DNA of 64,000 nt from a virus. Taxonomy: Duplodnaviria; Caudoviricetes. Below are positions 1-64,000 of the stretch, in pieces; position 1 is the first letter of the stretch; the number at the start of each line of letters is the position of its first letter. The notes beneath the pieces were generated by a model that was given only the letters and a program-made list of their open reading frames with translations, did no database searches and was not told the origin of the DNA. Location of the stretch: positions 1 through 64,000 of IMG/VR virus record IMGVR_UViG_3300028293_000005, one strand, 5' to 3'. The position numbers and the translations under genes were made by a program.

Positions 1-108
1 CATTCCTTTGTCGGCATACCAACTAAAGCCGCGGACTTTTTCAAAGTCTTCGAAGTCCACCACCGCGACCTTGCCTTGCGACAAAGGAATGAATACCTCT
101 GCATTCAT
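1..108 (-). CDS. N-terminus of HNH(-AP2) homing endonuclease, partial (runs off window)
   Basis: Hand translation MNAEVFIPLSQGKVAVVDFEDFEKVRGFSWY matches the N-termini of paralogs at 46649 and 52489 (IPLTxGxVxxxDFxDFExV); ATGA overlap with 105..350. Confidence 0.7.
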   Translation of the reverse strand, partial: MNAEVFIPLSQGKVAVVDFEDFEKVRGFSWYADKGM

Positions 109-350
109 CGCTTAAAAAGTCCTTTGAAAAAATGCCAGAGGAACGCGCCGACAAAGGCCAGCGGCACGAGCACCAGCGCCGCGGCACAGGGCACCAGGAA
201 AAACAGTGCGGCGACTGCGAACCAAAACCAGAGCGGACAGGTCACCCACCACCAGCTCCACGTGATGAAGCCAGTGAGCTTCAGCACGAGGAACACGAGG
301 AACAACAGGAACGCCGGCGAAACGCCGCTTACACGTTTGGTGTCGGACAT
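105..350 (-). CDS. small phage membrane protein (LKLTGFITWSWWWVTCPLW family)
   Basis: Hydrophobic ORF; start chosen at MSDTKR. Confidence 0.7.
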   Translation of the reverse strand: MSDTKRVSGVSPAFLLFLVFLVLKLTGFITWSWWWVTCPLWFWFAVAALFFLVPCAAALVLVPLAFVGAFLWHFFKGLFKR

Positions 351-724
351 AACACGATGGGTTGACAGAGTTGCGCTTCGCGCTGCCGGCGTTCGGCCGC
401 TTTCAACTTCAGGCATTCGGCCCACGCGGTTGCGACCGCGGCGACCTGCACCAACTCTTCGAGCAAGCGTGCATCGCTGCCTGCTTCGCAGCCGGGTTTG
501 CACGTGCGCTCACACAACACACGCGCGACTTCGCCTAGTTCCTCGGTCAGGACCGCACACTTCACCGTGTCGCTGATTGTGTCATCCGCGCACGTCGCGG
601 GAAACTTCCCCGCGGCTTTGAGTGCTTCTTGCCGGTTGCGCTCTTTGGAAATATCCGTGAGCACTTCAAACCGAAACCATTCCGGCCCCACGATTCCGTA
701 TCCGTCGATGATTAGCTTGCTCAT
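329..724 (-). CDS. MazG-like NTP pyrophosphohydrolase
   Basis: VLTEELGEVAR and EELVQVAAVA motifs. Confidence 0.75.
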   Translation of the reverse strand: MSKLIIDGYGIVGPEWFRFEVLTDISKERNRQEALKAAGKFPATCADDTISDTVKCAVLTEELGEVARVLCERTCKPGCEAGSDARLLEELVQVAAVATAWAECLKLKAAERRQREAQLCQPIVLCPTPNV

Positions 725-1551
725 ACGCTGGGCAGCGGGTCGTTGTCGATGGGTTCACCGGTGATGGCGTCCACTTCTTGCTCGCCCGTCGGGAGCGCGT
801 CAAAAGCGTTGGCATCGGCCTGGGACGATTCACGCGCGGCCTTGGCGGCGGCGGCTTCGGCCTGTTGCTGCAGCATCGCGTTGAAGTAAACGTTGATTGC
901 CTGCGCGATAAGGTCCGCGCAAAACTTGTCACGCGCGATAGCGAAGGGCTGGTTGTCGTGCGTTGCCAGATATTTCTGGGTCCACACAGCGCCAGCTGGG
1001 AGGTTCTTCGGCGCCGGCCGGTCAGCCACCTTGACGAACGTGCCGTCAGGCGCGGGATTGAAAACAAGTTTCGGCGGTTCGGGCTGCGCCGGCACTGGCC
1101 GCGGGTCTGCGATGGGCTGGCCCTGCGCGTTGACTGGTTGGATTAAATTACTCATCGGCTTGGTCTGTTGGTTTGCTGTCAGTTCGTTTAACTGGCGTTG
1201 CAGGTTTGCTATCTGGTTCTGCAAAGATTGGTTCCCACTGGGCGCCGGGTTCGTCGCCACGCTTTTGGTAGGCGTAAGGTCGCGGACCGGAACAGCGCCG
1301 CGTAATGGTTGCTGTTGTTGCATCGTCTGGCGCTGACGCAGCGGCGCCGGCGCTCTCCGGCTCCCCGGGATTGGCTCCCGTTGATTGAACGCTGCCGCTG
1401 ATGACTTGATTAATTCCCTCGCGCTGGGCGGCGTGACTTTTTCTGCGAGTGCTCGTAGGTTTCGCCTTTCGCGTTCGAGTTGTGCGACGCTATCGTTGAA
1501 TATGGGTTGGATAGGTCCTTCAGGAGGCGGACCCTTCAAGTCGTCACTCAT
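721..1551 (-). CDS. hypothetical Q/P-rich protein
   Basis: 276-aa ORF overlapping both neighbours. Confidence 0.65.
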   Translation of the reverse strand: MSDDLKGPPPEGPIQPIFNDSVAQLERERRNLRALAEKVTPPSARELIKSSAAAFNQREPIPGSRRAPAPLRQRQTMQQQQPLRGAVPVRDLTPTKSVATNPAPSGNQSLQNQIANLQRQLNELTANQQTKPMSNLIQPVNAQGQPIADPRPVPAQPEPPKLVFNPAPDGTFVKVADRPAPKNLPAGAVWTQKYLATHDNQPFAIARDKFCADLIAQAINVYFNAMLQQQAEAAAAKAARESSQADANAFDALPTGEQEVDAITGEPIDNDPLPSV

Positions 1552-1786
1552 CGGTCAGAGATTTTCGTTTGCGTTGCTCCACTTCAAAACAAAACAAGCG
1601 AGTGTGCAGGTTATACACCTGCCGCTCTAGTTCTGATTGCCGCTTCACGAGGTTGAACCACGTGCGGCTACCACTCGGACCTTCCGGCCCCTGCGGTCCC
1701 GGAACGCCGGGAGTTCCTTGCGGACCCTGGCGGCATAGAAGCGCGCCCGCAATACAGCCGAAGAGGAAAAAGAACAGTATGGTCAT
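1544..1786 (-). CDS. small membrane protein with short collagen-like tract
   Basis: N-terminal hydrophobic helix then GPQGTPGVPGPQGPEGPSG; ATGA overlap. Confidence 0.6.
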   Translation of the reverse strand: MTILFFFLFGCIAGALLCRQGPQGTPGVPGPQGPEGPSGSRTWFNLVKRQSELERQVYNLHTRLFCFEVEQRKRKSLTDE

Positions 1787-1983
1787 AACTTTGGAAACCC
1801 GCAGGGGAACTTGCGCGCGTGGTCCCGGTCGTCCAGCGTAGTGGCGAGCCAGAAAACAAAAGCGGTGAGGCGAGAGTAACACCATGGGCCAGTGAGCCAG
1901 CCGCGCTTGGCCAGGAACGCGCCGGGAGTGACGCGGAACATTTTTATTCCGGGAGTGAAGCCGAAGGTGTATTCGATTGTCAT
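1783..1983 (-). CDS. hypothetical protein
   Basis: MTIEYTFGF start, ATGA overlaps both sides. Confidence 0.5.
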   Translation of the reverse strand: MTIEYTFGFTPGIKMFRVTPGAFLAKRGWLTGPWCYSRLTAFVFWLATTLDDRDHARKFPCGFPKL

Positions 1984-2216
1984 ACGCTCAAGTCGTGGCC
2001 CTCGGGCATCGTGAAGCAGCCGCGGTGATACATCACGTTCATTGGTTTCTTCTTGGTGCCACGCAGGTGTTGCCACACCCAGAATTTTCGGGGAACATGA
2101 ACGTCGCGCCTCACTGGTCCGCGGTTCCCTCCCAACAATTCTACAGCCTGCCTGAGGGTATTCGCCTCGCAGGTTCCACCATCGCGAAACTCAATAAAAA
2201 TTTTCTTGTCGTTCAT
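1980..2216 (-). CDS. hypothetical protein
   Basis: MNDKKIFIEF start 8 nt downstream of promoter motif. Confidence 0.6.
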   Translation of the reverse strand: MNDKKIFIEFRDGGTCEANTLRQAVELLGGNRGPVRRDVHVPRKFWVWQHLRGTKKKPMNVMYHRGCFTMPEGHDLSV

Positions 2217-2224
2217 TCTATCTT

Positions 2225-2254
2225 TACCAGTGGAGACTTTTCCGAAAATGTTAA
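2225..2254 (-). promoter_or_regulatory. phage promoter motif TTAACA-N16-CACTGGTA
   Basis: Recurrent motif; -35 contains TAA stop of 2251..3129. Confidence 0.75.
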
Positions 2255-3129
2255 GTGGTTTCTTTCCACACCGCTGTAGAGGCCTCAAGCTTCGCGGCGT
2301 CTTTCGCGGGCAATGATGTCATGCGCGTGAGTTGTTTAGCAAACCAAGATTTTTTCGGGAAGCGTTTGAAGGTGTCCGGCAGTCTCCCCGCCCTGCGTGC
2401 CTCCATGCAATGCTTGGCGTATTCCGATTGATTCTGCAGCCAGCAAGAAAGGTGTTCGTAAAAAGGCGCGATAAGCCCCAGGGCATCGTCAGAGTCCAAC
2501 GCATCGCCCTGTTGTGCTTCGAGCACTTTGAGATTGAATGCGACCGATGTTTTATCGTTCCACACCCCAACACGAACGCGGCCGTCCAGACAACCACGAA
2601 AAACAAGATGCGCCTTGATGCGGTCAACCTCGTCGGCCAGCTGCGCGGGCGTGAACCCGTGCGTGTTGGTGTTCTTATAAACTCCCAGGCGCGTCTGCAG
2701 GCGAATTATCCAGCGGCTGAGTTTGCTGCACCAAGCCACGCCCATCACGCGCCGCGGTGCGGGCCAGTCGTTGTTCGGGCCATGCCACAGCGGCAGGCGG
2801 TTTTCGTAACCAATGGCTTCGACTCGTTGTGCCCGTGTCTTAGGCTTGGCTGCCGGCGCGCCGGATGCCGCGGGCTGAGGTTCCAAGGCAGCCGCGTCTA
2901 TGTCCGCATACCACTTTGCGTGGTTCTCGGGCTTCATGCGGACTTCGCTTATGATGATGCGAAGGCGGCGCGCCAGGGATTCCGCCTGCTCCCGGCGTTG
3001 CTGCACCTGCGGATGGTCCGGACCCCAGTCCGCGGAGTAGCGGCGAACGTCCTTCCACAGGCCGCGTATTCGTTCGATTTCGTTACGCCAACCAACGCGC
3101 CGGCTCATCTCGCCTCGTCGTATCTTCAT
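2251..3129 (-). CDS. hypothetical protein (possible AP2-like segment GVAWCSKLSRWIIRL)
   Basis: Start MKIRRG 8 nt after promoter motif; upstream in-frame part crosses the AT repeat and is likely non-coding. Confidence 0.65.
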   Translation of the reverse strand: MKIRRGEMSRRVGWRNEIERIRGLWKDVRRYSADWGPDHPQVQQRREQAESLARRLRIIISEVRMKPENHAKWYADIDAAALEPQPAASGAPAAKPKTRAQRVEAIGYENRLPLWHGPNNDWPAPRRVMGVAWCSKLSRWIIRLQTRLGVYKNTNTHGFTPAQLADEVDRIKAHLVFRGCLDGRVRVGVWNDKTSVAFNLKVLEAQQGDALDSDDALGLIAPFYEHLSCWLQNQSEYAKHCMEARRAGRLPDTFKRFPKKSWFAKQLTRMTSLPAKDAAKLEASTAVWKETT

Positions 3130-3137
3130 GTCATCTT

Positions 3138-3168
3138 TACCAGTGGAGCGGTTTGCCCAAAAAGTAAA
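3138..3168 (-). promoter_or_regulatory. degenerate promoter motif TTTACT-N17-CACTGGTA
   Basis: Same CACTGGTA box, 8 nt before ATG. Confidence 0.55.
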
Positions 3169-3218
3169 GGTCCTAGACGTCCACCAAAACCTGTGACAGC
3201 GGGAAGTGCCTCTGCTCC

Positions 3219-3235
3219 ATATATATATATATATA
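3219..3235. repeat. (AT)8 dinucleotide run
   Basis: atatatatatatatata in the divergent intergenic region. Confidence 0.95.
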
Positions 3236-3328
3236 CTTCTTCTAAGGTAGTTATAAGTCAAGTGAGATTTAGCTGTCACAGGTTGGAGTGGACGTCTACT
3301 TATGTAAGTGTCTGGGAATCGAGGTATG

Positions 3329-3435
3329 GAGGTCCCCGGTCCCAGGTGCGAAATGGACCGCATGGGCCTTTTCGTTTTCTATGCGCGTGGCATTTTGCAC
3401 GACTTCCCCGGTCCCCGTAGCGAGGTCCCCGGTCC
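3329..3435 (+). repeat. three copies of (GAGG)TCCCCGGTCC, iteron-like
   Basis: Copies at 3329, 3405 (core only) and 3422. Confidence 0.8.
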
Positions 3436-3479
3436 GAATGACGAGGTCAGGGTTGCAAATTGCACGGTCAACTGTGGCC

Positions 3480-3509
3480 TTGACTTTTGACCGTGGCGCC
3501 CCACTTATT
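3480..3509 (+). promoter_or_regulatory. promoter motif TTGACT-N16-CACTTATT
   Basis: 6 nt before ATG 3516. Confidence 0.7.
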
Positions 3510-3515
3510 CATTGT

Positions 3516-3671
3516 ATGGACCCGAAAGACATCGAGCGCCAACTTTTCAAGTGTGCGCCGCAGGCTGCCAAGGACCTGAACGCAAAGGCCAAGAAGCTAA
3601 TACGCGCAACGAAACGCAAGCAATGGTGGGACGCACACGCGACTGACCGAGCACGCAAACCCCTGGGCTGA
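3516..3671 (+). CDS. small basic hypothetical protein
   Basis: MDPKDIERQLF; directly after promoter. Confidence 0.6.
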   Translation: MDPKDIERQLFKCAPQAAKDLNAKAKKLIRATKRKQWWDAHATDRARKPLG

Positions 3672-3674
3672 TTT

Positions 3675-4154
3675 ATGATAGAGAATTGTCCTCATTTTGT
3701 GTATGCGCTGGTCGACCCGCTCGACCTCGGGAACATCCGCTATATTGGCCAAACCTCCTCCCTTCCCGGTCGAATGGCCAGTCATCGCCTATTTACGAGG
3801 CGTCCGAGACGAGAACCGCTTTATGCGTGGTGGACTGGGTTGAGCCAGGAACCTGTGATGCGGGTGCTGTGGCAAGGCACCGCGGCCCAAGTTGATGAAG
3901 CGGAGACGCGAGCTATCCGCGGATATCGCGCTTTAGGTTTTGAATTATTGAACCAAGGCGATGGCGGCGCCGGCAATCGCGGGCGAAAGCCAACGGAAGA
4001 CACTCGTCGTAAGCTATCGCAATCCTTGCGCGCGGTTTATGCGGCCCCTGAATACAAGGCTGGACTGAAGAAGCCTTGGACGCCGGAGCGTCGCAAACGA
4101 CAAGCGGAACTTGCTCGCAATAGACCTCGACACAATGGCAAATTTGGTGTATGA
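3675..4154 (+). CDS. GIY-YIG homing endonuclease
   Basis: FVYALVDP...IRYIGQT, E and LLNQGDGG motifs, NUMOD-like tail. Confidence 0.85.
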   Translation: MIENCPHFVYALVDPLDLGNIRYIGQTSSLPGRMASHRLFTRRPRREPLYAWWTGLSQEPVMRVLWQGTAAQVDEAETRAIRGYRALGFELLNQGDGGAGNRGRKPTEDTRRKLSQSLRAVYAAPEYKAGLKKPWTPERRKRQAELARNRPRHNGKFGV

Positions 4155-4879
4155 AGCTGAATAAGAACAGGTTAGACGTCAGCCAAATTCTCTTGGTTTT
4201 TGTAGCCATGGTGGGAGATGTGCACCGAACTGCGGCGGCCCTCGATATGGACCCGGCAATCGTTCGAAAGCTCGCAGACCAAGAGGGATGGGACGCGAAA
4301 ATTCAACGCGTCACAATGCTGTCGAAGTCCGGCCGTCCAGGCGATTTCGAAAAAGCTCAAAACCGTGCGCTCGCTTTTTGTCAGGGGCATAGAATCCGTT
4401 CTTTGATAGACCGCGTCATCACACACTTTAACGACATGACCGAAGCAGAGATTGTCAGCGAAATAACGGCCACAGGCAAGAACGGTGTGCGTCACGTCTC
4501 AGCCCGATTTTTCACCGACTTGGCCGCGGCAGCTGAGAAGGCGAACAATCTCACGTTCGTGGCGCTGGACGACACCGTGACGGCCCGCGCCGGCCGCGAC
4601 GATGAACCGGACCAGATGAACGCAAGTGCCTTGCACGCCGCAGTGATGGCGTCGTTGAACACGCCCGGCGGCACAACTAAGGCGGCGGATGTAATCGTGC
4701 GCGAGCTTGCGGACGAAACGGCACAAGTGTGCCAAAATGTCACACCTAAGGCTGAGCGAACCGAGCCCGAGACGCCTCGACTTTTGACCGCTGATGGGTG
4801 TCCAAGTGTCCAACCGGTGCCCGCGGAGCCCGTTATCGGTAACGCCAGCCCGTCGGACCCCGGTCCAAGCACCTCGTGA
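4151..4879 (+). CDS. putative terminase small subunit
   Basis: N-terminal HTH-like segment (RTAAALDMDPAIVRKLA), helical core, early in packaging-strand block; not adjacent to terL. Confidence 0.45.
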   Translation: MKLNKNRLDVSQILLVFVAMVGDVHRTAAALDMDPAIVRKLADQEGWDAKIQRVTMLSKSGRPGDFEKAQNRALAFCQGHRIRSLIDRVITHFNDMTEAEIVSEITATGKNGVRHVSARFFTDLAAAAEKANNLTFVALDDTVTARAGRDDEPDQMNASALHAAVMASLNTPGGTTKAADVIVRELADETAQVCQNVTPKAERTEPETPRLLTADGCPSVQPVPAEPVIGNASPSDPGPSTS

Positions 4880-5183
4880 CACGCAACTTGTGCAGCGCAA
4901 CGCGTTACGCGTCACCAGTGTGGCCATCACAGGCAACAAATCACCCCGGCAAGAGTTGCCTAGTGCCTCGGACCGTGGTGTCCAGGACCAGGACAGTGGA
5001 CCTAGGACCGGGTCACTCGTGCGGAGGCCTGGGCGACAAGGACTTCGGTGCACTAGGCAAGCACCGCAGTTATCGTGCCAACTTTCGAGGTCCCCCCACG
5101 GGGGCGGCGGGGGCCGGCGCGCTCGCTCAGCCAACCGCGCGCGATTTGAAAAAAGTCCCTCGCGCGGGACACTTTGACACTTT

Positions 5184-5456
5184 ATGAGCCAAAATGACAC
5201 ACCCCTGCCCAGCGGAACGGGAACCCCATGCCCGGTCTGTGGCAACCCCATCCCCCCAGCCCCGCGCTATGCGCTTCTCTACCGTGACCATCACTACGTC
5301 ATCAAGGACGAGGTCCTCGACCTGAATCTCTTTTTCCTGGCAGAGTCCGGCTTCGGACCGAGGACCTCGGACATCGAGCTGGCGGAACGAGTCGTGGCGT
5401 TTCTCAACCAGACAGAACCGTCGCTTAACAATCGGTCAGGAGGTCCCACTTCTTAG
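5184..5456 (+). CDS. hypothetical protein with CPVCG zinc knuckle
   Basis: CxxC motif. Confidence 0.6.
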   Translation: MSQNDTPLPSGTGTPCPVCGNPIPPAPRYALLYRDHHYVIKDEVLDLNLFFLAESGFGPRTSDIELAERVVAFLNQTEPSLNNRSGGPTS

Positions 5457-5459
5457 GTA

Positions 5460-5903
5460 ATGAGCAACCCATACGGTGACCTTCAAACTCACCTCGGCAC
5501 AGAAGTCGCGGCACTCGTCACGCCCCTCCCCGTCGTTATCACCCCGGCAGCCCCCAGCCCTTTGCCGGCGTCCGTTTTGCAGCGCGCGGTCGTGGCCAAC
5601 GACAGCGGGGACACAGAACTCGCGCCAGCAACACCCGGCAAAGTGCACAAGGTGCTCGGCTGGCTTTTGGCCTTTTCGAACACGGACGGTGAAGAGGACC
5701 ACACGATGGAGCTGTTGTCGAACGGCAACGCGCTCACCGGGCAGATGCCCGTGAACGTCGGCGGCACCGCGTCCGTCCCGCTCGTCGTTCCGCCCACGCT
5801 GCCGGTGCCCATCGTGCAGACCGCTGCCGGAGAGGCTTTGGTGTTGCGGATGACCAACGCGTCCGCACACGGCGTTTTGATTTTCATCACCGAACCCGCA
5901 TGA
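5460..5903 (+). CDS. beta-rich protein paralogous to C-terminal domain of 6104..7216
   Basis: Shared HKVLG, TGQM, QTAxGE and G-x-L-x-(F/Y)-x-TE motifs. Confidence 0.75.
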   Translation: MSNPYGDLQTHLGTEVAALVTPLPVVITPAAPSPLPASVLQRAVVANDSGDTELAPATPGKVHKVLGWLLAFSNTDGEEDHTMELLSNGNALTGQMPVNVGGTASVPLVVPPTLPVPIVQTAAGEALVLRMTNASAHGVLIFITEPA

Positions 5904-6088
5904 GACTTTGCCAGCGGCTGTCTGACCCTGAAATCTGCCAACTGCAGCAGGTCATGCTTCACGAGGGGCTCCTTCCCTCGGCAATCCAGAATCCGGGCGC
6001 GCTCACTGAACTTTTAGGCAAGGGACTCATTCGAATAGAGTATGGCCGATATTGGCCGAATTGGGAAGCCTTACGAAATACGGAATAA
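5900..6088 (+). CDS. hypothetical protein
   Basis: ATGA-coupled 62-aa ORF. Confidence 0.55.
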   Translation: MRLCQRLSDPEICQLQQVMLHEGLLPSAIQNPGALTELLGKGLIRIEYGRYWPNWEALRNTE

Positions 6089-6103
6089 CATCAGCCAATC
6101 CCA

Positions 6104-7216
6104 ATGCCCGATTCCGAGTGGAAATTCGGCGACAGCGAATACGACATCTGGCGCAAGATGCTTTTGCGCCTGGGTGAAATCCGTTCGGCGGTCCTTCTTA
6201 CGCCCGCCTCTCAGCCTCCCCCCGATATGACAGACGTTAGACTCAAGGACGCGTCCGCGTCTCAATTTGCCAAAGTGACCCCCGCCGGGGCAGTTGAAGT
6301 TGAGGTGTCCAACTTTCCGCCGGCTCCGGAATTCCCTTCCGAGATATCGGTCAACAACTTCCCGGCCAACCAGCAGGTTACCGTCGTTAACTTCCCGGCG
6401 ACACAACCGGTCAGCGGCACCTTGTCGGTGGACAACTTCCCCTCGGCTTTTGCAGTTAATAACTTTCCCAGCACGCAGCCGGTCACGGGGGCGGTGGACG
6501 TAAACAACTTCCCAGCGACCCAGCCGGTAAGCGGGACGGTCGCGGTAAACAATTTTCCCGCGCCGGTAACCGACGTTTCGGTGAACAACTTCCCGGCGAA
6601 TCAGAATGTTTCTGTCACGAACTTCCCGGCGCCGGTAACCTCAGTCGCGGTGAATAACTTTCCCGCTACGCAAAACATCTCCGGCTCGGTTGCGGTCAAT
6701 AACTTTCCGGCTTCGACGGCGGTCAACAACTTCCCCGCCACGCAAAACGTTTCCGGCTCGGTGGCCGTGACTAATTTCCCGGCACCAGTCACGTCAGTGG
6801 CGGTCAACAATTTTCCAGCGACCCAGCCGGTCAGCGCGGCGTCCCTGCCGCTGCCCGTCGGTGCGGCGACTGAAGCCACGCTTGCTAAAATCCCGACGAC
6901 GAACTATGGCAAGTCTGTCAATTATTTTTCCCTCGCGCAGGGTGCCGCAGGCACAACGGTCATCGCGGCAGCGAGCCCTGGCAACCGGCACAAGGTTTTG
7001 GGGTTCATTGTGACGGCGGCAGCGAACGCCACGGTCCAGTTTTTGTCCGCGGCGAATCCCATTACCGGCCAGATGGACATTGTAGCCCGAGGCAACCTGA
7101 CGATGACGGTGAACCCCGTGATGGTGGTGTTCCAGACGGCGGTCGGGGAATCCCTTAGCATCGTCTCTATAGGCGGTGCCGCCAAAGGGTTTCTTGTTTA
7201 TTTGACGGAGGCCTAA
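6104..7216 (+). CDS. putative virion fibre/decoration protein with 14 V-x-N-F-P repeats
   Basis: Repeat body plus C-terminal beta domain plus N-terminal GDSE motif. Confidence 0.8.
   Translation: MPDSEWKFGDSEYDIWRKMLLRLGEIRSAVLLTPASQPPPDMTDVRLKDASASQFAKVTPAGAVEVEVSNFPPAPEFPSEISVNNFPANQQVTVVNFPATQPVSGTLSVDNFPSAFAVNNFPSTQPVTGAVDVNNFPATQPVSGTVAVNNFPAPVTDVSVNNFPANQNVSVTNFPAPVTSVAVNNFPATQNISGSVAVNNFPASTAVNNFPATQNVSGSVAVTNFPAPVTSVAVNNFPATQPVSAASLPLPVGAATEATLAKIPTTNYGKSVNYFSLAQGAAGTTVIAAASPGNRHKVLGFIVTAAANATVQFLSAANPITGQMDIVARGNLTMTVNPVMVVFQTAVGESLSIVSIGGAAKGFLVYLTEA
6304..6834 (+). repeat. coding tandem repeat V-x-N-F-P-(A/S/P), 14 units
   Basis: Counted in translation; synonymous divergence in DNA. 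Confidence 0.9.
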
Positions 7217-7332
7217 TCCCCAAAGATAACAGCCGCGACGGTTAGCCCGAGGATGATGCCGATACCAAGGATGGTGAGGGCCTGCCAGATAGTGACATAC
7301 CTAAGAGGTGGCGCGCTTTTCTTGCTTTTCAT
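7213..7332 (-). CDS. small single-TM peptide, antisense to block
   Basis: MKSKKSAPP...ILGIGIILGLTVAAVIFGD. Confidence 0.45.
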   Translation of the reverse strand: MKSKKSAPPLRYVTIWQALTILGIGIILGLTVAAVIFGD

Positions 7333-7397
7333 ACCGGGGGAAGTCCCCCTGATTTGACACCCGGCGGCAAGTGTGCGATATTGGGAAGTGGAAAAAC

Positions 7398-7427
7398 TTG
7401 ACAATCCCAAAATCTGTGGCACTGGTA
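7398..7427 (+). promoter_or_regulatory. promoter motif TTGACA-N16-CACTGGTA
   Basis: 10 nt before ATG 7438. Confidence 0.8.
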
Positions 7428-7437
7428 AGAGTAGAAT

Positions 7438-7791
7438 ATGAGCGACGAAAAAATCCCAACCCTTGAAGAAATGCGCGACCGTTATCTCGTGCTGCGCGAC
7501 GCCAATGACTCCCGCATCGGCCGGCTGGTTGCGGACGTCGCGGCGGAATGGATAGCCGCGGCTGAGCGCAAACTGCTCGCGGTCTACGGTGGCACGGACC
7601 CCTACTCAAACATCACGGCGTATGCGCGCAATCTGCAGCACCGCAACCTGGGTTTTGACGAGGGCGACATTATCAACCGCGCCGCCCTTGCTGTCTCCTC
7701 GGAGTTTTGCTGCCGGGGCTTCCAGGCGCGCGTCATCCACTTGACTTCGGACGTGGGTGTGCGAGTTTCCTGGGACCCGAACGGAGACTAA
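7438..7791 (+). CDS. hypothetical protein
   Basis: ORF after promoter. Confidence 0.7.
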   Translation: MSDEKIPTLEEMRDRYLVLRDANDSRIGRLVADVAAEWIAAAERKLLAVYGGTDPYSNITAYARNLQHRNLGFDEGDIINRAALAVSSEFCCRGFQARVIHLTSDVGVRVSWDPNGD

Positions 7792-7792
7792 C

Positions 7793-7984
7793 ATGAGAAC
7801 CAAACCGCAATACAAAGTTCAATTCAAGAATCACGACGCCTGGGAAGAAAGCTTCAATGCCGAGGGAACCTACGACTCAGCGCGAGAAGCCCGCGCCGCC
7901 GCGAACCGTTTTGGCGCGCCCAAGCGTCAATACCGCATCACCAAACTCGTGGTGGTCGGGAAGCCCTTTTTTCCCTCCCGCTAA
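7793..7984 (+). CDS. hypothetical protein
   Basis: MRTKPQY start, tightly packed. Confidence 0.6.
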   Translation: MRTKPQYKVQFKNHDAWEESFNAEGTYDSAREARAAANRFGAPKRQYRITKLVVVGKPFFPSR

Positions 7985-8154
7985 TGTTTAGCCTTGCAAC
8001 AATCCAGCGCATGAACGCGGTCGCCGAGCTGCGCAAGCTGCGCCGTCGTGCCAGGGCACTAAACGCCAAGAACAAGAAACACCCGAAGAACGCCGAGAAG
8101 ACCGGCGCCTTTGACCCGGCACTCAACCGCTACCTGCAAGATAACGACCAATGA
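7984..8154 (+). CDS. small basic hypothetical protein (56 aa)
   Basis: Hand translation MFSLATIQRMNAVAELRKL...; TAATG and ATGA overlaps. Confidence 0.55.
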   Translation: MFSLATIQRMNAVAELRKLRRRARALNAKNKKHPKNAEKTGAFDPALNRYLQDNDQ

Positions 8155-8540
8155 AGACCAAAGTATCAAAGAAAAAACTAAAGAAGGCCCGAGTAAAGTC
8201 GCCGGCCCGCACCCATATCTTTTACCCGCCTGTCATCCAGGCCGACGGGCCGAACGTCCGGTCAGTCGCCGAGCTGGAGACGCCGCACCTCTTCTTCTGG
8301 AAGACGAAGGCCGGGGAAATCCTTCGCCTCACCGACATGCAGCTCGACCACCTGCTCAACGCGAGGTCCCTGCTGCGCCGCCGCATCGTCCGGATGAATC
8401 AGGTCGAATTGGTGATGACCCGCGAAATCCGCAAGCGCACCGGTTCGGAGTTGAAGTTGTATGGGGCGCGTCTCACGACTACGTGGTGCAAAGGTTCTCC
8501 AACGTGTGGTCGGAAATCCACCACACTCAAGACGCGGTGA
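8151..8540 (+). CDS. conserved phage protein (WKTKxGExxxLxDMxxDHLxN type)
   Basis: Recognisable phage motif; function unknown. Confidence 0.65.
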   Translation: MKTKVSKKKLKKARVKSPARTHIFYPPVIQADGPNVRSVAELETPHLFFWKTKAGEILRLTDMQLDHLLNARSLLRRRIVRMNQVELVMTREIRKRTGSELKLYGARLTTTWCKGSPTCGRKSTTLKTR

Positions 8541-8568
8541 GCAAACTGCAATCGAAACGGGGCAACCG

Positions 8569-9270
8569 ATGAACGTGTTCGCTTACTACCGCGTGTCGTC
8601 CTGGGAGCAGGAAGACAAGACCGGGTTGCCACGACAACAGGACGTCGTCGCGAAGTTTGCCGCCGCGAATCAAATGGCAATCGTTCGCGAGTTCTCCGAG
8701 GTGCAGTCCGGCGGCGTGGACTTCGACGACCGCATAATGCTGGCAGCCATGCTCGACGAGGCTAAGACCATCGGCGCGGAAGCCATAGTGGTCGAGCGGA
8801 TTGACCGTCTCGCGCGCGACCTCATGGCCCAGGAAGTTTTCCTGCGCAGCGCGACCACCAAGGGCATCAAGGTTTTCACCGCGGACTCCGGTCAGGATAT
8901 GACCAACACCGATGACCCGAGCCGCGTTATGTTTCGTCAAATTATGGGAGCGTTATCACAGTGGGAAAAAGCAGTCATCGTGAAGAAGCTGCAGGACGGT
9001 CGGCGCCGGATGGCCGAGAAGACCGGGCAACCATGCGGAGGCCCGCCGCGGTATGGGTTCCATCCGGACCCCAAGGTGCGCGAGCGTCAGCGAGAGGTAA
9101 TCCGCCGCATCAAGCAGGCTCGCGCCGATGGGTTTTCCCACGCGCAAATTGCCGGCAGCCTGCGCGCAGCGGGGTTCGCCCCGCCGAACAGCGAAGTCTG
9201 GCACCGCGCAACGGTTTACAAATTATCCAAAGTGAACCTTGACAATCCGCCTGAAGGCGGCACTTATTAA
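8569..9270 (+). CDS. small serine recombinase (resolvase family) with C-terminal DNA-binding region
   Basis: AYYRVSS catalytic Ser, E-x-x-SG, VVERIDRLAR, EK..IV.KL..GR, PRYGF. Confidence 0.9.
   Translation: MNVFAYYRVSSWEQEDKTGLPRQQDVVAKFAAANQMAIVREFSEVQSGGVDFDDRIMLAAMLDEAKTIGAEAIVVERIDRLARDLMAQEVFLRSATTKGIKVFTADSGQDMTNTDDPSRVMFRQIMGALSQWEKAVIVKKLQDGRRRMAEKTGQPCGGPPRYGFHPDPKVRERQREVIRRIKQARADGFSHAQIAGSLRAAGFAPPNSEVWHRATVYKLSKVNLDNPPEGGTY
9239..9268 (+). promoter_or_regulatory. promoter motif TTGACA-N16-CACTTATT
   Basis: Overlaps recombinase 3' end; no ORF follows until 9857. Confidence 0.75.
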
Positions 9271-9274
9271 GGGA

Positions 9275-9850
9275 CAGTTGCTCTTTGACAATTTCTTGGC
9301 CTCCCAGAAAACCGGGAGCGTGCATAGCGTTAAAAGCCAAGATGTGTGCGACCCTTCGGGGCCGCATCCGTCAGCTGACGTCTCGGGACGAAAAATATCG
9401 AGACGACCAAAGTCCTGCAACACAGTGCGACGGCACTCAGCAGGCCGGGAGGACATCCGGTTAGCTACCGCCTCCCGCTAATCTTAGTGGGTTCCTTTCG
9501 GGACCCCCGGTATAAAGAGCCCGGCGGCTAGGGCCACGATAGGGTCCACCAATTTTGGACGCAAGGCAGCCCGCGACGGCGGACGGGACGAGGATACCTC
9601 CAACCCGTGAGACCAAAAGTAAGGCAACAGTGCTTCTGTTGCTCCGGTAAGAACCCGGCGTGTAGGGTCCCGATAGCATCCACCAATTTTGGCAGAACGG
9701 AACGTTTTGGCCGCGCACCCAAGGGTCCGGCAAAGGGCGTTTTAGATTCCGGCCTGCCAGCGGGGAAATGGCGACACACGGGCGCAGCCCAGAAGGGAAA
9801 CCCCGTCGCCCGCAGAGTCGGCGTTACAGGCTCCAATAAACACGCCCTTT
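9275..9850 (+). ncRNA. candidate large structured non-coding RNA / leader upstream of terL
   Basis: Many stems incl. C(UUCG)G and G(GAAA)C loops; two ~50-nt imperfect repeats ending TCCACCAATTTTGG; boundaries approximate. Confidence 0.5.
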
Positions 9851-9856
9851 ACTTTT

Positions 9857-11788
9857 ATGGCGCTGGCCGAGACGCACCCTGTTAAAGGGTTGTTGCGGGA
9901 GACCGCGAGACTGATTCACGGCGGTGACGTGTTCACTGCCGCGCGGCTGGTCCGTGCCTGGGCCGCGCAGAGCAACCCGGAAATTTCCAAGCAGTCCGTC
10001 GAGACCAAGAAGAAATCTTACGAGATGCTCACGCTCCTGTTGCATTGGGCGCTGAACAACGGAGCGACCGAAGAGGCCGCTCAACTTCTCTGGACCCCTA
10101 ACCAGTTCGACCCCCGCCCGCACAACACGCAGCGGGTTTGGTCCGCGTTCGACGAGCAGGACTTTATTTTGCTGATGGGCGCCGGCAAGCAGTCGAAGTC
10201 TTTTTCGATGGCAATCCGGCTTTTTCTGGAATGGGTCCGCGACCCGGAGTATACCTCGATTCGCGTGCTGGGGCCTAGTGAAGACCACCTGGAGCAAAAC
10301 CTTTTCTCGCACCTCGTCACGCTTCACCGGGAGTCCGCAATCCCTCTCCCGGGCGAGATTGGCAAGCTGTTCATCGGGCTAGACCAGCGCGCGAAGCGGG
10401 GCTCGATTACCGGCGTGGTGATTCCTCAAGGCAAGAAAGCCGCCGGCCGGCTGCAGGGTGTCGCGCGGTTTCGGCGCAAGAAGCCTCATCCCCTGTTCGG
10501 CGAGACGTCGCGGCTGTTCGTGTTCGTCGATGAAATTTCGAACCTCCCGAAGGGGCTGTGGCACGACATCGACAACTTGCTGTCGAACGCTTCCGGCAAG
10601 GGCGGGCTGAAGGTGGCCGGCGCGTTCAACCCCTCGGACCGCAACGACGACGTGGGCGTGCGCGTGGAGCCACAGTTCGGCTGGGCCAGTTTTGACCCGG
10701 ACTTGCATTTTGATTGGATGTCTACGCGCGGCTGGTGGACCGTCCGGCTGGACGCGATGCAGTCCGAAAACATCAAGCAAAAGCGCGAGGTGTATCCCGG
10801 CATGCAGACCTACGAGGGCATGCAGCAGATTATCGCCAACGCTGGCGGGCTCGACTCGCCCGGGTATTGGACGATGGTGCGCGGCTGCTTCCCGCCGCTG
10901 GGCATGGTTCTCGCGGTGATTCCCTCGGGTCTCACCACAACCTGGAAAGCCGAACCGATTTGGTATGACACGCCCACGCCCGTCGGTGGCGCGGACTTGG
11001 CACTCGAAGGCGGCGACACGTGCGAATTCGCCAGCGGACTTTTCGGCCGCGCGTCCGCGGTGAAGATGCCCCCGAGCCTGGAGTTCCCCGGCGGACAGGT
11101 CGTGTGGTTCTACGACCGCAACGGGCACAAGGCGCCCCGGCACCTGCTCCTGGCACAAAAGATTTTTCACATTCCGAAAGGGGACACCTTCACGATGGGC
11201 GACGCGATTATGCGCCTCGCGCGGGAGCTGCATATCAAGCCGGAATACCTCGCGATAGACCGGACCGGCAACGGGCAGGGCGTGTTCGACTATATGAAGG
11301 TCAAGGGCTGGCGCTGCCACGGCGTGAACTTTTACGAGAGCGCCAGCGAGACGCGCATCATGGCCGAGGACGAAGCGACTGCGAAGGAACTCTACGACCG
11401 GGTGAACAGCGAGCTTTGGTTCGCGGTCAAGCGATGGCTGGAGTTTCGGTTCTTATACGTGGCCCTCGGCATGGACGTCGCGGACCTCACGGGGGAGTTG
11501 ACGGACCGGCTGTTCCGGATGGTTGGGAAAAAGTCCCACGTCGAATCCAAGCGCGACTGGAAGTCTCGCCACGCCGGCAAGTCGCCGAACCTCGCCGACG
11601 CGTTTACGCTGTTGATTCACGCCGCGCGCAAGGGAAGCGGGTTCATCCCATCCATGGCCGGCGACGACTCGATTGAACCCACAAATGTGCAATCCTCGGA
11701 ATGGGACCCGCACGCCCGCGACCTGGGATGCGACCGGGTGAACCGGTTCTATGATTTGGATACCGCGGACGAGGATTTAGAATTGTGA
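9857..11788 (+). CDS. terL: terminase large subunit
   Basis: LLMGAGKQSKS Walker A variant, FVFVDE Walker B, GADLA, IDRTGNG, SPNLADA nuclease motifs. Confidence 0.85.
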   Translation: MALAETHPVKGLLRETARLIHGGDVFTAARLVRAWAAQSNPEISKQSVETKKKSYEMLTLLLHWALNNGATEEAAQLLWTPNQFDPRPHNTQRVWSAFDEQDFILLMGAGKQSKSFSMAIRLFLEWVRDPEYTSIRVLGPSEDHLEQNLFSHLVTLHRESAIPLPGEIGKLFIGLDQRAKRGSITGVVIPQGKKAAGRLQGVARFRRKKPHPLFGETSRLFVFVDEISNLPKGLWHDIDNLLSNASGKGGLKVAGAFNPSDRNDDVGVRVEPQFGWASFDPDLHFDWMSTRGWWTVRLDAMQSENIKQKREVYPGMQTYEGMQQIIANAGGLDSPGYWTMVRGCFPPLGMVLAVIPSGLTTTWKAEPIWYDTPTPVGGADLALEGGDTCEFASGLFGRASAVKMPPSLEFPGGQVVWFYDRNGHKAPRHLLLAQKIFHIPKGDTFTMGDAIMRLARELHIKPEYLAIDRTGNGQGVFDYMKVKGWRCHGVNFYESASETRIMAEDEATAKELYDRVNSELWFAVKRWLEFRFLYVALGMDVADLTGELTDRLFRMVGKKSHVESKRDWKSRHAGKSPNLADAFTLLIHAARKGSGFIPSMAGDDSIEPTNVQSSEWDPHARDLGCDRVNRFYDLDTADEDLEL

Positions 11789-11794
11789 ATTTTT

Positions 11795-12094
11795 ATGGCT
11801 CTCAGATTTAACCGAGGTCTCTTTCCCCCAGGCGGTTGGGTGTATATAGACAGCACCGGCGTAACCCACTTGGGCAAGTCCTTCGCCCAGCTGGTCTCGC
11901 GCGTGATTAACTACCGTATCATCAACCGCTTGCCTGTGGGCGACCCCGCGGTGGAGATTGATGACCAGCTTTGCAAGAACTTTCCTGGTTATTGCAGAAG
12001 CTCCTCTGCCGCAAGCAGTCCCAAACGAGTCGTCCCCCAACCCGGTCCCGGATGCACGTCATGCAAAAAATCAAGGCGGTCAAAACCGCGATAA
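11795..12094 (+). CDS. hypothetical Cys-containing protein (PPGGW motif)
   Basis: Follows terL; overlaps next ORF. Confidence 0.65.
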   Translation: MALRFNRGLFPPGGWVYIDSTGVTHLGKSFAQLVSRVINYRIINRLPVGDPAVEIDDQLCKNFPGYCRSSSAASSPKRVVPQPGPGCTSCKKSRRSKPR

Positions 12095-12312
12095 AGGCCG
12101 TCAAGCGGGTGATTGTGGCCGCGGCCACCGGCTCCAAAGTATTCGTGGGGCCGGAGATAGCCGCCCAGCGATTGGACGCCTGCCACCGGTGCCCGCACTT
12201 CAAGCCGAAGACCCGGCAGTGCGGGCTGTGCCTTTGTTTTGTGGACACTAAGGCCAAGCTGACCACGGAGTCCTGTCCGGACCATCGATGGGTTATCACG
12301 AATGTAGGTTGA
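12052..12312 (+). CDS. Cys-rich zinc-binding protein (CxxC...CxxCxC...CP)
   Basis: QRLDACHRCP...CGLCLCFVDTKAKL...CPDHRW; start 12052 or 12061. Confidence 0.7.
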   Translation: MHVMQKIKAVKTAIKAVKRVIVAAATGSKVFVGPEIAAQRLDACHRCPHFKPKTRQCGLCLCFVDTKAKLTTESCPDHRWVITNVG

Positions 12313-12338
12313 CAAATCAATGATTCTCAACACTTATT
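12309..12338 (+). promoter_or_regulatory. promoter motif TTGACA-N16-CACTTATT
   Basis: -35 contains TGA stop 12310-12312; ATG 6 nt downstream. Confidence 0.8.
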
Positions 12339-12344
12339 AAGAAG

Positions 12345-12815
12345 ATGACCGAGACCGCAATCCAGAAATGTTCTAAGTGCGCCGTCGTCCTTACGGACGA
12401 AAACGGGTATCGAGTCAAGGCCACCGGCCGGTTCAATTATTATTGTTGCACATGCGCGGTCGAATATAACAAAGCGCGGTATCAACGGGACCCGGAACGG
12501 GAACGTCGTGAGCAACGAGAATATCGCAAGAAAAACCCGGAACAGATGCGGAAGCATCAGTTGAAACGTGACCACAACACGACGCCCGAATGGGTCGAGC
12601 AAAAATCCTCGGAACAATGTGGATGTTGCGCCATTTGCTGGGAGCCGCTGCCTAAAAATCCGCCGGTAGACCACGACCATAATACGGGCGAGAATCGCGG
12701 ACTTCTGTGTTCGAAGTGTAATTTTGGGCTTGGCCAGTTTGACGACCAGCCGCAGCGCCTTTTGAGCGCGATAGAATATCTGAAAAAGTATGCCACTGGC
12801 ACCTTCCCTTCCTGA
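12345..12815 (+). CDS. endonuclease VII-type HNH homing endonuclease
   Basis: CAIC...VDHDH.TG..RGLLC..CN.GLG.F.D motif. Confidence 0.9.
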   Translation: MTETAIQKCSKCAVVLTDENGYRVKATGRFNYYCCTCAVEYNKARYQRDPERERREQREYRKKNPEQMRKHQLKRDHNTTPEWVEQKSSEQCGCCAICWEPLPKNPPVDHDHNTGENRGLLCSKCNFGLGQFDDQPQRLLSAIEYLKKYATGTFPS

Positions 12816-14949
12816 ACCGAGTTACGCAGGCGCGCCGCCGGGAGATTTCAAGGGCGCTGTTTCTCCTCCGGACCTTAACAAGCAACTGAAGCCCGGCAAT
12901 CGGGCAATTCGGGATGCTGTGCAAGCGAGGAACATTGTAATGGTTTTGCTTGCGGCCTCGCGGGAAAGGAATTTGAAAAATGCCCGGATACAGGCCAAAG
13001 TCAACAGCGAGAAACCGCACCGCACGGACGCGCTGGAGAACGAAGGCTTGTCTTGGAAAGCAAATTTTTCAACCAAAGTCCTCGCGATGCTCGTCGAAAA
13101 GGTCGCCCCGCGATTCGTGCAGGCGATTGACGGTGTCAAATACCTCACCAACTCGAAACTTCCGGACGATATCGACGGCGCCGCGGTGAAAACCGAGGCC
13201 TTCCGGCGCGAAATTACCGCGCTGTGTCGCAACCGCGCCGGCTGGCGTGATTTTTTGGGTGACCTTGCACAGGAAAACGCACTTTTCGGCTGGGCAGTGG
13301 TCGCTTGGCTCGATGAATTCAGTTGGATGCCGAAGTTTTTCCGACAAGATTTCGCCGCGGTGCCCACCGGCACGAAGCCAATCCCGGGAAAAGCGCAGGT
13401 CGTCTGTCTGAAAGAGGTTTTTTTGCTCCACGAGCTGTTCGAACTGATTAGCGACAAGAAAGCCGCCGAAACTCGCGGATGGAATCTCGAAAACACGGTC
13501 CAGATTATCAATTCCGCGATGCCGCAGGACCGCCGCTCGCAGTATTCCGCGTGGGAACGCGTTTACGAGGACCTGATTCGCGAATCGAACCTCGGACTAT
13601 CGCACGAAAGCGGTGCGCGCGTGGTTGTCGTGTGGCATTTGCTCGCTACGGAGATTGACGGGCAGGTTTCCCACTACATTTTCGAGGAAAAAACTTTCAC
13701 CGAGCTGTTCACGAGCGAGGACCAGTATAAATCGATGGCGGACGCCGCCGCGTTCTTCACTTTTCAGCAGGGCAACGGCACCGTGCATGGTTCGAAGGGA
13801 ATCGGACGCGAACTTTACTCCATCGCGGGCATCATTGACCGCTCGCGCAACGAAGTCGTGGACCGGTTGAACCTTTCCGGCAAGGTTATCATCCAGGCGG
13901 ACGAAAAAGTCCTCAAACGCTTCCGAATGTCGGTCGTCGGCAACGCGATTCTCATTGCGCAAGGCTACAGCGTGCTCGAACGCAAGCTGGACGCCGCGGT
14001 GGAGCCCTTTATCGAGCTTGACCAGTTTCTGACCGGACTGCTCGACCAGATGGCCGGCGCTACGACGCCAAAAGCGTTGCAGGGCGAGCGCGTGACCAAG
14101 GCCGCGGTGGATTTTCTCGCCTCACGTGAAGAAGAGACCAAGGATAACGTCATCTCGCGGTTCCTCACGCAATTTTCCGCGGCGATGACCACGATTCAGC
14201 GGCGCGCCTGCGACCCGGACACCTCCGAGGACGACGCGAAGGAAATGCAGAAGCGTCTTCTCATGGTCATGTCCAGGGAAGAACTGAAAATGATTTCGGA
14301 GATGCCCTCGACTGAGACCGTCAAGGACTACACCGAAATTAAACGGCAGCAGGTCGTCATCATCGCGCAGGAAGCCCGCGGCAACGCGCTCTACAACGCC
14401 AAAGAGATTGAACGGCGCAAACTTATCGCGCTCGTGGACGAAGAGTTCGCGAATTCGGTGTTGCTGCCAGACAACGACCCGACGGAACAAGCCGAGCAGG
14501 CCCGTGCGCAGATGATTGAGCTGGCGTCTCTGATTATTCCGCAGGCAACAGAAGTTCCTGTGTCGCCGCGCGACAATCACCTCATTCACCTGCAGATTGC
14601 GATGCCCGCGTTGGAGTCCACCGCGCAGCAAGCGGTCCAGGACCCGCACGCGCTGCCCGTGCTCATCGCGATTTTGAAGCACTGCGCCGCGCACGAGCAA
14701 ATTGGTTTGCAGACCGGCGTGGACAAGGCGGCAATGAAACCTTTCTCGGACATTATCGCGAAGCTCACGGCGCAGATGCCGAAGCTCATCGAGTCCGCAC
14801 AGCAACATGCGGCGATTCAGCAACGTCACGCGGAACTGGCAGCCGGGGCGCAGCCAGGGCCAACCGACGAAGCTGGCAACCCGATTCCGGGCGCGCCGCC
14901 ACCGACAGAAATGCCACCAGAACCAGCTGCCCCCGCACCGACACCCTAG
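12790..14949 (+). CDS. portal protein
   Basis: 719-aa helical protein between terL and scaffold; podovirus-type portal size and composition. Confidence 0.7.
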   Translation: MPLAPSLPEPSYAGAPPGDFKGAVSPPDLNKQLKPGNRAIRDAVQARNIVMVLLAASRERNLKNARIQAKVNSEKPHRTDALENEGLSWKANFSTKVLAMLVEKVAPRFVQAIDGVKYLTNSKLPDDIDGAAVKTEAFRREITALCRNRAGWRDFLGDLAQENALFGWAVVAWLDEFSWMPKFFRQDFAAVPTGTKPIPGKAQVVCLKEVFLLHELFELISDKKAAETRGWNLENTVQIINSAMPQDRRSQYSAWERVYEDLIRESNLGLSHESGARVVVVWHLLATEIDGQVSHYIFEEKTFTELFTSEDQYKSMADAAAFFTFQQGNGTVHGSKGIGRELYSIAGIIDRSRNEVVDRLNLSGKVIIQADEKVLKRFRMSVVGNAILIAQGYSVLERKLDAAVEPFIELDQFLTGLLDQMAGATTPKALQGERVTKAAVDFLASREEETKDNVISRFLTQFSAAMTTIQRRACDPDTSEDDAKEMQKRLLMVMSREELKMISEMPSTETVKDYTEIKRQQVVIIAQEARGNALYNAKEIERRKLIALVDEEFANSVLLPDNDPTEQAEQARAQMIELASLIIPQATEVPVSPRDNHLIHLQIAMPALESTAQQAVQDPHALPVLIAILKHCAAHEQIGLQTGVDKAAMKPFSDIIAKLTAQMPKLIESAQQHAAIQQRHAELAAGAQPGPTDEAGNPIPGAPPPTEMPPEPAAPAPTP

Positions 14950-14973
14950 CATTCGGTCTAACCCTACAGACCC

Positions 14974-15282
14974 ATGATTTCAACTGAACCCAGCAAATGG
15001 GATAGCGACGACGCGAAGATTCTTAAAGACTTCCTCGCGAGCACGACCGGCGCTATCGCTCTGCAGCATGTGCTTTTCGCCATGCCTGCTTTTTCCGACG
15101 CGAACCCGCATGCGACTTTGGTGTCGTCCTGCCTACGCGAAGGCTACCAGCGCGCCGTCCAGGCGCTGTTGGATTTACAGACCCATCAACCACCGCAGGC
15201 CGAGCCGGAATCCAATTACCCTAGTTTGGATGACGACAGCAAATGGAACGACGGAGTTCAACCGGCCGAAGAAATTACATAA
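14974..15282 (+). CDS. hypothetical protein
   Basis: Typical post-portal small ORF. Confidence 0.7.
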   Translation: MISTEPSKWDSDDAKILKDFLASTTGAIALQHVLFAMPAFSDANPHATLVSSCLREGYQRAVQALLDLQTHQPPQAEPESNYPSLDDDSKWNDGVQPAEEIT

Positions 15283-15285
15283 CCT

Positions 15286-16581
15286 ATGGCAACCACAAAC
15301 CCCAATGCATCCGGCGTGGACTTAAGCGGCAACCTGCCGTCCATTTCCGCCGAAACCTCTAGCGCGCTCGACGAGTTGTTGAAACAGCAGGACCAGGACA
15401 ACGCTCCTCCGGTTCCTGGTGCAACAGGCCCCGCTACCGGCAACCCCGGTCCGACTGGACCGACCCCTGAAGCTATTGCTGCGGCCGACGCCTCCCGAGA
15501 CCCGAAGACTGGGAAGTTCCTTCCAAAGACCGAGCCTGGGCCGTCTGGCCCTACAGGCCCCGGGGCACCGAATGCCCCCGCGACCGATGCTTTTGCCGAC
15601 GTGCAGGCCCCGCAACTGAAGGGCAAATCTGCCGAGGCTTTTGAAAACATCAAGCGGCTCGCGAACGAAAAGCTACTCACTCTGCAGACGGAGCGCGACA
15701 CGTTCGAGAAGCAAATCAAGGAGCTGAATGAAAAGGTTGGCCGGCTGGACCCGAAGGTAGAAGCTGAGTTGAAGGACCTTCGCGAATTCCGGCGCAAGCT
15801 GGACGTTGAGGCCGACCCCGAGTTCAAGAAGTTCGACGACGAGTCAAATGCTCAGACCGAGTCGATTTACGGAAAGCTTTTATCTGTGGGGGTGCCGGAC
15901 CACACCATCGAAAAAATTAAGTCGATGGGCGGCGTTTTCAAGGTGCAATGGGACCCGATTTTGGAGAAGCTGCCATCCGCCGCCAAGCGGTTTATCGAGG
16001 TGAAGCTGACCCAGCTCGAGGACCTCAAGGAGAAAAAGACCGCGGCTATCACAACGGCGAAGAAAAACTCCGAGGAATTTTTGACCCAGCGAGCCCAGGC
16101 TGGCGAGGTCGCAAAGAAAGAGTATCGCGAAAAGGCCGCGACAACGCTCGATTCCATGCTGCCGAAGCTGGATTGGTTCGTGGAGAAAAAAGCCACGGAC
16201 AAATCCACCGAGGCCGAGAAGGCGTCCATCACCGAACACAACAAGCTTTTGACCGAGACCAAGGAAGCCATTAAAGAGGCTATCGACGACGACAGCCCGG
16301 AGATGCGGGCGTTCCTGGCAGTTGGTCTGGCCCAGCTTATGAAGCTGCGCGCCGACTACTCGTCCGCGACTGCCGCGCACAAGTTCGAAGTCGAGAAGCT
16401 GAAGGCGGAACTCGCCGCGGCCAACACCCTGTTGGAAAAAGTGAAGAAGGGTTCCACGAATCGCCTTCGCGACTCTGCGGCTGTTACGTCTATCGCTGCC
16501 GCCGGTGCCGGAAGTATCAACGAGAAACCCGCTGATGCGCTAGACCGGGCGCGGGCCGAGGTTGAAGCCCGACGCGGCTAA
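15286..16581 (+). CDS. putative scaffolding protein
   Basis: Low-complexity P/G/T N-terminus, long charged coiled coil, position between portal and capsid. Confidence 0.6.
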   Translation: MATTNPNASGVDLSGNLPSISAETSSALDELLKQQDQDNAPPVPGATGPATGNPGPTGPTPEAIAAADASRDPKTGKFLPKTEPGPSGPTGPGAPNAPATDAFADVQAPQLKGKSAEAFENIKRLANEKLLTLQTERDTFEKQIKELNEKVGRLDPKVEAELKDLREFRRKLDVEADPEFKKFDDESNAQTESIYGKLLSVGVPDHTIEKIKSMGGVFKVQWDPILEKLPSAAKRFIEVKLTQLEDLKEKKTAAITTAKKNSEEFLTQRAQAGEVAKKEYREKAATTLDSMLPKLDWFVEKKATDKSTEAEKASITEHNKLLTETKEAIKEAIDDDSPEMRAFLAVGLAQLMKLRADYSSATAAHKFEVEKLKAELAAANTLLEKVKKGSTNRLRDSAAVTSIAAAGAGSINEKPADALDRARAEVEARRG

Positions 16582-17073
16582 GTGAAGACGACGTTTATTT
16601 ATGCCTTGTGCGAACCGGGAACCCGGAAGGTCCGATACATCGGTAAATCGGACCATCCCAATAAACGGCTTCGTCGTCATCGGTTATATTCGCGCCGATT
16701 GAATTCGCATCTTGGGGCATGGCTGCGTTTAATTCATTCCAGGCAGGAACGGCCGGTTCTGATTGTCCTGGCTGAGGTTCCTTATTCCCAGTGGGAGGAA
16801 GAGGAGACCCGATATATTCGCGCAGCCCGATGTCTGGGGATGGACCTTGTGAACGCGACGGACGGAGGAGAAGGAGCAAATGGATTGTCGCCCGAGGCGC
16901 GGGCTCGATTGAGCGCGGCATTGAAAGGAAAGAAAAAATCACTGGAGCATTGTGCAGCGATTAGCGCGGGAAAAACCGGCGGGACTCGGGCCTTTTGCCG
17001 GGAAGAAACCCGAGAAAAGTCCCGCGCGCGGGCGATTCAAATGCCCAGAAATTCTTCTGGACAATTCATTTGA
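16582..17073 (+). CDS. GIY-YIG homing endonuclease
   Basis: IYALCEP...VRYIGKS, LVNATDGGEG. Confidence 0.85.
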   Translation: MKTTFIYALCEPGTRKVRYIGKSDHPNKRLRRHRLYSRRLNSHLGAWLRLIHSRQERPVLIVLAEVPYSQWEEEETRYIRAARCLGMDLVNATDGGEGANGLSPEARARLSAALKGKKKSLEHCAAISAGKTGGTRAFCREETREKSRARAIQMPRNSSGQFI

Positions 17074-17876
17074 AAAATCCTGTGTCACAAGTTTGCATTT
17101 GTCTTCCTGCCTATAAATCAATGGAGCCGAGAATGGCTTTCAGCGTCATGGGGCTCATTCACAATGGCAGAGGGCGGACCGCGGAGATGTTGGACTTCGG
17201 GGATGCTTTTATTGTGCATTCCCGTAACAAGCTCGCCGCGGGATTTTTGCAGACCAACATGGAATGGATGCTGACTATCGACGATGACATGGTCGTCCCT
17301 TGGGGAAATGCGAAACTTTTTAATTCGTTCACTCGTTTCAATCTGCCTGAGCGTTTTGCCGGATTTAACACTATCGACCGGCTTTTATCTCATGGCAAGA
17401 CTTTGGTTGGGGGCCTTTATTTTGGTCGCTGGCGCCATGGTAAGGCGATGTATGGCGAGGGTTCGGACCCGGATGAGCTTCGCTACGCCAAGCGCGGACC
17501 GTATGACCTCACCAAGCCCACCCGATGGGTTGGGACCGGGTGCATGCTGATTCACCGTTCGGTCCTGCTCGACATCGAGAAAGAATTCCCGCATCTCGCG
17601 CGCGGGCGCGACGGCAAAGGCGGTCAGTGGTTCACGTCGAGCGAGCATGACCTGCGGCACGCCTTCGAGGTCGTCAAGGACTGGCCAGACGCCGCGGAGG
17701 CGATGAAGTATCTCCGCGCCGCGGCGGTAAAATCAAAACGGCATTCGAGTTTGGGAATGGGCGAGGACGTCCAGTTCTGCATCCGCGCCACGCAGGCCGG
17801 GCACACGCCGCACGTGGACATGGGCCTGCTTTGCGGGCACATTGGAAGCTACTGTTATGGTGAACCCGCCAAATAA
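17070..17876 (+). CDS. GT-A fold glycosyltransferase (GT2-like)
   Basis: ICLPAY, SRNKL, TIDDDM (DxD), VGTGCMLIHRSV, GEDVQFC; TTG start overlapping HEG stop. Confidence 0.85.
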   Translation: MKNPVSQVCICLPAYKSMEPRMAFSVMGLIHNGRGRTAEMLDFGDAFIVHSRNKLAAGFLQTNMEWMLTIDDDMVVPWGNAKLFNSFTRFNLPERFAGFNTIDRLLSHGKTLVGGLYFGRWRHGKAMYGEGSDPDELRYAKRGPYDLTKPTRWVGTGCMLIHRSVLLDIEKEFPHLARGRDGKGGQWFTSSEHDLRHAFEVVKDWPDAAEAMKYLRAAAVKSKRHSSLGMGEDVQFCIRATQAGHTPHVDMGLLCGHIGSYCYGEPAK

Positions 17877-18609
17877 ACTTCTAATCTGCTTCACCTACTG
17901 GGCCGGCGACCGCGAACAGTCTGGCAAACTCGCCCGCCTCGTCGCGGACCTGGAGCCCCGTATATCGGAGAACGCGGACGTGCTTTTCTCCGCGCGGTTC
18001 GATTGCACCCACGACGTCCCAACCATTGAATATGTTGCAAAGAAATTCCACGTTCACACGAACATTTGCCGGGGACGCCGGGGCATTGGCTGGCCGGCTG
18101 GGTGTAACGACATCGTTTTCGGAACTCTCGACTACGTTTACTCTCACGCCTCGGCCCGTCGCATCTCTCCTTACAAGGCTGTGGCGTTGCTTGAAGCGGA
18201 CAGTTCTCCGCTGCGTCCGGGCTGGATAGAAGAGTTGTCCAACGCGTGGGACGAGGCCAGCCGGCCGGGTCGCCCCCTGCGGGTGTTCGGGCCGCTCCTG
18301 CCCACGGGTGTGAAGGAAGCCGGGCACCAGCACATCAACGGGAACTGTCTGGTCTCTGGCGACATGGGTTTTCTGCATTGGTTCACCCGCAAAATCGGCG
18401 GCTGCAGCCCGCGGGCTGGTTGGGACTGGAGCATGGCGCCGCAGTTTAAGCGCATGGGCTGGGCGGACTGCAAGCAGATGAAGTCTTGGTGGCGCTGCCC
18501 GCAGGTGACGCAGGAACAATACGACCAGCTGTTGTCCGAGGGCGCTGTGTATCTCCACGGCTGCAAGACGGACGACGTCTACAATTTGGTCCGGAAGCGG
18601 TGGCTATGA
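17857..18609 (+). CDS. putative GT-A glycosyltransferase
   Basis: GWPAGCN, LLEAD acidic motif, HINGN, late H; operon context. Confidence 0.55.
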   Translation: MVNPPNKLLICFTYWAGDREQSGKLARLVADLEPRISENADVLFSARFDCTHDVPTIEYVAKKFHVHTNICRGRRGIGWPAGCNDIVFGTLDYVYSHASARRISPYKAVALLEADSSPLRPGWIEELSNAWDEASRPGRPLRVFGPLLPTGVKEAGHQHINGNCLVSGDMGFLHWFTRKIGGCSPRAGWDWSMAPQFKRMGWADCKQMKSWWRCPQVTQEQYDQLLSEGAVYLHGCKTDDVYNLVRKRWL

Positions 18610-19157
18610 GCGACGAGTGCCCGCGCACTATGATTCCGACGGAATGCATCAGCTTCCCGCGGTGCGGGCATCATGCGCTGACTGAAGTGCTGCGCGCCTA
18701 CTTCGGTGAGAATTTTCACTACGGGGAGATTTATCGGGACGGAGCACGCATCGGTCCGGGCTCGAAGACCAACTGGCAAAAGAATCACGACTTCAACCTG
18801 GATACGCCCGTCCTGCCGGACCGGAATTATATCGTGCAGATTCGAAACCCACTCGAAGCGATTGAGTCGTGGGAAAACCTGGACAAGCGCGTGGCCGGAC
18901 GTGTCGTGGACACGTGCGAGAATCGGATTGAGTTTTATTCAAGGTTCGTCACGAAGTGGATTTATGGTCCCGTCCCGTGGCGGCTTGTGGTGTGGTATGA
19001 GGACTTGATGGCGAGACCGTTGCCGACGGTCACGAGTGTAATTCAATTTGTGACGCGGACGCAGAACGTAGACGTCGCAAAACTTCAGGGGGCGCTGACT
19101 GCGTTTCCCCTGACACGGAGGACCCAAACATGCCCGACGAAATACAACAAAGCGTGA
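18606..19157 (+). CDS. sulfotransferase-family protein
   Basis: SFPRCGHHAL (5'-PAPS loop-like), IRNPLEAIES, WYEDL. Confidence 0.7.
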   Translation: MSDECPRTMIPTECISFPRCGHHALTEVLRAYFGENFHYGEIYRDGARIGPGSKTNWQKNHDFNLDTPVLPDRNYIVQIRNPLEAIESWENLDKRVAGRVVDTCENRIEFYSRFVTKWIYGPVPWRLVVWYEDLMARPLPTVTSVIQFVTRTQNVDVAKLQGALTAFPLTRRTQTCPTKYNKA

Positions 19158-19849
19158 AGAAAGTGGTCGTGACCGTTCACGGTTACGCTGGCGACGCCCA
19201 TCAAATTGGCGACCTGCGCCCGATGTATGAGCATCACAAGGTGCCCATCGTCGTGATGACGCCCGAGGACTCCCGTATCGAGACGTTCGGGCCGCACATC
19301 TGCCGCTTCGGCGGCAAGCGGCAATACATTGGCGAGGACAGCCTGAAGCGGCAGGTCCGCCATTGGGAAATGATGCTCGACTTCAACGCGACCCACTTCC
19401 TATCGAATGATTCCGACAGCTTTTGTCTGGCCCCGGAACTTCCCGAGTATCTTTTCAAGCATGACGTGCTGTGGAGCAACGAAGTGTCCGATATGATGCA
19501 CAAGCGGAAGCCGGATTACAAGTGGCCCCGCCTCGCGTTCCAGCCGCCATACTTTTGGTCGCGTGAGATTGTGGAGCGGTTGGTAAAAGCCGCGCCGCTG
19601 GTGCAGATTGACCAGCAGACGCCCTTCATAGATTGGTTCATGATGGCGGTCGCCGTGGCCGGCGGAATTCCGCACAAGACCTTTCCGGACGGGTTCAGCT
19701 GTGGGACGGGATTCCCGCACGGGTTGAAGGTAATGACGGACCAAGTCTGGAACCGGGGGAAAATTTTCGTGCACTCAGTCAAGAACGCGGCGATTCGGCG
19801 GCAGCTCGAATACGCGCGCGAACAGTTCCTCAAGAGGAAAAAGAAATGA
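19130..19849 (+). CDS. putative GT-A glycosyltransferase
   Basis: FLSNDSD (DxD), late FVHSVK; operon context. Confidence 0.55.
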   Translation: MPDEIQQSVKKVVVTVHGYAGDAHQIGDLRPMYEHHKVPIVVMTPEDSRIETFGPHICRFGGKRQYIGEDSLKRQVRHWEMMLDFNATHFLSNDSDSFCLAPELPEYLFKHDVLWSNEVSDMMHKRKPDYKWPRLAFQPPYFWSREIVERLVKAAPLVQIDQQTPFIDWFMMAVAVAGGIPHKTFPDGFSCGTGFPHGLKVMTDQVWNRGKIFVHSVKNAAIRRQLEYAREQFLKRKKK

Positions 19850-20784
19850 ACAAGGAATCCAAAATCTATGTGGCCGGTCACCGGGGGCTCGTGGGCGACG
19901 CCCTGTTTCGCCAGCTCGGGGCGCGCGGCTACCGGAACGTGGTCACAGCCACTCGGTCAGAAGTAGACCTCACGGACCCGACGCAGGTGAAGTGGTTTTT
20001 CTCCGTGCACCGGCCCGAGTATGTTTTCCTGGCGGCTGCCCACGTCGGCGGCATCCTGGCCAACGACCAGAACCGCGTGGACTTTCTCACGAAGAACCTC
20101 GCGATTCAAAACAACGTCATCCTGAACGCGGCCGAATACGGCGTGAAGAAGCTCCTCTTTCTGGGCAGCTCGTGCATATATCCGAAGGACTCCGCGCAGC
20201 CCATCAAACCCGAGGCGCTGTTGACCGGCGCGTTCGAGCCCACGACCGAGGCCTACGGAATTGCGAAGGTGGCCGGCATTCGCCTGTGCCAGTATCTGCG
20301 CGACGAGCGCGGGCTGAACTTCATCTGCGCGCAGCCGTGCAATTTATACGGCGGCGGGGACCGTTTTGACAGCGTCCGCTCGCACGTGGTGCCGGGGCTC
20401 CTGACCAGAATGCACACCGCCAAGAAAATCGGGATGCGGGAGCTGGACGTGTGGGGCGACGGCTCGGCCCAGCGGGAACTTCTCTATGCGGACGACTTGG
20501 CCCGCGCGTGCTTGGTCCTCATGCATGAATACGACGGGCGCGAGGTCGTGAATACCGGCAGCAGCGACGAATGGACTATCAAAGCGATTGCCGAGCAGGT
20601 GGCCGAGACCGTCGGATTCAAGGGCTGGCTGTTTTTCGATTCGTCCAAACCGACGGGCGTCCAGCGAAAAGTCCTCGACAACACCGTAATCCGGTCGCTG
20701 GGCTGGTCGCCGAAGGTGGCGTTCCCCGAGGGCCTGAAGCTGACCTACGCGCAGTATTTGCAGCGGCACGTGAACGGGGCTTGA
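19846..20784 (+). CDS. fcl: GDP-L-fucose synthase
   Basis: IYVAGHRGLVG, FLGSSCIYPK, YGIAK, PCNLYG, HVVPGLL, WGDGSAQRE. Confidence 0.95.
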   Translation: MNKESKIYVAGHRGLVGDALFRQLGARGYRNVVTATRSEVDLTDPTQVKWFFSVHRPEYVFLAAAHVGGILANDQNRVDFLTKNLAIQNNVILNAAEYGVKKLLFLGSSCIYPKDSAQPIKPEALLTGAFEPTTEAYGIAKVAGIRLCQYLRDERGLNFICAQPCNLYGGGDRFDSVRSHVVPGLLTRMHTAKKIGMRELDVWGDGSAQRELLYADDLARACLVLMHEYDGREVVNTGSSDEWTIKAIAEQVAETVGFKGWLFFDSSKPTGVQRKVLDNTVIRSLGWSPKVAFPEGLKLTYAQYLQRHVNGA

Positions 20785-20810
20785 CATTTCCGGATTTTGT
20801 GGCACTGGTA
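20781..20810 (+). promoter_or_regulatory. promoter motif TTGACA-N16-CACTGGTA
   Basis: -35 contains fcl TGA stop; ATG 8 nt downstream. Confidence 0.8.
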
Positions 20811-20818
20811 ATAGTGAC

Positions 20819-21202
20819 ATGAGACGGAAAAATACAGAGAACATGACGGAGGACCAGTGGTGGGACCACCAGATGGACCGCGCCCTCAAACGCAACTGGC
20901 AACGCATTCTTCGCCATTACGGCCGCGAATGGGAGCCCTTCGAACCCGGGGACGACGTGAAGGTATCCGCCGGCCAGGAACATTTTTGGTGCGAGATACT
21001 TACCCGCGACCCGGATACGGGGGAATATCTGGCCGCGGTTTGTAACCATCTGGTTGCGGACCTGATGGGAGCCAAGAAAAAGCACTACATGCAATATGGG
21101 GACTTCTTGTTTTTACGGTCCTGTCAGGTGCGGGACGTAGTGCGAGAAGGGGCCAAAATTCGGGAAGAACGCGAGTCCAAAGACGGAGGGTTCGCGGAAT
21201 GA
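20819..21202 (+). CDS. hypothetical protein
   Basis: ORF after promoter. Confidence 0.7.
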   Translation: MRRKNTENMTEDQWWDHQMDRALKRNWQRILRHYGREWEPFEPGDDVKVSAGQEHFWCEILTRDPDTGEYLAAVCNHLVADLMGAKKKHYMQYGDFLFLRSCQVRDVVREGAKIREERESKDGGFAE

Positions 21203-21651
21203 AGTGCCCCCGTTGTAATTGTGACAAGCCGCCAGAGGACTTCGGCAAGGACCGCAGCCGCCCGAATAGGCATCAGACTTATTGCAAGCCTTGTGCGGTT
21301 GAAGTTCAAGAGGAGTATTTGGCACGCAATCCCGCCCAGGTCGAAGAAAATAAGCGGCGCGTTAAGGCGCGTCGCGATGAATTGGGCCGGAAGTTCAACC
21401 TTCTTAAAGCGGAACGCGGATGTTATGACTGTGGAGGACATTTTCCGCCGGAGGCCTTGGATTGGGACCATCGCCCAGGAACAGTCAAGCTGTTTCATGT
21501 TTCGGACTCTTATGGAACCCGAAGCTTTGAATCCATCGTGGATGAAATAGCAAAATGCGACCTCGTGTGCGCGTGTTGTCATAGGGTTAGAACGAAAAAG
21601 CGAATGGCACTTGACAAATCGATAAATTTCTTCACTTCTTCAGTGACCTAA
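21199..21651 (+). CDS. HNH homing endonuclease (CxxC...DxDH...KCDLVCACCHR family)
   Basis: Paralog of 58416 and 60891. Confidence 0.85.
   Translation: MKCPRCNCDKPPEDFGKDRSRPNRHQTYCKPCAVEVQEEYLARNPAQVEENKRRVKARRDELGRKFNLLKAERGCYDCGGHFPPEALDWDHRPGTVKLFHVSDSYGTRSFESIVDEIAKCDLVCACCHRVRTKKRMALDKSINFFTSSVT
21611..21640 (+). promoter_or_regulatory. promoter motif TTGACA-N16-CACTTCTT (capsid promoter)
   Basis: Inside 3' end of HNH gene, upstream of capsid leader. Confidence 0.7.
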
Positions 21652-21781
21652 GGGCTTCTTGGTCGGAAGCAATCGGCCTAATCTGTCTGCGGCTGGCCGG
21701 CGCGGGCAGGGTAACTTCGCAGCCCCATTGCGAGGAAAAAACCGTAAGCGGTTCTGCCGCTTAAATTAGAAAGGCTCTCAA
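21652..21781 (+). promoter_or_regulatory. structured 5' leader of major capsid gene
   Basis: Four hairpins (21661-21678, 21683-21709, 21717-21733, 21740-21753). Confidence 0.45.
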
Positions 21782-23062
21782 ATGAGTGCTGATTGCAATG
21801 CTCCGGACGTAATTTCCGAAATTGCTCAAAAAGACGTGTCCCGCCTCGTAGGGACGGTCGCCAAGACATTGGCCGCGAACAGCGTGTTCATCAATGTCAT
21901 CGGCGGAGGTGTCTTCCCCTCAGGGGTTTCCGACGAGATTCGTTTCCCCGTTCAAATGCAGGCCGCTCCTGGCGACTCGCTGGCCCTCCCCACTTTTCAG
22001 TGCGACACTGAAGTTTGCGGAACCAACGGAATCCAGGATTTGACCGACGCGATTGATTTTACCGCCCGCTTGGAAACAAAGCGTGGTCGTGGTCCTCGCG
22101 TATGCGTAAAGAAAGGCTACAGCGCCTTTAAGTCTTCGTATCTCTCTGCGGAAGATTCACTTAGGAAGCTTGTCACGCAGTATGTCAACGCGGACATCCG
22201 CGCCCAGCTCTACCTGCGCAGCGCCTCGAAATTCAACGCCGTCGCCGGCTTTGATTTTGATTCTCTGTTCACTGGCGGTGTCGAAACGGACCTCGGCGTC
22301 CAGTTCGCCCCCCTGTTGCCAACGGGTCCGCTGAGCTTCAAGGCTCTGCACTACGTCACCCGGTTCGTCAAGGAAGCGTTGTTCGCCTCCATGTTCGACA
22401 GCGAAGGCAAAGGAATGCCCCACGCTCGTTTCATCGGCAGCTCCGACATCATCGAGAGTTTCCGTAACGAAATCGGCGTGAAAGAAATCCTCATCGGTCT
22501 CACGACCGGCGGCTACAAGCTGGGCGAGCAATCGGTCAGCGCGTATCAGTTCGAGGAAGCTCCGGCCTACCGCGGCATCGCGTTTGGTGTTGACCAGCGC
22601 CCGTTGCGTGCGACCGGATTCGACGGTAACGGCAACCTGATTTTGGTTGACCCCGTCGTGAACGTCCCGAACCTCACCAAGAACACGGCTTACGCCAAGG
22701 TCAATCCCGCGTGGTTGGCTGCGGATTTTGAAGTCGGGTTCCTGATGTTCGACAACACCTTCAATCGGCTCGTGCCCGAGAAGTATGTTGGCGAAGGCAC
22801 CTTCAAGTTTGCCCCTCAGCTTCACATGGGTGAGCTGGAATGGCATTACATCATCGACAACGACTGTAACCAGTTCGGTGACTTCGGTTGGCACAAGTAT
22901 CAGATTACTCGTGCGTATCAGCCGATTCGGCCTCAGCACGTTGTTCCCATCCTGTATCGGCGCTGCCAAGCGGACCTCGGTCTGCCGGACTGCACCGTGA
23001 CGGACAGTTCGAGCTTCTCCGGAAGCGACTCGTTTGCCACCTTGGGAGTCTGCGACTCCTAA
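21782..23062 (+). CDS. major capsid protein
   Basis: 426 aa, highly biased codon usage, downstream of scaffold, own promoter, followed by strong hairpin. Confidence 0.8.
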   Translation: MSADCNAPDVISEIAQKDVSRLVGTVAKTLAANSVFINVIGGGVFPSGVSDEIRFPVQMQAAPGDSLALPTFQCDTEVCGTNGIQDLTDAIDFTARLETKRGRGPRVCVKKGYSAFKSSYLSAEDSLRKLVTQYVNADIRAQLYLRSASKFNAVAGFDFDSLFTGGVETDLGVQFAPLLPTGPLSFKALHYVTRFVKEALFASMFDSEGKGMPHARFIGSSDIIESFRNEIGVKEILIGLTTGGYKLGEQSVSAYQFEEAPAYRGIAFGVDQRPLRATGFDGNGNLILVDPVVNVPNLTKNTAYAKVNPAWLAADFEVGFLMFDNTFNRLVPEKYVGEGTFKFAPQLHMGELEWHYIIDNDCNQFGDFGWHKYQITRAYQPIRPQHVVPILYRRCQADLGLPDCTVTDSSSFSGSDSFATLGVCDS

Positions 23063-23078
23063 GCTGGGTCTGTAGGGT

Positions 23079-23110
23079 CTTGCCGGCGAGACTAACCTCT
23101 CGCCGGCAAG
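23079..23110 (+). terminator. perfect 12-bp hairpin after capsid gene (terminator/processing site)
   Basis: CTTGCCGGCGAG-actaacct-CTCGCCGGCAAG; weak U tract. Confidence 0.6.
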
Positions 23111-23135
23111 TTAAACAATCAACCAACACAAAATT

Positions 23136-23336
23136 ATGACCTACGTTGAAGCTCAAGCTGCGCTGCTCGCACTCGGACACGACCTCAGCCTTACCGGGCT
23201 CGAAGGCCGCTCCGTCTCCGGGCTGTTGCAGGAAATTCTCATTGCCGGCGGGTCCGCTATCACGGACAAGAGCGTCGGCTCCGACTGGGATAATCAGCTC
23301 GTCACTGCCCTCGGCATTGACACGCCCATTACCTGA
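23136..23336 (+). CDS. small putative head protein
   Basis: 66 aa directly after capsid. Confidence 0.65.
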   Translation: MTYVEAQAALLALGHDLSLTGLEGRSVSGLLQEILIAGGSAITDKSVGSDWDNQLVTALGIDTPIT

Positions 23337-23393
23337 CCAATTTGGGTTTGAGGGGTATTATATATAATACCCCTCACTCCCAACCTTTTTCTG

Positions 23394-23594
23394 ATGTTCG
23401 ACAACATCAAAGTTTCCGGAGCCGCCCTGCTCGGGTTTGGTTCCCCTCTCGCAAACCTTTTCATCGACACGAGCATGCCATTTTTGAACGCGCTGGTGTT
23501 GGTCGGACAAATCTCCGTGGCCGCGGTGACCACGTGGTATATTTTCCGCAAGGCTCAAGCACTTCATCGCGACAACAAAAAGGACAAGAAGTAA
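23394..23594 (+). CDS. holin-like membrane protein
   Basis: Two hydrophobic segments and basic C-terminus RDNKKDKK. Confidence 0.5.
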   Translation: MFDNIKVSGAALLGFGSPLANLFIDTSMPFLNALVLVGQISVAAVTTWYIFRKAQALHRDNKKDKK

Positions 23595-23797
23595 TGAACG
23601 CTTACAATGACCCCAAAGATATCGCTGGGGCAATCCTGGAGGCCGCTATCGGCATTACCTATAGCACCTCCGATGATTACGTGAACTTGGCCCGCAAGAC
23701 GGCCATCGCGCTTGGCGTGCCGGCTCACAAGGTGAACTACGCGGAACTCGGGACCATCCTGAACTTGATTAAGGAAGCGTCTCCAATCATCTCGTAA
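23594..23797 (+). CDS. small hypothetical protein
   Basis: MNAYNDPKD start, TAATG overlap. Confidence 0.6.
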   Translation: MNAYNDPKDIAGAILEAAIGITYSTSDDYVNLARKTAIALGVPAHKVNYAELGTILNLIKEASPIIS

Positions 23798-23950
23798 ATG
23801 CTCTGGCCGGACCACAGCCCGAAGTGGGGCGACTCCGAGAACACACTTCTCGCGAAGTGGCTGGAGAGTCTCGGCGGCGAAGCCGAGCCCGGCGACTCGG
23901 ACCACCGGCTCCTATACAAAATCGCGCTGCAGCTGAGCATCATGTTTTAA
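23798..23950 (+). CDS. 50-aa protein made of two GDS-x3-LL-x-K units
   Basis: Hand translation MLWPDHSPKWGDSENTLLAKWLESLGGEAEPGDSDHRLLYKIALQLSIMF. Confidence 0.6.
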   Translation: MLWPDHSPKWGDSENTLLAKWLESLGGEAEPGDSDHRLLYKIALQLSIMF

Positions 23951-23954
23951 TCCT

Positions 23955-24731
23955 ATGGACACGACCCCTCGATACAACGACCCGGACAACACGCTGCTGA
24001 AGAAGATTTGTCTTCTGCTCCAAGGCGGGGTCGCGTCTGGCGTTCTCTCTTTCAACGCGCGCACCGGCGCGGTTTCGCTGACCTCCGGCGACGTGACCGG
24101 CGCTCTGGGCTACACTCCCGCGAACAAGGCCGGCGACACCTTTTCTGGCCCACTTACGGTGCCGGCGCTGACATCCACCGGGGCCGTCACGGTCGGCGTG
24201 GACGGAACCGACAATGGAATCTTAGTTGTGGACCCCGACGCGGCGAGCCCGGTGTTGCTGACCCGTCACGTGGCGGATAACGCTCCGGCGATTCTTCGGA
24301 TACAGAAGAAGGGCACGACTGGGAATGCGAACAACCCGGTGGCCGCGAACGACAACTTGGGCCGCATCGATTTTTATGGCTGGGACGGCACGGGATATTT
24401 TCCCGGTGCGGTGGTTCAGCTCACCGCGAACCAGACTTTTACCGGCTCGGCGCACGGCGGCCGGCTGACCGTCAATGTGGTCGCCAATGGCGCGACGGCT
24501 ACCACGGAAATGGCCCGCTTCACCGCGGGCGCGCTGGACCTGCGGAACGGAGCCGTTCTGCAATCGGCCGGCACCCAGGTCGTGGACTCCCGAAAGACGG
24601 GCTGGACCGCAGCCACGGGCACCGCGGCCCGCACGACTTTTGCTACCAGCACGGTGACGCTGGAAATCCTCGCTCAACACGTCAAGGCATTGATTGACGA
24701 CTTAATCAGTCATGGGCTTATCGGAGCATAA
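23955..24731 (+). CDS. putative head/tail fibre protein
   Basis: VLSFNARTGAV fibre motif; C-terminal TGWTAATG...KALIDDLISHGLI. Confidence 0.7.
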   Translation: MDTTPRYNDPDNTLLKKICLLLQGGVASGVLSFNARTGAVSLTSGDVTGALGYTPANKAGDTFSGPLTVPALTSTGAVTVGVDGTDNGILVVDPDAASPVLLTRHVADNAPAILRIQKKGTTGNANNPVAANDNLGRIDFYGWDGTGYFPGAVVQLTANQTFTGSAHGGRLTVNVVANGATATTEMARFTAGALDLRNGAVLQSAGTQVVDSRKTGWTAATGTAARTTFATSTVTLEILAQHVKALIDDLISHGLIGA

Positions 24732-25258
24732 TGAAACTATTCGTCCTACTCACGACGGTTGCTCTGCTGGCCGGCTGCTCGATTCTTCCGCTGAAGCCCG
24801 GTAACGCGTCCATTACGGACGGTCACAAGGTGATTCAGGTTCATCAGTCGCAGAATCCGAAGGATTCGACGATTCAGGATTACAAGCGCGTGACGGATTC
24901 CACCGGCGTAACGACTGAAGAAGTCCACACGAAAATCGGTGCCGCGCAAAAAGACACCGCGCGCGAAGTCGCCGCGAAGCTGTCTTCTCTCAAAGGAATC
25001 GTCTGGGTGGGCGTGCTGCTTTTCCTATTCGGCGCAGCCAGCGCGGTTTATCCGCCGCTGAAGCTTTTGGTGGGCGGCAGCGTGACGACCAGCGCGGTGA
25101 TTGCTGCGGCCGGTCTTGCGCTCATCGTTTTGCCGACTCTGATTGTCGGACATGAACTGCTCATTCTCGCGAGCGCGGTGGGCTTGGCCGGATGGTGGTT
25201 CTTCGCCCATCGGCACGGAGTTTTGCGCGGGCAGGTGACGGAACTACTCAAGAAATAA
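24731..25258 (+). CDS. lipoprotein with C-terminal TM helices (spanin-like candidate)
   Basis: Lipobox LLAGC; hydrophobic C-terminal helices. Confidence 0.6.
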   Translation: MKLFVLLTTVALLAGCSILPLKPGNASITDGHKVIQVHQSQNPKDSTIQDYKRVTDSTGVTTEEVHTKIGAAQKDTAREVAAKLSSLKGIVWVGVLLFLFGAASAVYPPLKLLVGGSVTTSAVIAAAGLALIVLPTLIVGHELLILASAVGLAGWWFFAHRHGVLRGQVTELLKK

Positions 25259-25261
25259 TTT

Positions 25262-25726
25262 ATGCCTTACGCAGACCCAGTGGTTCGACGCAAAAAGGGA
25301 AACGAATACTCCAGAAAATGGAGGGCGAACAATCCTGAAAAAGTTACGAAAGGGCATCGTGCTTGGAGGAAACGAAATTTGATTAGCCGGGCCGCATCCA
25401 TGCAACTCTACAGGGACAGACATCCGTTGGTGTCGCAAGTTCGGTCGCGAATCGCGAATGTTTTGTCCGGGAGAACAAAAACCGCGTCAACTCTAGAACT
25501 TCTGGCAATGCCTTGGAAGGAGTATCGAATCTATTTGCAGGGCCAGTTTCATTCTGGAATGGCGTGGAATAATTATGGTGTGCTGTGGGAAGTAGACCAC
25601 GTCAGACCTTGCGCAAGTTTTGATTTAAAAGACCCGGCACAGCAGCGGGAATGTTTTCATTGGTCTAATACTCAGCCGATGCTGACCTCGGAAAATCGGA
25701 GCAAGGGGGCACGATATGTCATGTAA
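25262..25726 (+). CDS. HNH-type endonuclease (WEVDHVRPCASFDL family)
   Basis: Paralog of 37284..37793. Confidence 0.8.
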   Translation: MPYADPVVRRKKGNEYSRKWRANNPEKVTKGHRAWRKRNLISRAASMQLYRDRHPLVSQVRSRIANVLSGRTKTASTLELLAMPWKEYRIYLQGQFHSGMAWNNYGVLWEVDHVRPCASFDLKDPAQQRECFHWSNTQPMLTSENRSKGARYVM

Positions 25727-26876
25727 TAATTGCAATGATTGTGATTGCGGCGGGTGCGGCGGCGCGGATTGCAATACTACGTTTCCCTCGAATTGCGGGT
25801 CGCAATTACAAAATCCATGTCGTTCTTGTCCCCCGAACTCTGCGGACTGTGAAACTTTGCCAAGCGCACTTCAAAACTTTGTAGACGCTTTTTTCGGCTC
25901 CGTCACGAAGACGGAGATAAATGGGGAAGTGCGGTGGATTTTACCTTGTAATTTGGATATTGGACTGCCGGGGAACCCCCGAGCGGATGGGGAAGGTTTA
26001 AGTTGCTACTTTTTAAGATTATTTCGCGACGGCATCAATGGGCTCGAAGGCCCGACTGGTGCGCCCGGCGCGGCCGGCGCGGCTGGGCCGACTCCCTGGA
26101 CAATTTTGCTTACGGCGTTCGTGCAGCCCTCCTCCGGCGGCACGGTGAACTTCAATATCGTGGACTCCCCCACGGTGACCGTCGGCCAGACGGTTTTCAT
26201 CCCCGGCTCCGGTTATTACATCGTGACGAGCCGAGTGTCGAACTCGGTCTTCGCGCAACTAATTTCCGCCGTCCCCTCGCCCAACGCGGTGACCGTGCCC
26301 GGCACGATTGTCATCCCGACGGGGCCACAGGGGCTCACGATTACCGGACCAACGGGCGCGCCGGGAACGCCGGGACCAAACGGCCCGCAAGGACCAACGG
26401 GGCCTACTGGCGCAGGCGGCGCCACTGGACCGACGGGGCCGACGGGAGCGGTGACCACGAACCAAAACGGTCAGGTCGTCATCACGGGCGCCACGGATTT
26501 TGCCGTGGACAACACGGACCAGAAAATTACGTTCGGAACGGACGACCCCGAGGTCAACCTTCCGGTCGCCGGGACCTATTGGGTCATCGCGCGGTTCCGG
26601 TGTTTTAACGACGTCGGCAGCGGAAACAACCTGGGCTGGGATTTTTATCTGAACAACCAAACCACGGCGACTCCTGTGCCCGGCGGCGAGCACCCCGACG
26701 TGATTATTTTCAACACCGGCGGCTCGAACCACACGAACTACGTGCACATCTGGGCGCTGGTCACTACGTCCGCGGACAATCAAATCATCGACGTTCATGT
26801 TACGTCGGAGAGCGCAGATTCGCCACAAACGATTTTCCAGGACGGCTCGAACATCGCGTATATCCGATTGCAATGA
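25716..26876 (+). CDS. collagen-like fibre with Cys-rich N-terminus and beta-rich C-terminal domain
   Basis: CxxC-rich start, two G-X-Y tracts, C1q/BclA-like C-terminal architecture (inferred). Confidence 0.75.
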   Translation: MSCNNCNDCDCGGCGGADCNTTFPSNCGSQLQNPCRSCPPNSADCETLPSALQNFVDAFFGSVTKTEINGEVRWILPCNLDIGLPGNPRADGEGLSCYFLRLFRDGINGLEGPTGAPGAAGAAGPTPWTILLTAFVQPSSGGTVNFNIVDSPTVTVGQTVFIPGSGYYIVTSRVSNSVFAQLISAVPSPNAVTVPGTIVIPTGPQGLTITGPTGAPGTPGPNGPQGPTGPTGAGGATGPTGPTGAVTTNQNGQVVITGATDFAVDNTDQKITFGTDDPEVNLPVAGTYWVIARFRCFNDVGSGNNLGWDFYLNNQTTATPVPGGEHPDVIIFNTGGSNHTNYVHIWALVTTSADNQIIDVHVTSESADSPQTIFQDGSNIAYIRLQ

Positions 26877-27082
26877 GCGACTGCACGCATCCAATTCAAC
26901 GCGACCCGGAAAACGATTTGTCTTTCCCGTGCTCCAAGCGCGGCTCGACGAAGATTTTGCCCGGACGCACGCTGCCCGCGCGCATCATCGTCAACCAGAC
27001 TGATGACGTGCTGCAGGACGAAGACGGCTTTCCGATTCTGGACGAGGTCACCGGCGAAACCATTCACGACGATTTACGATAA
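26873..27082 (+). CDS. small hypothetical protein
   Basis: ATGA-coupled; DEDGFPILDE motif. Confidence 0.6.
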   Translation: MSDCTHPIQRDPENDLSFPCSKRGSTKILPGRTLPARIIVNQTDDVLQDEDGFPILDEVTGETIHDDLR

Positions 27083-28194
27083 TGAAAGTTAGCCAATACG
27101 TAAACGGCGCCGAAGCGAATCCCGAGGGGTGGCTTTTCATCGCGGAAAAGCAGCCGCCGGGCGCCCCGAAGCCTTACATCACGAAGAAAATTGCGCCTGA
27201 CAAACTCGGTGCCGTGGGTCCAGCTGGGCCGCAAGGGCTGCCGGGCGCGGCCGGCGCTACCGGCCCTACCGGCGCGCAAGGCGCGAGCGGGGCTCCTGGT
27301 CCGACGGGCGCAACCGGCGCACAAGGCGCGGACAGCTCGGACGAGTGGGTGCACCCCGACGGGTTTTCGGTGGACCTGTTCGAGGAATACCCGCAGGGTG
27401 CGATTGTCGCGCCCAACGGCGGGTTCGGCTGGGACACGGCCGGCGTTGTCTCGGGCGGAACCATCGTGCAACGCAACATCGCGAACGGCCGCACCGAAAA
27501 ACGGCTGAGCCTAAACAACGGCGAGTTCGCGCGCAAGCTGTATATCGGCAGCGACTGGCACCGGCTACGCATCGCGCTTTTGCTACGCGTCAATGGCGCG
27601 ACCACTTTTACTGCGAACGGATTCATCGGACTTTGCTCGGGCACCGCGAACCCCTTCGGGGGAAACACGGACAACGCAATCGGGGCTTACTTCGACCCGG
27701 CTAGCGTCGGCTCATGGGTGTTCACGAACGGCGTGACAAAAGATTTTTTCGCGCAGAGCGTCAGCACGCGTTTCGTCACGAAGCGTGGAGTGGGCGCCCC
27801 GGTAGACCATGGAGTCGGCGCCGGGTCCGACGGTCGTCGATTCGCCTCTACCGAAGCTCTGCGCACGATGTTTTTCCTCGAAGTCGCGCGGCCGGTGTTC
27901 GCCACCTCGGCGACGTCAGTTGCGTATTCGTGGGGCATGCGCTCGACCAACGCGACCAACGCAGAATTTTCGCTCAGCAAGCGTTCGCTTTTCGATGTTG
28001 CGCTCGACAGCGCGAACAACAGCGGCTTGGCGCAGGACGACACAATCGTCACGGTGACGGGCTCCGGGTCCACGACGGTCGCGGCCAGCTTTAACGACGA
28101 CGAGAGCACGGGGGCTTTTGACACGCTCAACATTCGTTGGGACGGCACGCATCCGTTGGAAATCTGCGGCATGGCGGTCCACAAAATTTACTGA
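27082..28194 (+). CDS. collagen-like fibre protein 1
   Basis: G-X-Y tract and C-terminal domain paralogous to next gene. Confidence 0.8.
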
Positions 28195-29564
28195 TGAACT
28201 ACGCATTAGAGGAATTTTACGAGACAGCGCCGCTAACCTCGGCGGACGACGGGCATATCCTGATTGGGAAGCTCAATGCGGGCGGCGTGATTCAACTTTT
28301 TCGGCTGCACGTAAACGACCTGAACCGGATTACCGGTCCGACGGGTCCGACGGGTCCGACAGGCCCGCCCGGAACTAACGGAACGAACGGGACAAACGGC
28401 GCAACTGGGCCTACCGGACCTACCGGACCAACGGGACCAACTGGCGCGGTTGGGCCAACGGGAAGTAACGGGCCAACAGGCCCCACAGGCCCTACCGGAG
28501 CAAATGGCGCAAGCGGGCCTACCGGACCTACCGGACCAACGGGACCCACGGGAGCAAGCGGCGCGAGCGTGACTGGGCCAACCGGCCCCACGGGTCCCAC
28601 GGGTCCCACAGGTCCAACGGGGCCAACAGGGCCAACAGGCGCGAGCGTTACTGGGCCAACTGGACCTACGGGGCCAACAGGACCAACTGGGCCGACAGGC
28701 GCAAGTGGGTCAGGCGGCGCGGCCGGCGCGTCCTATACGAGCGATTCTTTTGCGCTCGATAATTTCGAGGATTACGCGACTGGCGCAATCTCCAACTTCA
28801 CGAGTGGCTCCGGATGGAGCGGCTCGGGTTCGGCGTCTGGCGCGACTATCGTGGCTGTCACGGGTTTTGCTGGCACCGATAAGCGGCTCTCGCTCGTCGG
28901 CCCTGGCGAATTCAAGCGCAAGATGGCGTGGGGAGAAAAGTGGAAGCGGCTTCGCATTGGCGTCCTTCTGCGAATCAGTGGCGCGGCCACTATCACTGGC
29001 GACTTTGTTTTCGGCGTTTGCTCTGGTATTACGGACGGTGCCGGCAGCACGGGCTGCGCGAACTTCATCGGAGTGGGCTCGCGACCGACGAATACTAATC
29101 AATACACGTATTCGACCGGCAGCGACATGGCGACCTTCGCCGCGACGTTTGCCAGCGCCTCCACCAAGCACAACACGACCTGGGGTGACGGCGGCGGGTT
29201 TACGTCCATGAAGGGCTACACCGCGGCCGGGTCTGCGGGGTTGGTCGTGAATATCTGCGACATCCGGCGCGTTCGGTTCGGGACCACAAGCAACAATTAT
29301 GTATTGTTCGGATTGGGACCCTCTGGCTCTGGAACGGGTGCCGACGGGCCAGAAAAGGCTCTGGATTGGGGCTCGCTCCTCCAGGCGGTCGCTATTCCGG
29401 ACAACGCTACGCTGCCCCTGAACTGGTTCTGGGACGGTAATGCGGCCACGAACACCATTTCGCATAGCGAAACGAACGGGGCCTTGGACAGCATCAACAT
29501 TTGGTGGCAACACGCCACCGTGCCGATTGAGGTGGCTGGAATAGCCGTCCTCAAACTCTATTGA
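28194..29564 (+). CDS. collagen-like fibre protein 2 (long GPT repeat)
   Basis: Start MNYALEE at TGATG overlap; ~40 G-X-Y triplets dominated by GPT. Confidence 0.85.
28332..28710 (+). repeat. collagen (GPT)n coding repeat
   Basis: 9-bp periodicity ggN-ccN-acN; ends approximate. Confidence 0.9.
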
Positions 29565-29590
29565 CAAACGTCCGGAAAACTCCACTTATT
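29561..29590 (+). promoter_or_regulatory. promoter motif TTGACA-N16-CACTTATT
   Basis: -35 contains TGA stop 29562-29564; ATG 5 nt downstream. Confidence 0.8.
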
Positions 29591-29595
29591 AAGGT

Positions 29596-29916
29596 ATGAA
29601 GACCCCTATTGATTTGGGCTACAACCTGGAGGGACCGACATCGGTCGCGTCCAGCCAGAAGAAAATTTTCCCGACTCTCCATCTTGAATGGCCTACGAGC
29701 TATGACCTCCCGGAGTCTGGAGAGCTGACCGTCACGTTCCGGAAAACGCATGAGGCGAAGTCCAAGGACCAAAACGGCAAGACCCGTTATACGGTGGACC
29801 TGGAAATCCAGTCCATTAACGACGTCGAGGAAGGTGAGTCCGAGGGGGAGACGATGGACGAGGAGTCTGGTTCGGACGCGCTCGACCGCTATAAGAAAGA
29901 AGCCGAAGGCGAATAA
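29596..29916 (+). CDS. hypothetical acidic protein
   Basis: ORF after promoter. Confidence 0.7.
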   Translation: MKTPIDLGYNLEGPTSVASSQKKIFPTLHLEWPTSYDLPESGELTVTFRKTHEAKSKDQNGKTRYTVDLEIQSINDVEEGESEGETMDEESGSDALDRYKKEAEGE

Positions 29917-30635
29917 TGTCCGACAGGACTTTTATTTATGGATTGTGTGACCCTGATACCGGCGAGCTGCGGTATGTCGGGAAAGCGGATAATCCGGAAA
30001 AGCGAGTAATCAGCCACCTTACGGAAGCGGCGAGAGGAAAAAATCGCTCGCACCGCGGGAATTGGCTTAGGAGTCTTTTGGCGCAATCAAAATCTCCGCG
30101 GCTTGTAGTGTTGTTGAACGTAGCCAAAACGGAATGGCAATTTTGGGAGCGTGACCTTATTAAGTTTTTCCGCGACGCGGGTGCTAATCTGGTAAACGAA
30201 ACAGATGGGGGAGACGGGGTATTGGACATGACTGGTGTGGTCCGTGCAAAAATCCGAGCCGGATTAAAAAAGAAATTCGAGACGGACCCTGAATACCGCC
30301 TTCAAATGCGTCTGAAAAACGTGGGCAAGACACAATCTTCTGAGACGATAGAGAGACGCGCGAAAAAATTACGAGGGAAAATTCGGTCTGAAGCCAGCCG
30401 TCTTAAATATGCCGCCAGCAAACAAGGAGTAAAACGTGCCGGCAGCAGTCAGTATGTGGGTGTGAATTGGAACAAGCGACTGCAAAAATGGTGCGCTGTT
30501 TTCAATACTCGGCATCTGGGGGTTTTTGAATGCGAAGAATCGGCAGCGCGAGCGTATGATAAGGCTGCCGTTGAGGCGCGTGGGCTAGAGGCGCGCGTTA
30601 ATTTCCCGAAAGGAGAAACACATGTTTCAAGCTAA
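29916..30635 (+). CDS. GIY-YIG homing endonuclease with C-terminal AP2 domain
   Basis: FIYGLCDP...LRYVGKA; SQYVGVNW...HLGVFECEESAARAYDKAA...VNFP. Confidence 0.9.
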   Translation: MSDRTFIYGLCDPDTGELRYVGKADNPEKRVISHLTEAARGKNRSHRGNWLRSLLAQSKSPRLVVLLNVAKTEWQFWERDLIKFFRDAGANLVNETDGGDGVLDMTGVVRAKIRAGLKKKFETDPEYRLQMRLKNVGKTQSSETIERRAKKLRGKIRSEASRLKYAASKQGVKRAGSSQYVGVNWNKRLQKWCAVFNTRHLGVFECEESAARAYDKAAVEARGLEARVNFPKGETHVSS

Positions 30636-31569
30636 AGACGTGCTGGATGACATCCGCGATATCTTTGGCATTTGTCGCGAGGAAAAACTTTTCAGATATT
30701 TAACTGATGCTATCCGGCTGCTCGCAAACAAAGGAGAAATCGACCCTCTTGTCGGTGCAATCGACCTTTGCGTGCAGAACAAATGTATTACTCTGCCTTC
30801 TGAAATCGAGACCGTTCTCGCGGTGAATCTCGCGGGTCGTCCCGCGCTTGGACACAACGAACTTTTTTCCTGGCACCTGAACGGGCCGGGAGACCGCAAG
30901 ACCCGATGTGACTATTCGTGGAGTGACGAGTTGCCCGCGGTGACCTATAAGGACCTTGTTTGCCCCGGCCGATTAGTGGCTTTCGTGGACAAGCCGTCCG
31001 ACTCCGGTCGCGAGCTTCGCGTGTTCGGATTCGATAAGCAAAATAAGCCGCTCCAGACGCTGGAGAATGGTGTGTGGACTGACGGGCTTTTGGTCCCTAC
31101 AATTTTTGGATACGCCGTTCCCGCATCAAGCGACCCCGAAGTCGGTCGAATTACTCAAGTCATCAAAGAACGCTCCGATGGAATTATCAGACTTTCGACT
31201 TTTGATAATTCATCCAGCAGCGGCACGTTGATTGGGATTTACGACCCGGAAGAAACAGTGCCACGATACCGTCGTCTGAAAATTTCTCGCGGATGCCCGT
31301 GGGTCCGAGTTCTTTATCGGAAGAAATCTTTCGAAATTACTAGCCCGAATACGCGAATTCTTTTGCACAGCCGTCTCGCTTTACTTTTGGCGTGTAAAGC
31401 CCTGAAATTCTACTTGGATTCCGACGTGGCCAATGGCATGACCTTCGAGGCGCATGCTACACGAATTCTAACTGAACAGGAGAGCGTATTGGTCGGTCCG
31501 AATGCGCTACCCTTACAGGTTGAGGACCGCAATAGTATCGCAGTCAAAGATGACTGGGATGTTTCTTAA
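30622..31569 (+). CDS. putative tail adaptor / tail tubular protein A
   Basis: Position ahead of nozzle; size and helical ends. Confidence 0.5.
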   Translation: MFQAKDVLDDIRDIFGICREEKLFRYLTDAIRLLANKGEIDPLVGAIDLCVQNKCITLPSEIETVLAVNLAGRPALGHNELFSWHLNGPGDRKTRCDYSWSDELPAVTYKDLVCPGRLVAFVDKPSDSGRELRVFGFDKQNKPLQTLENGVWTDGLLVPTIFGYAVPASSDPEVGRITQVIKERSDGIIRLSTFDNSSSSGTLIGIYDPEETVPRYRRLKISRGCPWVRVLYRKKSFEITSPNTRILLHSRLALLLACKALKFYLDSDVANGMTFEAHATRILTEQESVLVGPNALPLQVEDRNSIAVKDDWDVS

Positions 31570-31573
31570 ATTT

Positions 31574-31762
31574 ATGAAGCAAGACAAAGGCATGCCTCCC
31601 TCTTCGGGAGCAGAAGAAAACGCGAAGACCAACGCGAACGTCCCCGCGCCGCAAGAAGTATTTCAATACTCCGACGGCAAGTGCGAGGAACGCGACCTGA
31701 TTGACCGCCTGAAAAACGGCCATGACAAGGGCAACTACAGCGAATACGTCGGCAGTCTTTAA
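31574..31762 (+). CDS. small hypothetical protein
   Basis: MKQDKGMPP start. Confidence 0.55.
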   Translation: MKQDKGMPPSSGAEENAKTNANVPAPQEVFQYSDGKCEERDLIDRLKNGHDKGNYSEYVGSL

Positions 31763-31826
31763 CCGCTGAAAGGAGGACGCTATCACGCCCCGCACAGAGG
31801 ACGGTGAGATTACATTCCTTGGTGGA

Positions 31827-33749
31827 ATGGACTCTATGTCTGACGCGAATCAACTCGCGCCGGGGTATTACGCACGGTCAATGAACACCGTGAACCGCGG
31901 GGGTATAGTTCAATGCAGGCCGGGATACCAATGTCGTTTTGTCATGCCGCCGGGCAACCTGCAGGGCGGATTCGTTTTCCGGCCGAAGCTGGGAATAGAG
32001 TCGATTCTGTTCGCGGTGGACGGGAACGTGTATCTGTCCGAGTATCCTTACCGGACCTTTCGGCAGCTCTCGATTCAATTTTCGGCGTCCGCGCGCCAGC
32101 TGTTCTTCGTCCAGGCCGAGCAGGCCGTGACGCGCAACGATGACGGCTCGCTCCGGCTCGTGCCGGCCGTCAACCTCGTAATCATTCAGGACGGCGGGCT
32201 TACCGCGCCGGCCGTGTTCGACGGGTTTAACGCGGAACACGACGCGAATATCAAGCTCGGCGGACCGATGGCTTGGAGCGGGGACCGCCTATGGGTGGCC
32301 CAGGGCGCAAAACTTTTCGCTTCGGACTTGTATGACCCCCGACATTTCCTCGAACCCCAATACTTCGCGACCCTCGAAGCTTTCACGCTTCCTGGCGAAA
32401 TTACGGCGCTGGCGGAACCGACGGCGAATGCGGAGCTGGCATCACTCTTTGTTTTCACCCAAGATTCCACGACTCTAATCCAATCCGGAATCCGCGACCG
32501 CACGCTCTGGGCGACCACCACCAACTTTCAGTTTGTCCAGTTCCCCGAAGTGGGTTGCGTGGCGCCTCGGTCCGTGTCACTCCTGCACGGGTTGCTGTGG
32601 TGGTATTCCGCGCAAGGCCTGACCAATGTCAACGCCGCGATGCTTACGCGCCAGACGTCCATCACGCCCTACGAGGACAACGAAATGGCGGACAGCAAAT
32701 CCCGGCTCGGGGATGACTTGAACGGAATCGCTTGCGGCTTTTTCGAGAATTACCTTTTGGTGTCCGTCCCTTACTGCGACAAACACAACACCCACACGTG
32801 GTGCTTGGACGGAGCGACGCTGCAGCGGAAAGACCAGCAGTCGCCCTTCGCTTGGAACTCTTTCTGGACCGGCACCCGTCCGGTGGAATGGTTTTACGGG
32901 CTGTTCGCAGGCGCGAACCGAATCTTTTATGCGAGCGTAGATTTTGACGGGCAAAATCGGCTGTGGGAGGCTTTCTCCCCGGACCGACTGGACGACGGTT
33001 GCCCAATTACTTGGTATGTCGAGACCCGCTCTTATGGCGCGGACGTCCCGCTCAAGGATAAAAAAATGCTGTATGCGGACATCTTCCTGTCAGAGTTGGC
33101 AGGGACCGTTGACCTCGGGGTCTTCTGGGCTGGACCGCATCGGGGCCGGTATAAACGCATTCTCACGAAACGAATTGAGTCGCCCCGCGGTTCGTTTCGC
33201 GTCGGTCACAACGTATCGAGTGACCAGAAAATCTTTGCTTTCAAAAAGCAGGTGCGGGCGCTGCGGACCCAGGACGGACGGCTGCTCGCGTCGGACGAGG
33301 ATTTGTCTTCATGCGACGTTGAAAGCATTAAGCTGGACTTCCTGGATGAATCTTTTCAACTTCTCATTGTTGGCTCTGGCCCTGGTGCTGTGCGTGGAGT
33401 TCGTCTCTACCTGGAACCCGCGCCGGGCAGCCCGGGCTCAGTCAGCCCGAACAAGGAACTCTCGGGCCGGTGCGAAGAAAACGAAGGCCCGGAACAAAAC
33501 TTTGTGCGATTCGATGGCGCCGCCTCGGATTCAGTCGAAGCCCTAAACGCGAACATTCCGCTTTTCACGAGCAACCAAACGGTGACGATTACTGAGCAGG
33601 GCATCACGGAAGTGGGCACTGGCTACGGGGAGTCCGTCATCAGCCAAGCGGACGCGGACAAAATCGCGACCACGACCGCCCGGCGCAAGGCGGCGCGAAA
33701 ACTCGAAGAGGCTCTGCCGATTCTTATCTCGACGGGACTCGGGCTATGA
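31827..33749 (+). CDS. putative tail nozzle / tail tubular protein B
   Basis: 640-aa beta-rich protein in podoviral tail position; true start may be upstream (see findings). Confidence 0.6.
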   Translation: MDSMSDANQLAPGYYARSMNTVNRGGIVQCRPGYQCRFVMPPGNLQGGFVFRPKLGIESILFAVDGNVYLSEYPYRTFRQLSIQFSASARQLFFVQAEQAVTRNDDGSLRLVPAVNLVIIQDGGLTAPAVFDGFNAEHDANIKLGGPMAWSGDRLWVAQGAKLFASDLYDPRHFLEPQYFATLEAFTLPGEITALAEPTANAELASLFVFTQDSTTLIQSGIRDRTLWATTTNFQFVQFPEVGCVAPRSVSLLHGLLWWYSAQGLTNVNAAMLTRQTSITPYEDNEMADSKSRLGDDLNGIACGFFENYLLVSVPYCDKHNTHTWCLDGATLQRKDQQSPFAWNSFWTGTRPVEWFYGLFAGANRIFYASVDFDGQNRLWEAFSPDRLDDGCPITWYVETRSYGADVPLKDKKMLYADIFLSELAGTVDLGVFWAGPHRGRYKRILTKRIESPRGSFRVGHNVSSDQKIFAFKKQVRALRTQDGRLLASDEDLSSCDVESIKLDFLDESFQLLIVGSGPGAVRGVRLYLEPAPGSPGSVSPNKELSGRCEENEGPEQNFVRFDGAASDSVEALNANIPLFTSNQTVTITEQGITEVGTGYGESVISQADADKIATTTARRKAARKLEEALPILISTGLGL

Positions 33750-34165
33750 TGCAATATGATTCATTGCGCGCGATTACGCGGCGAGCCCTGCGCATCAATT
33801 ACAGGTCTCCGCTCATTTGCCAGCTCGGCCCCGAAGAAAGCGGCAGTGGTTCCGGAACCGACATCTCCGGATTTTTGCCGGTTGTCGCTCCCGCCGGCCC
33901 GACGAATTTGCAAGCGAGCGTGAGTGATTGCCCGCGAGTTGTGACGCTGACCTGGGATGCGGTGACCGGTGCCCTGGGATATAACGTTCTGCGCGCGGAT
34001 GACCCGGTCGGCCCGTTTGTTTACCGGCAGTCGGTGGACACCCTGACGTTTTCCGAGGACGTGGAAGACGGCGTAACTTTTTATTATCAAGTCGTGGCGT
34101 TCGGCGAGTTTGGACAGTCGAACCCCTCGGAAACCCTGGCGGTCGTAGTGCCACTATGTGGATAA
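33746..34165 (+). CDS. fibronectin type III domain protein
   Basis: PTNL...VTLTW...YNVLR...YYQVVA...S.PS pattern. Confidence 0.75.
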   Translation: MMQYDSLRAITRRALRINYRSPLICQLGPEESGSGSGTDISGFLPVVAPAGPTNLQASVSDCPRVVTLTWDAVTGALGYNVLRADDPVGPFVYRQSVDTLTFSEDVEDGVTFYYQVVAFGEFGQSNPSETLAVVVPLCG

Positions 34166-34168
34166 TTT

Positions 34169-34483
34169 ATGGCGAATCCTAATCACGGCAAACCTAATCC
34201 GGACCAAGCGGTCAAAACCGTAGCGCGAACTGTCGAAGTGTTCGACCGCGAGTTCACGCGGCGCGACGGGCGAAAATACACGGTGGTGACAGCCGAGGCG
34301 CTCGACCAGTTCGAGGCGCTAGTCGCTGCGGGGGACGCGGATAAACTCGCTCTCTACATGGAAAACCCAGTCCAGATGATTATGTCGGTTCTATTCGGAC
34401 TGCACTCGCGCGTGAAGTTGATTGAGAGCACGCTAATTGCGCTCTCGACCCGCGTCGATGCGCTCGAACGCCGCCCACACTAA
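34169..34483 (+). CDS. hypothetical protein, C-terminal coiled coil
   Basis: Tightly packed ORF. Confidence 0.65.
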   Translation: MANPNHGKPNPDQAVKTVARTVEVFDREFTRRDGRKYTVVTAEALDQFEALVAAGDADKLALYMENPVQMIMSVLFGLHSRVKLIESTLIALSTRVDALERRPH

Positions 34484-34486
34484 TTT

Positions 34487-35566
34487 ATGCCACTGCAAAA
34501 GACAAACTTGGTCATCGTCGCGGCACAGCTGCCGCCCGACTTCGAGGGAAATCCTCAGGAGTATTTTGCGGCCATGCTGGAGCGCATGTCGATTCAATCG
34601 CCAGTGGGCATCAGCTTTTTCGTCATCGGCGACGTGGAGCCCGCGAGCAACTCCGGCCCGTGGTTCAAAAATGGGACGAAGTTGTATGTGTTCGACATCA
34701 ACACCGGCCACTACGTCCCGCTGGATATCTCGGACTCGCTCTCGAAGTTCGCGTTCATTGGGCCGAATGACCCCGGCACGCCTGGAACGGCGGACCCGCT
34801 AATTTGGTTCCGTTCCGTCGGCAACCGGCCTCTCGGCTGGTATGGCTGGGACGGCAACTCGTGGGAAGCCGCGCCGAGCGTTCCACCGAGTGGTGACACG
34901 GCCAACCGTCCATCGAACCCGGCGGACCTGGAGCAGTATTTTGACACGGACATCAACGTCCTGATTCACTGGGAACGCAGCGCGTGGCGCACGGTCGCGG
35001 GCTCGCCCGGCGACGTCAAGGCGGTCACGGCGGATAACCTGACGCTGGCCCTGAAAGCAAATCCGGGCTGGTCGCTGCTTTTCGAAAATGACGAAAGCAA
35101 GCGTGGCCGGGCTATCGCTCAGGCGGCAAAAGACGCGGGCGCGTCACCGGACAACGCAGTGTCCACACCCGCGGGAATCACGCAGCGCGCGGCGAATGAC
35201 GTGTTCGGTGAAGAACTCCACGTGCTGGGGTCGCTGGAAATCCAGCAGCACTCGCACATGATTGGTCACGCGACGCTCCTCAACAGTGTCAACGGAAACG
35301 TTGTGCTGTTCCGGGTGGACGACGCGGACACGGAGATTTTGAACGCGGGCATCCCGGACAATCCGCCGCCGAACTCACAGACGATTCGTCCGACACACAC
35401 TGCGCCTAACGGCGGGTCTACGGGTGTCACGCTGGGCGGGACCGGCACGCAGATTATGACTAGCCGACAATTCACGCTCGAAGACGCGCCGCACTACACG
35501 GCCGCGGCTGTGGGACACAACACGGTTCCGCCGAGCGTGTTCCTCTGGCATCTGGTGAAGGAATAA
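34487..35566 (+). CDS. putative tail fibre/baseplate-type protein
   Basis: C-terminal GHNTVPPSVFLWHLVK resembles tail-fibre ends. Confidence 0.55.
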   Translation: MPLQKTNLVIVAAQLPPDFEGNPQEYFAAMLERMSIQSPVGISFFVIGDVEPASNSGPWFKNGTKLYVFDINTGHYVPLDISDSLSKFAFIGPNDPGTPGTADPLIWFRSVGNRPLGWYGWDGNSWEAAPSVPPSGDTANRPSNPADLEQYFDTDINVLIHWERSAWRTVAGSPGDVKAVTADNLTLALKANPGWSLLFENDESKRGRAIAQAAKDAGASPDNAVSTPAGITQRAANDVFGEELHVLGSLEIQQHSHMIGHATLLNSVNGNVVLFRVDDADTEILNAGIPDNPPPNSQTIRPTHTAPNGGSTGVTLGGTGTQIMTSRQFTLEDAPHYTAAAVGHNTVPPSVFLWHLVKE

Positions 35567-35569
35567 CGC

Positions 35570-36028
35570 ATGACGCAGGACCTGACCATAGCATATATCC
35601 CGCACACGAGCATCCGGGGCCTGGAACCCCTGTTCCGGGCTTACTTCGAGGACATCAAGTATCCCGGCAAAATGAACCTCGACTTCTTCGAGCAGGTCTG
35701 GGCGCCGATGGTGCGGCGCGACCAAGCGGAGATTATCGTTGCGGCCGATGACGCGATTCGCGGACTCTGCGGCATGACTTATTTTCGGGACGTGTTCAAT
35801 GGTGAAATGACCGCCACCATAGTTTTGCTGTGGGTGGCGCCCGAATGCCGCGGGCAGGGAATCGGCGCTGCTCTTTTGAAACAAGCGGAAGAAAACGCTG
35901 AAGCCCGCGGGTGCATGTCGGTGGTTCACGGTCACCCGTTCACTGTTCAAAAGGACGGCGGGCGGGCGCTGTTCGAGAAGCGCGGCTATTCCGCCGTCGA
36001 ACTTTATTTTCGGAAAAACTTGGAGTAA
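35570..36028 (+). CDS. GNAT acetyltransferase
   Basis: LWVAPECRGQGIGAALL acetyl-CoA motif; LFEKRGY. Confidence 0.9.
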   Translation: MTQDLTIAYIPHTSIRGLEPLFRAYFEDIKYPGKMNLDFFEQVWAPMVRRDQAEIIVAADDAIRGLCGMTYFRDVFNGEMTATIVLLWVAPECRGQGIGAALLKQAEENAEARGCMSVVHGHPFTVQKDGGRALFEKRGYSAVELYFRKNLE

Positions 36029-36030
36029 CT

Positions 36031-37287
36031 ATGGGAAGCTCAATCGGAACAGTCCTCGGTGGCGGCGCCTCGCTCGCCGAACTCTTTACGGACTCGGCCG
36101 CGAACCGCAACGCGTATAACGAACAGAAGCGCGGGCTCGCGCAACAGCGCGCCCAACTCAAGGAGGATTATAACCTGGACCGCGTGGCTGGACTCGTTCA
36201 GCAATACGACAAGGGTTATCTGGACCGTAAAGTCGCGCTGCAGAAAGAATACGAACCCGAACTTTACGCCCTCGGCCAAAAGGCACGGCAGGACTTACTC
36301 GCAGAGGCCGCGCGTCCGTCGTCCGCGTTGGAATCCACCCGGACGGCCAAGCAACTTTTTGCGGAGAACATCGACCAGGACCCCGCGCTGAAAAAGCTCA
36401 AAGACACCGTCGTTCAGAAAGCGAACGATTTGCTGTCGATGGGTGGAACGCTTCCGCCTGAATATCAGGCCGAGCTGGTCCGCGCTGGAGTGGGTCAAGC
36501 CGCGCAGGCCGGCATCAAGCCGCAGTCGTCTTCGGTGGGCGGTGTTGTCTCGAATGTCTTGGGCAGCGCCGGCGAAAAGCTGCGGCAGGCCCGCACCGTC
36601 GAAGCCGCCGGCTTGGCGAGCACGGCGCAACAAATGACCGAATCGCGCGCGAAAATTCTTGGCTCGATTTTCCCCTCGATTCAAGCCTCCGAGCGGGCCA
36701 ATCAGATGCGGACGCCGGGCTATCTCGGACTTGCTCAGTCACTGATGCCGGACGCCGCGACTGGGCTGACTGGCCGCGAGCTGTTAAATGTGGACTTCGC
36801 TGGGCGTCAGGCTCAGCGGAATATCGGAATGTCGCTGCACAATTTGAAGGCGCAACGAATTTTGGAACAGGCTCGTATTCTGGACAACACGCTGGACAAG
36901 CAGGCCGGCGGCATGGGCGGCAGCGCGCCGGGCTCCTACGGCAGCGGCAATCAGAACGCGGGTGGCGGGGGCGGAATGGACATCGGTTCCATCGTGGGAA
37001 TCGCCGGCATGCTTTCGGACAAAAATTCCAAGGAGAATATCAAAAAGATTGACGAGTCGGAGGTCCTGGACAAGGTCTCTAAGCTCCCGGTCTCGAATTG
37101 GGAATATAAAAAGGACATCGAGGGCGTTCCTGCCGGCCGACACACCGGCCCCATGGCCCAAGACTGGTCTCGACTCTTTGGAGACGGTTCTGGTAAAGAA
37201 ACCACGATTCCCATCGTAGACGCGGTGGGGGTGACCTTAGCTAGTATCAAAGCCATCGTGAAACAATTGAAAGAGCTGCAGGCATGA
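36031..37287 (+). CDS. internal virion (ejection) protein with C-terminal peptidase S74-like domain
   Basis: A/G/Q-rich; LSDKNSKENI...WEYK...GPMAQD C-terminus. Confidence 0.75.
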   Translation: MGSSIGTVLGGGASLAELFTDSAANRNAYNEQKRGLAQQRAQLKEDYNLDRVAGLVQQYDKGYLDRKVALQKEYEPELYALGQKARQDLLAEAARPSSALESTRTAKQLFAENIDQDPALKKLKDTVVQKANDLLSMGGTLPPEYQAELVRAGVGQAAQAGIKPQSSSVGGVVSNVLGSAGEKLRQARTVEAAGLASTAQQMTESRAKILGSIFPSIQASERANQMRTPGYLGLAQSLMPDAATGLTGRELLNVDFAGRQAQRNIGMSLHNLKAQRILEQARILDNTLDKQAGGMGGSAPGSYGSGNQNAGGGGGMDIGSIVGIAGMLSDKNSKENIKKIDESEVLDKVSKLPVSNWEYKKDIEGVPAGRHTGPMAQDWSRLFGDGSGKETTIPIVDAVGVTLASIKAIVKQLKELQA

Positions 37288-37793
37288 CGCTATCTGCAAA
37301 AGAAAGAAATCGGATAGCCTGCGCGAAATACCGCGCAAAAAATCTGGAAGCTCGTAGAGCGGACGGCCGCCGACGCGAGGCGGCTAGATATGCGAACAAT
37401 CCAGAAAAGATGCGAACGCGTCGTAGAGACTGGCGAAAGGCGAATCCAGAACGGAGTCGAGAGACTTGGCATAAGTGGATGGGCACGCCGGCCAATCGAA
37501 TCGCACACAACCTTCGTCATCGAATAAAAAGTGCCCTGAAGGGTCATTCCAAGAGTAGCTCAGCTAAAACACTACTCGCAATGCCTTTGGAAGAATTCCG
37601 TATTTATATTCAGGGTCAGTTTCGTCCAGGGATGACCCGGGAAAATTATGGTAGCGTGTGGGAACTTGACCACGTAATTCCGTGTGCAAGCTTTGACTTG
37701 ACGGACCCCGCCCAGCAACGCGAATGTTTTCATTGGTCAAATCATCAGCCTCTTTTTGCGGCTGAAAACCGTTCGAAAGGAGCGAGGGTATAA
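37284..37793 (+). CDS. HNH-type endonuclease (WELDHVIPCASFDL family)
   Basis: Paralog of 25262..25726. Confidence 0.8.
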   Translation: MTLSAKERNRIACAKYRAKNLEARRADGRRREAARYANNPEKMRTRRRDWRKANPERSRETWHKWMGTPANRIAHNLRHRIKSALKGHSKSSSAKTLLAMPLEEFRIYIQGQFRPGMTRENYGSVWELDHVIPCASFDLTDPAQQRECFHWSNHQPLFAAENRSKGARV

Positions 37794-37794
37794 T

Positions 37795-38097
37795 ATGGCT
37801 TTGGAAGTTCCATTGGTTCCGATTAACACAGACGCGCGAGTTTTCGAAGCGCAGAACGTGCTTCAAGAAGCGATTAACAACCTGCGGTTCGCACAGCAGG
37901 CGCCGGCCAAGCCGCAACAGGCCAAGCAGGACCAAGCCGAAGACAAGGCCGCGAAGAAGTCCGCGACCCAGCAACTTTTGGACGAGCGGTTTACGCCCGC
38001 AGAAGCTCAGCCAGGAGTTGCGAACACCCAGGCACCCTTTCAAGCGGCACCCATCGGGGACATGAATATCATGCCTGACCTCGGAGGTTTATCGTAA
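37795..38097 (+). CDS. small internal virion protein candidate
   Basis: MALEVPLVP start. Confidence 0.6.
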   Translation: MALEVPLVPINTDARVFEAQNVLQEAINNLRFAQQAPAKPQQAKQDQAEDKAAKKSATQQLLDERFTPAEAQPGVANTQAPFQAAPIGDMNIMPDLGGLS

Positions 38098-38099
38098 TT

Positions 38100-39407
38100 A
38101 TGCCAACCGAACGTTTTACTCTTCTCCGGCAGAAATATCTGAATGAGCTTCGCAACAAGCCCACGCGTGAGTTGCTAAACCAATTGGACTCCGAAGACCT
38201 GCTCCATTATCTGCAGTCCCGAAAAATGCTGCGCGAAGAAGCCACAGCCAGCTCGCTCGCGCCGTTGATGCACGAGACCGCCGCCCGCGAGGCACGTCAG
38301 AAGTTGGAGAACCTTAAAGCCGGCGGGTCACACGAGGCAATCGCGAAGCTACACTCCGAGACGGCCGGACATGAAGGCATGGAACTGCCGATGCGGACCG
38401 ATGGCGTTTTGGACGTGCCGGCGGCGCTGAAGAATATCCAGACCGCGATTCAATCCAAGGAACAGCGAGACCTGGACCGCCAGCTTTTGCTCAACGCACA
38501 CGAGCAGACGCAGACCACGGTGGAACCCTCCGGCCGCGAGACCGTGACCGGTCAGATGGTCACCAAGCAAGGGACGCCAGTGAGCCCGATGCGAACGGTC
38601 TCGACCAAGGACGTCAACGCCCCCAAGGCGATTGACGAGCTGGTCTCGCAGAAGGATAAGAAAAACCACGAGCGCGGGCTGGACGTTTCCATTGGGGCGC
38701 TGCGCACCGCGAAGAACGTTTTGTCGAACCCCGCACCTTCGAACGCCGAGGATGGCGTTTTGATTGACGCGTTCCTGAAGGTGGCGAACCCGTCCGCGGT
38801 CATCCGGCCGTCGATGATTGAGTTCGTGAACAAGCAATCCCCGCTCGCGGACCAGCTGCGGAAAAAGTGGGACCAGTATCTTTCGAACCCGAGCCACGAC
38901 CAACTGCCCAGCGGCGCTATTTTGACCGAGAACGACCGCCGGCAGATGGCCAAGGCCTTTCAGTCTTTTAACCAAGCCATTTCTGAAGACTCGCGCGACC
39001 ACTATAGTTTCCTCAAGCGGCGCGCAGAGAAGCAGAACCTCGGGCAAGACCTGGACGAAATTTTTTCGGACGAAGAGATGAACGTCATCAACGGCAAAAA
39101 CTTTGTGGACTTGCCCAATCGCGCGAAGCCCGGAACGACCGTGACTACGGCTGCCCCGACTCCCGCGCCTGCGGCGCAGCCAATGGCGCCAGTCCCGGCC
39201 GCTCAGCCTGCAGCCGCGCCAGCCGCCCCGGCACCGCAAGCCAGTGCTCAAGGGGTCACGCCCGCGGCTGCAGGCGAGAAGCTGACGCAGCAAATCCCCA
39301 CGGTGAACTCGCCCGACGAGGCCCCCGAGGACGCACAGTTTTATTTTTCGCCGGACGGTCGGAAGTTCGTTAATCGGAAATACAAACCGCCGGTCGCCAC
39401 GCCATAA
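38100..39407 (+). CDS. internal virion (ejection) protein candidate
   Basis: 435 aa, helical, AP-rich tail, ejection-gene position. Confidence 0.6.
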   Translation: MPTERFTLLRQKYLNELRNKPTRELLNQLDSEDLLHYLQSRKMLREEATASSLAPLMHETAAREARQKLENLKAGGSHEAIAKLHSETAGHEGMELPMRTDGVLDVPAALKNIQTAIQSKEQRDLDRQLLLNAHEQTQTTVEPSGRETVTGQMVTKQGTPVSPMRTVSTKDVNAPKAIDELVSQKDKKNHERGLDVSIGALRTAKNVLSNPAPSNAEDGVLIDAFLKVANPSAVIRPSMIEFVNKQSPLADQLRKKWDQYLSNPSHDQLPSGAILTENDRRQMAKAFQSFNQAISEDSRDHYSFLKRRAEKQNLGQDLDEIFSDEEMNVINGKNFVDLPNRAKPGTTVTTAAPTPAPAAQPMAPVPAAQPAAAPAAPAPQASAQGVTPAAAGEKLTQQIPTVNSPDEAPEDAQFYFSPDGRKFVNRKYKPPVATP

Positions 39408-39410
39408 TTT

Positions 39411-42400
39411 ATGCCCGTTCTGGAGGACATCGCCAAAGGCGAGCAATTCACCGACGTCCCTCTTCAGCCCGGGGACGTCAAGCCGGTTTTGAGTCAGGAA
39501 GACCTGTCCACCGAGCATGCAAAAATGCGCGAGGCCTTTCGCGCCAAGGGTCTGCCCTTGCCGCCCCTGGCTCCGGGCGAGAAGGAGACAGTTAAACCCG
39601 CGGACCCTTTTGCCGCCGAGCAGCAGGTCCCTCACGACAAGTTCGCCGGGGAACAGCAAGTGCAGGACCCCTTCAAGGGTCAACGGCAGGCCGACGCCCT
39701 GGACGAGCGCACGCCCCAAGACTTGGCCAAGGACCCGAACTTTAAGATTCACGACTTCATTTTCGCGAATAAGGACAACATCTTTGGTGACCCTCAGCGA
39801 TATCAAAAGGCGCTGGACACCTATCGCGAGTCGCAGGCCCAGGGAATCACGGCCGCGAAAACTATTGAGTCCGTCAAGAAGGAAACGATTCCCTTGCTGA
39901 AGGATATCATCAAGTCCATTCCGAAACGTTTGGAGAACATCAGCGACATTGCTGTCTCGCCGCTGATTGCTGAAGCCATTGGGAAAGTTCAAAGCCCTGA
40001 GAAGCGCGCCCAGTGGGAAGACATGGCGGAAGCGGACAAAGAAAAAGCCATTGCGGAGGCCATTGCCGGCACGCAGACTGCCGTGGGCTCGCTCCAGGAC
40101 ATGGTGCGACAAGGGACCCGCAAGCTGTTAGGCCCCGCTCTCGAATTCGGTGGCAAGAAAGACTGGCGCAAAATTTCTGACGACGAAGTAAAAAATGAGC
40201 TATTCAAAGACCTCGGTTGGCGCGAAACCGTCGAAGGCCTCTCGCGCGGCGAAGGCGTCCAAGACCTCGTTGACAAGGGTGTGCAGCTCAACCCGGAAAA
40301 CATCAAGCTCCTCAGCCTCACAGACCCGATTACCTTGGTCGCCACTGGCGCGGGACTGAAAGCGGTCGGCGCGGCTGGCAAGGTTCTTTTTACTGCCGCG
40401 GATGAAGCCGGCGCGAACGCCGCTCTGGGCTACCTCGGTCGCCAAGCGGGAACCGCAGCGGCTAAGGGCGCACAGCTCGCGGGCCGCGGGGCGGAAGTGA
40501 CCGGTCAGGTCATCGGCAAGGCCGCTCACCTGCCGACGTTCACTGCCGCCGGTCTGGGCTCTGGCCACTTCTTCAAGGCAATGGCTGCGGCCGGCGCCGG
40601 AAAGCTGGCTGGCAAAATCATCGAGAAGGGCGGCACCCTCCTCCGCGAGGTTGGCGAAGCCGCTGGGGCGCCTGCCGAAGGCCAACTTTCGTTGGGCCTT
40701 GAACAGACGACCGGCGCAAAAGTTTTGAACGCGGCAAAAGCCGCGACTGCAGTTGTTGCACCGCCCGTGGTTGGCGCCGTCAAAGGCGCGGCAGCGACCG
40801 CTCCGCTTGCATTCGCCACCGACGAACCGCAAGGCGGTCTGCTCGGTGTCGGTGCGGTGGGCGGCGCTGTTCACGGAACCGTCTCTGGCATCAAAGGCGC
40901 GGTGGCCGAGGCTGGAGCCAAGCGATATTTTGACCCCGGACAAATCACCTGGGAAAAGACGCCTTCGCCCGGGTATGACAACTTCTCGGCCATGAATGCG
41001 GTCCATGACCAAGTGGCCGCGAGCGCGCCCGAGAACGCGCGGAACATGGTGAACAGCCTTAGGGAGACTTTGCGCCCCTTCGGAAAGAAACTCTTTTTGG
41101 TAGACGACGCCACGTATCAAAAGGCAATCGAGAACGATGCCGTGCGCGCGAACGGTGGCCAGCCCTTGTCTCCCGAGCAGCAGGCCGCGGTCGCCGAGGA
41201 ATCCAAGTCCCGCGGCGTCTCGAAGATTTTCATGGCCGATGACGCCGGCAAGGGAGAGATGGTCACGCTGGTCAAATCGACCGAGGACGCTCCGCATGAG
41301 GTCTCCCATGTTTTGGAATCCGTCCTGGCGCCCGACGCGCGAAAAGCGTTACACGATTCCGTCCGCGAAAATTATTCCGGCGACGAACTGCAACAGCTCA
41401 AGGACCATTACGAATCCCAGCTCGGCCGGAAGATGACGCCCGATGAAGTTGAAAGCGAATTCATCGCGGACAACTGGGCGAACCTGCTTTACAACACCTC
41501 ACTCGAATCGCTGGGGCTTCCGGCTCCGCGCCGCGGGTTCAAGCAGGTGATGCTCGATGCGTCTTTAGCCCTAGGGAACGCGCTTGGCGCGGACATGACC
41601 GCCGGCCGGAAAACTCCTGGATTAGACATCCAGCCCTCGTATTCTTTGCGCAAGCGACTCGTCGAAGCGTCCGGGGACATTTTGAGCGAGAGCAACCGTC
41701 TCGCCGCACAGCAGGCCACAGCTCCCGAAGTGAAGCTAGCCGCCCCAGAGGCCGCGGCTACCGTCACACCCGAGGAAGTGAAACCCGCGGCCCCGCCGTC
41801 CGAAGTCAAAATCCAGACGCCCGTGGAACCTGCCGCGCAGGGCGAACTCAATTTCGAACCGTCGGCCAAACCCGAAGCGGCACCGGCTGCGCCCCCTCCC
41901 GCGCCGGCACCCGCAGAAGAGGCTCCACCGACGGTTCGTCCAGATAAATCCGCGCGCCGCGCAGAGGTGACCAATACCGGGGTCGCCATGAAGTGGGCCG
42001 AGGACAAGCCCAACCGCGACGTCGTTGACACGGTCAACCAAGCCTTGGACGAAAAAGTCGGCCTAAAGGTGGAGCACTCCGGTGCGCCTACTGAGGTGTT
42101 CCAGCCCACGGAGCCAGAGCGCGAGGCTGAGATTGAAGCCGGCCGGGGGTTGCCTCCCGACTTGCGCGAGCAGCATTCCAAGGAACTCCGGCCAACCCGC
42201 TGGGAGACCATGAAGTCCGGCGAGCCGCAGCTCATTGCGCGCAGCACGGACAAAGTTTTGGCCAACGTTGACCGCGCGGTGCAATGGGCGAAAAGGACCG
42301 GCGAGACCGTGCCGTGGGAAACGGATGCCCAGGGCGCGCTGACTCCCGCTGGCGCAGACCAGCTTTTGGCGGACCTGAACACATATTGGGATAACCAGGA

Positions 42401-45400
42401 CCGCGGGTTCCGTGGCGGCGGTGAAAAACTCGTCCGCCCGCCCGCCAAACTGGGCGCGTCCATCCCCGCCGAACAGGGCGAGGGCGTTCCTCTGGGCGCG
42501 GATAAGGAGCAATGGCTTAATCTTTTGCAGGGCAGGGAAACTGGCCCGCCCGTGACGGCGCGTGCTGGCAAGGGACTCCCAGCGAACATCAAGGCGCAGG
42601 AAATCCGCGCGGCCCAGGGATTGCCCAGCGAGCGCATTACCGGCGGCGTCAACATTCCGGTCTACCCGGAAAAGGTCACCGGCGGTCGTGGCGCGGTTGA
42701 GGTCAAGGAAACCAACCCCCTGCGCAACCGTCTACGGGCTGCAGGCATGCCGGTGGGCGACCTGCACACGGTCGTCGAGCGGCTGAATGCGACGGACCTT
42801 TTGAAGGCAGAACGCCGGCCAGAGCTGACCGGTCGCGGCGGCTCCACCGATATCACGCGCGCGGGATTTTTGACAGAGAAGCCCGTGAGCGAAACCATCG
42901 ACGAGGTGGTGAACGACTCGCCAAAACAATGGCAGAACCGATTTGGACCGAACGCGACCCTGACTGGCTCGGCGTATGACTTGGGGTTGGGTTTGAAAAA
43001 CCCGGCGGACCTGAAGTCGCTGATGGACGCCCAGGACGCCGCGGTGAAAACCGCACAGGCGTCCATGGCCGAAGTGCGTGCTGGCAATTTCGACGCTTTG
43101 GACCGCGCGTCCGCTGACGCGACCAAGGCACAATTTTTCCGAGAAGCTGTCGAAGCGGCCACGGACTCCGGCTCGGCTGCCGGTCCAGCCGGTTGGCGTC
43201 GTTCACGGCCGAACAGTCAACCGCCATTCGCCACGCCGGAGTCCCGCAAGGGGTTCCTGACCGAGGAAAAGCCGGCCGAAGGCGAGCCCGATGCAATCAA
43301 GCAAGCGTCCATCCGCACCAAAGGCGGGCAGGTATTCACCGGCTCGTGGCACGGAGAAGCCTTGGACAATTTTTACGAAGCGGCGCGCAAGGGCGAGGTC
43401 AAAGACCTGCCCGCAGGCACGAACCTGACGGACCCTGACCCTTCAGGTTTGTATTCGTCCGGCTACCTGACCGACGGATTCAACACGAAGTCCGGAAAAT
43501 TTTTGGACCGCGCCCAGGCCCTGGAGCATTCCGTCAAAATCGGACAGTTCAAACCAGCCGATAAGGGCAACATCGCGCGCACAGGCGAACTCGAAGCGAA
43601 TGAGTTCACTGGACGCCGGGCTTTTCTCACGCCGGAGCCGTTGAAAAAAATTCAAGAGGGAGAAGACGGCACGGGCGAGACCTTCGACCGTCGCGGAAAA
43701 GTGAAGGACATTGCCGGCAAGCCATTGCTCGTGGTGACCTTGAGCAGCCGAGACGTCCCGCGGAGTCTTCTGTCGAACAAGGACCTGATTGATTCTTTCA
43801 AAGATGTTCCTGGGCACGTTCCCAACGTGGCCCTCGGCGTTTTTAACATCGCTCGACGGGGACCCAAAGGAGAACCGTTGACCTCGGTTGATTTGAATGT
43901 TTTGGTTCCCAAAGAACACTTGGAGAACGCAATCAAGTTCGCGCGCGACAACAATCAAGAATCCATCTGGGATGCGGAGAAGAGTGAACTGATTCCCACT
44001 GGCGGAACCGGGGAATCGAAATTGCGGGCCGAAGACTTTCCTGACGTGGCTCAAAAACTTGTGAAGGGTGAGCCTATTGACGTGGAAGCGCGCGGCGGCA
44101 ACCTGACCGAGACGCCGGTTCCGGAAATTCCGACGGACGAAGAAATCACGGACGCCCTGTCCGTGGACAAGCGTCCCTTTGTCGGAGAACACCGTGACCT
44201 GGACCCCGGCACTCCCGTCGGTGTCCGCATCGACATTCCCGCGTATAACCGCACGGGCAAGTTCGTGCAGACGATTCACGAAAAGGCCAGCGGTGGTCAA
44301 GTCGGCAAGCGCATTGGCTACGATTCGATTGTCACGCTCGATGACCCAACCTTTTTCAGCAACGAGAAGGGCGCCCGCAAAATCAAAGAGGGCGCTGCGA
44401 AGTTTCCGATTGCGACTGTCGAGGGCAAGTTTAATCCGGACCGGGAAGTTCCGGCGGACCTGGAAGATTGGACCGCGGTCGGATTCAACCCCACGAAGCA
44501 CTCCTACTTTTACGACAAGGCTACGGACGAGCCTGTGACGGGCGGCAGCAAGGCCGTCTCTGTGGGCAACACGGTGTATGTCAAAGACGCCACGTTCGGG
44601 ACCAAAGCCGAGGTGCAGGCGCGCGGGGGTTACCTGACCCCGGAGAACACCAACGTCACGCAGAAAAAGAAACCCGGGACGCCGGAATACAACGATTACG
44701 TCACGAACAAAATCGAGAAGTCCAAGCAGTTCCCCGAGGCGCACCCGTTGCAGTTCGTGACGGACGATAAGGGCGACTACATGGCCCAGTGGGACGGCGA
44801 ACCACTACCAATCAAGCGGCCCTACGATTTGTTTCACTCGGATTTGGCAGAAAAATCCGGGTCAAAAGAAGCGTATCGCAAGGACCTCGCCGCGAAAGTT
44901 GACGCTGCTTATCTCGAAGCGAAAAAGAACCCGGACGTCCATGCCGGCGAGACTTGGTATTCGGAATATCGGGCCAAGGCCAAAAATCTTTTGGGCGACG
45001 ACATGCAACTTTTCGCCGAACTGTTGGGCGCTACGTCTCCGCAACAGCTCGTCGGCCCGAACTTCAAGGACGCGCTTGCTGCGTATAACGAATTCCGGAA
45101 GGGCGCCTACGATGACATGCTCAAGAAGTATCAGGAAGGCAAACAGAAGTATGCCGCCGGAGATATTTCCGATTACATGGAAGCCAAGACGCGCGAGAAA
45201 CAAGAGCGGCTGGTAGCGAAGCGCGACGCGGGCAAGCTTTCCGCCGAGGAGTTCGCGGCCCAGGAAGCCAAGAACAAAAAGAAGGGCATCGAGGAGCCAA
45301 CCAAACAGGCTTACCTGAACTGGTGGCAAGAAACGAACAACCTGATTCCGACGAAGGAGACGGGGAAAAAGTTCGGCATGAACTCGCGCGCCGTGCTTCG

Positions 45401-45866
45401 CGTGCTGGGCCGCTCCTGGTTGCAAGGTGTCGAGGGTCCGAAGACCCCGAACTTCACTGGGAACCTCTCAGGTGCGTCTTTCAAGGCAACCATTGACGTG
45501 TGGGCCATGCGTCTGTTGCACCGTCTCTCCAATGAGGAATCCGGCAAGCCCTGGCGCATTCAATCCGCCAACGAGACGGGTATCGCTGACCCGGAATTTT
45601 TCTTCGGCCAGGACGTGATGCAGGACGTCGCCGACAAGCACGGAATCCAGGCCGACGCGCTGCAGGCAATCCTTTGGTTCGCGGAGAAGGACCATTACGA
45701 GAAGAACGGCTGGGTCAAGTCCGCCGGCAAGGAGAAGTCCGATTACAACTCGCTCATCGCGAAGACGACCAAAACACCCGAGGGCTTCCTCTCGCTGAAA
45801 GAGGTTGAAAAGAAGCCGAAAGGTGGTAAAGTAAAGAAGGCCGTTTTACCCGAGACCACACCATGA
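39411..45866 (+). CDS. large polyvalent/ejection protein, 2151 aa, with zincin HExxH and modular C-terminal half
   Basis: G/A-rich hydrophobic N-half, HEVSH at aa 629, five repeated junction motifs. Confidence 0.85.
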   Translation: MPVLEDIAKGEQFTDVPLQPGDVKPVLSQEDLSTEHAKMREAFRAKGLPLPPLAPGEKETVKPADPFAAEQQVPHDKFAGEQQVQDPFKGQRQADALDERTPQDLAKDPNFKIHDFIFANKDNIFGDPQRYQKALDTYRESQAQGITAAKTIESVKKETIPLLKDIIKSIPKRLENISDIAVSPLIAEAIGKVQSPEKRAQWEDMAEADKEKAIAEAIAGTQTAVGSLQDMVRQGTRKLLGPALEFGGKKDWRKISDDEVKNELFKDLGWRETVEGLSRGEGVQDLVDKGVQLNPENIKLLSLTDPITLVATGAGLKAVGAAGKVLFTAADEAGANAALGYLGRQAGTAAAKGAQLAGRGAEVTGQVIGKAAHLPTFTAAGLGSGHFFKAMAAAGAGKLAGKIIEKGGTLLREVGEAAGAPAEGQLSLGLEQTTGAKVLNAAKAATAVVAPPVVGAVKGAAATAPLAFATDEPQGGLLGVGAVGGAVHGTVSGIKGAVAEAGAKRYFDPGQITWEKTPSPGYDNFSAMNAVHDQVAASAPENARNMVNSLRETLRPFGKKLFLVDDATYQKAIENDAVRANGGQPLSPEQQAAVAEESKSRGVSKIFMADDAGKGEMVTLVKSTEDAPHEVSHVLESVLAPDARKALHDSVRENYSGDELQQLKDHYESQLGRKMTPDEVESEFIADNWANLLYNTSLESLGLPAPRRGFKQVMLDASLALGNALGADMTAGRKTPGLDIQPSYSLRKRLVEASGDILSESNRLAAQQATAPEVKLAAPEAAATVTPEEVKPAAPPSEVKIQTPVEPAAQGELNFEPSAKPEAAPAAPPPAPAPAEEAPPTVRPDKSARRAEVTNTGVAMKWAEDKPNRDVVDTVNQALDEKVGLKVEHSGAPTEVFQPTEPEREAEIEAGRGLPPDLREQHSKELRPTRWETMKSGEPQLIARSTDKVLANVDRAVQWAKRTGETVPWETDAQGALTPAGADQLLADLNTYWDNQDRGFRGGGEKLVRPPAKLGASIPAEQGEGVPLGADKEQWLNLLQGRETGPPVTARAGKGLPANIKAQEIRAAQGLPSERITGGVNIPVYPEKVTGGRGAVEVKETNPLRNRLRAAGMPVGDLHTVVERLNATDLLKAERRPELTGRGGSTDITRAGFLTEKPVSETIDEVVNDSPKQWQNRFGPNATLTGSAYDLGLGLKNPADLKSLMDAQDAAVKTAQASMAEVRAGNFDALDRASADATKAQFFREAVEAATDSGSAAGPAGWRRSRPNSQPPFATPESRKGFLTEEKPAEGEPDAIKQASIRTKGGQVFTGSWHGEALDNFYEAARKGEVKDLPAGTNLTDPDPSGLYSSGYLTDGFNTKSGKFLDRAQALEHSVKIGQFKPADKGNIARTGELEANEFTGRRAFLTPEPLKKIQEGEDGTGETFDRRGKVKDIAGKPLLVVTLSSRDVPRSLLSNKDLIDSFKDVPGHVPNVALGVFNIARRGPKGEPLTSVDLNVLVPKEHLENAIKFARDNNQESIWDAEKSELIPTGGTGESKLRAEDFPDVAQKLVKGEPIDVEARGGNLTETPVPEIPTDEEITDALSVDKRPFVGEHRDLDPGTPVGVRIDIPAYNRTGKFVQTIHEKASGGQVGKRIGYDSIVTLDDPTFFSNEKGARKIKEGAAKFPIATVEGKFNPDREVPADLEDWTAVGFNPTKHSYFYDKATDEPVTGGSKAVSVGNTVYVKDATFGTKAEVQARGGYLTPENTNVTQKKKPGTPEYNDYVTNKIEKSKQFPEAHPLQFVTDDKGDYMAQWDGEPLPIKRPYDLFHSDLAEKSGSKEAYRKDLAAKVDAAYLEAKKNPDVHAGETWYSEYRAKAKNLLGDDMQLFAELLGATSPQQLVGPNFKDALAAYNEFRKGAYDDMLKKYQEGKQKYAAGDISDYMEAKTREKQERLVAKRDAGKLSAEEFAAQEAKNKKKGIEEPTKQAYLNWWQETNNLIPTKETGKKFGMNSRAVLRVLGRSWLQGVEGPKTPNFTGNLSGASFKATIDVWAMRLLHRLSNEESGKPWRIQSANETGIADPEFFFGQDVMQDVADKHGIQADALQAILWFAEKDHYEKNGWVKSAGKEKSDYNSLIAKTTKTPEGFLSLKEVEKKPKGGKVKKAVLPETTP

Positions 45867-46036
45867 AAGAACTAACTTTGGAAGACTTCGACCTCACTCC
45901 CGAGGAACTCGCCCGGCTTGTGGCCGGCGCCCAGCGGCACTTCCCCGCGCGCGATGACGACGGCAACCTGTCGGACACCAGCCCGGATGAGGCGCAAAGC
46001 CCCATTGACAACTCAGACATTCACCCCACTTCTTAA
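45863..46036 (+). CDS. small acidic protein (57 aa)
   Basis: Hand translation MKELTLEDFDLTPEELARL...; ATGA overlap. Confidence 0.55.
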   Translation: MKELTLEDFDLTPEELARLVAGAQRHFPARDDDGNLSDTSPDEAQSPIDNSDIHPTS

Positions 46037-46038
46037 TT

Positions 46039-46677
46039 ATGGTCAGTCCCAATGACATTCAGCCCGTCGCCGACACCTCCGCGCCGGCACCCATCGAACC
46101 CCAGGCCGCGGCGCCCGCTCCCGAGGCCCCGGCGCCGGAGGAAAAGTCCGTGCTGCCTGAGGCCGTCCTGAAGATTCCAGCCATGAACGCGCTTTTGCAG
46201 GGTTCCCCGCCGGCCACCTACGCGCCGCTCAAGTCGAAAACGCCTGAGATTGAAACACTTTCGAAAAACGCCGAGGCGCTGAAGAAGGCCGGATTCGCTG
46301 CTTTCAAGTCCGAGTCGAAGCCCGGTAATTTCATCATGTTCAATGGGTTAGCCATTAAACCGGACGAAATTGTCCAGGCCGATAAGTCCGGCCAGCTCGA
46401 CTCCGTGGCCGTCCCATTTGACCAGTTGCTGCAGTCCTTCGAGCAGGCCCGAAACGACGCTCAACCCACCGACGGGGAGGGGGCGCCCGCTGCGCAGGCT
46501 GCCCCAGGCGGGGCGAGCGCACCTCCGGTAGGGTCTGAGGTCCCCCCGCTACCCGCGGGCGCCCAGAAGCGCGCCATGAGCGCGCGGGTGGCCAATCTAG
46601 TCCCAGGGGGACCCACCAGCGGGCCGGCTCCGGGCCGGGGTCGCATTCTCAATGCGATATCAACTCCGGTCGTGTAG
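46039..46677 (+). CDS. hypothetical virion-associated protein
   Basis: Last gene of plus-strand block. Confidence 0.65.
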   Translation: MVSPNDIQPVADTSAPAPIEPQAAAPAPEAPAPEEKSVLPEAVLKIPAMNALLQGSPPATYAPLKSKTPEIETLSKNAEALKKAGFAAFKSESKPGNFIMFNGLAIKPDEIVQADKSGQLDSVAVPFDQLLQSFEQARNDAQPTDGEGAPAAQAAPGGASAPPVGSEVPPLPAGAQKRAMSARVANLVPGGPTSGPAPGRGRILNAISTPVV

Positions 46678-47143
46678 CCGGAGGCGGGAAATTTAGGGCT
46701 TCAGGGAAGAAGCCGGCGGCCAGGGCCGCGGCGTCATACGCCCTGGCAGCGTCTTCTTCAGATTCGAAAAGTCCGAGGTGTTTCCTCGCAATCTTTACCT
46801 TCCATTTGCCGGCCGGGGGATGCCAAAATACACCTCGGAACCTGCTTGTAGCGCCCGGGGTTTTTCGCCTGAATGCCCGGTTGTTTTGACATGGAGCGGC
46901 GGGTCGAAGATTATCCCGCCGGTTGTCCAGCCCGTCCCCGTTGACATGGTCAACCCCCGGGTGCCCTAAAAGGGTTTGATGCAAATATACGTGCTTTTTG
47001 CCTATCCGTCGGGATGCATAAAACAGCCGCCACCCACAACGCACCGCATGCCATTTGAACCGGCCGACAAGCTCAAAATCGGCGAAGTCGATAATGGCCA
47101 CCTTCCCTTGCGTCAGGGGTAGAAAAACAATCGCATCACTCAT
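46649..47143 (-). CDS. HNH-AP2 homing endonuclease
   Basis: VDHVNGDGLDNRRDNLR + SRFRGVFW...HLGLFESEEDAARAYD. Confidence 0.9.
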   Translation of the reverse strand: MSDAIVFLPLTQGKVAIIDFADFELVGRFKWHAVRCGWRLFYASRRIGKKHVYLHQTLLGHPGVDHVNGDGLDNRRDNLRPAAPCQNNRAFRRKTPGATSRFRGVFWHPPAGKWKVKIARKHLGLFESEEDAARAYDAAALAAGFFPEALNFPPPATRPELISH

Positions 47144-48225
47144 AACGTTTCCCAGCCTCGGTTCCAAAGAGTTTCCAGCCGCCGAAAATAAGTCTCATAT
47201 CTGTGTTTGATGGTCTCCATTGAATACTCCCGGATTGCTCTGTTCCGGATGTATCGCCGGTCCAGTGTTTCAACGTCTCGAACAGCCTGCACAAATTCAC
47301 CCAGCATGGTGCAATGAAAGCCAGTCCTTCCGTGCTCGACCGTTTCTATCATTCCGCCCCAAGGCGTGGAAATAACCGGAGTGCCACAAAGCTGGGCCTC
47401 CACTGCAACACACCCGAATGGCTCCAAATATAGAGTTGGGCAAAATACAGCCTTGGCCCGCGCCATGAGTTGATTCCGGACCTGCCAACTCACCGGCCCG
47501 AGGAACTCGTGACCGCCGGCCGGCGGCATGGCGTTCGCATCGTGCCCGATGATTTTCAACTTCACCCCCGCCGCCGTGGCCGCTTGGCAGGCAATCCCCA
47601 CGCCCTTCTCATATATGAGGCGCCCGACGAACAGGCAATAATCTTCGTGCCGGTCACAAAAGGGGAACCGGTTTGTATCAAAAAACACCGGGATGACAGT
47701 ATCGAAAAAACGACCGTTGAGAATGTTCTGGGCGCCATAGGCGACATGTCTCCACGCATGGCTCTCGAACACCCGGCAGGGAGCGAAGTTGCCGACGTAG
47801 CCAATAGAATATTCCACGCCGAGCATTTGCCGTTGCTCCAGGTTCAGGCACGCGTCAAAAATTGGTTTCTGCGCCAGCCCGCCGATGGTCAACAGCATGT
47901 CCTTGTGCTGTTGGCGGGCCTGAATTTCGCGAATTGCGTTCGCATTGGAGACTTGAAAGAGTGCGGTCTTGTAATCGATGCGGGCGTGCTGGTAAGCGGA
48001 CTTCCCCAGGAGTTTTTTCCGCACGTCGTCGGCGATTATGGGAACGAACTCGTCGCACGGAATATCGGAGCCCGCGGCCCCGTAAAACGTGACGTGATGC
48101 CCGAGGTCCTTCATCATCCGGCAGAACCGTCCGCCGGCCGCGGAGAACCCACAGAGGGAAAACGCATCGTCCCGAGTGACCGGCGCGTTAGGAAGACCCA
48201 AAATATGTAGCCGGAGGGGTGCCAT
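47140..48225 (-). CDS. GT4 (GT-B) glycosyltransferase
   Basis: LFVGRLIYEKG, EPFGCVAVEAQLCGTPVI (E-x7-E). Confidence 0.9.
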   Translation of the reverse strand: MAPLRLHILGLPNAPVTRDDAFSLCGFSAAGGRFCRMMKDLGHHVTFYGAAGSDIPCDEFVPIIADDVRKKLLGKSAYQHARIDYKTALFQVSNANAIREIQARQQHKDMLLTIGGLAQKPIFDACLNLEQRQMLGVEYSIGYVGNFAPCRVFESHAWRHVAYGAQNILNGRFFDTVIPVFFDTNRFPFCDRHEDYCLFVGRLIYEKGVGIACQAATAAGVKLKIIGHDANAMPPAGGHEFLGPVSWQVRNQLMARAKAVFCPTLYLEPFGCVAVEAQLCGTPVISTPWGGMIETVEHGRTGFHCTMLGEFVQAVRDVETLDRRYIRNRAIREYSMETIKHRYETYFRRLETLWNRGWETL

Positions 48226-48391
48226 AAGGTCGCAATTCACAAGAACACGGCAAGGTAATTCCGCCTAGGCCGGGCTCACAGTGCGGGGCCGGGCTCATGC
48301 CTTCGCGATATAGCCAGTAAGTTGCCCAGCGTCGGTGAGCGTGACACCAAAACTTGAACCGGGTAGTATTTTTCTCGTAGCGGGGCTTCAT
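48188..48391 (-). CDS. small hypothetical protein
   Basis: MKPRYEK start, ATGA overlap. Confidence 0.45.
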   Translation of the reverse strand: MKPRYEKNTTRFKFWCHAHRRWATYWLYREGMSPAPHCEPGLGGITLPCSCELRPYGTPPATYFGSS

Positions 48392-48585
48392 GTGGTCAGT
48401 GCAGCAGAAACGTCTTCGAAACTTCCACCGTCTTCGTGATGCTGGAAGTAATGCCTCCCGATGCAAACCTCGCCGGCCTCTTCCCAGCCATAATGGCCCT
48501 GGTCATAACGACGAACGACCATCGGGACGTCTCCGTATTGAGCCTTGAGATTTTCCAGCTCCGCGATTACTTCACTAATTTTCAT
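48388..48585 (-). CDS. small hypothetical phage protein
   Basis: MKISEVIAELENLKAQYGD phage-type start. Confidence 0.65.
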   Translation of the reverse strand: MKISEVIAELENLKAQYGDVPMVVRRYDQGHYGWEEAGEVCIGRHYFQHHEDGGSFEDVSAALTT

Positions 48586-49003
48586 CGGGGAAAAGGTCAG
48601 CGATTTTCCGCGGTTCCCGACGAACCGGGCCGTCCTCGCTCGTCATCCACAGGAACCTGCCGAAGGCGCCCGCAACGCAGTTCACGCAACCCAGTTCGGT
48701 TTTGCCGTCCACGCGGCACGCCCGAGTGCGTTGGTTGTCCATGTAATAAAGCCGGCCTTCCCATTTGAACAGAACGGCAGCGTGATAGCCGCGGGCGCCG
48801 CCGTATTGCGACCAGCCGTAAATGATGCGGTGCGCCGGGATGCCCTGGGCGCGCAAGAACGCGGTGGCGGACGCGCTGAATGGGTCGCACTGGTCTGGCG
48901 TCATGTAGTTCGGGATTTGCTTGAACGACGGCAGGGGTGAGGCGAGCGCGGTCCAGGCGAACAGGAGGGAAGCCAGCCAGATTAAAACGAGGTGCTTTTT
49001 CAC
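48575..49003 (-). CDS. secreted transglutaminase/papain-like protein
   Basis: Signal peptide; QCDPFS, YHAAV, YMDNQ = Cys-His-Asp spacing. Confidence 0.6.
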   Translation of the reverse strand: MKKHLVLIWLASLLFAWTALASPLPSFKQIPNYMTPDQCDPFSASATAFLRAQGIPAHRIIYGWSQYGGARGYHAAVLFKWEGRLYYMDNQRTRACRVDGKTELGCVNCVAGAFGRFLWMTSEDGPVRREPRKIADLFPDEN

Positions 49004-49278
49004 TCCGCATCCCTCCCGGCCACGAAGGCGAAGCGCAGGGTTGCATCGACGAGGTAGACGACCGTATCATCTGGGAAGTGGTAAAGGGCATCGCGGTCGA
49101 AAGACCACGCATTCACCCCGCACTCGAAATAATGGTCCTTGCGTCCGACGTCCAGGGCCGGGCGCCCGCACAGTTTCATAAACACGCGACCGTTGTCGGA
49201 AGTGGAAAAGGCCTGACCGACGTTCAAGTCGCCGAATTTGCTCTCAGCGTGAATTTTGTATTCTTGATATAAGTTCAT
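49000..49278 (-). CDS. hypothetical protein
   Basis: MNLYQEY start. Confidence 0.55.
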   Translation of the reverse strand: MNLYQEYKIHAESKFGDLNVGQAFSTSDNGRVFMKLCGRPALDVGRKDHYFECGVNAWSFDRDALYHFPDDTVVYLVDATLRFAFVAGRDAE

Positions 49279-49318
49279 TTGAATCGCGCGGGCCGTCCGT
49301 AGCCCGCGTAGTGTGGTC

Positions 49319-49693
49319 CTACTGTCCTTCAGACTCGCACTTAGACGTTTCGGCCGCTTCAGGGTATAACAACCCGCCCGCGTCCGTGAGTGTGGCAGCC
49401 GCATCCACCAGCTGGCGGTGCAGGTCGTTCAGCTTGAAGTTCACGGTGCCGCCATTCAGCGGCAGCGCGTAGAACCCCTCCGGGATGCTGATGGTTTTCT
49501 TCAACAAACCGATTGCCGCGCCCAGCTGTTCGGCGATGCGAACGAGGTCCTTGAACAGCTCCTCGCGCGCGATGTTTTTGTCCTTCGTTGAGAAGCAACG
49601 AAAGGACTCGGCCAGCTGCGCCTGCAGCTCCGGTCCGAGGACCGCGGTGCGGGTGCCGATGTGGTGGAGTTCCTTGATGAACTGGTCGCTCAT
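49319..49693 (-). CDS. hypothetical protein
   Basis: 124-aa ORF in operon. Confidence 0.65.
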   Translation of the reverse strand: MSDQFIKELHHIGTRTAVLGPELQAQLAESFRCFSTKDKNIAREELFKDLVRIAEQLGAAIGLLKKTISIPEGFYALPLNGGTVNFKLNDLHRQLVDAAATLTDAGGLLYPEAAETSKCESEGQ

Positions 49694-49694
49694 G

Positions 49695-50099
49695 TTAGTT
49701 ATTGTGGTGGTTATGGGAACCAGCGTCGTTGACCGTGGTGGAGTTGTTGACGGGACCCGTGGTCACATTCACCGCGCCGCTTCCGCCGCCGGACTGTTCG
49801 ACGTTGGTGTTCGAACGGGCCGGGCGAAGCAACGCCGCGCCGCCGGCAATGCCGCCAGCGTTGGCAACCGCGGGAACGAACCCGGGACCGCCGGTCTGGT
49901 TCAGCACGCCTTCGATGGTGCCGGGCTTCTTCGGGTCGAACACCACGATGGTCGTCGTGCTGGGCGCGAAAACGCCGGCCGTCTTGATGCGGACGACCTT
50001 CAAACCGTTGATTTCACCGATGATTTTGGTGCCAGCCTTGGCAGGAGTAACCGACGCTAAAACCAGCGCCGCCAGCATGAGTGTAATGATTTGCTTCAT
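49695..50099 (-). CDS. secreted/membrane hypothetical protein
   Basis: Signal peptide; G/N/S-rich tail. Confidence 0.7.
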   Translation of the reverse strand: MKQIITLMLAALVLASVTPAKAGTKIIGEINGLKVVRIKTAGVFAPSTTTIVVFDPKKPGTIEGVLNQTGGPGFVPAVANAGGIAGGAALLRPARSNTNVEQSGGGSGAVNVTTGPVNNSTTVNDAGSHNHHNN

Positions 50100-50108
50100 T
50101 ATGTCTGT

Positions 50109-50137
50109 AGGTTACGACAGGGGGTTTGTTCTGTCAA
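50109..50137 (-). promoter_or_regulatory. sigma70-like promoter TTGACA-N17-TAACCT
   Basis: Canonical spacing and TAnnnT; 9 nt before ATG 50099. Confidence 0.5.
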
Positions 50138-50138
50138 A

Positions 50139-51407
50139 TTATATTCCCGGCAAAGCGTAGGGCCGCGTTTCGGTGACTTCGGCGAACTTCAGCGAAAGGC
50201 TATAGCTGGCGGTCTGCCCATATTTTGGGTGCATGAGGAAAAACGTTTGTGAGGGGTCCACGGGCGAGAAGCCCTCGGCCAGAGCGTAGCCGTCAATGCC
50301 GGGGAAGCCGCCGTTGACGATGAACTTGCCTTTGGCATGCGGCAGCACAATGTCCCGGTGCAGGTGACCACACAGATAGTAGTCCGGAGCGCGTTGCCCG
50401 TGCTTGGTGAACAGCTGCGTGGTGCTGGAAATGTGCCGGCCCACCGCGTGGTTGGGAATGCCCAGCGCACGGTCACCGCCACGGAGCGTGTCGCCATGAA
50501 GCAACTGGAAGAGGAACCCCTGCACCTCGAACAGGGCCGAGGGCTGCCGGTCCAGGGTCCACTTCGCGTTCGTGATGCCGCTGGTCAGGGCTTCGGTGTA
50601 AGCCAGACAAAACATATCCAGGTTCGAGTAGCGGTTTTCCGTGGGCATGCGTTTCTGATTGGCGAACCGCGGATGGTTGCCCACCGTTCCGACAATGCGC
50701 ACCGATGGGAATACCGGCGCGACGTTCCGGATGAACTGACCGAACGCGTGGCCGGCCGCATAGCATTGTTCGAACAGCGTCATCTTTTGCGCGGCTTCAG
50801 CTCCGTGGTTCAACGCGCCGTGGATAAGGTCACCGCCGAAACAGATTACCAGCTCGTCCACTTTCGTCGTGGTGTGTTTGGTGACAATGGACGTGATAGC
50901 GGTTTCCACGGTCTTGAGGCGCGCCAGGAAAACATCCAGGTCATACCCGCCAAACCCCAGGGTCTGGTCAGGCGTGATAACCTGCCCGACGTGCGTGTCG
51001 CTCAGCAACAGAACCGCAGACTGAGAGCAGTCGGACCCAACCTTTGACGGGATGACCGCGGGAAGCGGGCTATACGACACTGGCGCGATTTCTCGGGCCA
51101 GCTCCACCAGCTGTTCGGACACGGCCGCATGAGCCACGGCGCGTTCGTATTTCTTTTCGAGGACCTTGTATTCGCGCTTCCAAAACTCGTCCGACTTGCG
51201 TGCTTTGTCCTGCTCGAACGTGGTCGGCACAGCCGGCACGGCTGGCGGCAGCTGACGGCGATACTTCACGCTCTCCGGCGCAAAACGCTGGCGAGCGCGC
51301 CGGATGGCCGGTTCGCTGCAATGGAAAACACTTGCGAGATAAGCATCACTCTGACCTTTGCTGACGCCGTCGCGAAGGGCTTCGATTTCTAAGGCGGTCC
51401 AGTTCAC
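50139..51407 (-). CDS. HTH + calcineurin-like metallophosphoesterase
   Basis: SDTH, GGDLIHG, GNH, HGD, GHLH motifs. Confidence 0.9.
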   Translation of the reverse strand: MNWTALEIEALRDGVSKGQSDAYLASVFHCSEPAIRRARQRFAPESVKYRRQLPPAVPAVPTTFEQDKARKSDEFWKREYKVLEKKYERAVAHAAVSEQLVELAREIAPVSYSPLPAVIPSKVGSDCSQSAVLLLSDTHVGQVITPDQTLGFGGYDLDVFLARLKTVETAITSIVTKHTTTKVDELVICFGGDLIHGALNHGAEAAQKMTLFEQCYAAGHAFGQFIRNVAPVFPSVRIVGTVGNHPRFANQKRMPTENRYSNLDMFCLAYTEALTSGITNAKWTLDRQPSALFEVQGFLFQLLHGDTLRGGDRALGIPNHAVGRHISSTTQLFTKHGQRAPDYYLCGHLHRDIVLPHAKGKFIVNGGFPGIDGYALAEGFSPVDPSQTFFLMHPKYGQTASYSLSLKFAEVTETRPYALPGI

Positions 51408-51970
51408 TTTGATTTGTTCTTCTTTGGGTTGGGGGTCTCGTCTTGCTCGACTTCGACCCTAAATTGGTCGTTCGCCAGACGCTTAAATGCCAGATTGAAG
51501 TCGTGCAGGGCTGCCTCTGGCGTGTGGCCTCGCCCTACAAGGTGTCCCGACGCGATTGCCGGGTCGCCGTAAATGGCGAGGAAAATTCCGCCGTGCTGGA
51601 AAATGGACGGCTTGAGTTGCGTGCTGGGGAGCAGGGCATTCTCCGCGACTTTTGTCTGCGCAGCCAACAGCCGCTGTTGTTTGGCCTGGGTCTTGACCAA
51701 CGAGCTGTAGAGTTCATTCGTCTTGTCGAGGTTCCACCGGGACGCGTCCGCGAGCAGTTCATCGAGTCGCTTGCAAGCGTTGCAGAAGGTTACCGTCGCC
51801 GCGGCGAGCGCACCGCCGTCCAGCTCGGGGTGCGGGCTGGACGGGTCGAACTCCCGATGCGAGCCTAGCAGATAGGCCTGCAATGCGTTCGTGATGTGCA
51901 GCAACGTGTGGACTTGTGCTGTGGCGACGGTCTCCCGGTTCGACACAAGCATAGGCGCGGAGTCATTCAT
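51404..51970 (-). CDS. hypothetical protein
   Basis: ORF after promoter. Confidence 0.7.
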   Translation of the reverse strand: MNDSAPMLVSNRETVATAQVHTLLHITNALQAYLLGSHREFDPSSPHPELDGGALAAATVTFCNACKRLDELLADASRWNLDKTNELYSSLVKTQAKQQRLLAAQTKVAENALLPSTQLKPSIFQHGGIFLAIYGDPAIASGHLVGRGHTPEAALHDFNLAFKRLANDQFRVEVEQDETPNPKKNKSK

Positions 51971-51977
51971 CTACTTA

Positions 51978-52007
51978 TACCAGTGCAGGTTTTTCCCGAA
52001 ATGTTAA
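51978..52007 (-). promoter_or_regulatory. promoter motif TTAACA-N16-CACTGGTA
   Basis: -35 contains RuvC-like gene TAA stop. Confidence 0.8.
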
Positions 52008-52492
52008 GAGGAGAATTGTGCCTCGGCCCAGTGCAGCAGGTGCCACGCGTCGATGGCATTGTCGTCCAGCGGCGCTTGGTCTGGCCGGCACCCGGTCTTC
52101 TCGTAGTAAGCCAGGGCCATCGCGTCCTTGTCCGCGTTCCCGTGACCCGTGGCAAACTTTTTCAGCGTCTGAACGGGGCAGCAGATTATCGGGGTTCCGG
52201 TGTCATACGCAAAAAGCCACAGGATGGCCCTGAAGCCGGACCAAAGGTGCGCCTGGGCCTGGGACCGGACGAACTTCACGTCCTCGTATGCCAGCAGGTC
52301 GATGCCCGAACTGCCGTAAAAGTCGCGCAGCTCGTTACGCAAAAGAACGAGCCGCTGGTCGATGATGCAGCAACTCGATTTTTTCTTCTGCGTGAAGTCC
52401 CAGGTGCCGGCCTTGACCGCGTGGCACGGGCCGATTGCAAGTTTGTTGGCCCAGCCGGTCTTCGTGCCCAAATCTAAAGCTAAGATGTTCAT
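52004..52492 (-). CDS. RuvC-like Holliday junction resolvase
   Basis: ILALDLGTKTGWA, AYEDV, LKKFATGHGNADK, DNAIDA. Confidence 0.85.
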   Translation of the reverse strand: MNILALDLGTKTGWANKLAIGPCHAVKAGTWDFTQKKKSSCCIIDQRLVLLRNELRDFYGSSGIDLLAYEDVKFVRSQAQAHLWSGFRAILWLFAYDTGTPIICCPVQTLKKFATGHGNADKDAMALAYYEKTGCRPDQAPLDDNAIDAWHLLHWAEAQFSS

Positions 52493-52968
52493 GGAAAATT
52501 AAGAGCCGCGGCGCTACCAAAATACTTTTTTGCGGCCATGTCCCGGACGCGCGCCGCCTCCACAGGACAAGTGAAATGACCCAAAAATATCCCTTTCCGG
52601 CCCACCGCGATTTGCGCGATGAAGATTTTTCTGTGCGCAGAAAAGGTAACCCCCCGAAACCCCGACGTATTATTTCTGTTGAGCCGAGAGCGGTTGGCCT
52701 GATTAAGGGCGGGAGTCAGAAACCGCAGGTTGAGCCGGCAGTTATTTAGACCATCCCCGTCCACATGGTCCAGGTGCAGGCCCTGGCGCTTGCCCATGAC
52801 TTCGTGATGGAGATAGACCGCCGGGCCATCAGAGCGGCTCCGTCTTGCATATTTTCGTCCTCCCTTTGCCACCGTATACCATGTATAGCCGCGCACCCGT
52901 TCGAAGTCCGCGAAGTCCACCACGGTCACTTGACCGTGGGTTAACGGAATAAACACCACGCAGCTCAT
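52489..52968 (-). CDS. HNH-AP2 homing endonuclease
   Basis: LDHVDGDGLNNCRLNLR + NTSGFRGV...FLGHF. Confidence 0.9.
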   Translation of the reverse strand: MSCVVFIPLTHGQVTVVDFADFERVRGYTWYTVAKGGRKYARRSRSDGPAVYLHHEVMGKRQGLHLDHVDGDGLNNCRLNLRFLTPALNQANRSRLNRNNTSGFRGVTFSAHRKIFIAQIAVGRKGIFLGHFTCPVEAARVRDMAAKKYFGSAAALNFP

Positions 52969-52972
52969 AAAA

Positions 52973-53746
52973 CTAAACCTCACCCCTTTCGTCCACGCCG
53001 GCCTTCTTGAACGCGCGACGCAACTTTTCGACTGCTCCATTATGAATTTGATGCACGCGCGCCCGCGTAATGCCGAGCGTGTCGCCGATTTCGCGGAGGT
53101 TCAGGTCCTGTTCGTAAAACATGCGCAAGACTTTCGCTTCCTTGGCGGTCAGCACGCGCTTGGACTGCTCCAGGCACCGCAGGATTAACTCCTTGCTGTC
53201 GCCTTCCACGTCCGGCTGCACCACGCCCTCGTCCTCGTCCAGCAACAAGAGCGTTTCCCCAGCTTCGTCGTCCGGGTAGTTCCCGTGGTAGTCCACGATA
53301 TCCTTGGACCGCCACAGAGACTTGATTTCGGACTGAATGTAGGGCTTGGCGTAAGCCGCAAACCGGGTGCCGCGCTTGTGGTCGAATGCCTCAAAAGCCT
53401 TCATCAGGCCGAAGTTCGCCGCACTCACGACTTCGTTGTCCGGCAGCTTTCCGCGGACCAGCTTGCGCGCGTAGGTCATCGCGAACAGCAGGTGGTTCGT
53501 GATGATAAACTCGCGGGCGTCGTCGGCCTTTTGGCCGCGGCAGCCCTTTGCGGAGTTGAACAGTTGAGTTTCTTCCTCGGCGGTCAGAAGTTTGAATTTC
53601 AGGTCCGTCCCAGGTCCGTAGTAGTTGGTTGTGTCGTTCACGTTGAAATAGTGAGGGTGTAGCGGCATGCAGCTTCCAAACCGAGAAGAGAAGTCCTCCG
53701 TCTCTTTCGGTGTTGGAATTTCCACGCCCATGAAGGTGAAGTTCAT
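52973..53746 (-). CDS. phage sigma-70 family RNA polymerase sigma factor
   Basis: Region 1.2 LLTAEEE; region 2 GLMKAFEAFDHKRGTRFAAYA; region 4 LREIGDTLGITRARVHQI. Confidence 0.9.
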   Translation of the reverse strand: MNFTFMGVEIPTPKETEDFSSRFGSCMPLHPHYFNVNDTTNYYGPGTDLKFKLLTAEEETQLFNSAKGCRGQKADDAREFIITNHLLFAMTYARKLVRGKLPDNEVVSAANFGLMKAFEAFDHKRGTRFAAYAKPYIQSEIKSLWRSKDIVDYHGNYPDDEAGETLLLLDEDEGVVQPDVEGDSKELILRCLEQSKRVLTAKEAKVLRMFYEQDLNLREIGDTLGITRARVHQIHNGAVEKLRRAFKKAGVDERGEV

Positions 53747-55968
53747 TGCTTGGTGTATGGGTTGTCTTTGGTTTCCGCCACGGGTTTCGCTCCGTTCTTC
53801 GGATAACGTCGCCCGCGGCAAATTGTGAAAAGCCGGCGAAGGTCATTCCCCTGGACCTTGATGTCGAAACCCTTCATGGCTAAAACGGGCAGCATTTTGC
53901 CCAGCTGGTCCGCGCTGGTGCGGCCAATAGCTTCGCCCATGTTGCAGTCCGTCATCATCGATTTGAAAAGCTGATAGGCGGTGCCTTCCCAGCAGTCGTG
54001 AGACGGATGCTTTTCGGTGAAGTAGATTCGCATCCATTCGTCCACCTGTTCGCCCATGCCGGCGGCTTGGGACGACTGGTTCGCTTCGGTGATGACGGAG
54101 GGGTCGTGATAGACTTTCGGACCGTAGCGTTTTTCCGGCGTCAGCAACCGCTCCGGGATTTCGTAGTCCATGAGATATTTTGCGAAGTAGGGCAGCTCCC
54201 TCGCCAGCGTTTTGATGATGACCGGCCGCTCCGGGAAAATGAACCCATCGGTGCGGGTCGGGACGCAGCGAAACAGGTTCAGCTTGTCCAGGTTTCCCAT
54301 CCCGATTTCCGGGATGGCCCTGAGGCTGTCCGGGTCATCGTTGCACGAGGCCAAAATGCGACCGGCCCAGTCCACCAGACTCGCGGCGCGGTATTTTTCG
54401 TTCGAGCGGAAGGCCTGATTCGCGCAGGCGCGCTTCAACATTTCCGTCATCAGCCGGTGCGTGCGTTGGTCAAGCCCCAGCGAATTATCATCTAATGCCC
54501 AAATGAACACCTGCCACAGCTCGCTATTAAAAGAGTCGCGTCCCATAATCCAGTCCTGGCACTCGGCGTATCCGTTAAACAGGGCTCCGATAATATAGCG
54601 CGTATTCAGAGTTTTGCCACAACAAGGTGGCCCAATGAAGTAAGAAACTGGACCGGGCTGCGGGTCGCGGTTGTAGGCGCAGCGATAGGCATACGCCGCG
54701 TAGGAGATAAAGGAGTCAAGCGCGTCGCCGCTGGTCAGCCAGCCGTCATAAAACTTCGCGATGAAGGGGAACTTGTCTCCCCACTTTTGTGTTCCGGGCG
54801 CTGGCGGCAGAACGTCGATGGTGTGCACGTTCAGGAACCGCTTTCCTTGATATGGCATGAGTCCTTTGGGATAGAAGGCAAAGCTGCCTGCCGAGGCAAT
54901 TTGCCCATGGTTACGTATGTGAATGATTGCCTCGTCCAGGGGTGAGTAGTGACCGCCCTTTGGCCGGCGGTCCGAGATACCGCGCTCCACGCGCAAGTGG
55001 CGGGACAGGGAGTCCGTAGTGTCGAACATCCATTCCCCCTTGAGATTTTTGTAGATGAACTGGTGATTGTCGAAAAAGATTCCGTCCACCGCGGCGCCCA
55101 TCTGTTTTGTCTGGAACTCCTTTACAAAGGGGACGCCGAAGAAGTCGGCCCAGGTCATGTATGCGTGATGCGACGCGTGCGAGGCAAAAGAGCGGATGCC
55201 CTTGGTGTCGGCGATGGCGGATTTTTTACTCGTGGACTCCGGCTCCCAAAACGTCGGCCCCATGGAGTCAACCACAAAGTCGCCTTCCCAGTCCGCGAAG
55301 CGTGGATACTTTTCCTTGAGCAGCGGCGCGACAATTTCGAGCGGGATTTCAACCAGCTCGGGACCCTGGAATGAAAACTTTTTCGAGCAGGCCATTTCCC
55401 AGCCGAGGACCAAGTCCGCCGGCACGGGCTCGTCGTGGATTTTCTCCCACCGGCAGCCGTTGGTATAATAGCGCGTGCAGGACTCCACCGCGCCCTCGTC
55501 GATGTTCGGCACCTGCCGATACGGTATCAGCTCGTGCAGCTTCCCAAGCAGGAACTTCGCATACTCAGCGCGGCCCAAAAAGTTGATGGGTCGCCCGAGT
55601 ATCCACACCAGCCGGAAGTGACCGCTGAATGTGGTTTCAATGTAATTCGGCCGCAGCTTGCCCATCCGTTCGAGCGCGCCGTCCAGCTCTGCGCGCGTCA
55701 GCTTGCAGTCCACGTCGATGGGGACCACCTGACACTCGTGCGCGGGGTTTTCCTTGTTGATGCGCAGGTTCGGGTTCAAGCCTGCAATACCCGAATACAT
55801 CTGGTGGACTGTGGCCGGGGTGTTCGCCCACTTGTCGCGCAGCTTTTTATCCGCGAAACAGTCCGGCGGAACCTTGGCGAGGTTGTCCGCCGGATATTCC
55901 CACGGCAGGCACTCCGTAATTTCGTGGCTACAAAGGTTCCGCAGCGCGAAGCACTTTATTTGATTCAT
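53743..55968 (-). CDS. primase-helicase (primpol-like N-terminus, SF3/D5-like NTPase)
   Basis: IDVD...SGHFRLVW; GPPCCGKT Walker A; ALDD Walker B; SCN. Confidence 0.8.
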   Translation of the reverse strand: MNQIKCFALRNLCSHEITECLPWEYPADNLAKVPPDCFADKKLRDKWANTPATVHQMYSGIAGLNPNLRINKENPAHECQVVPIDVDCKLTRAELDGALERMGKLRPNYIETTFSGHFRLVWILGRPINFLGRAEYAKFLLGKLHELIPYRQVPNIDEGAVESCTRYYTNGCRWEKIHDEPVPADLVLGWEMACSKKFSFQGPELVEIPLEIVAPLLKEKYPRFADWEGDFVVDSMGPTFWEPESTSKKSAIADTKGIRSFASHASHHAYMTWADFFGVPFVKEFQTKQMGAAVDGIFFDNHQFIYKNLKGEWMFDTTDSLSRHLRVERGISDRRPKGGHYSPLDEAIIHIRNHGQIASAGSFAFYPKGLMPYQGKRFLNVHTIDVLPPAPGTQKWGDKFPFIAKFYDGWLTSGDALDSFISYAAYAYRCAYNRDPQPGPVSYFIGPPCCGKTLNTRYIIGALFNGYAECQDWIMGRDSFNSELWQVFIWALDDNSLGLDQRTHRLMTEMLKRACANQAFRSNEKYRAASLVDWAGRILASCNDDPDSLRAIPEIGMGNLDKLNLFRCVPTRTDGFIFPERPVIIKTLARELPYFAKYLMDYEIPERLLTPEKRYGPKVYHDPSVITEANQSSQAAGMGEQVDEWMRIYFTEKHPSHDCWEGTAYQLFKSMMTDCNMGEAIGRTSADQLGKMLPVLAMKGFDIKVQGNDLRRLFTICRGRRYPKNGAKPVAETKDNPYTKQ

Positions 55969-56426
55969 CGAAAATTCCTTTGGGCGAAGTCGCCAAAGAG
56001 CCGCTGGCTTGCTTCGTTGTAGGCTTGCTGCGCGTCGGCCTTGTTGTTAAACAGTCCGAGATAAACACCTTTTTGATTGTGCACCAACCGGGCCATCCAC
56101 TTTTTCGCTGCCTTGTGCCAGTAAACCCCGCGGGACCCCCGCTGCACGCAGTCATGTCGATAGCCCATTTGATTCTGCGCGCGTGTAGCCACGCGCAGAT
56201 TGTCACGCTGGTTGTTCAATCCATTGCCGTCCTTGTGGTCTACTTGTTCTCCGGGACCCGCTGAGACGAGAAGTCGGTGCATGTAGACATACTTCTTTCC
56301 TTCATATCGCGCCGCGTGAAAGGTGTGCTTTCGCTTTTGTGCGGTCCACCTGAATTTCGACAACGCTTCAAAGTCGCCATCATCCAAGAGAACTTGTTGA
56401 CCGCCGGAGATGGGAAGAATTTTCAT
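55965..56426 (-). CDS. HNH-AP2 homing endonuclease
   Basis: VDHKDGNGLNNQRDNLR + RGVYWHK...YLGLF. Confidence 0.9.
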   Translation of the reverse strand: MKILPISGGQQVLLDDGDFEALSKFRWTAQKRKHTFHAARYEGKKYVYMHRLLVSAGPGEQVDHKDGNGLNNQRDNLRVATRAQNQMGYRHDCVQRGSRGVYWHKAAKKWMARLVHNQKGVYLGLFNNKADAQQAYNEASQRLFGDFAQRNFR

Positions 56427-57349
56427 TTTTCGTAACAGGGAACTTCTTTGGCTTCCGCCGTAACAGGACACCCAGCCAGCCACGGGGGAGTAATGGACAT
56501 GATATTCTGAACATCCCGAGCTGAAATGTGAGACGCACATTCACAGACGACTTCGTCGTGTATCGACCAAAGGACGTGTATACCCGGAGTTTCATGTAAT
56601 TTCAAAAGGTGAAAAGCAAAAACATCGCGTGCGGTCGCCTGCACGAGGTTTTCTGTAAGCAGCCCGCCATACAGGGTGGACCGCATGCCGCCGACGTCGG
56701 CGGTGAAACACAGCTTGCGCTTGAACCCGAGCGGCGTGTCGTCGCCGGGACGTCGCGCGCTGATGTTGGAGTCGTCATCGGTCACCGGCACCAACTTCCA
56801 TTCGGACCGGACGTCCTTATACGTCATCACTCGGCCCGAAGGCAATTGCAGTTTGAAGTCGCCGCCCACCGCACTCTTGAAGTCCTCGTCCAGGCGGCGC
56901 CAGAGGCCAGTCACGCCGGGGTTGCTGTCCCGATAGTCCTTGACGATGCGCCGGGAGTTTTGACCGTAGCCCGAAACCATTTTCTGAGTGCCGTCCGCGT
57001 TGATGACGGGGTCCCCGTCGCGCGTCAGCGCGGGTTCCCATTCGGGGTCCCCCGCGGTGATATCCAGGCCAGCCATGGACTGCGCCATGGTGATGAACTT
57101 GCGCCAGCCGGCGCCGTAACCCAGCCCGAGAATACGAACCTTGGCCAGGGCGTATTTGATGGGGTCCTCCTTTTTCAGGTCACCCTTCACCCATCGAGGG
57201 CTGCCAGGATTCCAATCCATGGACGCCTTGGCGTGCGCGACGTATGGCGAGTCACCCGCGGCCATGGCTGCTAGGGCCACCTTGTCTTTGACCAGCCATG
57301 CGAGAACGCGGGGTTCAATTTGCGAGAGGTCGGAAACTATCATCTTCAT
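56423..57349 (-). CDS. DNA polymerase family A, C-terminal part (motifs A, B, C)
   Basis: DLSQIEPR, AKVRILGLGYG, ENLVQATARD, IHDE. Confidence 0.9.
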   Translation of the reverse strand: MKMIVSDLSQIEPRVLAWLVKDKVALAAMAAGDSPYVAHAKASMDWNPGSPRWVKGDLKKEDPIKYALAKVRILGLGYGAGWRKFITMAQSMAGLDITAGDPEWEPALTRDGDPVINADGTQKMVSGYGQNSRRIVKDYRDSNPGVTGLWRRLDEDFKSAVGGDFKLQLPSGRVMTYKDVRSEWKLVPVTDDDSNISARRPGDDTPLGFKRKLCFTADVGGMRSTLYGGLLTENLVQATARDVFAFHLLKLHETPGIHVLWSIHDEVVCECASHISARDVQNIMSITPPWLAGCPVTAEAKEVPCYEK

Positions 57350-58419
57350 ACAGCGTCAGGGCGGGGAATAATGAGGCGGCGCACGTCGAGCGCGTGCACG
57401 GCGAGGTTCTTGTCTTCAGTCAGCCCGCCTTCAGCGGTTGCATAGATGGGCACCTTTCGAAAATTCTGGAAGTTCAGCCCCGCGTCGCCGGACCAGCGCC
57501 CGGTGTGCGCGCCAAAATACTTCAGGCCGAAGGGTAACGTGCCGTCGTCTTTCAGACGGGTCTTGATGGTCTTCAGCGTGCCGTGAAACTTGTTCAGCTG
57601 CCGATACGCGATGACGGCCTGTATCCACGGGAACCGCGGCGCGTATTCGGCCTCCCACTTCTCGAACGCGCCCACGCCTTCCTTAGACTTGACCGGCGGG
57701 CAGGGGATGTTTTCCTTGCGGCAGGCCTCGGCCATGGCCTTGGGGCTCGTCGGCTTGGCGCCGGCAGACACCCAGGGCAACGCGTGCAGGGCGACTATCA
57801 TCATCGTGTCGGTGATGCGCAGGTATTCATTCAGCAATTCCGTGTCGATTTGCACGCCCCGCATGCCCTGCTCGATGGTGAGGTTCGACAACTGCCGCTC
57901 ATGCTCCGGCCACAGGTGCCCAAACTTGTCCCAGAGTTGCCAGCAATGAAACGCGTCGCTGCGCGCATAAGCCAGCATGCGCTCCCGTCCAGCCTTGTCT
58001 TCGCGCAACTGGTCCGATGTTTTCCCATTCGCGTCGTTGCGCGTGGACTTGTCGAGCGTGATGCCGAGCAAAAACTGGCAGGCGTCGTCGAGCGCGCGAC
58101 GGTTGCAGAGGTAACTGGAAAGATTGGCTGAACAATGCCACGCAGAAAATTTCACCTGTGGCGCCCAGCCCCGTTTCACCATCTCGTTGTAAACCGTCCT
58201 ATCGAACTGAGCATTGTGCGAAACCAAAACTTGGTTTTCGAGCGCGCCCCAGTTGAAGTCCGCCGGTTTTCCGGCCCAGCAATTTTTCCCGTCACAGACC
58301 GATATCAGGTAAGGGTCAAAACGGTCGTCTCTGACGTATCTTTCTGCCCCCAAGTCCTGAATGCTATAATCCAGCTTGGTGGCGTAATAGGTTTCGAAGT
58401 CTACTGCGATACTTTTCAT
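57346..58419 (-). CDS. DNA polymerase family A, N-terminal part (3'-5' exonuclease + thumb)
   Basis: VDFET Exo I, HNAQFD Exo II, YARSDA Exo III, AHTGRWSG. Confidence 0.9.
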   Translation of the reverse strand: MKSIAVDFETYYATKLDYSIQDLGAERYVRDDRFDPYLISVCDGKNCWAGKPADFNWGALENQVLVSHNAQFDRTVYNEMVKRGWAPQVKFSAWHCSANLSSYLCNRRALDDACQFLLGITLDKSTRNDANGKTSDQLREDKAGRERMLAYARSDAFHCWQLWDKFGHLWPEHERQLSNLTIEQGMRGVQIDTELLNEYLRITDTMMIVALHALPWVSAGAKPTSPKAMAEACRKENIPCPPVKSKEGVGAFEKWEAEYAPRFPWIQAVIAYRQLNKFHGTLKTIKTRLKDDGTLPFGLKYFGAHTGRWSGDAGLNFQNFRKVPIYATAEGGLTEDKNLAVHALDVRRLIIPRPDAV

Positions 58420-58760
58420 ACTTTTCGTGGACGGCCTTTCGCCGCCTTTCTTTTCCATGTTCGAAGCCGGTGACAACAGGCACACACAAGGTCACATTTG
58501 GCTATCTCGGCAAAAAGCTTTTTCAACGAGTGGCTCCAACCTTGGGCCACACAAAACCGCTTTCGCCCCCGCACATGGTCAAACTCCATGCAGGCGGGAT
58601 GAAATGTTTTTCCGCAGTCCACGCATGGGTCTTTTTTAAGCTCGTCGATTATCCTTCTCCGGCGGGCATAATGCTTAACTTGGTTTTGACGCGAACCCCG
58701 ACGAGCCTTCTTGCGATTCCTCTCGCGCCATTCCTTGGAGTATTGCGCAGCGGATTTCAT
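58416..58760 (-). CDS. HNH homing endonuclease (KCDLVCACCHR family)
   Basis: PCVDCG...EFDHV...KCDLVCACCHRLRT. Confidence 0.85.
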   Translation of the reverse strand: MKSAAQYSKEWRERNRKKARRGSRQNQVKHYARRRRIIDELKKDPCVDCGKTFHPACMEFDHVRGRKRFCVAQGWSHSLKKLFAEIAKCDLVCACCHRLRTWKRKAAKGRPRKV

Positions 58761-58768
58761 TCTGCTAA

Positions 58769-58798
58769 TACCAGTGGAGGGATTTTGCAGAATGTTAA
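58769..58798 (-). promoter_or_regulatory. promoter motif TTAACA-N16-CACTGGTA
   Basis: -35 contains TAA stop 58795; ATG 8 nt downstream. Confidence 0.8.
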
Positions 58799-59025
58799 GT
58801 GCGTTCCCGGCAGGGATGAATGCAGAAGCGGTGTTCCGAAGCGAACCTCAAGACGCCGCCGGCTGTGTAAACTTGACTAAGGTTGTCCAACGTCATCCCA
58901 TGTTCCTTCATGTATTCGTGCCCGGTGTTAGTCGGGCCGAACGAAAAAATTTCTTGGTTGAGAATGGAAAAACCGAAATAGGTCAATCCTCCGATGCGCA
59001 GCTGGTAGTAGGTCAGTCGGTTCAT
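58795..59025 (-). CDS. hypothetical protein
   Basis: MNRLTYY start, ATGA overlap. Confidence 0.55.
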   Translation of the reverse strand: MNRLTYYQLRIGGLTYFGFSILNQEIFSFGPTNTGHEYMKEHGMTLDNLSQVYTAGGVLRFASEHRFCIHPCRERT

Positions 59026-59333
59026 AGGGTGACGCCGCAAGACGGCGTATGTTGGACCTTGTTGGCCATGATTTTTCGGACCGCGATTTCGAGGCGGTCG
59101 CGGCACTTCTCCAGCGCGTAGCCGGTAGTGCAGCGCAAAGCCTCAGGGCACGGCGGCAGGTCGTGCAACGGTGTGGGCACCTTCGATTCGATTTGCCGAA
59201 TGACGGTGTCCACCATTGCTTCTACCTCGTTAATGGTTTCTTTTGACACGCGCTTGAATTTGTCCGCGCGGTTGGTTTTGGAGCACAGCAGGAGATACTC
59301 CCGGCAATGGCTCTCGATGATTAGGTCACTCAT
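59022..59333 (-). CDS. candidate histone-fold protein
   Basis: LIIESHCREYLL / RVSKETINEVEAMV / PSCGVTL pattern. Confidence 0.4.
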   Translation of the reverse strand: MSDLIIESHCREYLLLCSKTNRADKFKRVSKETINEVEAMVDTVIRQIESKVPTPLHDLPPCPEALRCTTGYALEKCRDRLEIAVRKIMANKVQHTPSCGVTL

Positions 59334-59451
59334 GGTTGCAACACAAGTAAATGACGCCGGCGGCGCAGAACATCAAGAGCGCCGCGGGACCTTCGCCACA
59401 CGCCCAGATGAAAAGCGCGGCCCCGAAAAAAATGGCAGCGAGGATTCTCAT
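59326..59451 (-). CDS. small membrane peptide (41 aa)
   Basis: Hand translation MRILAAIFFGAALFIWAC...; overlaps both neighbours. Confidence 0.5.
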   Translation of the reverse strand: MRILAAIFFGAALFIWACGEGPAALLMFCAAGVIYLCCNHE

Positions 59452-59654
59452 GTGAGTGCGGGTCCGCGGTAGACGATTGAAATAATGCTGCAGCCCGGCC
59501 GATTCCGCTTGAAAACCAGCAGCGCCTCTTCAATGGTCGCGGCGACGACGGTCTCCGGCGATGACGCCTCAGCCGTGGCCAACAGGCACTTAATAGACGG
59601 CGCGGGGCCGGTGGTATATTGCGGTTGAACGAACTTGAATTCGAAAATGTTCAT
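59448..59654 (-). CDS. hypothetical protein
   Basis: ATGA-coupled. Confidence 0.6.
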   Translation of the reverse strand: MNIFEFKFVQPQYTTGPAPSIKCLLATAEASSPETVVAATIEEALLVFKRNRPGCSIISIVYRGPALT

Positions 59655-59869
59655 CGGGGTGATTGGTGTTCGGGATTGATGTGGTGTCCGAGTTTCTTCG
59701 CGATTGCCGGGCCGGAGGCACCGACTTTTGCGTATTTGGTTTTGCGGGGCTTGGCGCCCACATGCTCGGCCTGGGCTTCATCTGCCGGCAAAGACCGGCG
59801 TTGCTGCTTGAGACGCCCGAAGGCATCGCGCGCGGCTTCTTTCCGTCTCGTGCTGTTCTTATTCGCCAT
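59651..59869 (-). CDS. small basic protein
   Basis: ATGA-coupled. Confidence 0.55.
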   Translation of the reverse strand: MANKNSTRRKEAARDAFGRLKQQRRSLPADEAQAEHVGAKPRKTKYAKVGASGPAIAKKLGHHINPEHQSPR

Positions 59870-59981
59870 GTGTGTTCTTCTTGTTTTCGGCCCGGCTATA
59901 CGCCTTGGCCGAGGGTTTGACTTTGGTTACCGGACGCAGGTTTCCCCACGTCTTACGAATCTTGATTGGCCTCGGTTTCAC
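59859..59981 (-). CDS. 40-aa basic phage protein (IRKTW..RPVTKVKPS.K.YSR)
   Basis: Hand translation from GTG; familiar small phage family pattern. Confidence 0.6.
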   Translation of the reverse strand: MKPRPIKIRKTWGNLRPVTKVKPSAKAYSRAENKKNTHGE

Positions 59982-60022
59982 GCCGCCAATCTCGCACACG
60001 GTCGTTCTTTTGTCAAACAACG

Positions 60023-60061
60023 AAAAAGCGGACCGAGGGGAAGAACGAACCCCCGGTCCGC
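60023..60061 (-). terminator. Rho-independent terminator
   Basis: GCGGACCGGGGG...CCCCTCGGTCCGC followed by TTTTT on minus strand. Confidence 0.8.
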
Positions 60062-60079
60062 CCGTGGCGAACGGAGCCC

Positions 60080-60898
60080 TTAGGCGCCGATGATTGATTT
60101 CAGGAACGTCTGGAACAGGTCGCTATTACGCGCCGAAGGCCGAAGCTTGGGCACGAAATAATAGTTGTCGTCCTTGCTCTCCTTCTTCGTGGTGAGCGTC
60201 CAGGCGTGCGCGAGGTAGGTCTTGCGCAGGGAACCGCAAGCCCGTTGGGTGCGGATGACTTTCGCTCCCTTGGTATAGGCGCTGCCCTTCATGCCCCAGA
60301 GTGCGAGCGCGAAGTAACGGGGAGGAGTATTCTCGTCCGGCTGGAACGAATACGGGAAAACGTATTGGTCCGGGTCGGCGAAGTCCGCAGGTTTTTCCAC
60401 CAGCACTAAGGCAGTGGCCAGGGTCTGGAAGTAGGCGAGCGGCTTGCCGCTGGCCTTGGACGCGTCCCATTCTTTCCAGTTCAGCGTGCCGTTGTTTTTC
60501 ACAACGTCATTCTCGCTGTTGAAAAGACGGCCTTGTTTCCCGCCGGCCAGTTTCTCCGCGTATTGCAGCGGGCGAAAACCGAGCACGGTGAGCGATAGCG
60601 GCGCGGGCTGCTCCTCGTCCTTGATGGGCGCGGGGAGGATTTCCTGCTCGCCGGCCAGCGTCACGCTGCCGGGGGTGAACCCGCCTTCAGCCATCAGTTT
60701 GCCGACGAACTGGATAATGTTCAGCCGGGGAAAAGCGATGTCCTCGTAGCGAATTGCGTCCTCGTCGAAGTAGCTGGACTGCGCCGGGCGCGCCACTTCG
60801 TTGCCGGTCGGTTCAGCCGCCGACGGTGCGGGTTCCGGGGTTACCGGAGTCGTGGAGTCTTCGACCCCATCACGAACGAAACTAACGGTGTCACTCAT
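60080..60898 (-). CDS. putative ssDNA-binding/recombination protein
   Basis: Position between PD-(D/E)xK nuclease and Pol A; FPRLNIIQ...G motif. Confidence 0.45.
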   Translation of the reverse strand: MSDTVSFVRDGVEDSTTPVTPEPAPSAAEPTGNEVARPAQSSYFDEDAIRYEDIAFPRLNIIQFVGKLMAEGGFTPGSVTLAGEQEILPAPIKDEEQPAPLSLTVLGFRPLQYAEKLAGGKQGRLFNSENDVVKNNGTLNWKEWDASKASGKPLAYFQTLATALVLVEKPADFADPDQYVFPYSFQPDENTPPRYFALALWGMKGSAYTKGAKVIRTQRACGSLRKTYLAHAWTLTTKKESKDDNYYFVPKLRPSARNSDLFQTFLKSIIGA

Positions 60899-61232
60899 TT
60901 TGGTTTTTGGTTTTGGTTTGTTTTCTACGATTCGCCGTGCGAAGGCGGTGGCAACAAGCACACACAATTTCGCACTTTGAAATTTCTTCTTTTAACCGGG
61001 AGAGTCCCGTCATTGTTTTTACGCGGTCACTTATTGACCAGGACTTGTCCCGCAAGTGGTCAAAGTCCATGCACACGGCCGGGAAAAATTGCCCGCAATC
61101 CGCGCATGGAGATGCTTCTTTAATGGCGTTGACCATCGCCTTATTTCTTTGAATTAGACGTGACCGATAGGCCTTGAACTTCGCCGGATTTTTCCGACGG
61201 TATCCGCGGTGATAGGTTCGGCGCGATTTCAT
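60891..61232 (-). CDS. HNH homing endonuclease (KCEIVCACCHR family)
   Basis: PCADCG...DFDHL...KCEIVCACCHRLRT. Confidence 0.85.
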   Translation of the reverse strand: MKSRRTYHRGYRRKNPAKFKAYRSRLIQRNKAMVNAIKEASPCADCGQFFPAVCMDFDHLRDKSWSISDRVKTMTGLSRLKEEISKCEIVCACCHRLRTANRRKQTKTKNQNE

Positions 61233-62383
61233 TTCCGCTTTCCTCGCGTGTCCATTTTCAAATACGCGAAAGGTTCAGACTCATCCACGGCTCCGGCCTC
61301 CAGAAGGTCCTTACCGAACTGCTCAACCGTATCCTCCTTTGAACCGCGGGGCGCCTCGACCGAAATTAAGGATTCAACTGGCCCGATTGGAATTTCAAAG
61401 AGCGCCATCAACAGGGGCCATTTATCCTCGGGAAGATACCGCTTGGCGACTTCCACCAGCCCCGCCGCGCTGCGAACCGAACGACGCGTAGCCGAAACAA
61501 GTCGGTAACCCTCGGGAAGAAAACCATCCTCCATGATTGCCTTATTCGTTGCCTGCGCACGATACGCCTCGCTCCATGCTTTCAGGACTTGCGCGACTTG
61601 AAGCCCAAGGCCAACCATTCGGGGGTCTTGCATCAGCGAGGGAGTCAAAGAGTCCGGGATATCAATGGGCCTATATTTACGACCCACTCGAAGGGCAAGT
61701 TCCGCGACCTTCGGGCACCGCCCCAGCTGTCCGCAGAATGAACATGCGGACACGCTGGGCGATGCCATCAAAAAGTCTCCCGCACGATTAGCCTGGACCG
61801 CCCTGTGCACGACTGTTTTTATGCGCAGCAATAAAGCATCAGCACTACTCAGGTCGATTGTGTGCGAGTCGAGTTCATCTCGATGCGGAAGAATAAAAGT
61901 CACACTGCAGTCTTGCAGCGTTGGAAAACGTTTGAGTAGGCCGAGCGCATAGGCCAAGCCCTGGAGATTGTTGTCCGCAGACTCCACAGCATGTTGACCC
62001 ATCTTGAAGTCTACGATTTCGCCGTGCAGGCCGTCCGCGGTCACGAGCGAGAAGTCCGCGAAGCCGGCTGTCGTGCCATCGAAAACAGTGCCGTCCGGCG
62101 CAATAATTTTCTCGTCATCTACTGGTAGATATTGCTCACGGAGGACGGCGCAACCGGGGAATTTTTTCGCGAGGTCGTCACAGAAAAGCACACATTGAGC
62201 AACCGCGGCTGCCTGGGCATCAGACAGCCGCGGGTCATCCATCCTTGTTTCGGCAGCCTCGTGCTGGCGTGTGCCTGCTTCTGCCGCCGTGTTGGTTCCA
62301 CCAGTGGGCATCCAGCACGGACAAGCTTCGCGGGCTTGTAACGTGCTCGGGGAGTAACAATGGTGTTGCTTCGTCTCAGGCAT
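61229..62383 (-). CDS. PD-(D/E)xK nuclease (DUF2800/Cas4-like type)
   Basis: YSPST..C..W, GT..HE, GFAD, IVDFKMG, NLQGLAY, CSFCGQLGRCP. Confidence 0.8.
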   Translation of the reverse strand: MPETKQHHCYSPSTLQAREACPCWMPTGGTNTAAEAGTRQHEAAETRMDDPRLSDAQAAAVAQCVLFCDDLAKKFPGCAVLREQYLPVDDEKIIAPDGTVFDGTTAGFADFSLVTADGLHGEIVDFKMGQHAVESADNNLQGLAYALGLLKRFPTLQDCSVTFILPHRDELDSHTIDLSSADALLLRIKTVVHRAVQANRAGDFLMASPSVSACSFCGQLGRCPKVAELALRVGRKYRPIDIPDSLTPSLMQDPRMVGLGLQVAQVLKAWSEAYRAQATNKAIMEDGFLPEGYRLVSATRRSVRSAAGLVEVAKRYLPEDKWPLLMALFEIPIGPVESLISVEAPRGSKEDTVEQFGKDLLEAGAVDESEPFAYLKMDTRGKRK

Positions 62384-62395
62384 ATCTCTCACTCT

Positions 62396-62425
62396 AACCA
62401 GTGGAGACTTTTCCGGAAATGTTAA
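62396..62425 (-). promoter_or_regulatory. promoter motif TTAACA-N16-CACTGGTT
   Basis: -35 contains TAA stop 62422. Confidence 0.75.
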
Positions 62426-62607
62426 GAGCCCATCACTCTTTTCTTCATCTTCTCGTGCCGAGGATGAAAGTCCGGGTTGTGTTCAACCGCGTTCAACAGG
62501 CGTTCCTGCGCCTTGGCTTTTGCCTTGGTCGTGTGCTTGGCTTTAACGCCGCCGGGAGTCCGGACGGAGTAAGAGCCGCCTTTGTTCTTGCTGATTTTTA
62601 CTGGCAT
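62422..62607 (-). CDS. small basic phage protein
   Basis: MPVKISK...QERLLNAVE pattern. Confidence 0.7.
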   Translation of the reverse strand: MPVKISKNKGGSYSVRTPGGVKAKHTTKAKAKAQERLLNAVEHNPDFHPRHEKMKKRVMGS

Positions 62608-62819
62608 GATTTTTCACCACCTTTCTTCGGGGTCAAACCAAATGTGACCCCGTCGTATTCGCTGTCCCTCTTCGGAACATAAAACCATTGCATGACGCCG
62701 CAGGCATCTGTGTAACATTCCCAATCTGTGTAACATTCCCAATAGCCCCCGCGCTTCCCCAGCGCCACCCAGGCGGGGTTCAGTCGCGCGTGTGCGCGAT
62801 ATTGCATACAAGGCCACAT
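62598..62819 (-). CDS. hypothetical protein with WECYTD duplication
   Basis: Start uncertain. Confidence 0.35.
   Translation of the reverse strand: MWPCMQYRAHARLNPAWVALGKRGGYWECYTDWECYTDACGVMQWFYVPKRDSEYDGVTFGLTPKKGGEKSCQ
62706..62741. repeat. exact 18-bp tandem duplication ATCTGTGTAACATTCCCA x2
   Basis: Read directly. Confidence 0.95.
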
Positions 62820-62978
62820 AATCAAAGAGGAAGTTCGAATTGTTCGGGACAATCGGGCAAGTCCTGCCATCGTCGCACGATTTGGTCACCACGAACATAA
62901 GCGCGACCATTCCAACGCCAGCCATTGGCCAGGGCATTTTTAATTCGTCGGGTTTGCGCGGAGGTCAGCCCCGATGGG

Positions 62979-63566
62979 TCAGTATTCGAGTCGGATGACT
63001 TCGATTGACCCTTCATAAATAAAGGACGCAACCGGTGCGAATTTTGCCGTCTGTGGTTCGAAGAAGAACACCTCGCCGTCGTTGCGGACGATGAAAATTA
63101 TAACGTGGAGCCCGGTCACCCACGGCTCGTCGTCGCGAAAGAGCGAGTAAGGCCCGTCCAGCTTCACGTAGGCCTTGCCTACGAGCGCGCCGGGCAGCTC
63201 GCCATGCCAATGACGCACGGACCAGCAGGACGCGAGGTATTTGAATTCGGTTGCTTTGTCGTCGCAATCGAAGACCTCCTCTATCCACGGAAACATTTCC
63301 TTGCGCGCCGCCCAAAACTTCACGAGGTCCTCGATTTCCGCTTGGGTCAGGGTCATGTAAGTTCCGTCCTCCGGCCCCAGCAGATACGGATTGGGGTCCG
63401 GCGGGCACCAGTTGACCTTTTTGCCCAGCAGAGATTCCGCTTCCTCCCAGGTCATATACAGGGGCGAGTCTTGCGGCGCTCGCGGCACATTGCAGAGGAT
63501 GGGAGAAGGAGGGTCGTCGGCCAGGAGTGTCCCCGCCGCCAGGAGCAAAGCTAAAAATGTCTTCAC
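62979..63566 (-). CDS. secreted papain/transglutaminase-like protein (DCDD...H...FEPQ type)
   Basis: Signal peptide; FDCDDKA, GLHVII, FFEPQT. Confidence 0.65.
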   Translation of the reverse strand: MKTFLALLLAAGTLLADDPPSPILCNVPRAPQDSPLYMTWEEAESLLGKKVNWCPPDPNPYLLGPEDGTYMTLTQAEIEDLVKFWAARKEMFPWIEEVFDCDDKATEFKYLASCWSVRHWHGELPGALVGKAYVKLDGPYSLFRDDEPWVTGLHVIIFIVRNDGEVFFFEPQTAKFAPVASFIYEGSIEVIRLEY

Positions 63567-63579
63567 GTTCTTTCATAGA

Positions 63580-63609
63580 AAGAAGTGGCGGCAGAGGCAG
63601 TTTTGTCAA
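63580..63609 (-). promoter_or_regulatory. promoter motif TTGACA-N16-CACTTCTT
   Basis: -35 contains TGA stop 63606. Confidence 0.7.
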
Positions 63610-63914
63610 GACATATAATTGCGAAGTGCCTCATACACTCCGCGGCGATTCATCTCCGTCAAAATTCGAAGGTGCAGCTCGAACCATTCTCGCTTGTGGT
63701 TCGGGTATCGCAGGTGTGCCAGCTCGTGCGACAAGGTGTCAATGAGGTGATACGGATAGATGCGGTAGCCATGGCGCCGAAGCTGGATTCGAATGCGCCC
63801 ATTTTTGCAGTCCCCGAAAAACTTCCGGCGCGGCCCGAGCCAGCCAACCTTCTTCAAGGGCAGACCGAAAAGGTGCGCGAAGTCGCACAGGATGTCTTCG
63901 ACGTAGTCCTTCAT
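63606..63914 (-). CDS. zincin metallopeptidase (WLM/YgjP/SprT-like)
   Basis: TLSHELAHLRYPNH..EWF. Confidence 0.8.
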   Translation of the reverse strand: MKDYVEDILCDFAHLFGLPLKKVGWLGPRRKFFGDCKNGRIRIQLRRHGYRIYPYHLIDTLSHELAHLRYPNHKREWFELHLRILTEMNRRGVYEALRNYMS

Positions 63915-64000
63915 GCGCCAGGAACGTGGATTTTGCCATGCACCACGCGGCCGTCCGCGCAGCGGGTGATGCCGTGCTCCGCGCTGTAGATACCGGCCTT
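63911..64000 (-). CDS. 3' end of a gene starting outside the window
   Basis: Open frame ...HGITRCADGRVVHGKIHVPGA* with ATGA overlap. Confidence 0.5.
   Translation of the reverse strand, partial: KAGIYSAEHGITRCADGRVVHGKIHVPGA

Follow-up and report, generated by a model that had tools for sequence, protein, structure and literature searches.

The 586-nt gap (9271-9856) that separates a serine recombinase gene from the large terminase gene (terL) of this virus contains no credible gene, which raises the question of what the interval encodes. The window, the whole 64-kb stretch of DNA that was analyzed, forms the opening part of an IMG/VR virus record of 73,873 bp, which is complete according to CheckV. 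A preliminary description proposed a structured non-coding locus with its own promoter. Our analysis agrees for the plus strand, with the promoter as the indication of transcription.

Relatives were collected by a terL-based search, which returned 24 viral loci with 47-93% terL identity. A motif scan of one metagenome provided two further variants of the core RNA described below (L040 and L044), along with two chance matches (L037 and L041). Blastn against 50,697 phage records gave no match to the locus, and exact-motif scans of viral contigs gave matches in the same clade only. One genome scan returned a single chance match in Chryseobacterium, and no host or prophage lead.

The gap, its flanking genes and its promoter

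The upstream ORF (8461-9270, plus strand; stop codon at 9268-9270) encodes a small serine recombinase (Pfam Resolvase PF00239, E=1.5e-23) that also matches a PHROG integrase/invertase; it provides context and lies outside the RNA. Across the relatives, a small serine recombinase (~230-317 aa) is kept upstream of terL, at most a few kb away, as terL identity falls from 93% to 47%. It is kept with or without the RNA array and was not seen in every locus (e.g., L014). Its last codons contain the phage promoter. Possible roles for a recombinase beside packaging genes include integration, concatemer resolution or recognition of DNA for packaging.

The downstream ORF (9857-11788, plus strand) encodes 643 aa and lacks a Shine-Dalgarno sequence. 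Its product had no match in Pfam, PHROG or NCBIfam, and tblastn gave weak matches only, to terminase nuclease domains. Its earlier identification as terL is confirmed by the fold: an AlphaFold model (pLDDT 76, built on 16 homologues) matched the Sf6 gp2, D6E, T4 gp17 and HK97 large terminases in Foldseek (best E=4e-12, probability 1.0). Judged by this model, the protein is a full ATPase-plus-nuclease terminase. No small terminase was recognized near terL using Pfam and PHROGs, searches that also covered ORFs replacing or flanking the array in relatives. The window gene starts that we listed generally lack Shine-Dalgarno sequences, which points to a host independent of Shine-Dalgarno pairing. 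Many starts in the window are preceded by an A/U-rich stretch, e.g., UAAUUU-AUG.

The promoter placed at 9239-9268 by the preliminary description is a perfect match to the phage-specific motif TTGACA-N16-CACTnnT. It is present as TTGACA-N16-CACTTAT at 9239-9267 on the plus strand, within the last recombinase codons, with a probable transcription start at ~9273-9276. The motif occurs at 14 sites in the window, versus 0.58 expected, and the same promoter is found at the recombinase 3' end in all six relatives checked (L004, L005, L006, L008, L011 and L040). At the copies at 5425, 12309, 29561 and 46005, an ATG lies 6-8 nt downstream, an arrangement that points to leaderless or near-leaderless mRNAs. 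Unlike these, the promoter at 9239 is 590 nt away from the next real start. After 9239, the next TTGACA-N16-CACT site is that at 12309, and the gap showed no convincing terminator. Because the promoter at 9239 is the sole one of the phage type upstream of terL, we strongly infer that terL mRNA made from it would contain the gap region on the plus strand. Downstream of the promoter, the six relatives have a leaderless ORF of small size (91-93 aa, or 238 aa in L006), the RNA region and terL, in that order. The window lacks this ORF and keeps a remnant of its last ~20 nt (alignment A7). Elsewhere in the window, the regions 21611-21781 and 3480-3674 each have a promoter copy with no obvious start codon in the next 130-165 nt, in contrast to the near-leaderless copies listed above. 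They are candidates for additional leaders or small RNAs.

The view that no credible ORF precedes terL also stands, as all ORFs of the gap are at most 102 aa, have no Pfam match and lie in reading frames that are not conserved. A small protein gene or pseudogene is suggested by one plus-strand frame that is open through the core RNA in most relatives, and by long ATG-started ORFs in L005 and L006 (frames of 143-147 aa). Within the open frame, however, variable sites number 11, 18 and 13 at codon positions 1, 2 and 3, and pairs of sequences differ by 5-18 nonsynonymous versus 0-6 synonymous codons (14 versus 4 for the window and L006). L008 differs from the window by indels of 10, 5 and 1 nt, which are not multiples of three and break the frame, the L005 and L006 ORFs overlap terL by 118 nt, there is no family match, and whole modules interrupt the frame in the window and L004. 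ORFs of 143-165 aa lie across the RNA region in L008 (3368-3865), L005 (1745-2188) and L006 (3688-4119). That of L008 (165 aa) runs through a tRNA gene, and thus long open frames arise here by chance. The substitution pattern, the indels and the Pfam result all count against a translated small ORF as the explanation of the region, which we consider scarcely credible. A practical consequence is that gene callers likely place "hypothetical proteins" of 90-165 aa across the RNA, and even across the tRNA gene, in relatives.

The core RNA and its long-range pairing

A conserved, pseudoknotted core RNA of ~170 nt occupies 9686-9853 (plus strand; nine-sequence alignment A5). Its plus-strand helices are P1 (9690-9696/9753-9759), P2 (9698-9701/9748-9751), P4 (9710-9713/9728-9731), P5 (9760-9762/9811-9813), P6 (9770-9775/9805-9810), P7 (9780-9783/9787-9790) and P9 (9820-9822/9830-9832). 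A long-range pairing (9732-9739/9843-9850, plus strand) forms a pseudoknot relative to P1/P2. In the hand-built structure, 92% of cells are paired over nine distinct sequences, compared with 30-46% after displacement of the 3' partners by 1-3 columns, in a count that had P5 one column out of register (the P5 coordinates given above come from reading the alignment). The covariation score is 0.198, versus 0.024-0.056 in the slid controls. Ten pairs changed on both sides, versus 0-2 in those controls, and the nine sequences represent ~3 lineages, such that several of the compensatory changes are single events.

P1 changes at four pairs (GGCAG/CUGCC, then GACGGG/CCCGUC, UGACAG/CUGUCA and CGACAGC/GCUGUCG), probably through several separate events. 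P6 goes from GGCGAC/GUCGCC to CGUGGC/GUCACG, including a change from A-U to G-U. The long-range helix changes from AAAGGGCG/CGCCCUUU to AAGCGGCG/CGCCGCUU and is 100% paired in nine of nine sequences. Because 9732-9739 falls inside the loop enclosed by P1/P2, this helix is either a pseudoknot or an alternative state; the best nested fold of the core found by ViennaRNA includes the long-range helix and not P1. The internal-loop sequences of the core are invariant and its stems vary. Core helices contain 13 G-U versus 6 A-C pairs, which favors the plus strand.

The support for structure is comparative, not thermodynamic, and single-sequence energies are unremarkable. Folding energy z scores are -2.1 for the whole region, -1.4 for the core, and -1.2 and -0.1 for the upstream modules M and M' described below; the minus strand is no worse, and neither strand folds better than shuffled sequence. 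No Rfam match was found in the window (cmscan, gathering thresholds) or in 9100-10000 at E<=10, using 4227 families, and the models without a match include ROOL, GOLLD, pRNA, T-box and riboswitch leaders.

The core accompanies every terL of at least 75% identity (L004, L005, L006/7, L008/9/11/12, L010, L040 and L044), and a covariance model (R1) identified it in no relative below that terL identity. The R1 search of phages with terL identity of at most 58%, including three records at least 95% complete, found no core. Core identity to L004, L005 and L006 is 92, 88 and 87%, compared with 86, 82 and 84% for terL DNA and 77, 71 and 74% for the recombinase. Between the window and L008, the values are 71% for the core and 72% for terL DNA. 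Overall, nucleotide identity in the core ranges from 71 to 92% and roughly matches or exceeds that in terL DNA.

In the window, L005, L006 and L040, 6 nt separate the 3' strand of the long-range helix from the terL AUG. Given that this phage does not use Shine-Dalgarno sequences, this location makes it plausible that the core would control translation of terL, or that cleavage would produce a short-leader mRNA. One could go further and regard the core as a cis-regulatory leader, i.e., a riboregulator of the packaging operon, a reading that overlaps with the explanation we favor below. The two states would be the long-range pairing and a local pairing of 9735-9740 with 9702-9706. They would hide or expose positions -14 to -7 before the terL AUG, or affect elongation in the manner of put-type antiterminators; the signal would be a protein, a ligand or a tRNA-like 3' end. 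Consistent with this, P1/P2 and the long-range helix each have support from covariation and cannot nest, the covarying helix ends close to the AUG, and the internal loops are invariant among varying stems. In addition, terL has no Shine-Dalgarno sequence; it also differs from most genes here, which are leaderless or coupled to an ORF upstream of them. However, another hairpin or module lies between the core and the next ORF in L008, L011 and L010, and a homing-endonuclease gene follows the core in L004 and L044, which argues against the core being only a terL-proximal device. Nor is there a match to an Rfam riboswitch, T-box or leader, and the alternative local pairing is invariant and so offers no covariation by which to judge it. 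We view the riboregulator as possible, if rather unlikely. More doubtful again is the specific proposal that the core is a cis-acting RNA switch of a new class that controls the packaging operon. Here the P1/P2 hairpin and the long-range pairing, which are mutually exclusive, would form a pseudoknot or alternative states and so gate the Shine-Dalgarno-less terL start 6 nt downstream. The invariant internal loops would sense a protein, a metabolite or the CCA ends that the upstream modules release.

The gene after the core in L004 (3508-4023) lies exactly between the core and terL and is of the endonuclease VII/HNH type (PHROG 1035, E=3e-22). No other ORF that replaces or flanks the array in relatives gave a Pfam or PHROG match. 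In L044 (reverse complement), a similar ORF is apparently present at the same place after the core, by sequence reading only. Sequences paralogous to the L004 gene occur in the window at 25427-25714 and 37365-37790. From their sequences, these copies look like a homing-endonuclease family that moves within these phages.

By analogy with phi29, the core or the array could be a packaging RNA that acts in trans in the prohead/terminase complex, as pRNA does, possibly in place of a small terminase. The core has a length of ~170 nt, adjoins terL, is as conserved as terL and occurs where no terS was identified, and more distant relatives encode an ORF of 111-184 aa, without assigned role, directly before terL. 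Adjacency alone is weak evidence, however, and there is no Rfam similarity to pRNA. Moreover, the terminase is predicted to be of the full ATPase-plus-nuclease type, and we know of no requirement for RNA in motors of this type. We therefore consider a packaging RNA very improbable.

Upstream modules and the tRNA connection

The 5' domain (9294-9477, plus strand) is common to the window, L004, L005 and L006; L008 and L011 share its last hairpin only. In part a (9294-9342), a 7-bp closing stem (9294-9300/9336-9342) surrounds a hairpin (9301-9304/9315-9318). Both helices are 100% paired in the four sequences, with one change from U-A to U-G, and the hairpin loop ranges from 5 to 20 nt across relatives while the stem is kept. 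Part b (9348-9444) comprises a UUCG hairpin (9348-9365), a hairpin at 9380-9385/9399-9404, and a compound hairpin with an outer stem (9414-9418/9440-9444) and an inner stem (9424-9428/9433-9437). The UUCG hairpin is kept in L004 via wobble pairs (alignment A7), and L005 and L006 have a different hairpin in the same place. The outer stem of the compound hairpin is 100% paired, with three of its five pairs changed on both sides. The last hairpin (9446-9477) has a conserved 18-nt interior, ACAUCCGGUUAGCUACCG (9453-9470), which is identical in the window, L004, L006, L008 and L011. Its stem (9446-9452/9471-9477) changes across relatives from CGGGAGG/CCUCCCG to CGGGUGG/CCACCCG to GCGGG/CCCGC. The poor score of one helix of the domain is due to a one-column MAFFT misalignment, as the stem is perfect in each sequence read directly.

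Between the 5' domain and the core are two modules, also on the plus strand. Module M (128 nt, 9558-9685) consists of hairpins H1 (9571-9582), H2 (9590-9601), H3 (9624-9642), H4 (9644-9658) and H5 (9665-9681) and ends in ACCA (9682-9685). Module M' (9478-9557) is a partial copy of M, with hairpins at 9489-9506, 9507-9510/9521-9524 and 9531-9535/9543-9547, followed by ACCA (9548-9551) and an AUUUUG linker. Of the 35 predicted pairs of M, which fall in five hairpins, eight changed on both sides, with only three sequences compared (window, L004 and L046). In the RNAalifold model of M, CCAA pairs with an upstream UUGG, placing the CCA in a closing stem and not at a free 3' end.

Comparison of homologues, as recommended in the preliminary description, thus reveals compensatory changes in the core (10 pairs), M (8 pairs) and the 5' domain (3 pairs in four sequences), at a depth of 3-9 sequences. 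Every stem listed in that description is present, at or within 1-2 nt of its predicted position. Those at 9446-9477 and 9624-9642 show compensatory substitutions in relatives, and the outer stem that encloses the 9424-9437 hairpin covaries. The GGGAAACCC hairpin near 9796 is present but is the least supported of the listed stems and is broken in L005.

The gaps of the relatives form a mosaic in which, based on blastn and alignments, whole modules are gained or lost as units. M' was found in the window only and is absent from L004, L005, L006 and L008. M occurs without M' in L004 and L044, and both modules are missing from L005, L006, L008 and L040. At its smallest, in L040, the locus consists of tRNA-Met and then the core directly. 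In distant relatives, the recombinase is directly upstream of terL, with no RNA and no room for such a region. The leading idea of the preliminary description, a large ornate RNA of the ROOL/GOLLD class, was rejected, given that modules are present or absent as units and that there is no Rfam match at E<=10. A single integrated fold would not tolerate a locus with only tRNA-Met and the core (L040), loci without the repeats (L005 and L006) and one with a single repeat (L004). An RNA-guided recombinase, by analogy with bridge RNAs, was also dropped, since distant relatives keep the recombinase next to terL without the RNA.

The two repeats reported earlier are confirmed, at 9515-9558 and 9649-9692 (44 nt, 84% identity, 134 nt apart). 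They are parts of M' and M, and the exact 9-mer CCAATTTTG occurs twice in the 64-kb window, in these repeats. Direct repeats located downstream of a recombinase gene and directly upstream of terL, near which no small terminase was recognized, might indicate an element that acts as DNA. The region could be the pac/cos region of the terminase or an att/res/hix-like target of the serine recombinase, with the 44-nt repeats serving as protein-binding sites. Yet relatives whose terL is 90-91% identical retain the recombinase and lack the repeats, and in distant relatives recombinase and terL lie too close together to accommodate such a region. Base pairing within the molecule is maintained through substitutions, some of which give G-U pairs; on the opposite strand these would read as A-C mismatches, and thus they fit plus-strand RNA only. 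A search for an att/res/hix-like inverted repeat in the region found three weak long-range inverted pairs only, and the distance from terL to the contig end differs among ~70-kb records, with no fixed end mapping here. A DNA-level role, including the recombinase site suggested as an alternative in the preliminary description, is quite improbable.

ARAGORN identified tRNA-Met(CAU) in the same slot in L008, L011, L039 and L040, and after the recombinase in L027, L017 and G001. The tRNA is directly before the core in L040, and before a unit X and the core in L008, L011 and L039. In the window, ARAGORN found 0 tRNA/tmRNA genes, and a search of the whole 73.9-kb record with RF00005 found no tRNA, while positive controls matched. 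The record G001 contains a copy of M that is 85% identical to that of the window, although its terL and portal DNA are only 65% identical. The G001 copy sits within a tRNA-Met array that is also between recombinase and terL, with ~3.5 kb of extra ORFs after the array.

The modules share with tRNAs only the NCCA end and the trailer. The CCA of the tRNA is followed by AUUUUGACAG in L040, where it is joined directly to core P1, by AUUUUCC in L008 and by UUUUGAC in L017. In the modules, CCA is followed by AUUUUGG (M' and M) or AUUUG (G001), and GCCA by AUUUCGA (L004). L010 has an additional module whose 7-bp closing stem is perfect and is followed by G, CCA, a linker of 7 nt and ATG. ACCA or GCCA follows the terminal stem in M', M, the L004 and L046 copies of M, unit X of L008 and the L010 module (7 bp), with stems mostly of 4-5 bp, and U precedes the next unit at these junctions. 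The 5' domain lacks a CCA end in the window, L004, L005 and L006, and the closing stem of the core is not followed by CCA. Thus, at most some junctions are tRNA-like. Of the options in the preliminary description, a precursor processed to small CCA-ended RNAs fits best, given that a true tRNA-Met occupies the same slot in relatives and shares the CCA-AUUUUG junction with M and M'; this likeness does not extend to the ends of the 5' domain and the core.

Further units, missed by ARAGORN, were observed in G001 (L046:1640-1995), downstream of tRNA-Met and M. One, an RNA of ~138 nt, combines a canonical T-arm with an acceptor-like end, GGGGCACCA. Another, of 73 nt, is tRNA-like, with a CUCCAAA loop and a weak match to the tRNA-Sec model (22.9 bits). 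Both end with CCA and a U-rich linker. In L017 (173-650; terL identity 54%), ~470 nt after tRNA-Met are ORF-free and include another CCAAUUUUCG junction and a T-arm-like sequence, GGGGUCGAGUCCCUC; this region is not homologous to the window modules. The slot between recombinase and terL seems to hold different RNA arrays in different lineages.

AU-rich trailers after CCA are sites for RNase E. Known minihelix substrates of RNase P are longer than the terminal hairpins that precede ACCA here (4-5 bp). Bacterial RNase P uses the 3' RCCA and prefers U(-1), and its substrates extend beyond tRNAs to other RNAs, among them those of phages (PMC4919922). As the relatives' tRNA-Met and the modules share the CCA-AUUUUG junction, processing at this site is the natural inference.

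The explanation that we favor, and consider reasonably probable, treats the gap as the leader transcribed at the front of the packaging (terL) operon. On this view it encodes RNA modules, each folding independently, in an array that derives from a tRNA-Met cluster and is probably processed. An ancestral, tRNA-Met-containing cluster of stable RNAs in the recombinase-to-terL slot would have given rise to the array in a family of ~70-kb, uncultured, mostly soil-derived phages. The window's phage would then have lost the tRNA, as well as the small leaderless ORF found ahead of the array in relatives. The primary transcript may be cut at AU-rich junctions by the host tRNA-processing machinery. Candidate cutters are RNase P, at the 5' side of the following unit (which has U at -1), or RNase E, acting in the trailer before trimming to CCA. 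This would release M', M and perhaps the 5' domain as stable small RNAs. The remaining terL mRNA would have the core as its 5' UTR, or would be near-leaderless if also cut after the core, resembling the messages from other promoters of the phage.

Comparison with known phage RNAs

The locus is an uncatalogued RNA family, in that it has no match in Rfam and no DNA match in the phage database, of a kind already known from phage tRNA-linked RNAs. Structured RNAs that accompany tRNA genes in phages are few, and none, to our knowledge, has a known function; this locus adds to them. Several features make it suitable for study. The promoter is defined and phage-specific, and the unit with the highest conservation directly adjoins the packaging motor gene at its start codon. 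In addition, natural variants provide a ready dissection: tRNA plus core, 5' domain plus core, and forms with one or two extra modules.

The pRNA of phi29 is similar in length to the ~170-nt core. Both are phage RNAs of similar size, and the core is encoded next to the packaging ATPase gene. There is no homology, however, and the motor here is predicted to be a full terminase with a nuclease domain.

A survey of IMG/VR intergenic regions listed 8,495 candidate structured RNAs, including tRNA-like motifs and gene-upstream motifs, with lengths of 29-151 nt (PMC10690425). The data source and kind of object are the same as ours.

Processing signals that resemble tRNAs are found in non-tRNA substrates of RNase P, in t-elements of plant mitochondria and in MALAT1 mascRNA (PMC4919922). 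The likeness is in the combination of a stem, NCCA and a short U-rich linker before a downstream unit or mRNA. The stems in the window differ in being short (4-7 bp) and without a T-loop, some junctions are without CCA, and cleavage here is putative.

ROOL and GOLLD are large structured RNAs that often occur in phages or prophages, often beside tRNA genes with which they are possibly co-transcribed (Weinberg et al., 2017; PMC5737381). The locus in the window is ~583 nt, compared with an average of 581 nt for ROOL (PMC5737381). The phage context near tRNA genes is also similar, with tRNA-Met present in the relatives' gap and absent from the window's genome. Unlike ROOL and GOLLD, the locus has no covariance-model match and comprises separable modules, not one multi-junction fold, and its universal unit is only ~170 nt.

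The tRNA cluster of T4 encodes stable RNAs (species 1 and 2, rnaC/rnaD) that are small and structured and have no assigned role. They are co-transcribed with tRNAs and excised by host tRNA-processing enzymes. Compared by description only, the locus in the window differs from these in that it is a terminase-operon leader, has lost its tRNA, and has as its largest unit a 170-nt RNA with a long-range pseudoknot. The likeness is that both consist of small structured RNAs of the phage tRNA-cluster kind.

Follow-up and report, generated by a model that had tools for sequence, protein, structure and literature searches.

In the present study, a short, lineage-specific junction peptide was found in every linker between the modules of a giant phage protein, and these joints, as read from the sequences and the predicted models, are candidate cleavage sites, probably for the zincin domain of the protein itself, a reading that we consider to have an even chance of being correct. 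The gene (nt 39411-45866, + strand, as are all the features below) lies in a window of 64,000 nucleotides, the whole stretch of DNA that was analysed, from the 73.9-kb record of an uncultured phage of ~74 kb. Exactly one open reading frame, of 2151 aa, fills this interval, as an earlier note on this DNA had placed it. The gene closes a + strand block holding tail-fibre genes and the product is a late protein, which, from this position after the tail-fibre genes and by analogy with gp47 of phi24B, may be packaged in the virion and ejected with the DNA. The membership of the polyvalent-protein class claimed in the earlier note is supported by its very large size, by several unrelated globular domains (at least eight separate confident domains in the predicted models), and by domains shared with the polyvalent network in an architecture that varies among relatives; the homologues that share the core carry ART-PolyVal, GNAT, Zeta toxin and LPD22/38/39, and the names of the BFVD matches include ART-PolyVal, LPD and tail lysozyme.

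First, a zincin-like metallopeptidase domain is predicted within the conserved N-terminal core. The N-terminal region (aa 1-512, nt 39411-40946), with short D-P-F-x-G-E-Q-Q-V repeats, helices and a Gly/Ala-rich low-confidence stretch at aa ~373-512 in the pLDDT profile, is conserved in register across the homologue family. It is followed by the zincin-like domain (aa 513-727, nt 40947-41591, pLDDT 80-92), modelled with strands at 561-564, 603-609 and 615-622, a helix (627-638) carrying HEVSH (aa 629-633, nt 41295-41309), and a helix (677-693) carrying the putative third metal ligand E683 (nt 41457-41459), which is the third Glu of a downstream EVESEF that starts at aa 679 (nt 41445). Both motifs were confirmed by the translation, and the HExxH peptidase that the earlier note had proposed does take a zincin-like fold in the model, and its metal ligands do not vary: H629, H633 and E683, together with A686, are invariant in 42 homologue sequences. 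The catalytic Glu is kept in the present protein and in its own clade; E630 is replaced by Asp (H-D-A-G-H) in ~17 homologues, a large clade with the F-L-P version of the junction motif, and the standard zincin mechanism would therefore be weakened there. The best fold matches of aa 513-727 were lethal factor (Z 5.5-5.8) and PPEP-1/2/3 (Z 4.8-5.5), followed by PprI (Z 4.7) and aureolysin (Z 3.2), scores that are modest but point consistently to the zincin family. No Pfam peptidase family matched the domain alone (E<=10), the whole protein (E<=1) or four homologues (E<=0.1), PDB sequence searches with the family profile and the two single domains returned nothing meaningful, and an ESM Atlas search with the zincin domain returned unnamed viral clusters only. 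A Pro/Ala-rich disordered spacer (aa 731-850, nt 41601-41960, pLDDT <50) leads to the most conserved domain of the family (aa 851-1149, nt 41961-42857, pLDDT 85-92), which has ~30 invariant residues and contains a small Sm/WYL-like beta-barrel, matched by WYL-domain proteins at Z 8-9 over ~85 residues; no ESM Atlas match was obtained for aa 851-1150.

Second, the peptide R-x-[GA]-[FYN]-L-T-[EP] occurs five times downstream of the zincin-like domain, at the residues (aa 1150, 1279, 1402, 1561 and 1738) and with the spacings (129, 123, 159, 177 and 414 aa) given in the earlier note. The first copy, R-A-G-F-L-T-E (nt 42858-42878), ends the conserved core in a low-pLDDT segment (aa 1131-1156), and its R1150 is invariant across the family. 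The second, R-K-G-F-L-T-E (nt 43245-43265, low-pLDDT aa 1279-1287), is replaced by F-L-P in a 94%-identical orthologue. The third is R-R-A-F-L-T-P (nt 43614-43634, low-pLDDT aa 1397-1407), the fourth and weakest is R-G-G-N-L-T-E (nt 44091-44111, low-pLDDT aa 1560-1570), and the fifth is R-G-G-Y-L-T-P (nt 44622-44642, low-pLDDT aa 1739-1751). Five of the six L-T-[EP] tripeptides of the protein belong to the motif. When the relaxed pattern [GA][FYNWM]-L-T-[EPD] was searched in six frames of the window, six matches fell in this reading frame, compared with ~0.03 expected in the gene by simple arithmetic, and only two elsewhere in ~126,000 codons, both in non-coding frames. Thus, the recurrence of the motif is far above chance. 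In the last 10 kb of the record, a narrower G-[FY]-L-T DNA pattern had one chance-level match. The sixth relaxed match (aa ~1351) was rejected as a joint, as it lacks the Arg and sits within module 2, which is folded with confidence, and an N-glycosylation sequon (N-L-T at site 4) was also rejected, the other four sites having Phe or Tyr. Aa 1131-2151 were modelled with AlphaFold, and each of the five inter-domain segments of pLDDT <50 holds one of the five motifs, the other low-pLDDT segments being the two ends and one 4-residue loop only; predicted domains that span the motifs would have spoken against the earlier note, and none spans any of them.

The modules delimited by the motifs are mutually unrelated, in that their folds in the same model differ. 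Module 1 (aa 1157-1278, nt 42879-43244) is predicted to be a helical hairpin, and modules 2 (aa 1286-1401, nt 43266-43613) and 3 (aa 1409-1560, nt 43635-44090) to be alpha/beta; family searches gave no assignment for modules 1 and 3, and module 2 is widespread in giant phage proteins, matching 77 representative proteins at E<=0.001. Module 4 (aa 1568-1737, nt 44112-44621) is beta-rich, belongs to the mycobacteriophage L5 gp82 family (PF25735, E=4e-8; phrog_586), and matches stand-alone phage proteins of 120-140 aa in BFVD. Module 5 (aa 1745-2151, nt 44643-45866) is the conserved C-terminal DUF7178 domain (PF23802), and its model has, at aa ~1825-2112, the two-lobe helical fold of the HhH-GPD (DNA glycosylase) type. 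The fold matches include MjaOgg (3knt, Z 9.1, 182/207 aligned) and Tm1821 (3n0u, Z 8.6), over 182-184 residues, and, at Z 6-7.5, ROS1, OGG1, EndoIII, NTHL1, MagIII, MutYX, AlkA and Mag1. A near-invariant G-P-K2011 and D2029 stand 18 residues apart in this module, and they may, judged from the spacing rather than from a residue-level structural alignment, be equivalent to the hairpin Lys and catalytic Asp of Nth (~18-20 apart).

Third, the modules are exchanged among relatives at the joints, and the motif changes with the lineage. The 103 metagenomic homologues (1.2-3.7 kaa) have the first ~1150 aa in common and, for the most part, the last ~400 aa as well, and the modules between are gained, lost and swapped; the earlier note had stated that its reading would fail if orthologues did not swap modules at these points. 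Among the BLAST break-points against 48 homologues, 108 of 174 in a hand tally were within 15 aa of a motif, with ~24% expected. Any model would place break-points in linkers, and this clustering therefore identifies the motif as a mark of linkers and does not by itself demonstrate cutting. Each homologue keeps one version of the motif (F/Y-L-T, F-L-P, F-S-P, F-S-V or F-M-P) at all of its joints, and this holds for the two orthologous joints as well, of which one closes the core and the other precedes DUF7178; the F-L-P tripeptide, for example, occurs up to nine times compared with 0.5 expected (p ~7e-9). A further lineage with its own HExxH has [FN]-R-P-E six times, and the family-wide motif is aromatic-x-Pro. 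The change by lineage was judged by eye and from tripeptide counts rather than by tree-aware statistics, and separate sites that change in concert in this way would be expected if they had a recognition partner in common. The motif of site 4 is absent from the 94%-identical orthologue, in which the divergence is concentrated in a linker, and the motif is therefore not needed at every joint. Moreover, the shorter homologue P0050, a complete open reading frame, stops directly after the Phe aligned to F1405 in the third motif, and a second homologue, P0036, ends on R-I-P-F, a similar R-x-x-F tail; both are genetic ends, i.e., ends of open reading frames. In a cultured-phage collection, tblastn gave only two weak matches, both to module 4, and no relative with proteomics.

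Herein, we propose that the protein is a self-processing polyprotein, in which four exchangeable modules of cargo and a C-terminal domain of glycosylase fold come after a conserved core of ~1150 aa with a lethal-factor-like zincin. The five R-x-G-[FYN]-L-T-[EP] peptides are the exposed, disordered joints between these units and would be the recognition sites of a phage-lineage-specific endopeptidase, most probably the zincin of the protein itself, by which the chain would be cut, either within the capsid or once ejected, with release of the modules as separate proteins. The two natural chain ends suggest that the scissile bond would lie just after the aromatic residue, with positions before the aromatic residue or after Pro/Thr as alternatives. 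Both the cleavage and the identity of the protease are argued from the position of the motif in the linkers, the break-points, the versions, the codons, the chain ends, the metal ligands, the zincin fold matches, the confinement of the motif to this gene, the head-protease searches that gave no match and the precedent of 2017. The clade with HDxxH, the lack of a Pfam peptidase match, Z scores of only 5-6 and the loss of site 4 count against self-processing, and a complex prediction (aa 505-735 with Zn and a 36-aa site-2 peptide; score 0.17, mark 0.32) counts neither for nor against it. Somewhat more tentatively, at a little less than even confidence, we hypothesize that the junction peptide (basic-x-x-aromatic-x-Pro/Thr) may be a portable cut signal, read by the lethal-factor-like zincin of the protein and co-evolving with the enzyme. 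If so, any module placed between two signals could be packaged within a single chain and later set free as an effector, the free shuffling of counter-defence cargo by these phages would be explained, and the autoprocessing hypothesis of 2017 would turn into a rule by which cut sites could be predicted in many lineages of phages. According to the current view, polyvalent proteins are injected by phages and plasmids as a payload that disables the defences of the host. With the junction peptide, the cut sites are predicted exactly and the mutants needed to test the 2017 proposal are clear; the peptide also provides a rule for locating the boundaries of modules in unannotated giant phage proteins, which number in the thousands, and explains where cassettes are exchanged.

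It is possible, though rather unlikely, that the joints are linkers that stay uncut. A short linear motif repeated 5-10 times would then dock the chain to the capsid interior, the portal, a chaperone or a host factor, or ease its threading through the tail, with the modules remaining covalently joined, and the junction peptide would represent a novel type of packaging signal. A disordered, multivalent motif whose version changes with the lineage also fits a binding motif, and the Glu-to-Asp change in one clade would be harmless. Transfer without cutting is known for N4 vRNAP and for some polyvalent proteins of plasmids, and the packaging of N4 vRNAP and the like in this form argues against self-processing as well (PMC5512222). 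However, the metal ligands, invariant in every member, and the natural chain ends exactly at an aromatic residue are left unexplained by an uncut linker. It is improbable that the joints are cut by another protease, from the host or an unrecognised phage enzyme, while the zincin has another target, e.g., host proteins or the cell wall. A phi24B preprint (bioRxiv 10.64898/2026.04.10.717836) suggests that the metallopeptidase of the giant virion protein of that phage has a role at the cell wall, the H-D-x-x-H clade retains the motif, and in another lineage different junction peptides occur in proteins adjoining an S78 head protease. Nevertheless, searches for three head-protease families (S78, S77 and ClpP) gave no match in the 73.9-kb record, a result that covers these three families and is not proof of absence; the motif is absent from all other open reading frames of the window, the presumed capsid and scaffold genes included; and a host protease would not obviously drive versions specific to phage lineages. 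In the S78-bearing lineage, the idea that the junction peptide is a head-protease site found no support, the L005 capsid protein being without it. The earlier note had also offered a linker or recombination joint, of which the exchange of modules at the joints stood and a joint at the nucleotide level was weakened. A recombination scar with no function as a peptide is very improbable: modules are exchanged at these points and the 94%-identical orthologues diverge mainly within a linker, but the five copies share the peptide and use different synonymous codons, which indicates that selection acts on the peptide, one version is found at all joints of a protein and other versions in its relatives, and the motif is also kept at orthologous joints without ongoing exchange.

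Iyer, Burroughs, Anand, de Souza and Aravind proposed in 2017 that zincin domains process polyvalent proteins, with the sites left undefined; no cleavage or junction motif is defined in that report, in which the word "linker" does not occur (PMC5512222). Like their MPTase-hub polyvalent proteins, the present protein is a giant multi-domain phage protein with an HExxH domain and strings of domains that vary among close relatives; unlike them, it belongs to a family in which the N-terminal core and the C-terminal DUF7178 are both fixed and the modules between them vary, and the Pfam polyvalent zincin model does not match it. The podovirus phi24B has a similar giant polyvalent protein with a metallopeptidase domain, gp47, an LPD protein of 2811 aa that proteomics detected in virions and that is proposed to be an ejection protein, for which no processing is reported; this likeness is drawn from the descriptions of the two proteins (bioRxiv 10.64898/2026.04.10.717836). 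A literature search on the junction strings and on cleavage sites of polyvalent proteins found nothing relevant. Among solved structures, those of the MEROPS M34 enzymes (lethal factor, PPEP-1/2/3) match aa 513-727 best (Z 4.8-5.8 over 145-173 residues, the lethal factor catalytic domain included), and these enzymes share the HExxH with a Glu ~50 residues downstream, although there is no match at the sequence level and the Z scores are modest. Lethal factor and the PPEPs read Pro-containing sites, and a link in specificity to the aromatic-x-Pro motif is only an analogy. The internal proteins and Alt of T4 are cut by gp21, and the inner-body proteins of phiKZ are also cargo processed by the head protease; these head-carried, injected proteins are likewise cut at short protease-specific motifs, whereas here the motif is confined to one protein and the candidate protease is part of the substrate. 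In the polyproteins of RNA viruses, unrelated domains stand in one chain with one short motif between them, which co-evolves with the virus's own protease. Unlike these, the present protein comes from a DNA phage, is putative virion cargo, and would be cut, in the cleavage proposed here, by a zincin instead of a Cys/Ser protease.

A single ORF on the plus strand (39411-45866) encodes the giant polyvalent protein of 2151 aa and closes a plus-strand block that includes collagen-like tail-fibre genes; most other genes of this phage gave no match in database searches. A regular-expression scan of the translated ORF located H-E-V-S-H at aa 629-633 and five copies of the junction motif R-x-[GA]-[FYN]-L-T-[EP] at aa 1150, 1279, 1402, 1561, and 1738 (joints 1 to 5), each at the nucleotide position where the earlier note had placed it. 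A six-frame search of the 64-kb window with a relaxed motif pattern gave six matches in the frame of this gene, against approximately 0.03 expected by simple arithmetic, and two elsewhere, both in non-coding frames. The sixth in-frame match, at aa ~1351, was rejected as a joint: it has no Arg and falls in a strand modelled with confidence in module 2, the unit after joint 2. The motif was observed in no other ORF of the window, and a narrower pattern gave one chance-level match in the last 10 kb of the source record (IMG/VR, 73,873 bp, rated 100% complete, with the window as its bases 1-64000). The Gly, Phe, Leu, and Thr residues of the five copies are encoded by synonymous codons that differ between copies; thus, the motif is conserved at the peptide level.

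Matches in Pfam and PHROGs were limited to two parts of the protein: a mycobacteriophage L5 gp82-like domain (aa 1626-1721) in module 4 and DUF7178 (aa 2001-2091) in module 5. A search of 5.8 billion proteins revealed 103 homologues of 1.2-3.7 kaa, mostly on contigs of 70-75 kb, which have the N-terminal ~1150 aa (the core) and usually also the C-terminal ~400 aa in common, and whose variable middle carries ART-PolyVal, GNAT acetyltransferases, PF26092, methyltransferases, Zeta toxin, and LPD22/38/39. The BFVD fold matches of the C-terminal model were giant uncultured-phage proteins named ART-PolyVal, Zeta toxin, LT_GEWL, tail lysozyme, or LPD-containing, together with stand-alone proteins of 120-140 aa. 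This domain repertoire and these matches therefore identify a polyvalent protein as defined by Iyer et al. 2017 (PMC5512222). We infer packaging and ejection of the protein from its membership of this class and from the proteomic detection of phi24B gp47 in virions (2026 preprint, bioRxiv 10.64898/2026.04.10.717836). Near the N terminus, a disordered stretch contains short tandem peptide repeats (aa ~64-92, window ~39600-39690) of the type D-P/K-F-A/K-G-E-Q-Q-V, for which the family consensus retains D-P-F-A-G.

The model of aa 1131-2151 (mean pLDDT 80.8) falls below a pLDDT of 50 in a leading segment, aa 1131-1156, and at aa 1279-1287, 1397-1407, 1560-1570, and 1739-1751, and otherwise only at its two ends and in one 4-residue loop; each of the five segments holds one motif copy (5/5). 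No predicted domain spans a motif, and the five modules, described earlier as mutually unrelated, indeed differ in predicted fold (a helical hairpin, two differing alpha/beta folds, a beta-rich gp82-like fold, and a large helical one). Copies of module 2 that stand alone or in tandem, without its neighbours, carry no motif. The DUF7178 module has a predicted fold of HhH-GPD type (window 44883-45746, aa ~1825-2112, plus strand), which resembles the DNA glycosylases MjaOgg (Z 9.1, 182 of 207 residues aligned) and Tm1821 (Z 8.6), as well as ROS1, OGG1, EndoIII, NTHL1, MagIII, MutYX, AlkA, and Mag1 (Z 6-7.5), and G-P-K2011 and D2029, 18 residues apart, are near-invariant in the C-terminal domain. 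At the end of a putative ejection protein, a domain that may act like a DNA glycosylase or bind DNA ends is not known to have been described for DUF7178, and a literature search gave no mention of this family.

BLAST blocks between the protein and its homologues begin or end near aa 1150-1172, 1273-1311, 1402-1419, 1554-1573, and 1730-1754. Within aa 1131-1780, 108 of the 174 internal block ends (62%) lie at most 15 aa from a motif Phe, compared with ~24% expected if uniform, in a tally made by hand on related and hence non-independent sequences, for which no p-value is given. Modules have thus been gained, lost, and swapped at the joints, as the earlier note had anticipated; since block ends at linkers are expected under any model, these counts establish the motif as a marker of linkers and no more. 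Among tripeptides counted de novo in the homologues, the strongest excess was that of F-L-P, F-S-P, F-S-V, and F-M-P, each in different proteins (F-L-P up to 9 copies versus 0.5 expected, p ~7e-9), and a listing of occurrences placed them at module joints. Two joints are orthologous across the family, one at the core end (..T-D-x-x-R-x-G-aromatic..) and one before DUF7178; both carry the same motif version within one protein, and the version varies between proteins. The orthologue P0002, 94% identical, has F-L-P rather than F-L-T at site 2 and lacks site 4, whose linker (window 44046-44130) is replaced by one five residues shorter between near-identical flanks, such that local divergence falls almost wholly within this linker. 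Sites therefore turn over quickly with Thr and Pro interchangeable, and, going by the P0002 sequence, joint 4 is dispensable in a close orthologue.

Comparable peptides occur in other lineages. In a more distant lineage with its own H-E-V-A-H domain (L008:3-6993), [FN]-R-P-E-[TS] is repeated six times across two adjoining ORFs; Asn, which site 4 also has, is therefore a permitted substitute for the aromatic residue. This giant gene is apparently split into ORFs of 1314+ and 1032 aa with a 53-nt overlap, the first half holding H-E-V-A-H and both halves the junction peptide; the split could stem from a frameshift or from an error in sequencing. An unrelated lineage (L005:1-14322, a 69.9-kb ENA contig) has four multi-module proteins between its portal and capsid genes (1600, 773, and 396 aa, and one of 1032 aa bearing an S78 protease), all punctuated by S-R-A-F-C-P-T-G-x-G-G-G-x-x-N-x-C or S-R-N-C-G-N-G-S-G-G-F-Q-x-G-N-x-C. 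One of them ends in ..R-R-A, the first half of that junction peptide, which is absent from the capsid protein of the lineage. P0116 (1162 aa) joins a portal protein (PF04860) through one S-R-A-F-C-P-T-G peptide to a gp82-like module, after which come other modules and, at the C terminus, the zincin-like motif H-E-L-A-H; because of this fusion, its cargo is attached directly to the portal.

The core was modelled on 42 sequences, giving two confident domains. In the first (aa 513-730), three strands precede the helix bearing HExxH and a later helix bears E683, the topology described for the zincin core by Iyer et al. 2017 (PMC5512222); H629, H633, E683, and A686 are invariant in 42/42 sequences. 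Structural matches include anthrax lethal factor with its catalytic domain (Z 5.5-5.8, ~145-173 residues aligned), the Pro-Pro endopeptidases PPEP-1, -2, and -3 (Z 4.8-5.5, most of those chains covered), and, more weakly, thermolysin-type enzymes and PprI, so that the predicted fold signal is consistent but modest; sequence profiles gave no support for a peptidase here (Pfam with the protein and four homologues; PDB sequences). In a large clade (P0009, P0010, P0013, P0017, P0020-P0029, P0036), H-D-A-G-H replaces HExxH (aa 630 column), with the two His residues, the Glu further downstream, and the junction motif all retained; this may be a zincin variant in which Asp has naturally taken the place of Glu. 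Conservation in the family is highest in aa 851-1149 (window 41961-42857), a domain with ~30 invariant polar residues that probably forms the functional centre of the core; it gave no family match, its only similarity being a predicted WYL/Sm-like barrel (Z 8-9 over ~85 residues).

The peptide lies at every joint, is disordered, is under selection at the protein level, and changes together at all joints of a protein as lineages diverge, and we therefore suggest a shared recognition partner. Cleavage at the joints is plausible. Two shorter homologues stop at a joint: P0050, a complete ORF within its contig, has a stop codon immediately after the Phe aligned to F1405, and P0036 continues through an extra module and terminates in R-I-P-F (L007:9771-9785); these ends favour a putative cut directly on the C-terminal side of the aromatic residue. 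A thermolysin-like enzyme would cut on its N-terminal side, and M34 enzymes often cut next to Pro. The P0036 end is also similar to ..D-I-P-F, the tip of the bacterial SSB C terminus, which may be a coincidence.

Herein, we propose with moderate confidence that the joints are candidate cleavage sites read by the zincin-like domain of the same protein, which would recognise the peptides at all joints and cut its own chain. This reading is favoured because the domain is the only protease-like element found in the genome, its metal ligands are invariant, the pattern searches did not find the motif outside this gene, and self-processing has been proposed for polyvalent proteins. Against it, a large clade retains the motif yet has Asp for the catalytic Glu, fold scores are modest, joint 4 is missing from the close orthologue P0002, and some polyvalent proteins stay uncut (PMC5512222). 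An uncut docking or threading peptide is a less probable alternative; the change to Asp would be harmless under it, and the uncut polyvalent proteins would suit it, but it leaves the invariant metal ligands and the natural chain ends unexplained. Cleavage of the joints by another protease is unlikely, no head protease of the S78, S77, or ClpP type being matched in the 73.9-kb record. A functionless recombination scar would account for module exchange at the joints but is highly improbable given conservation at the peptide level.

The first reading thus holds in its structural and comparative aspects, with linker positions and module exchange both borne out, and the protein can be set beside the known polyvalent proteins. 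For these, Iyer et al. 2017 (PMC5512222) proposed self-processing without sites, and a literature search found no paper giving cleavage sites in them; the exact motif positions in this phage permit precise, cheap experiments on that long-standing hypothesis.
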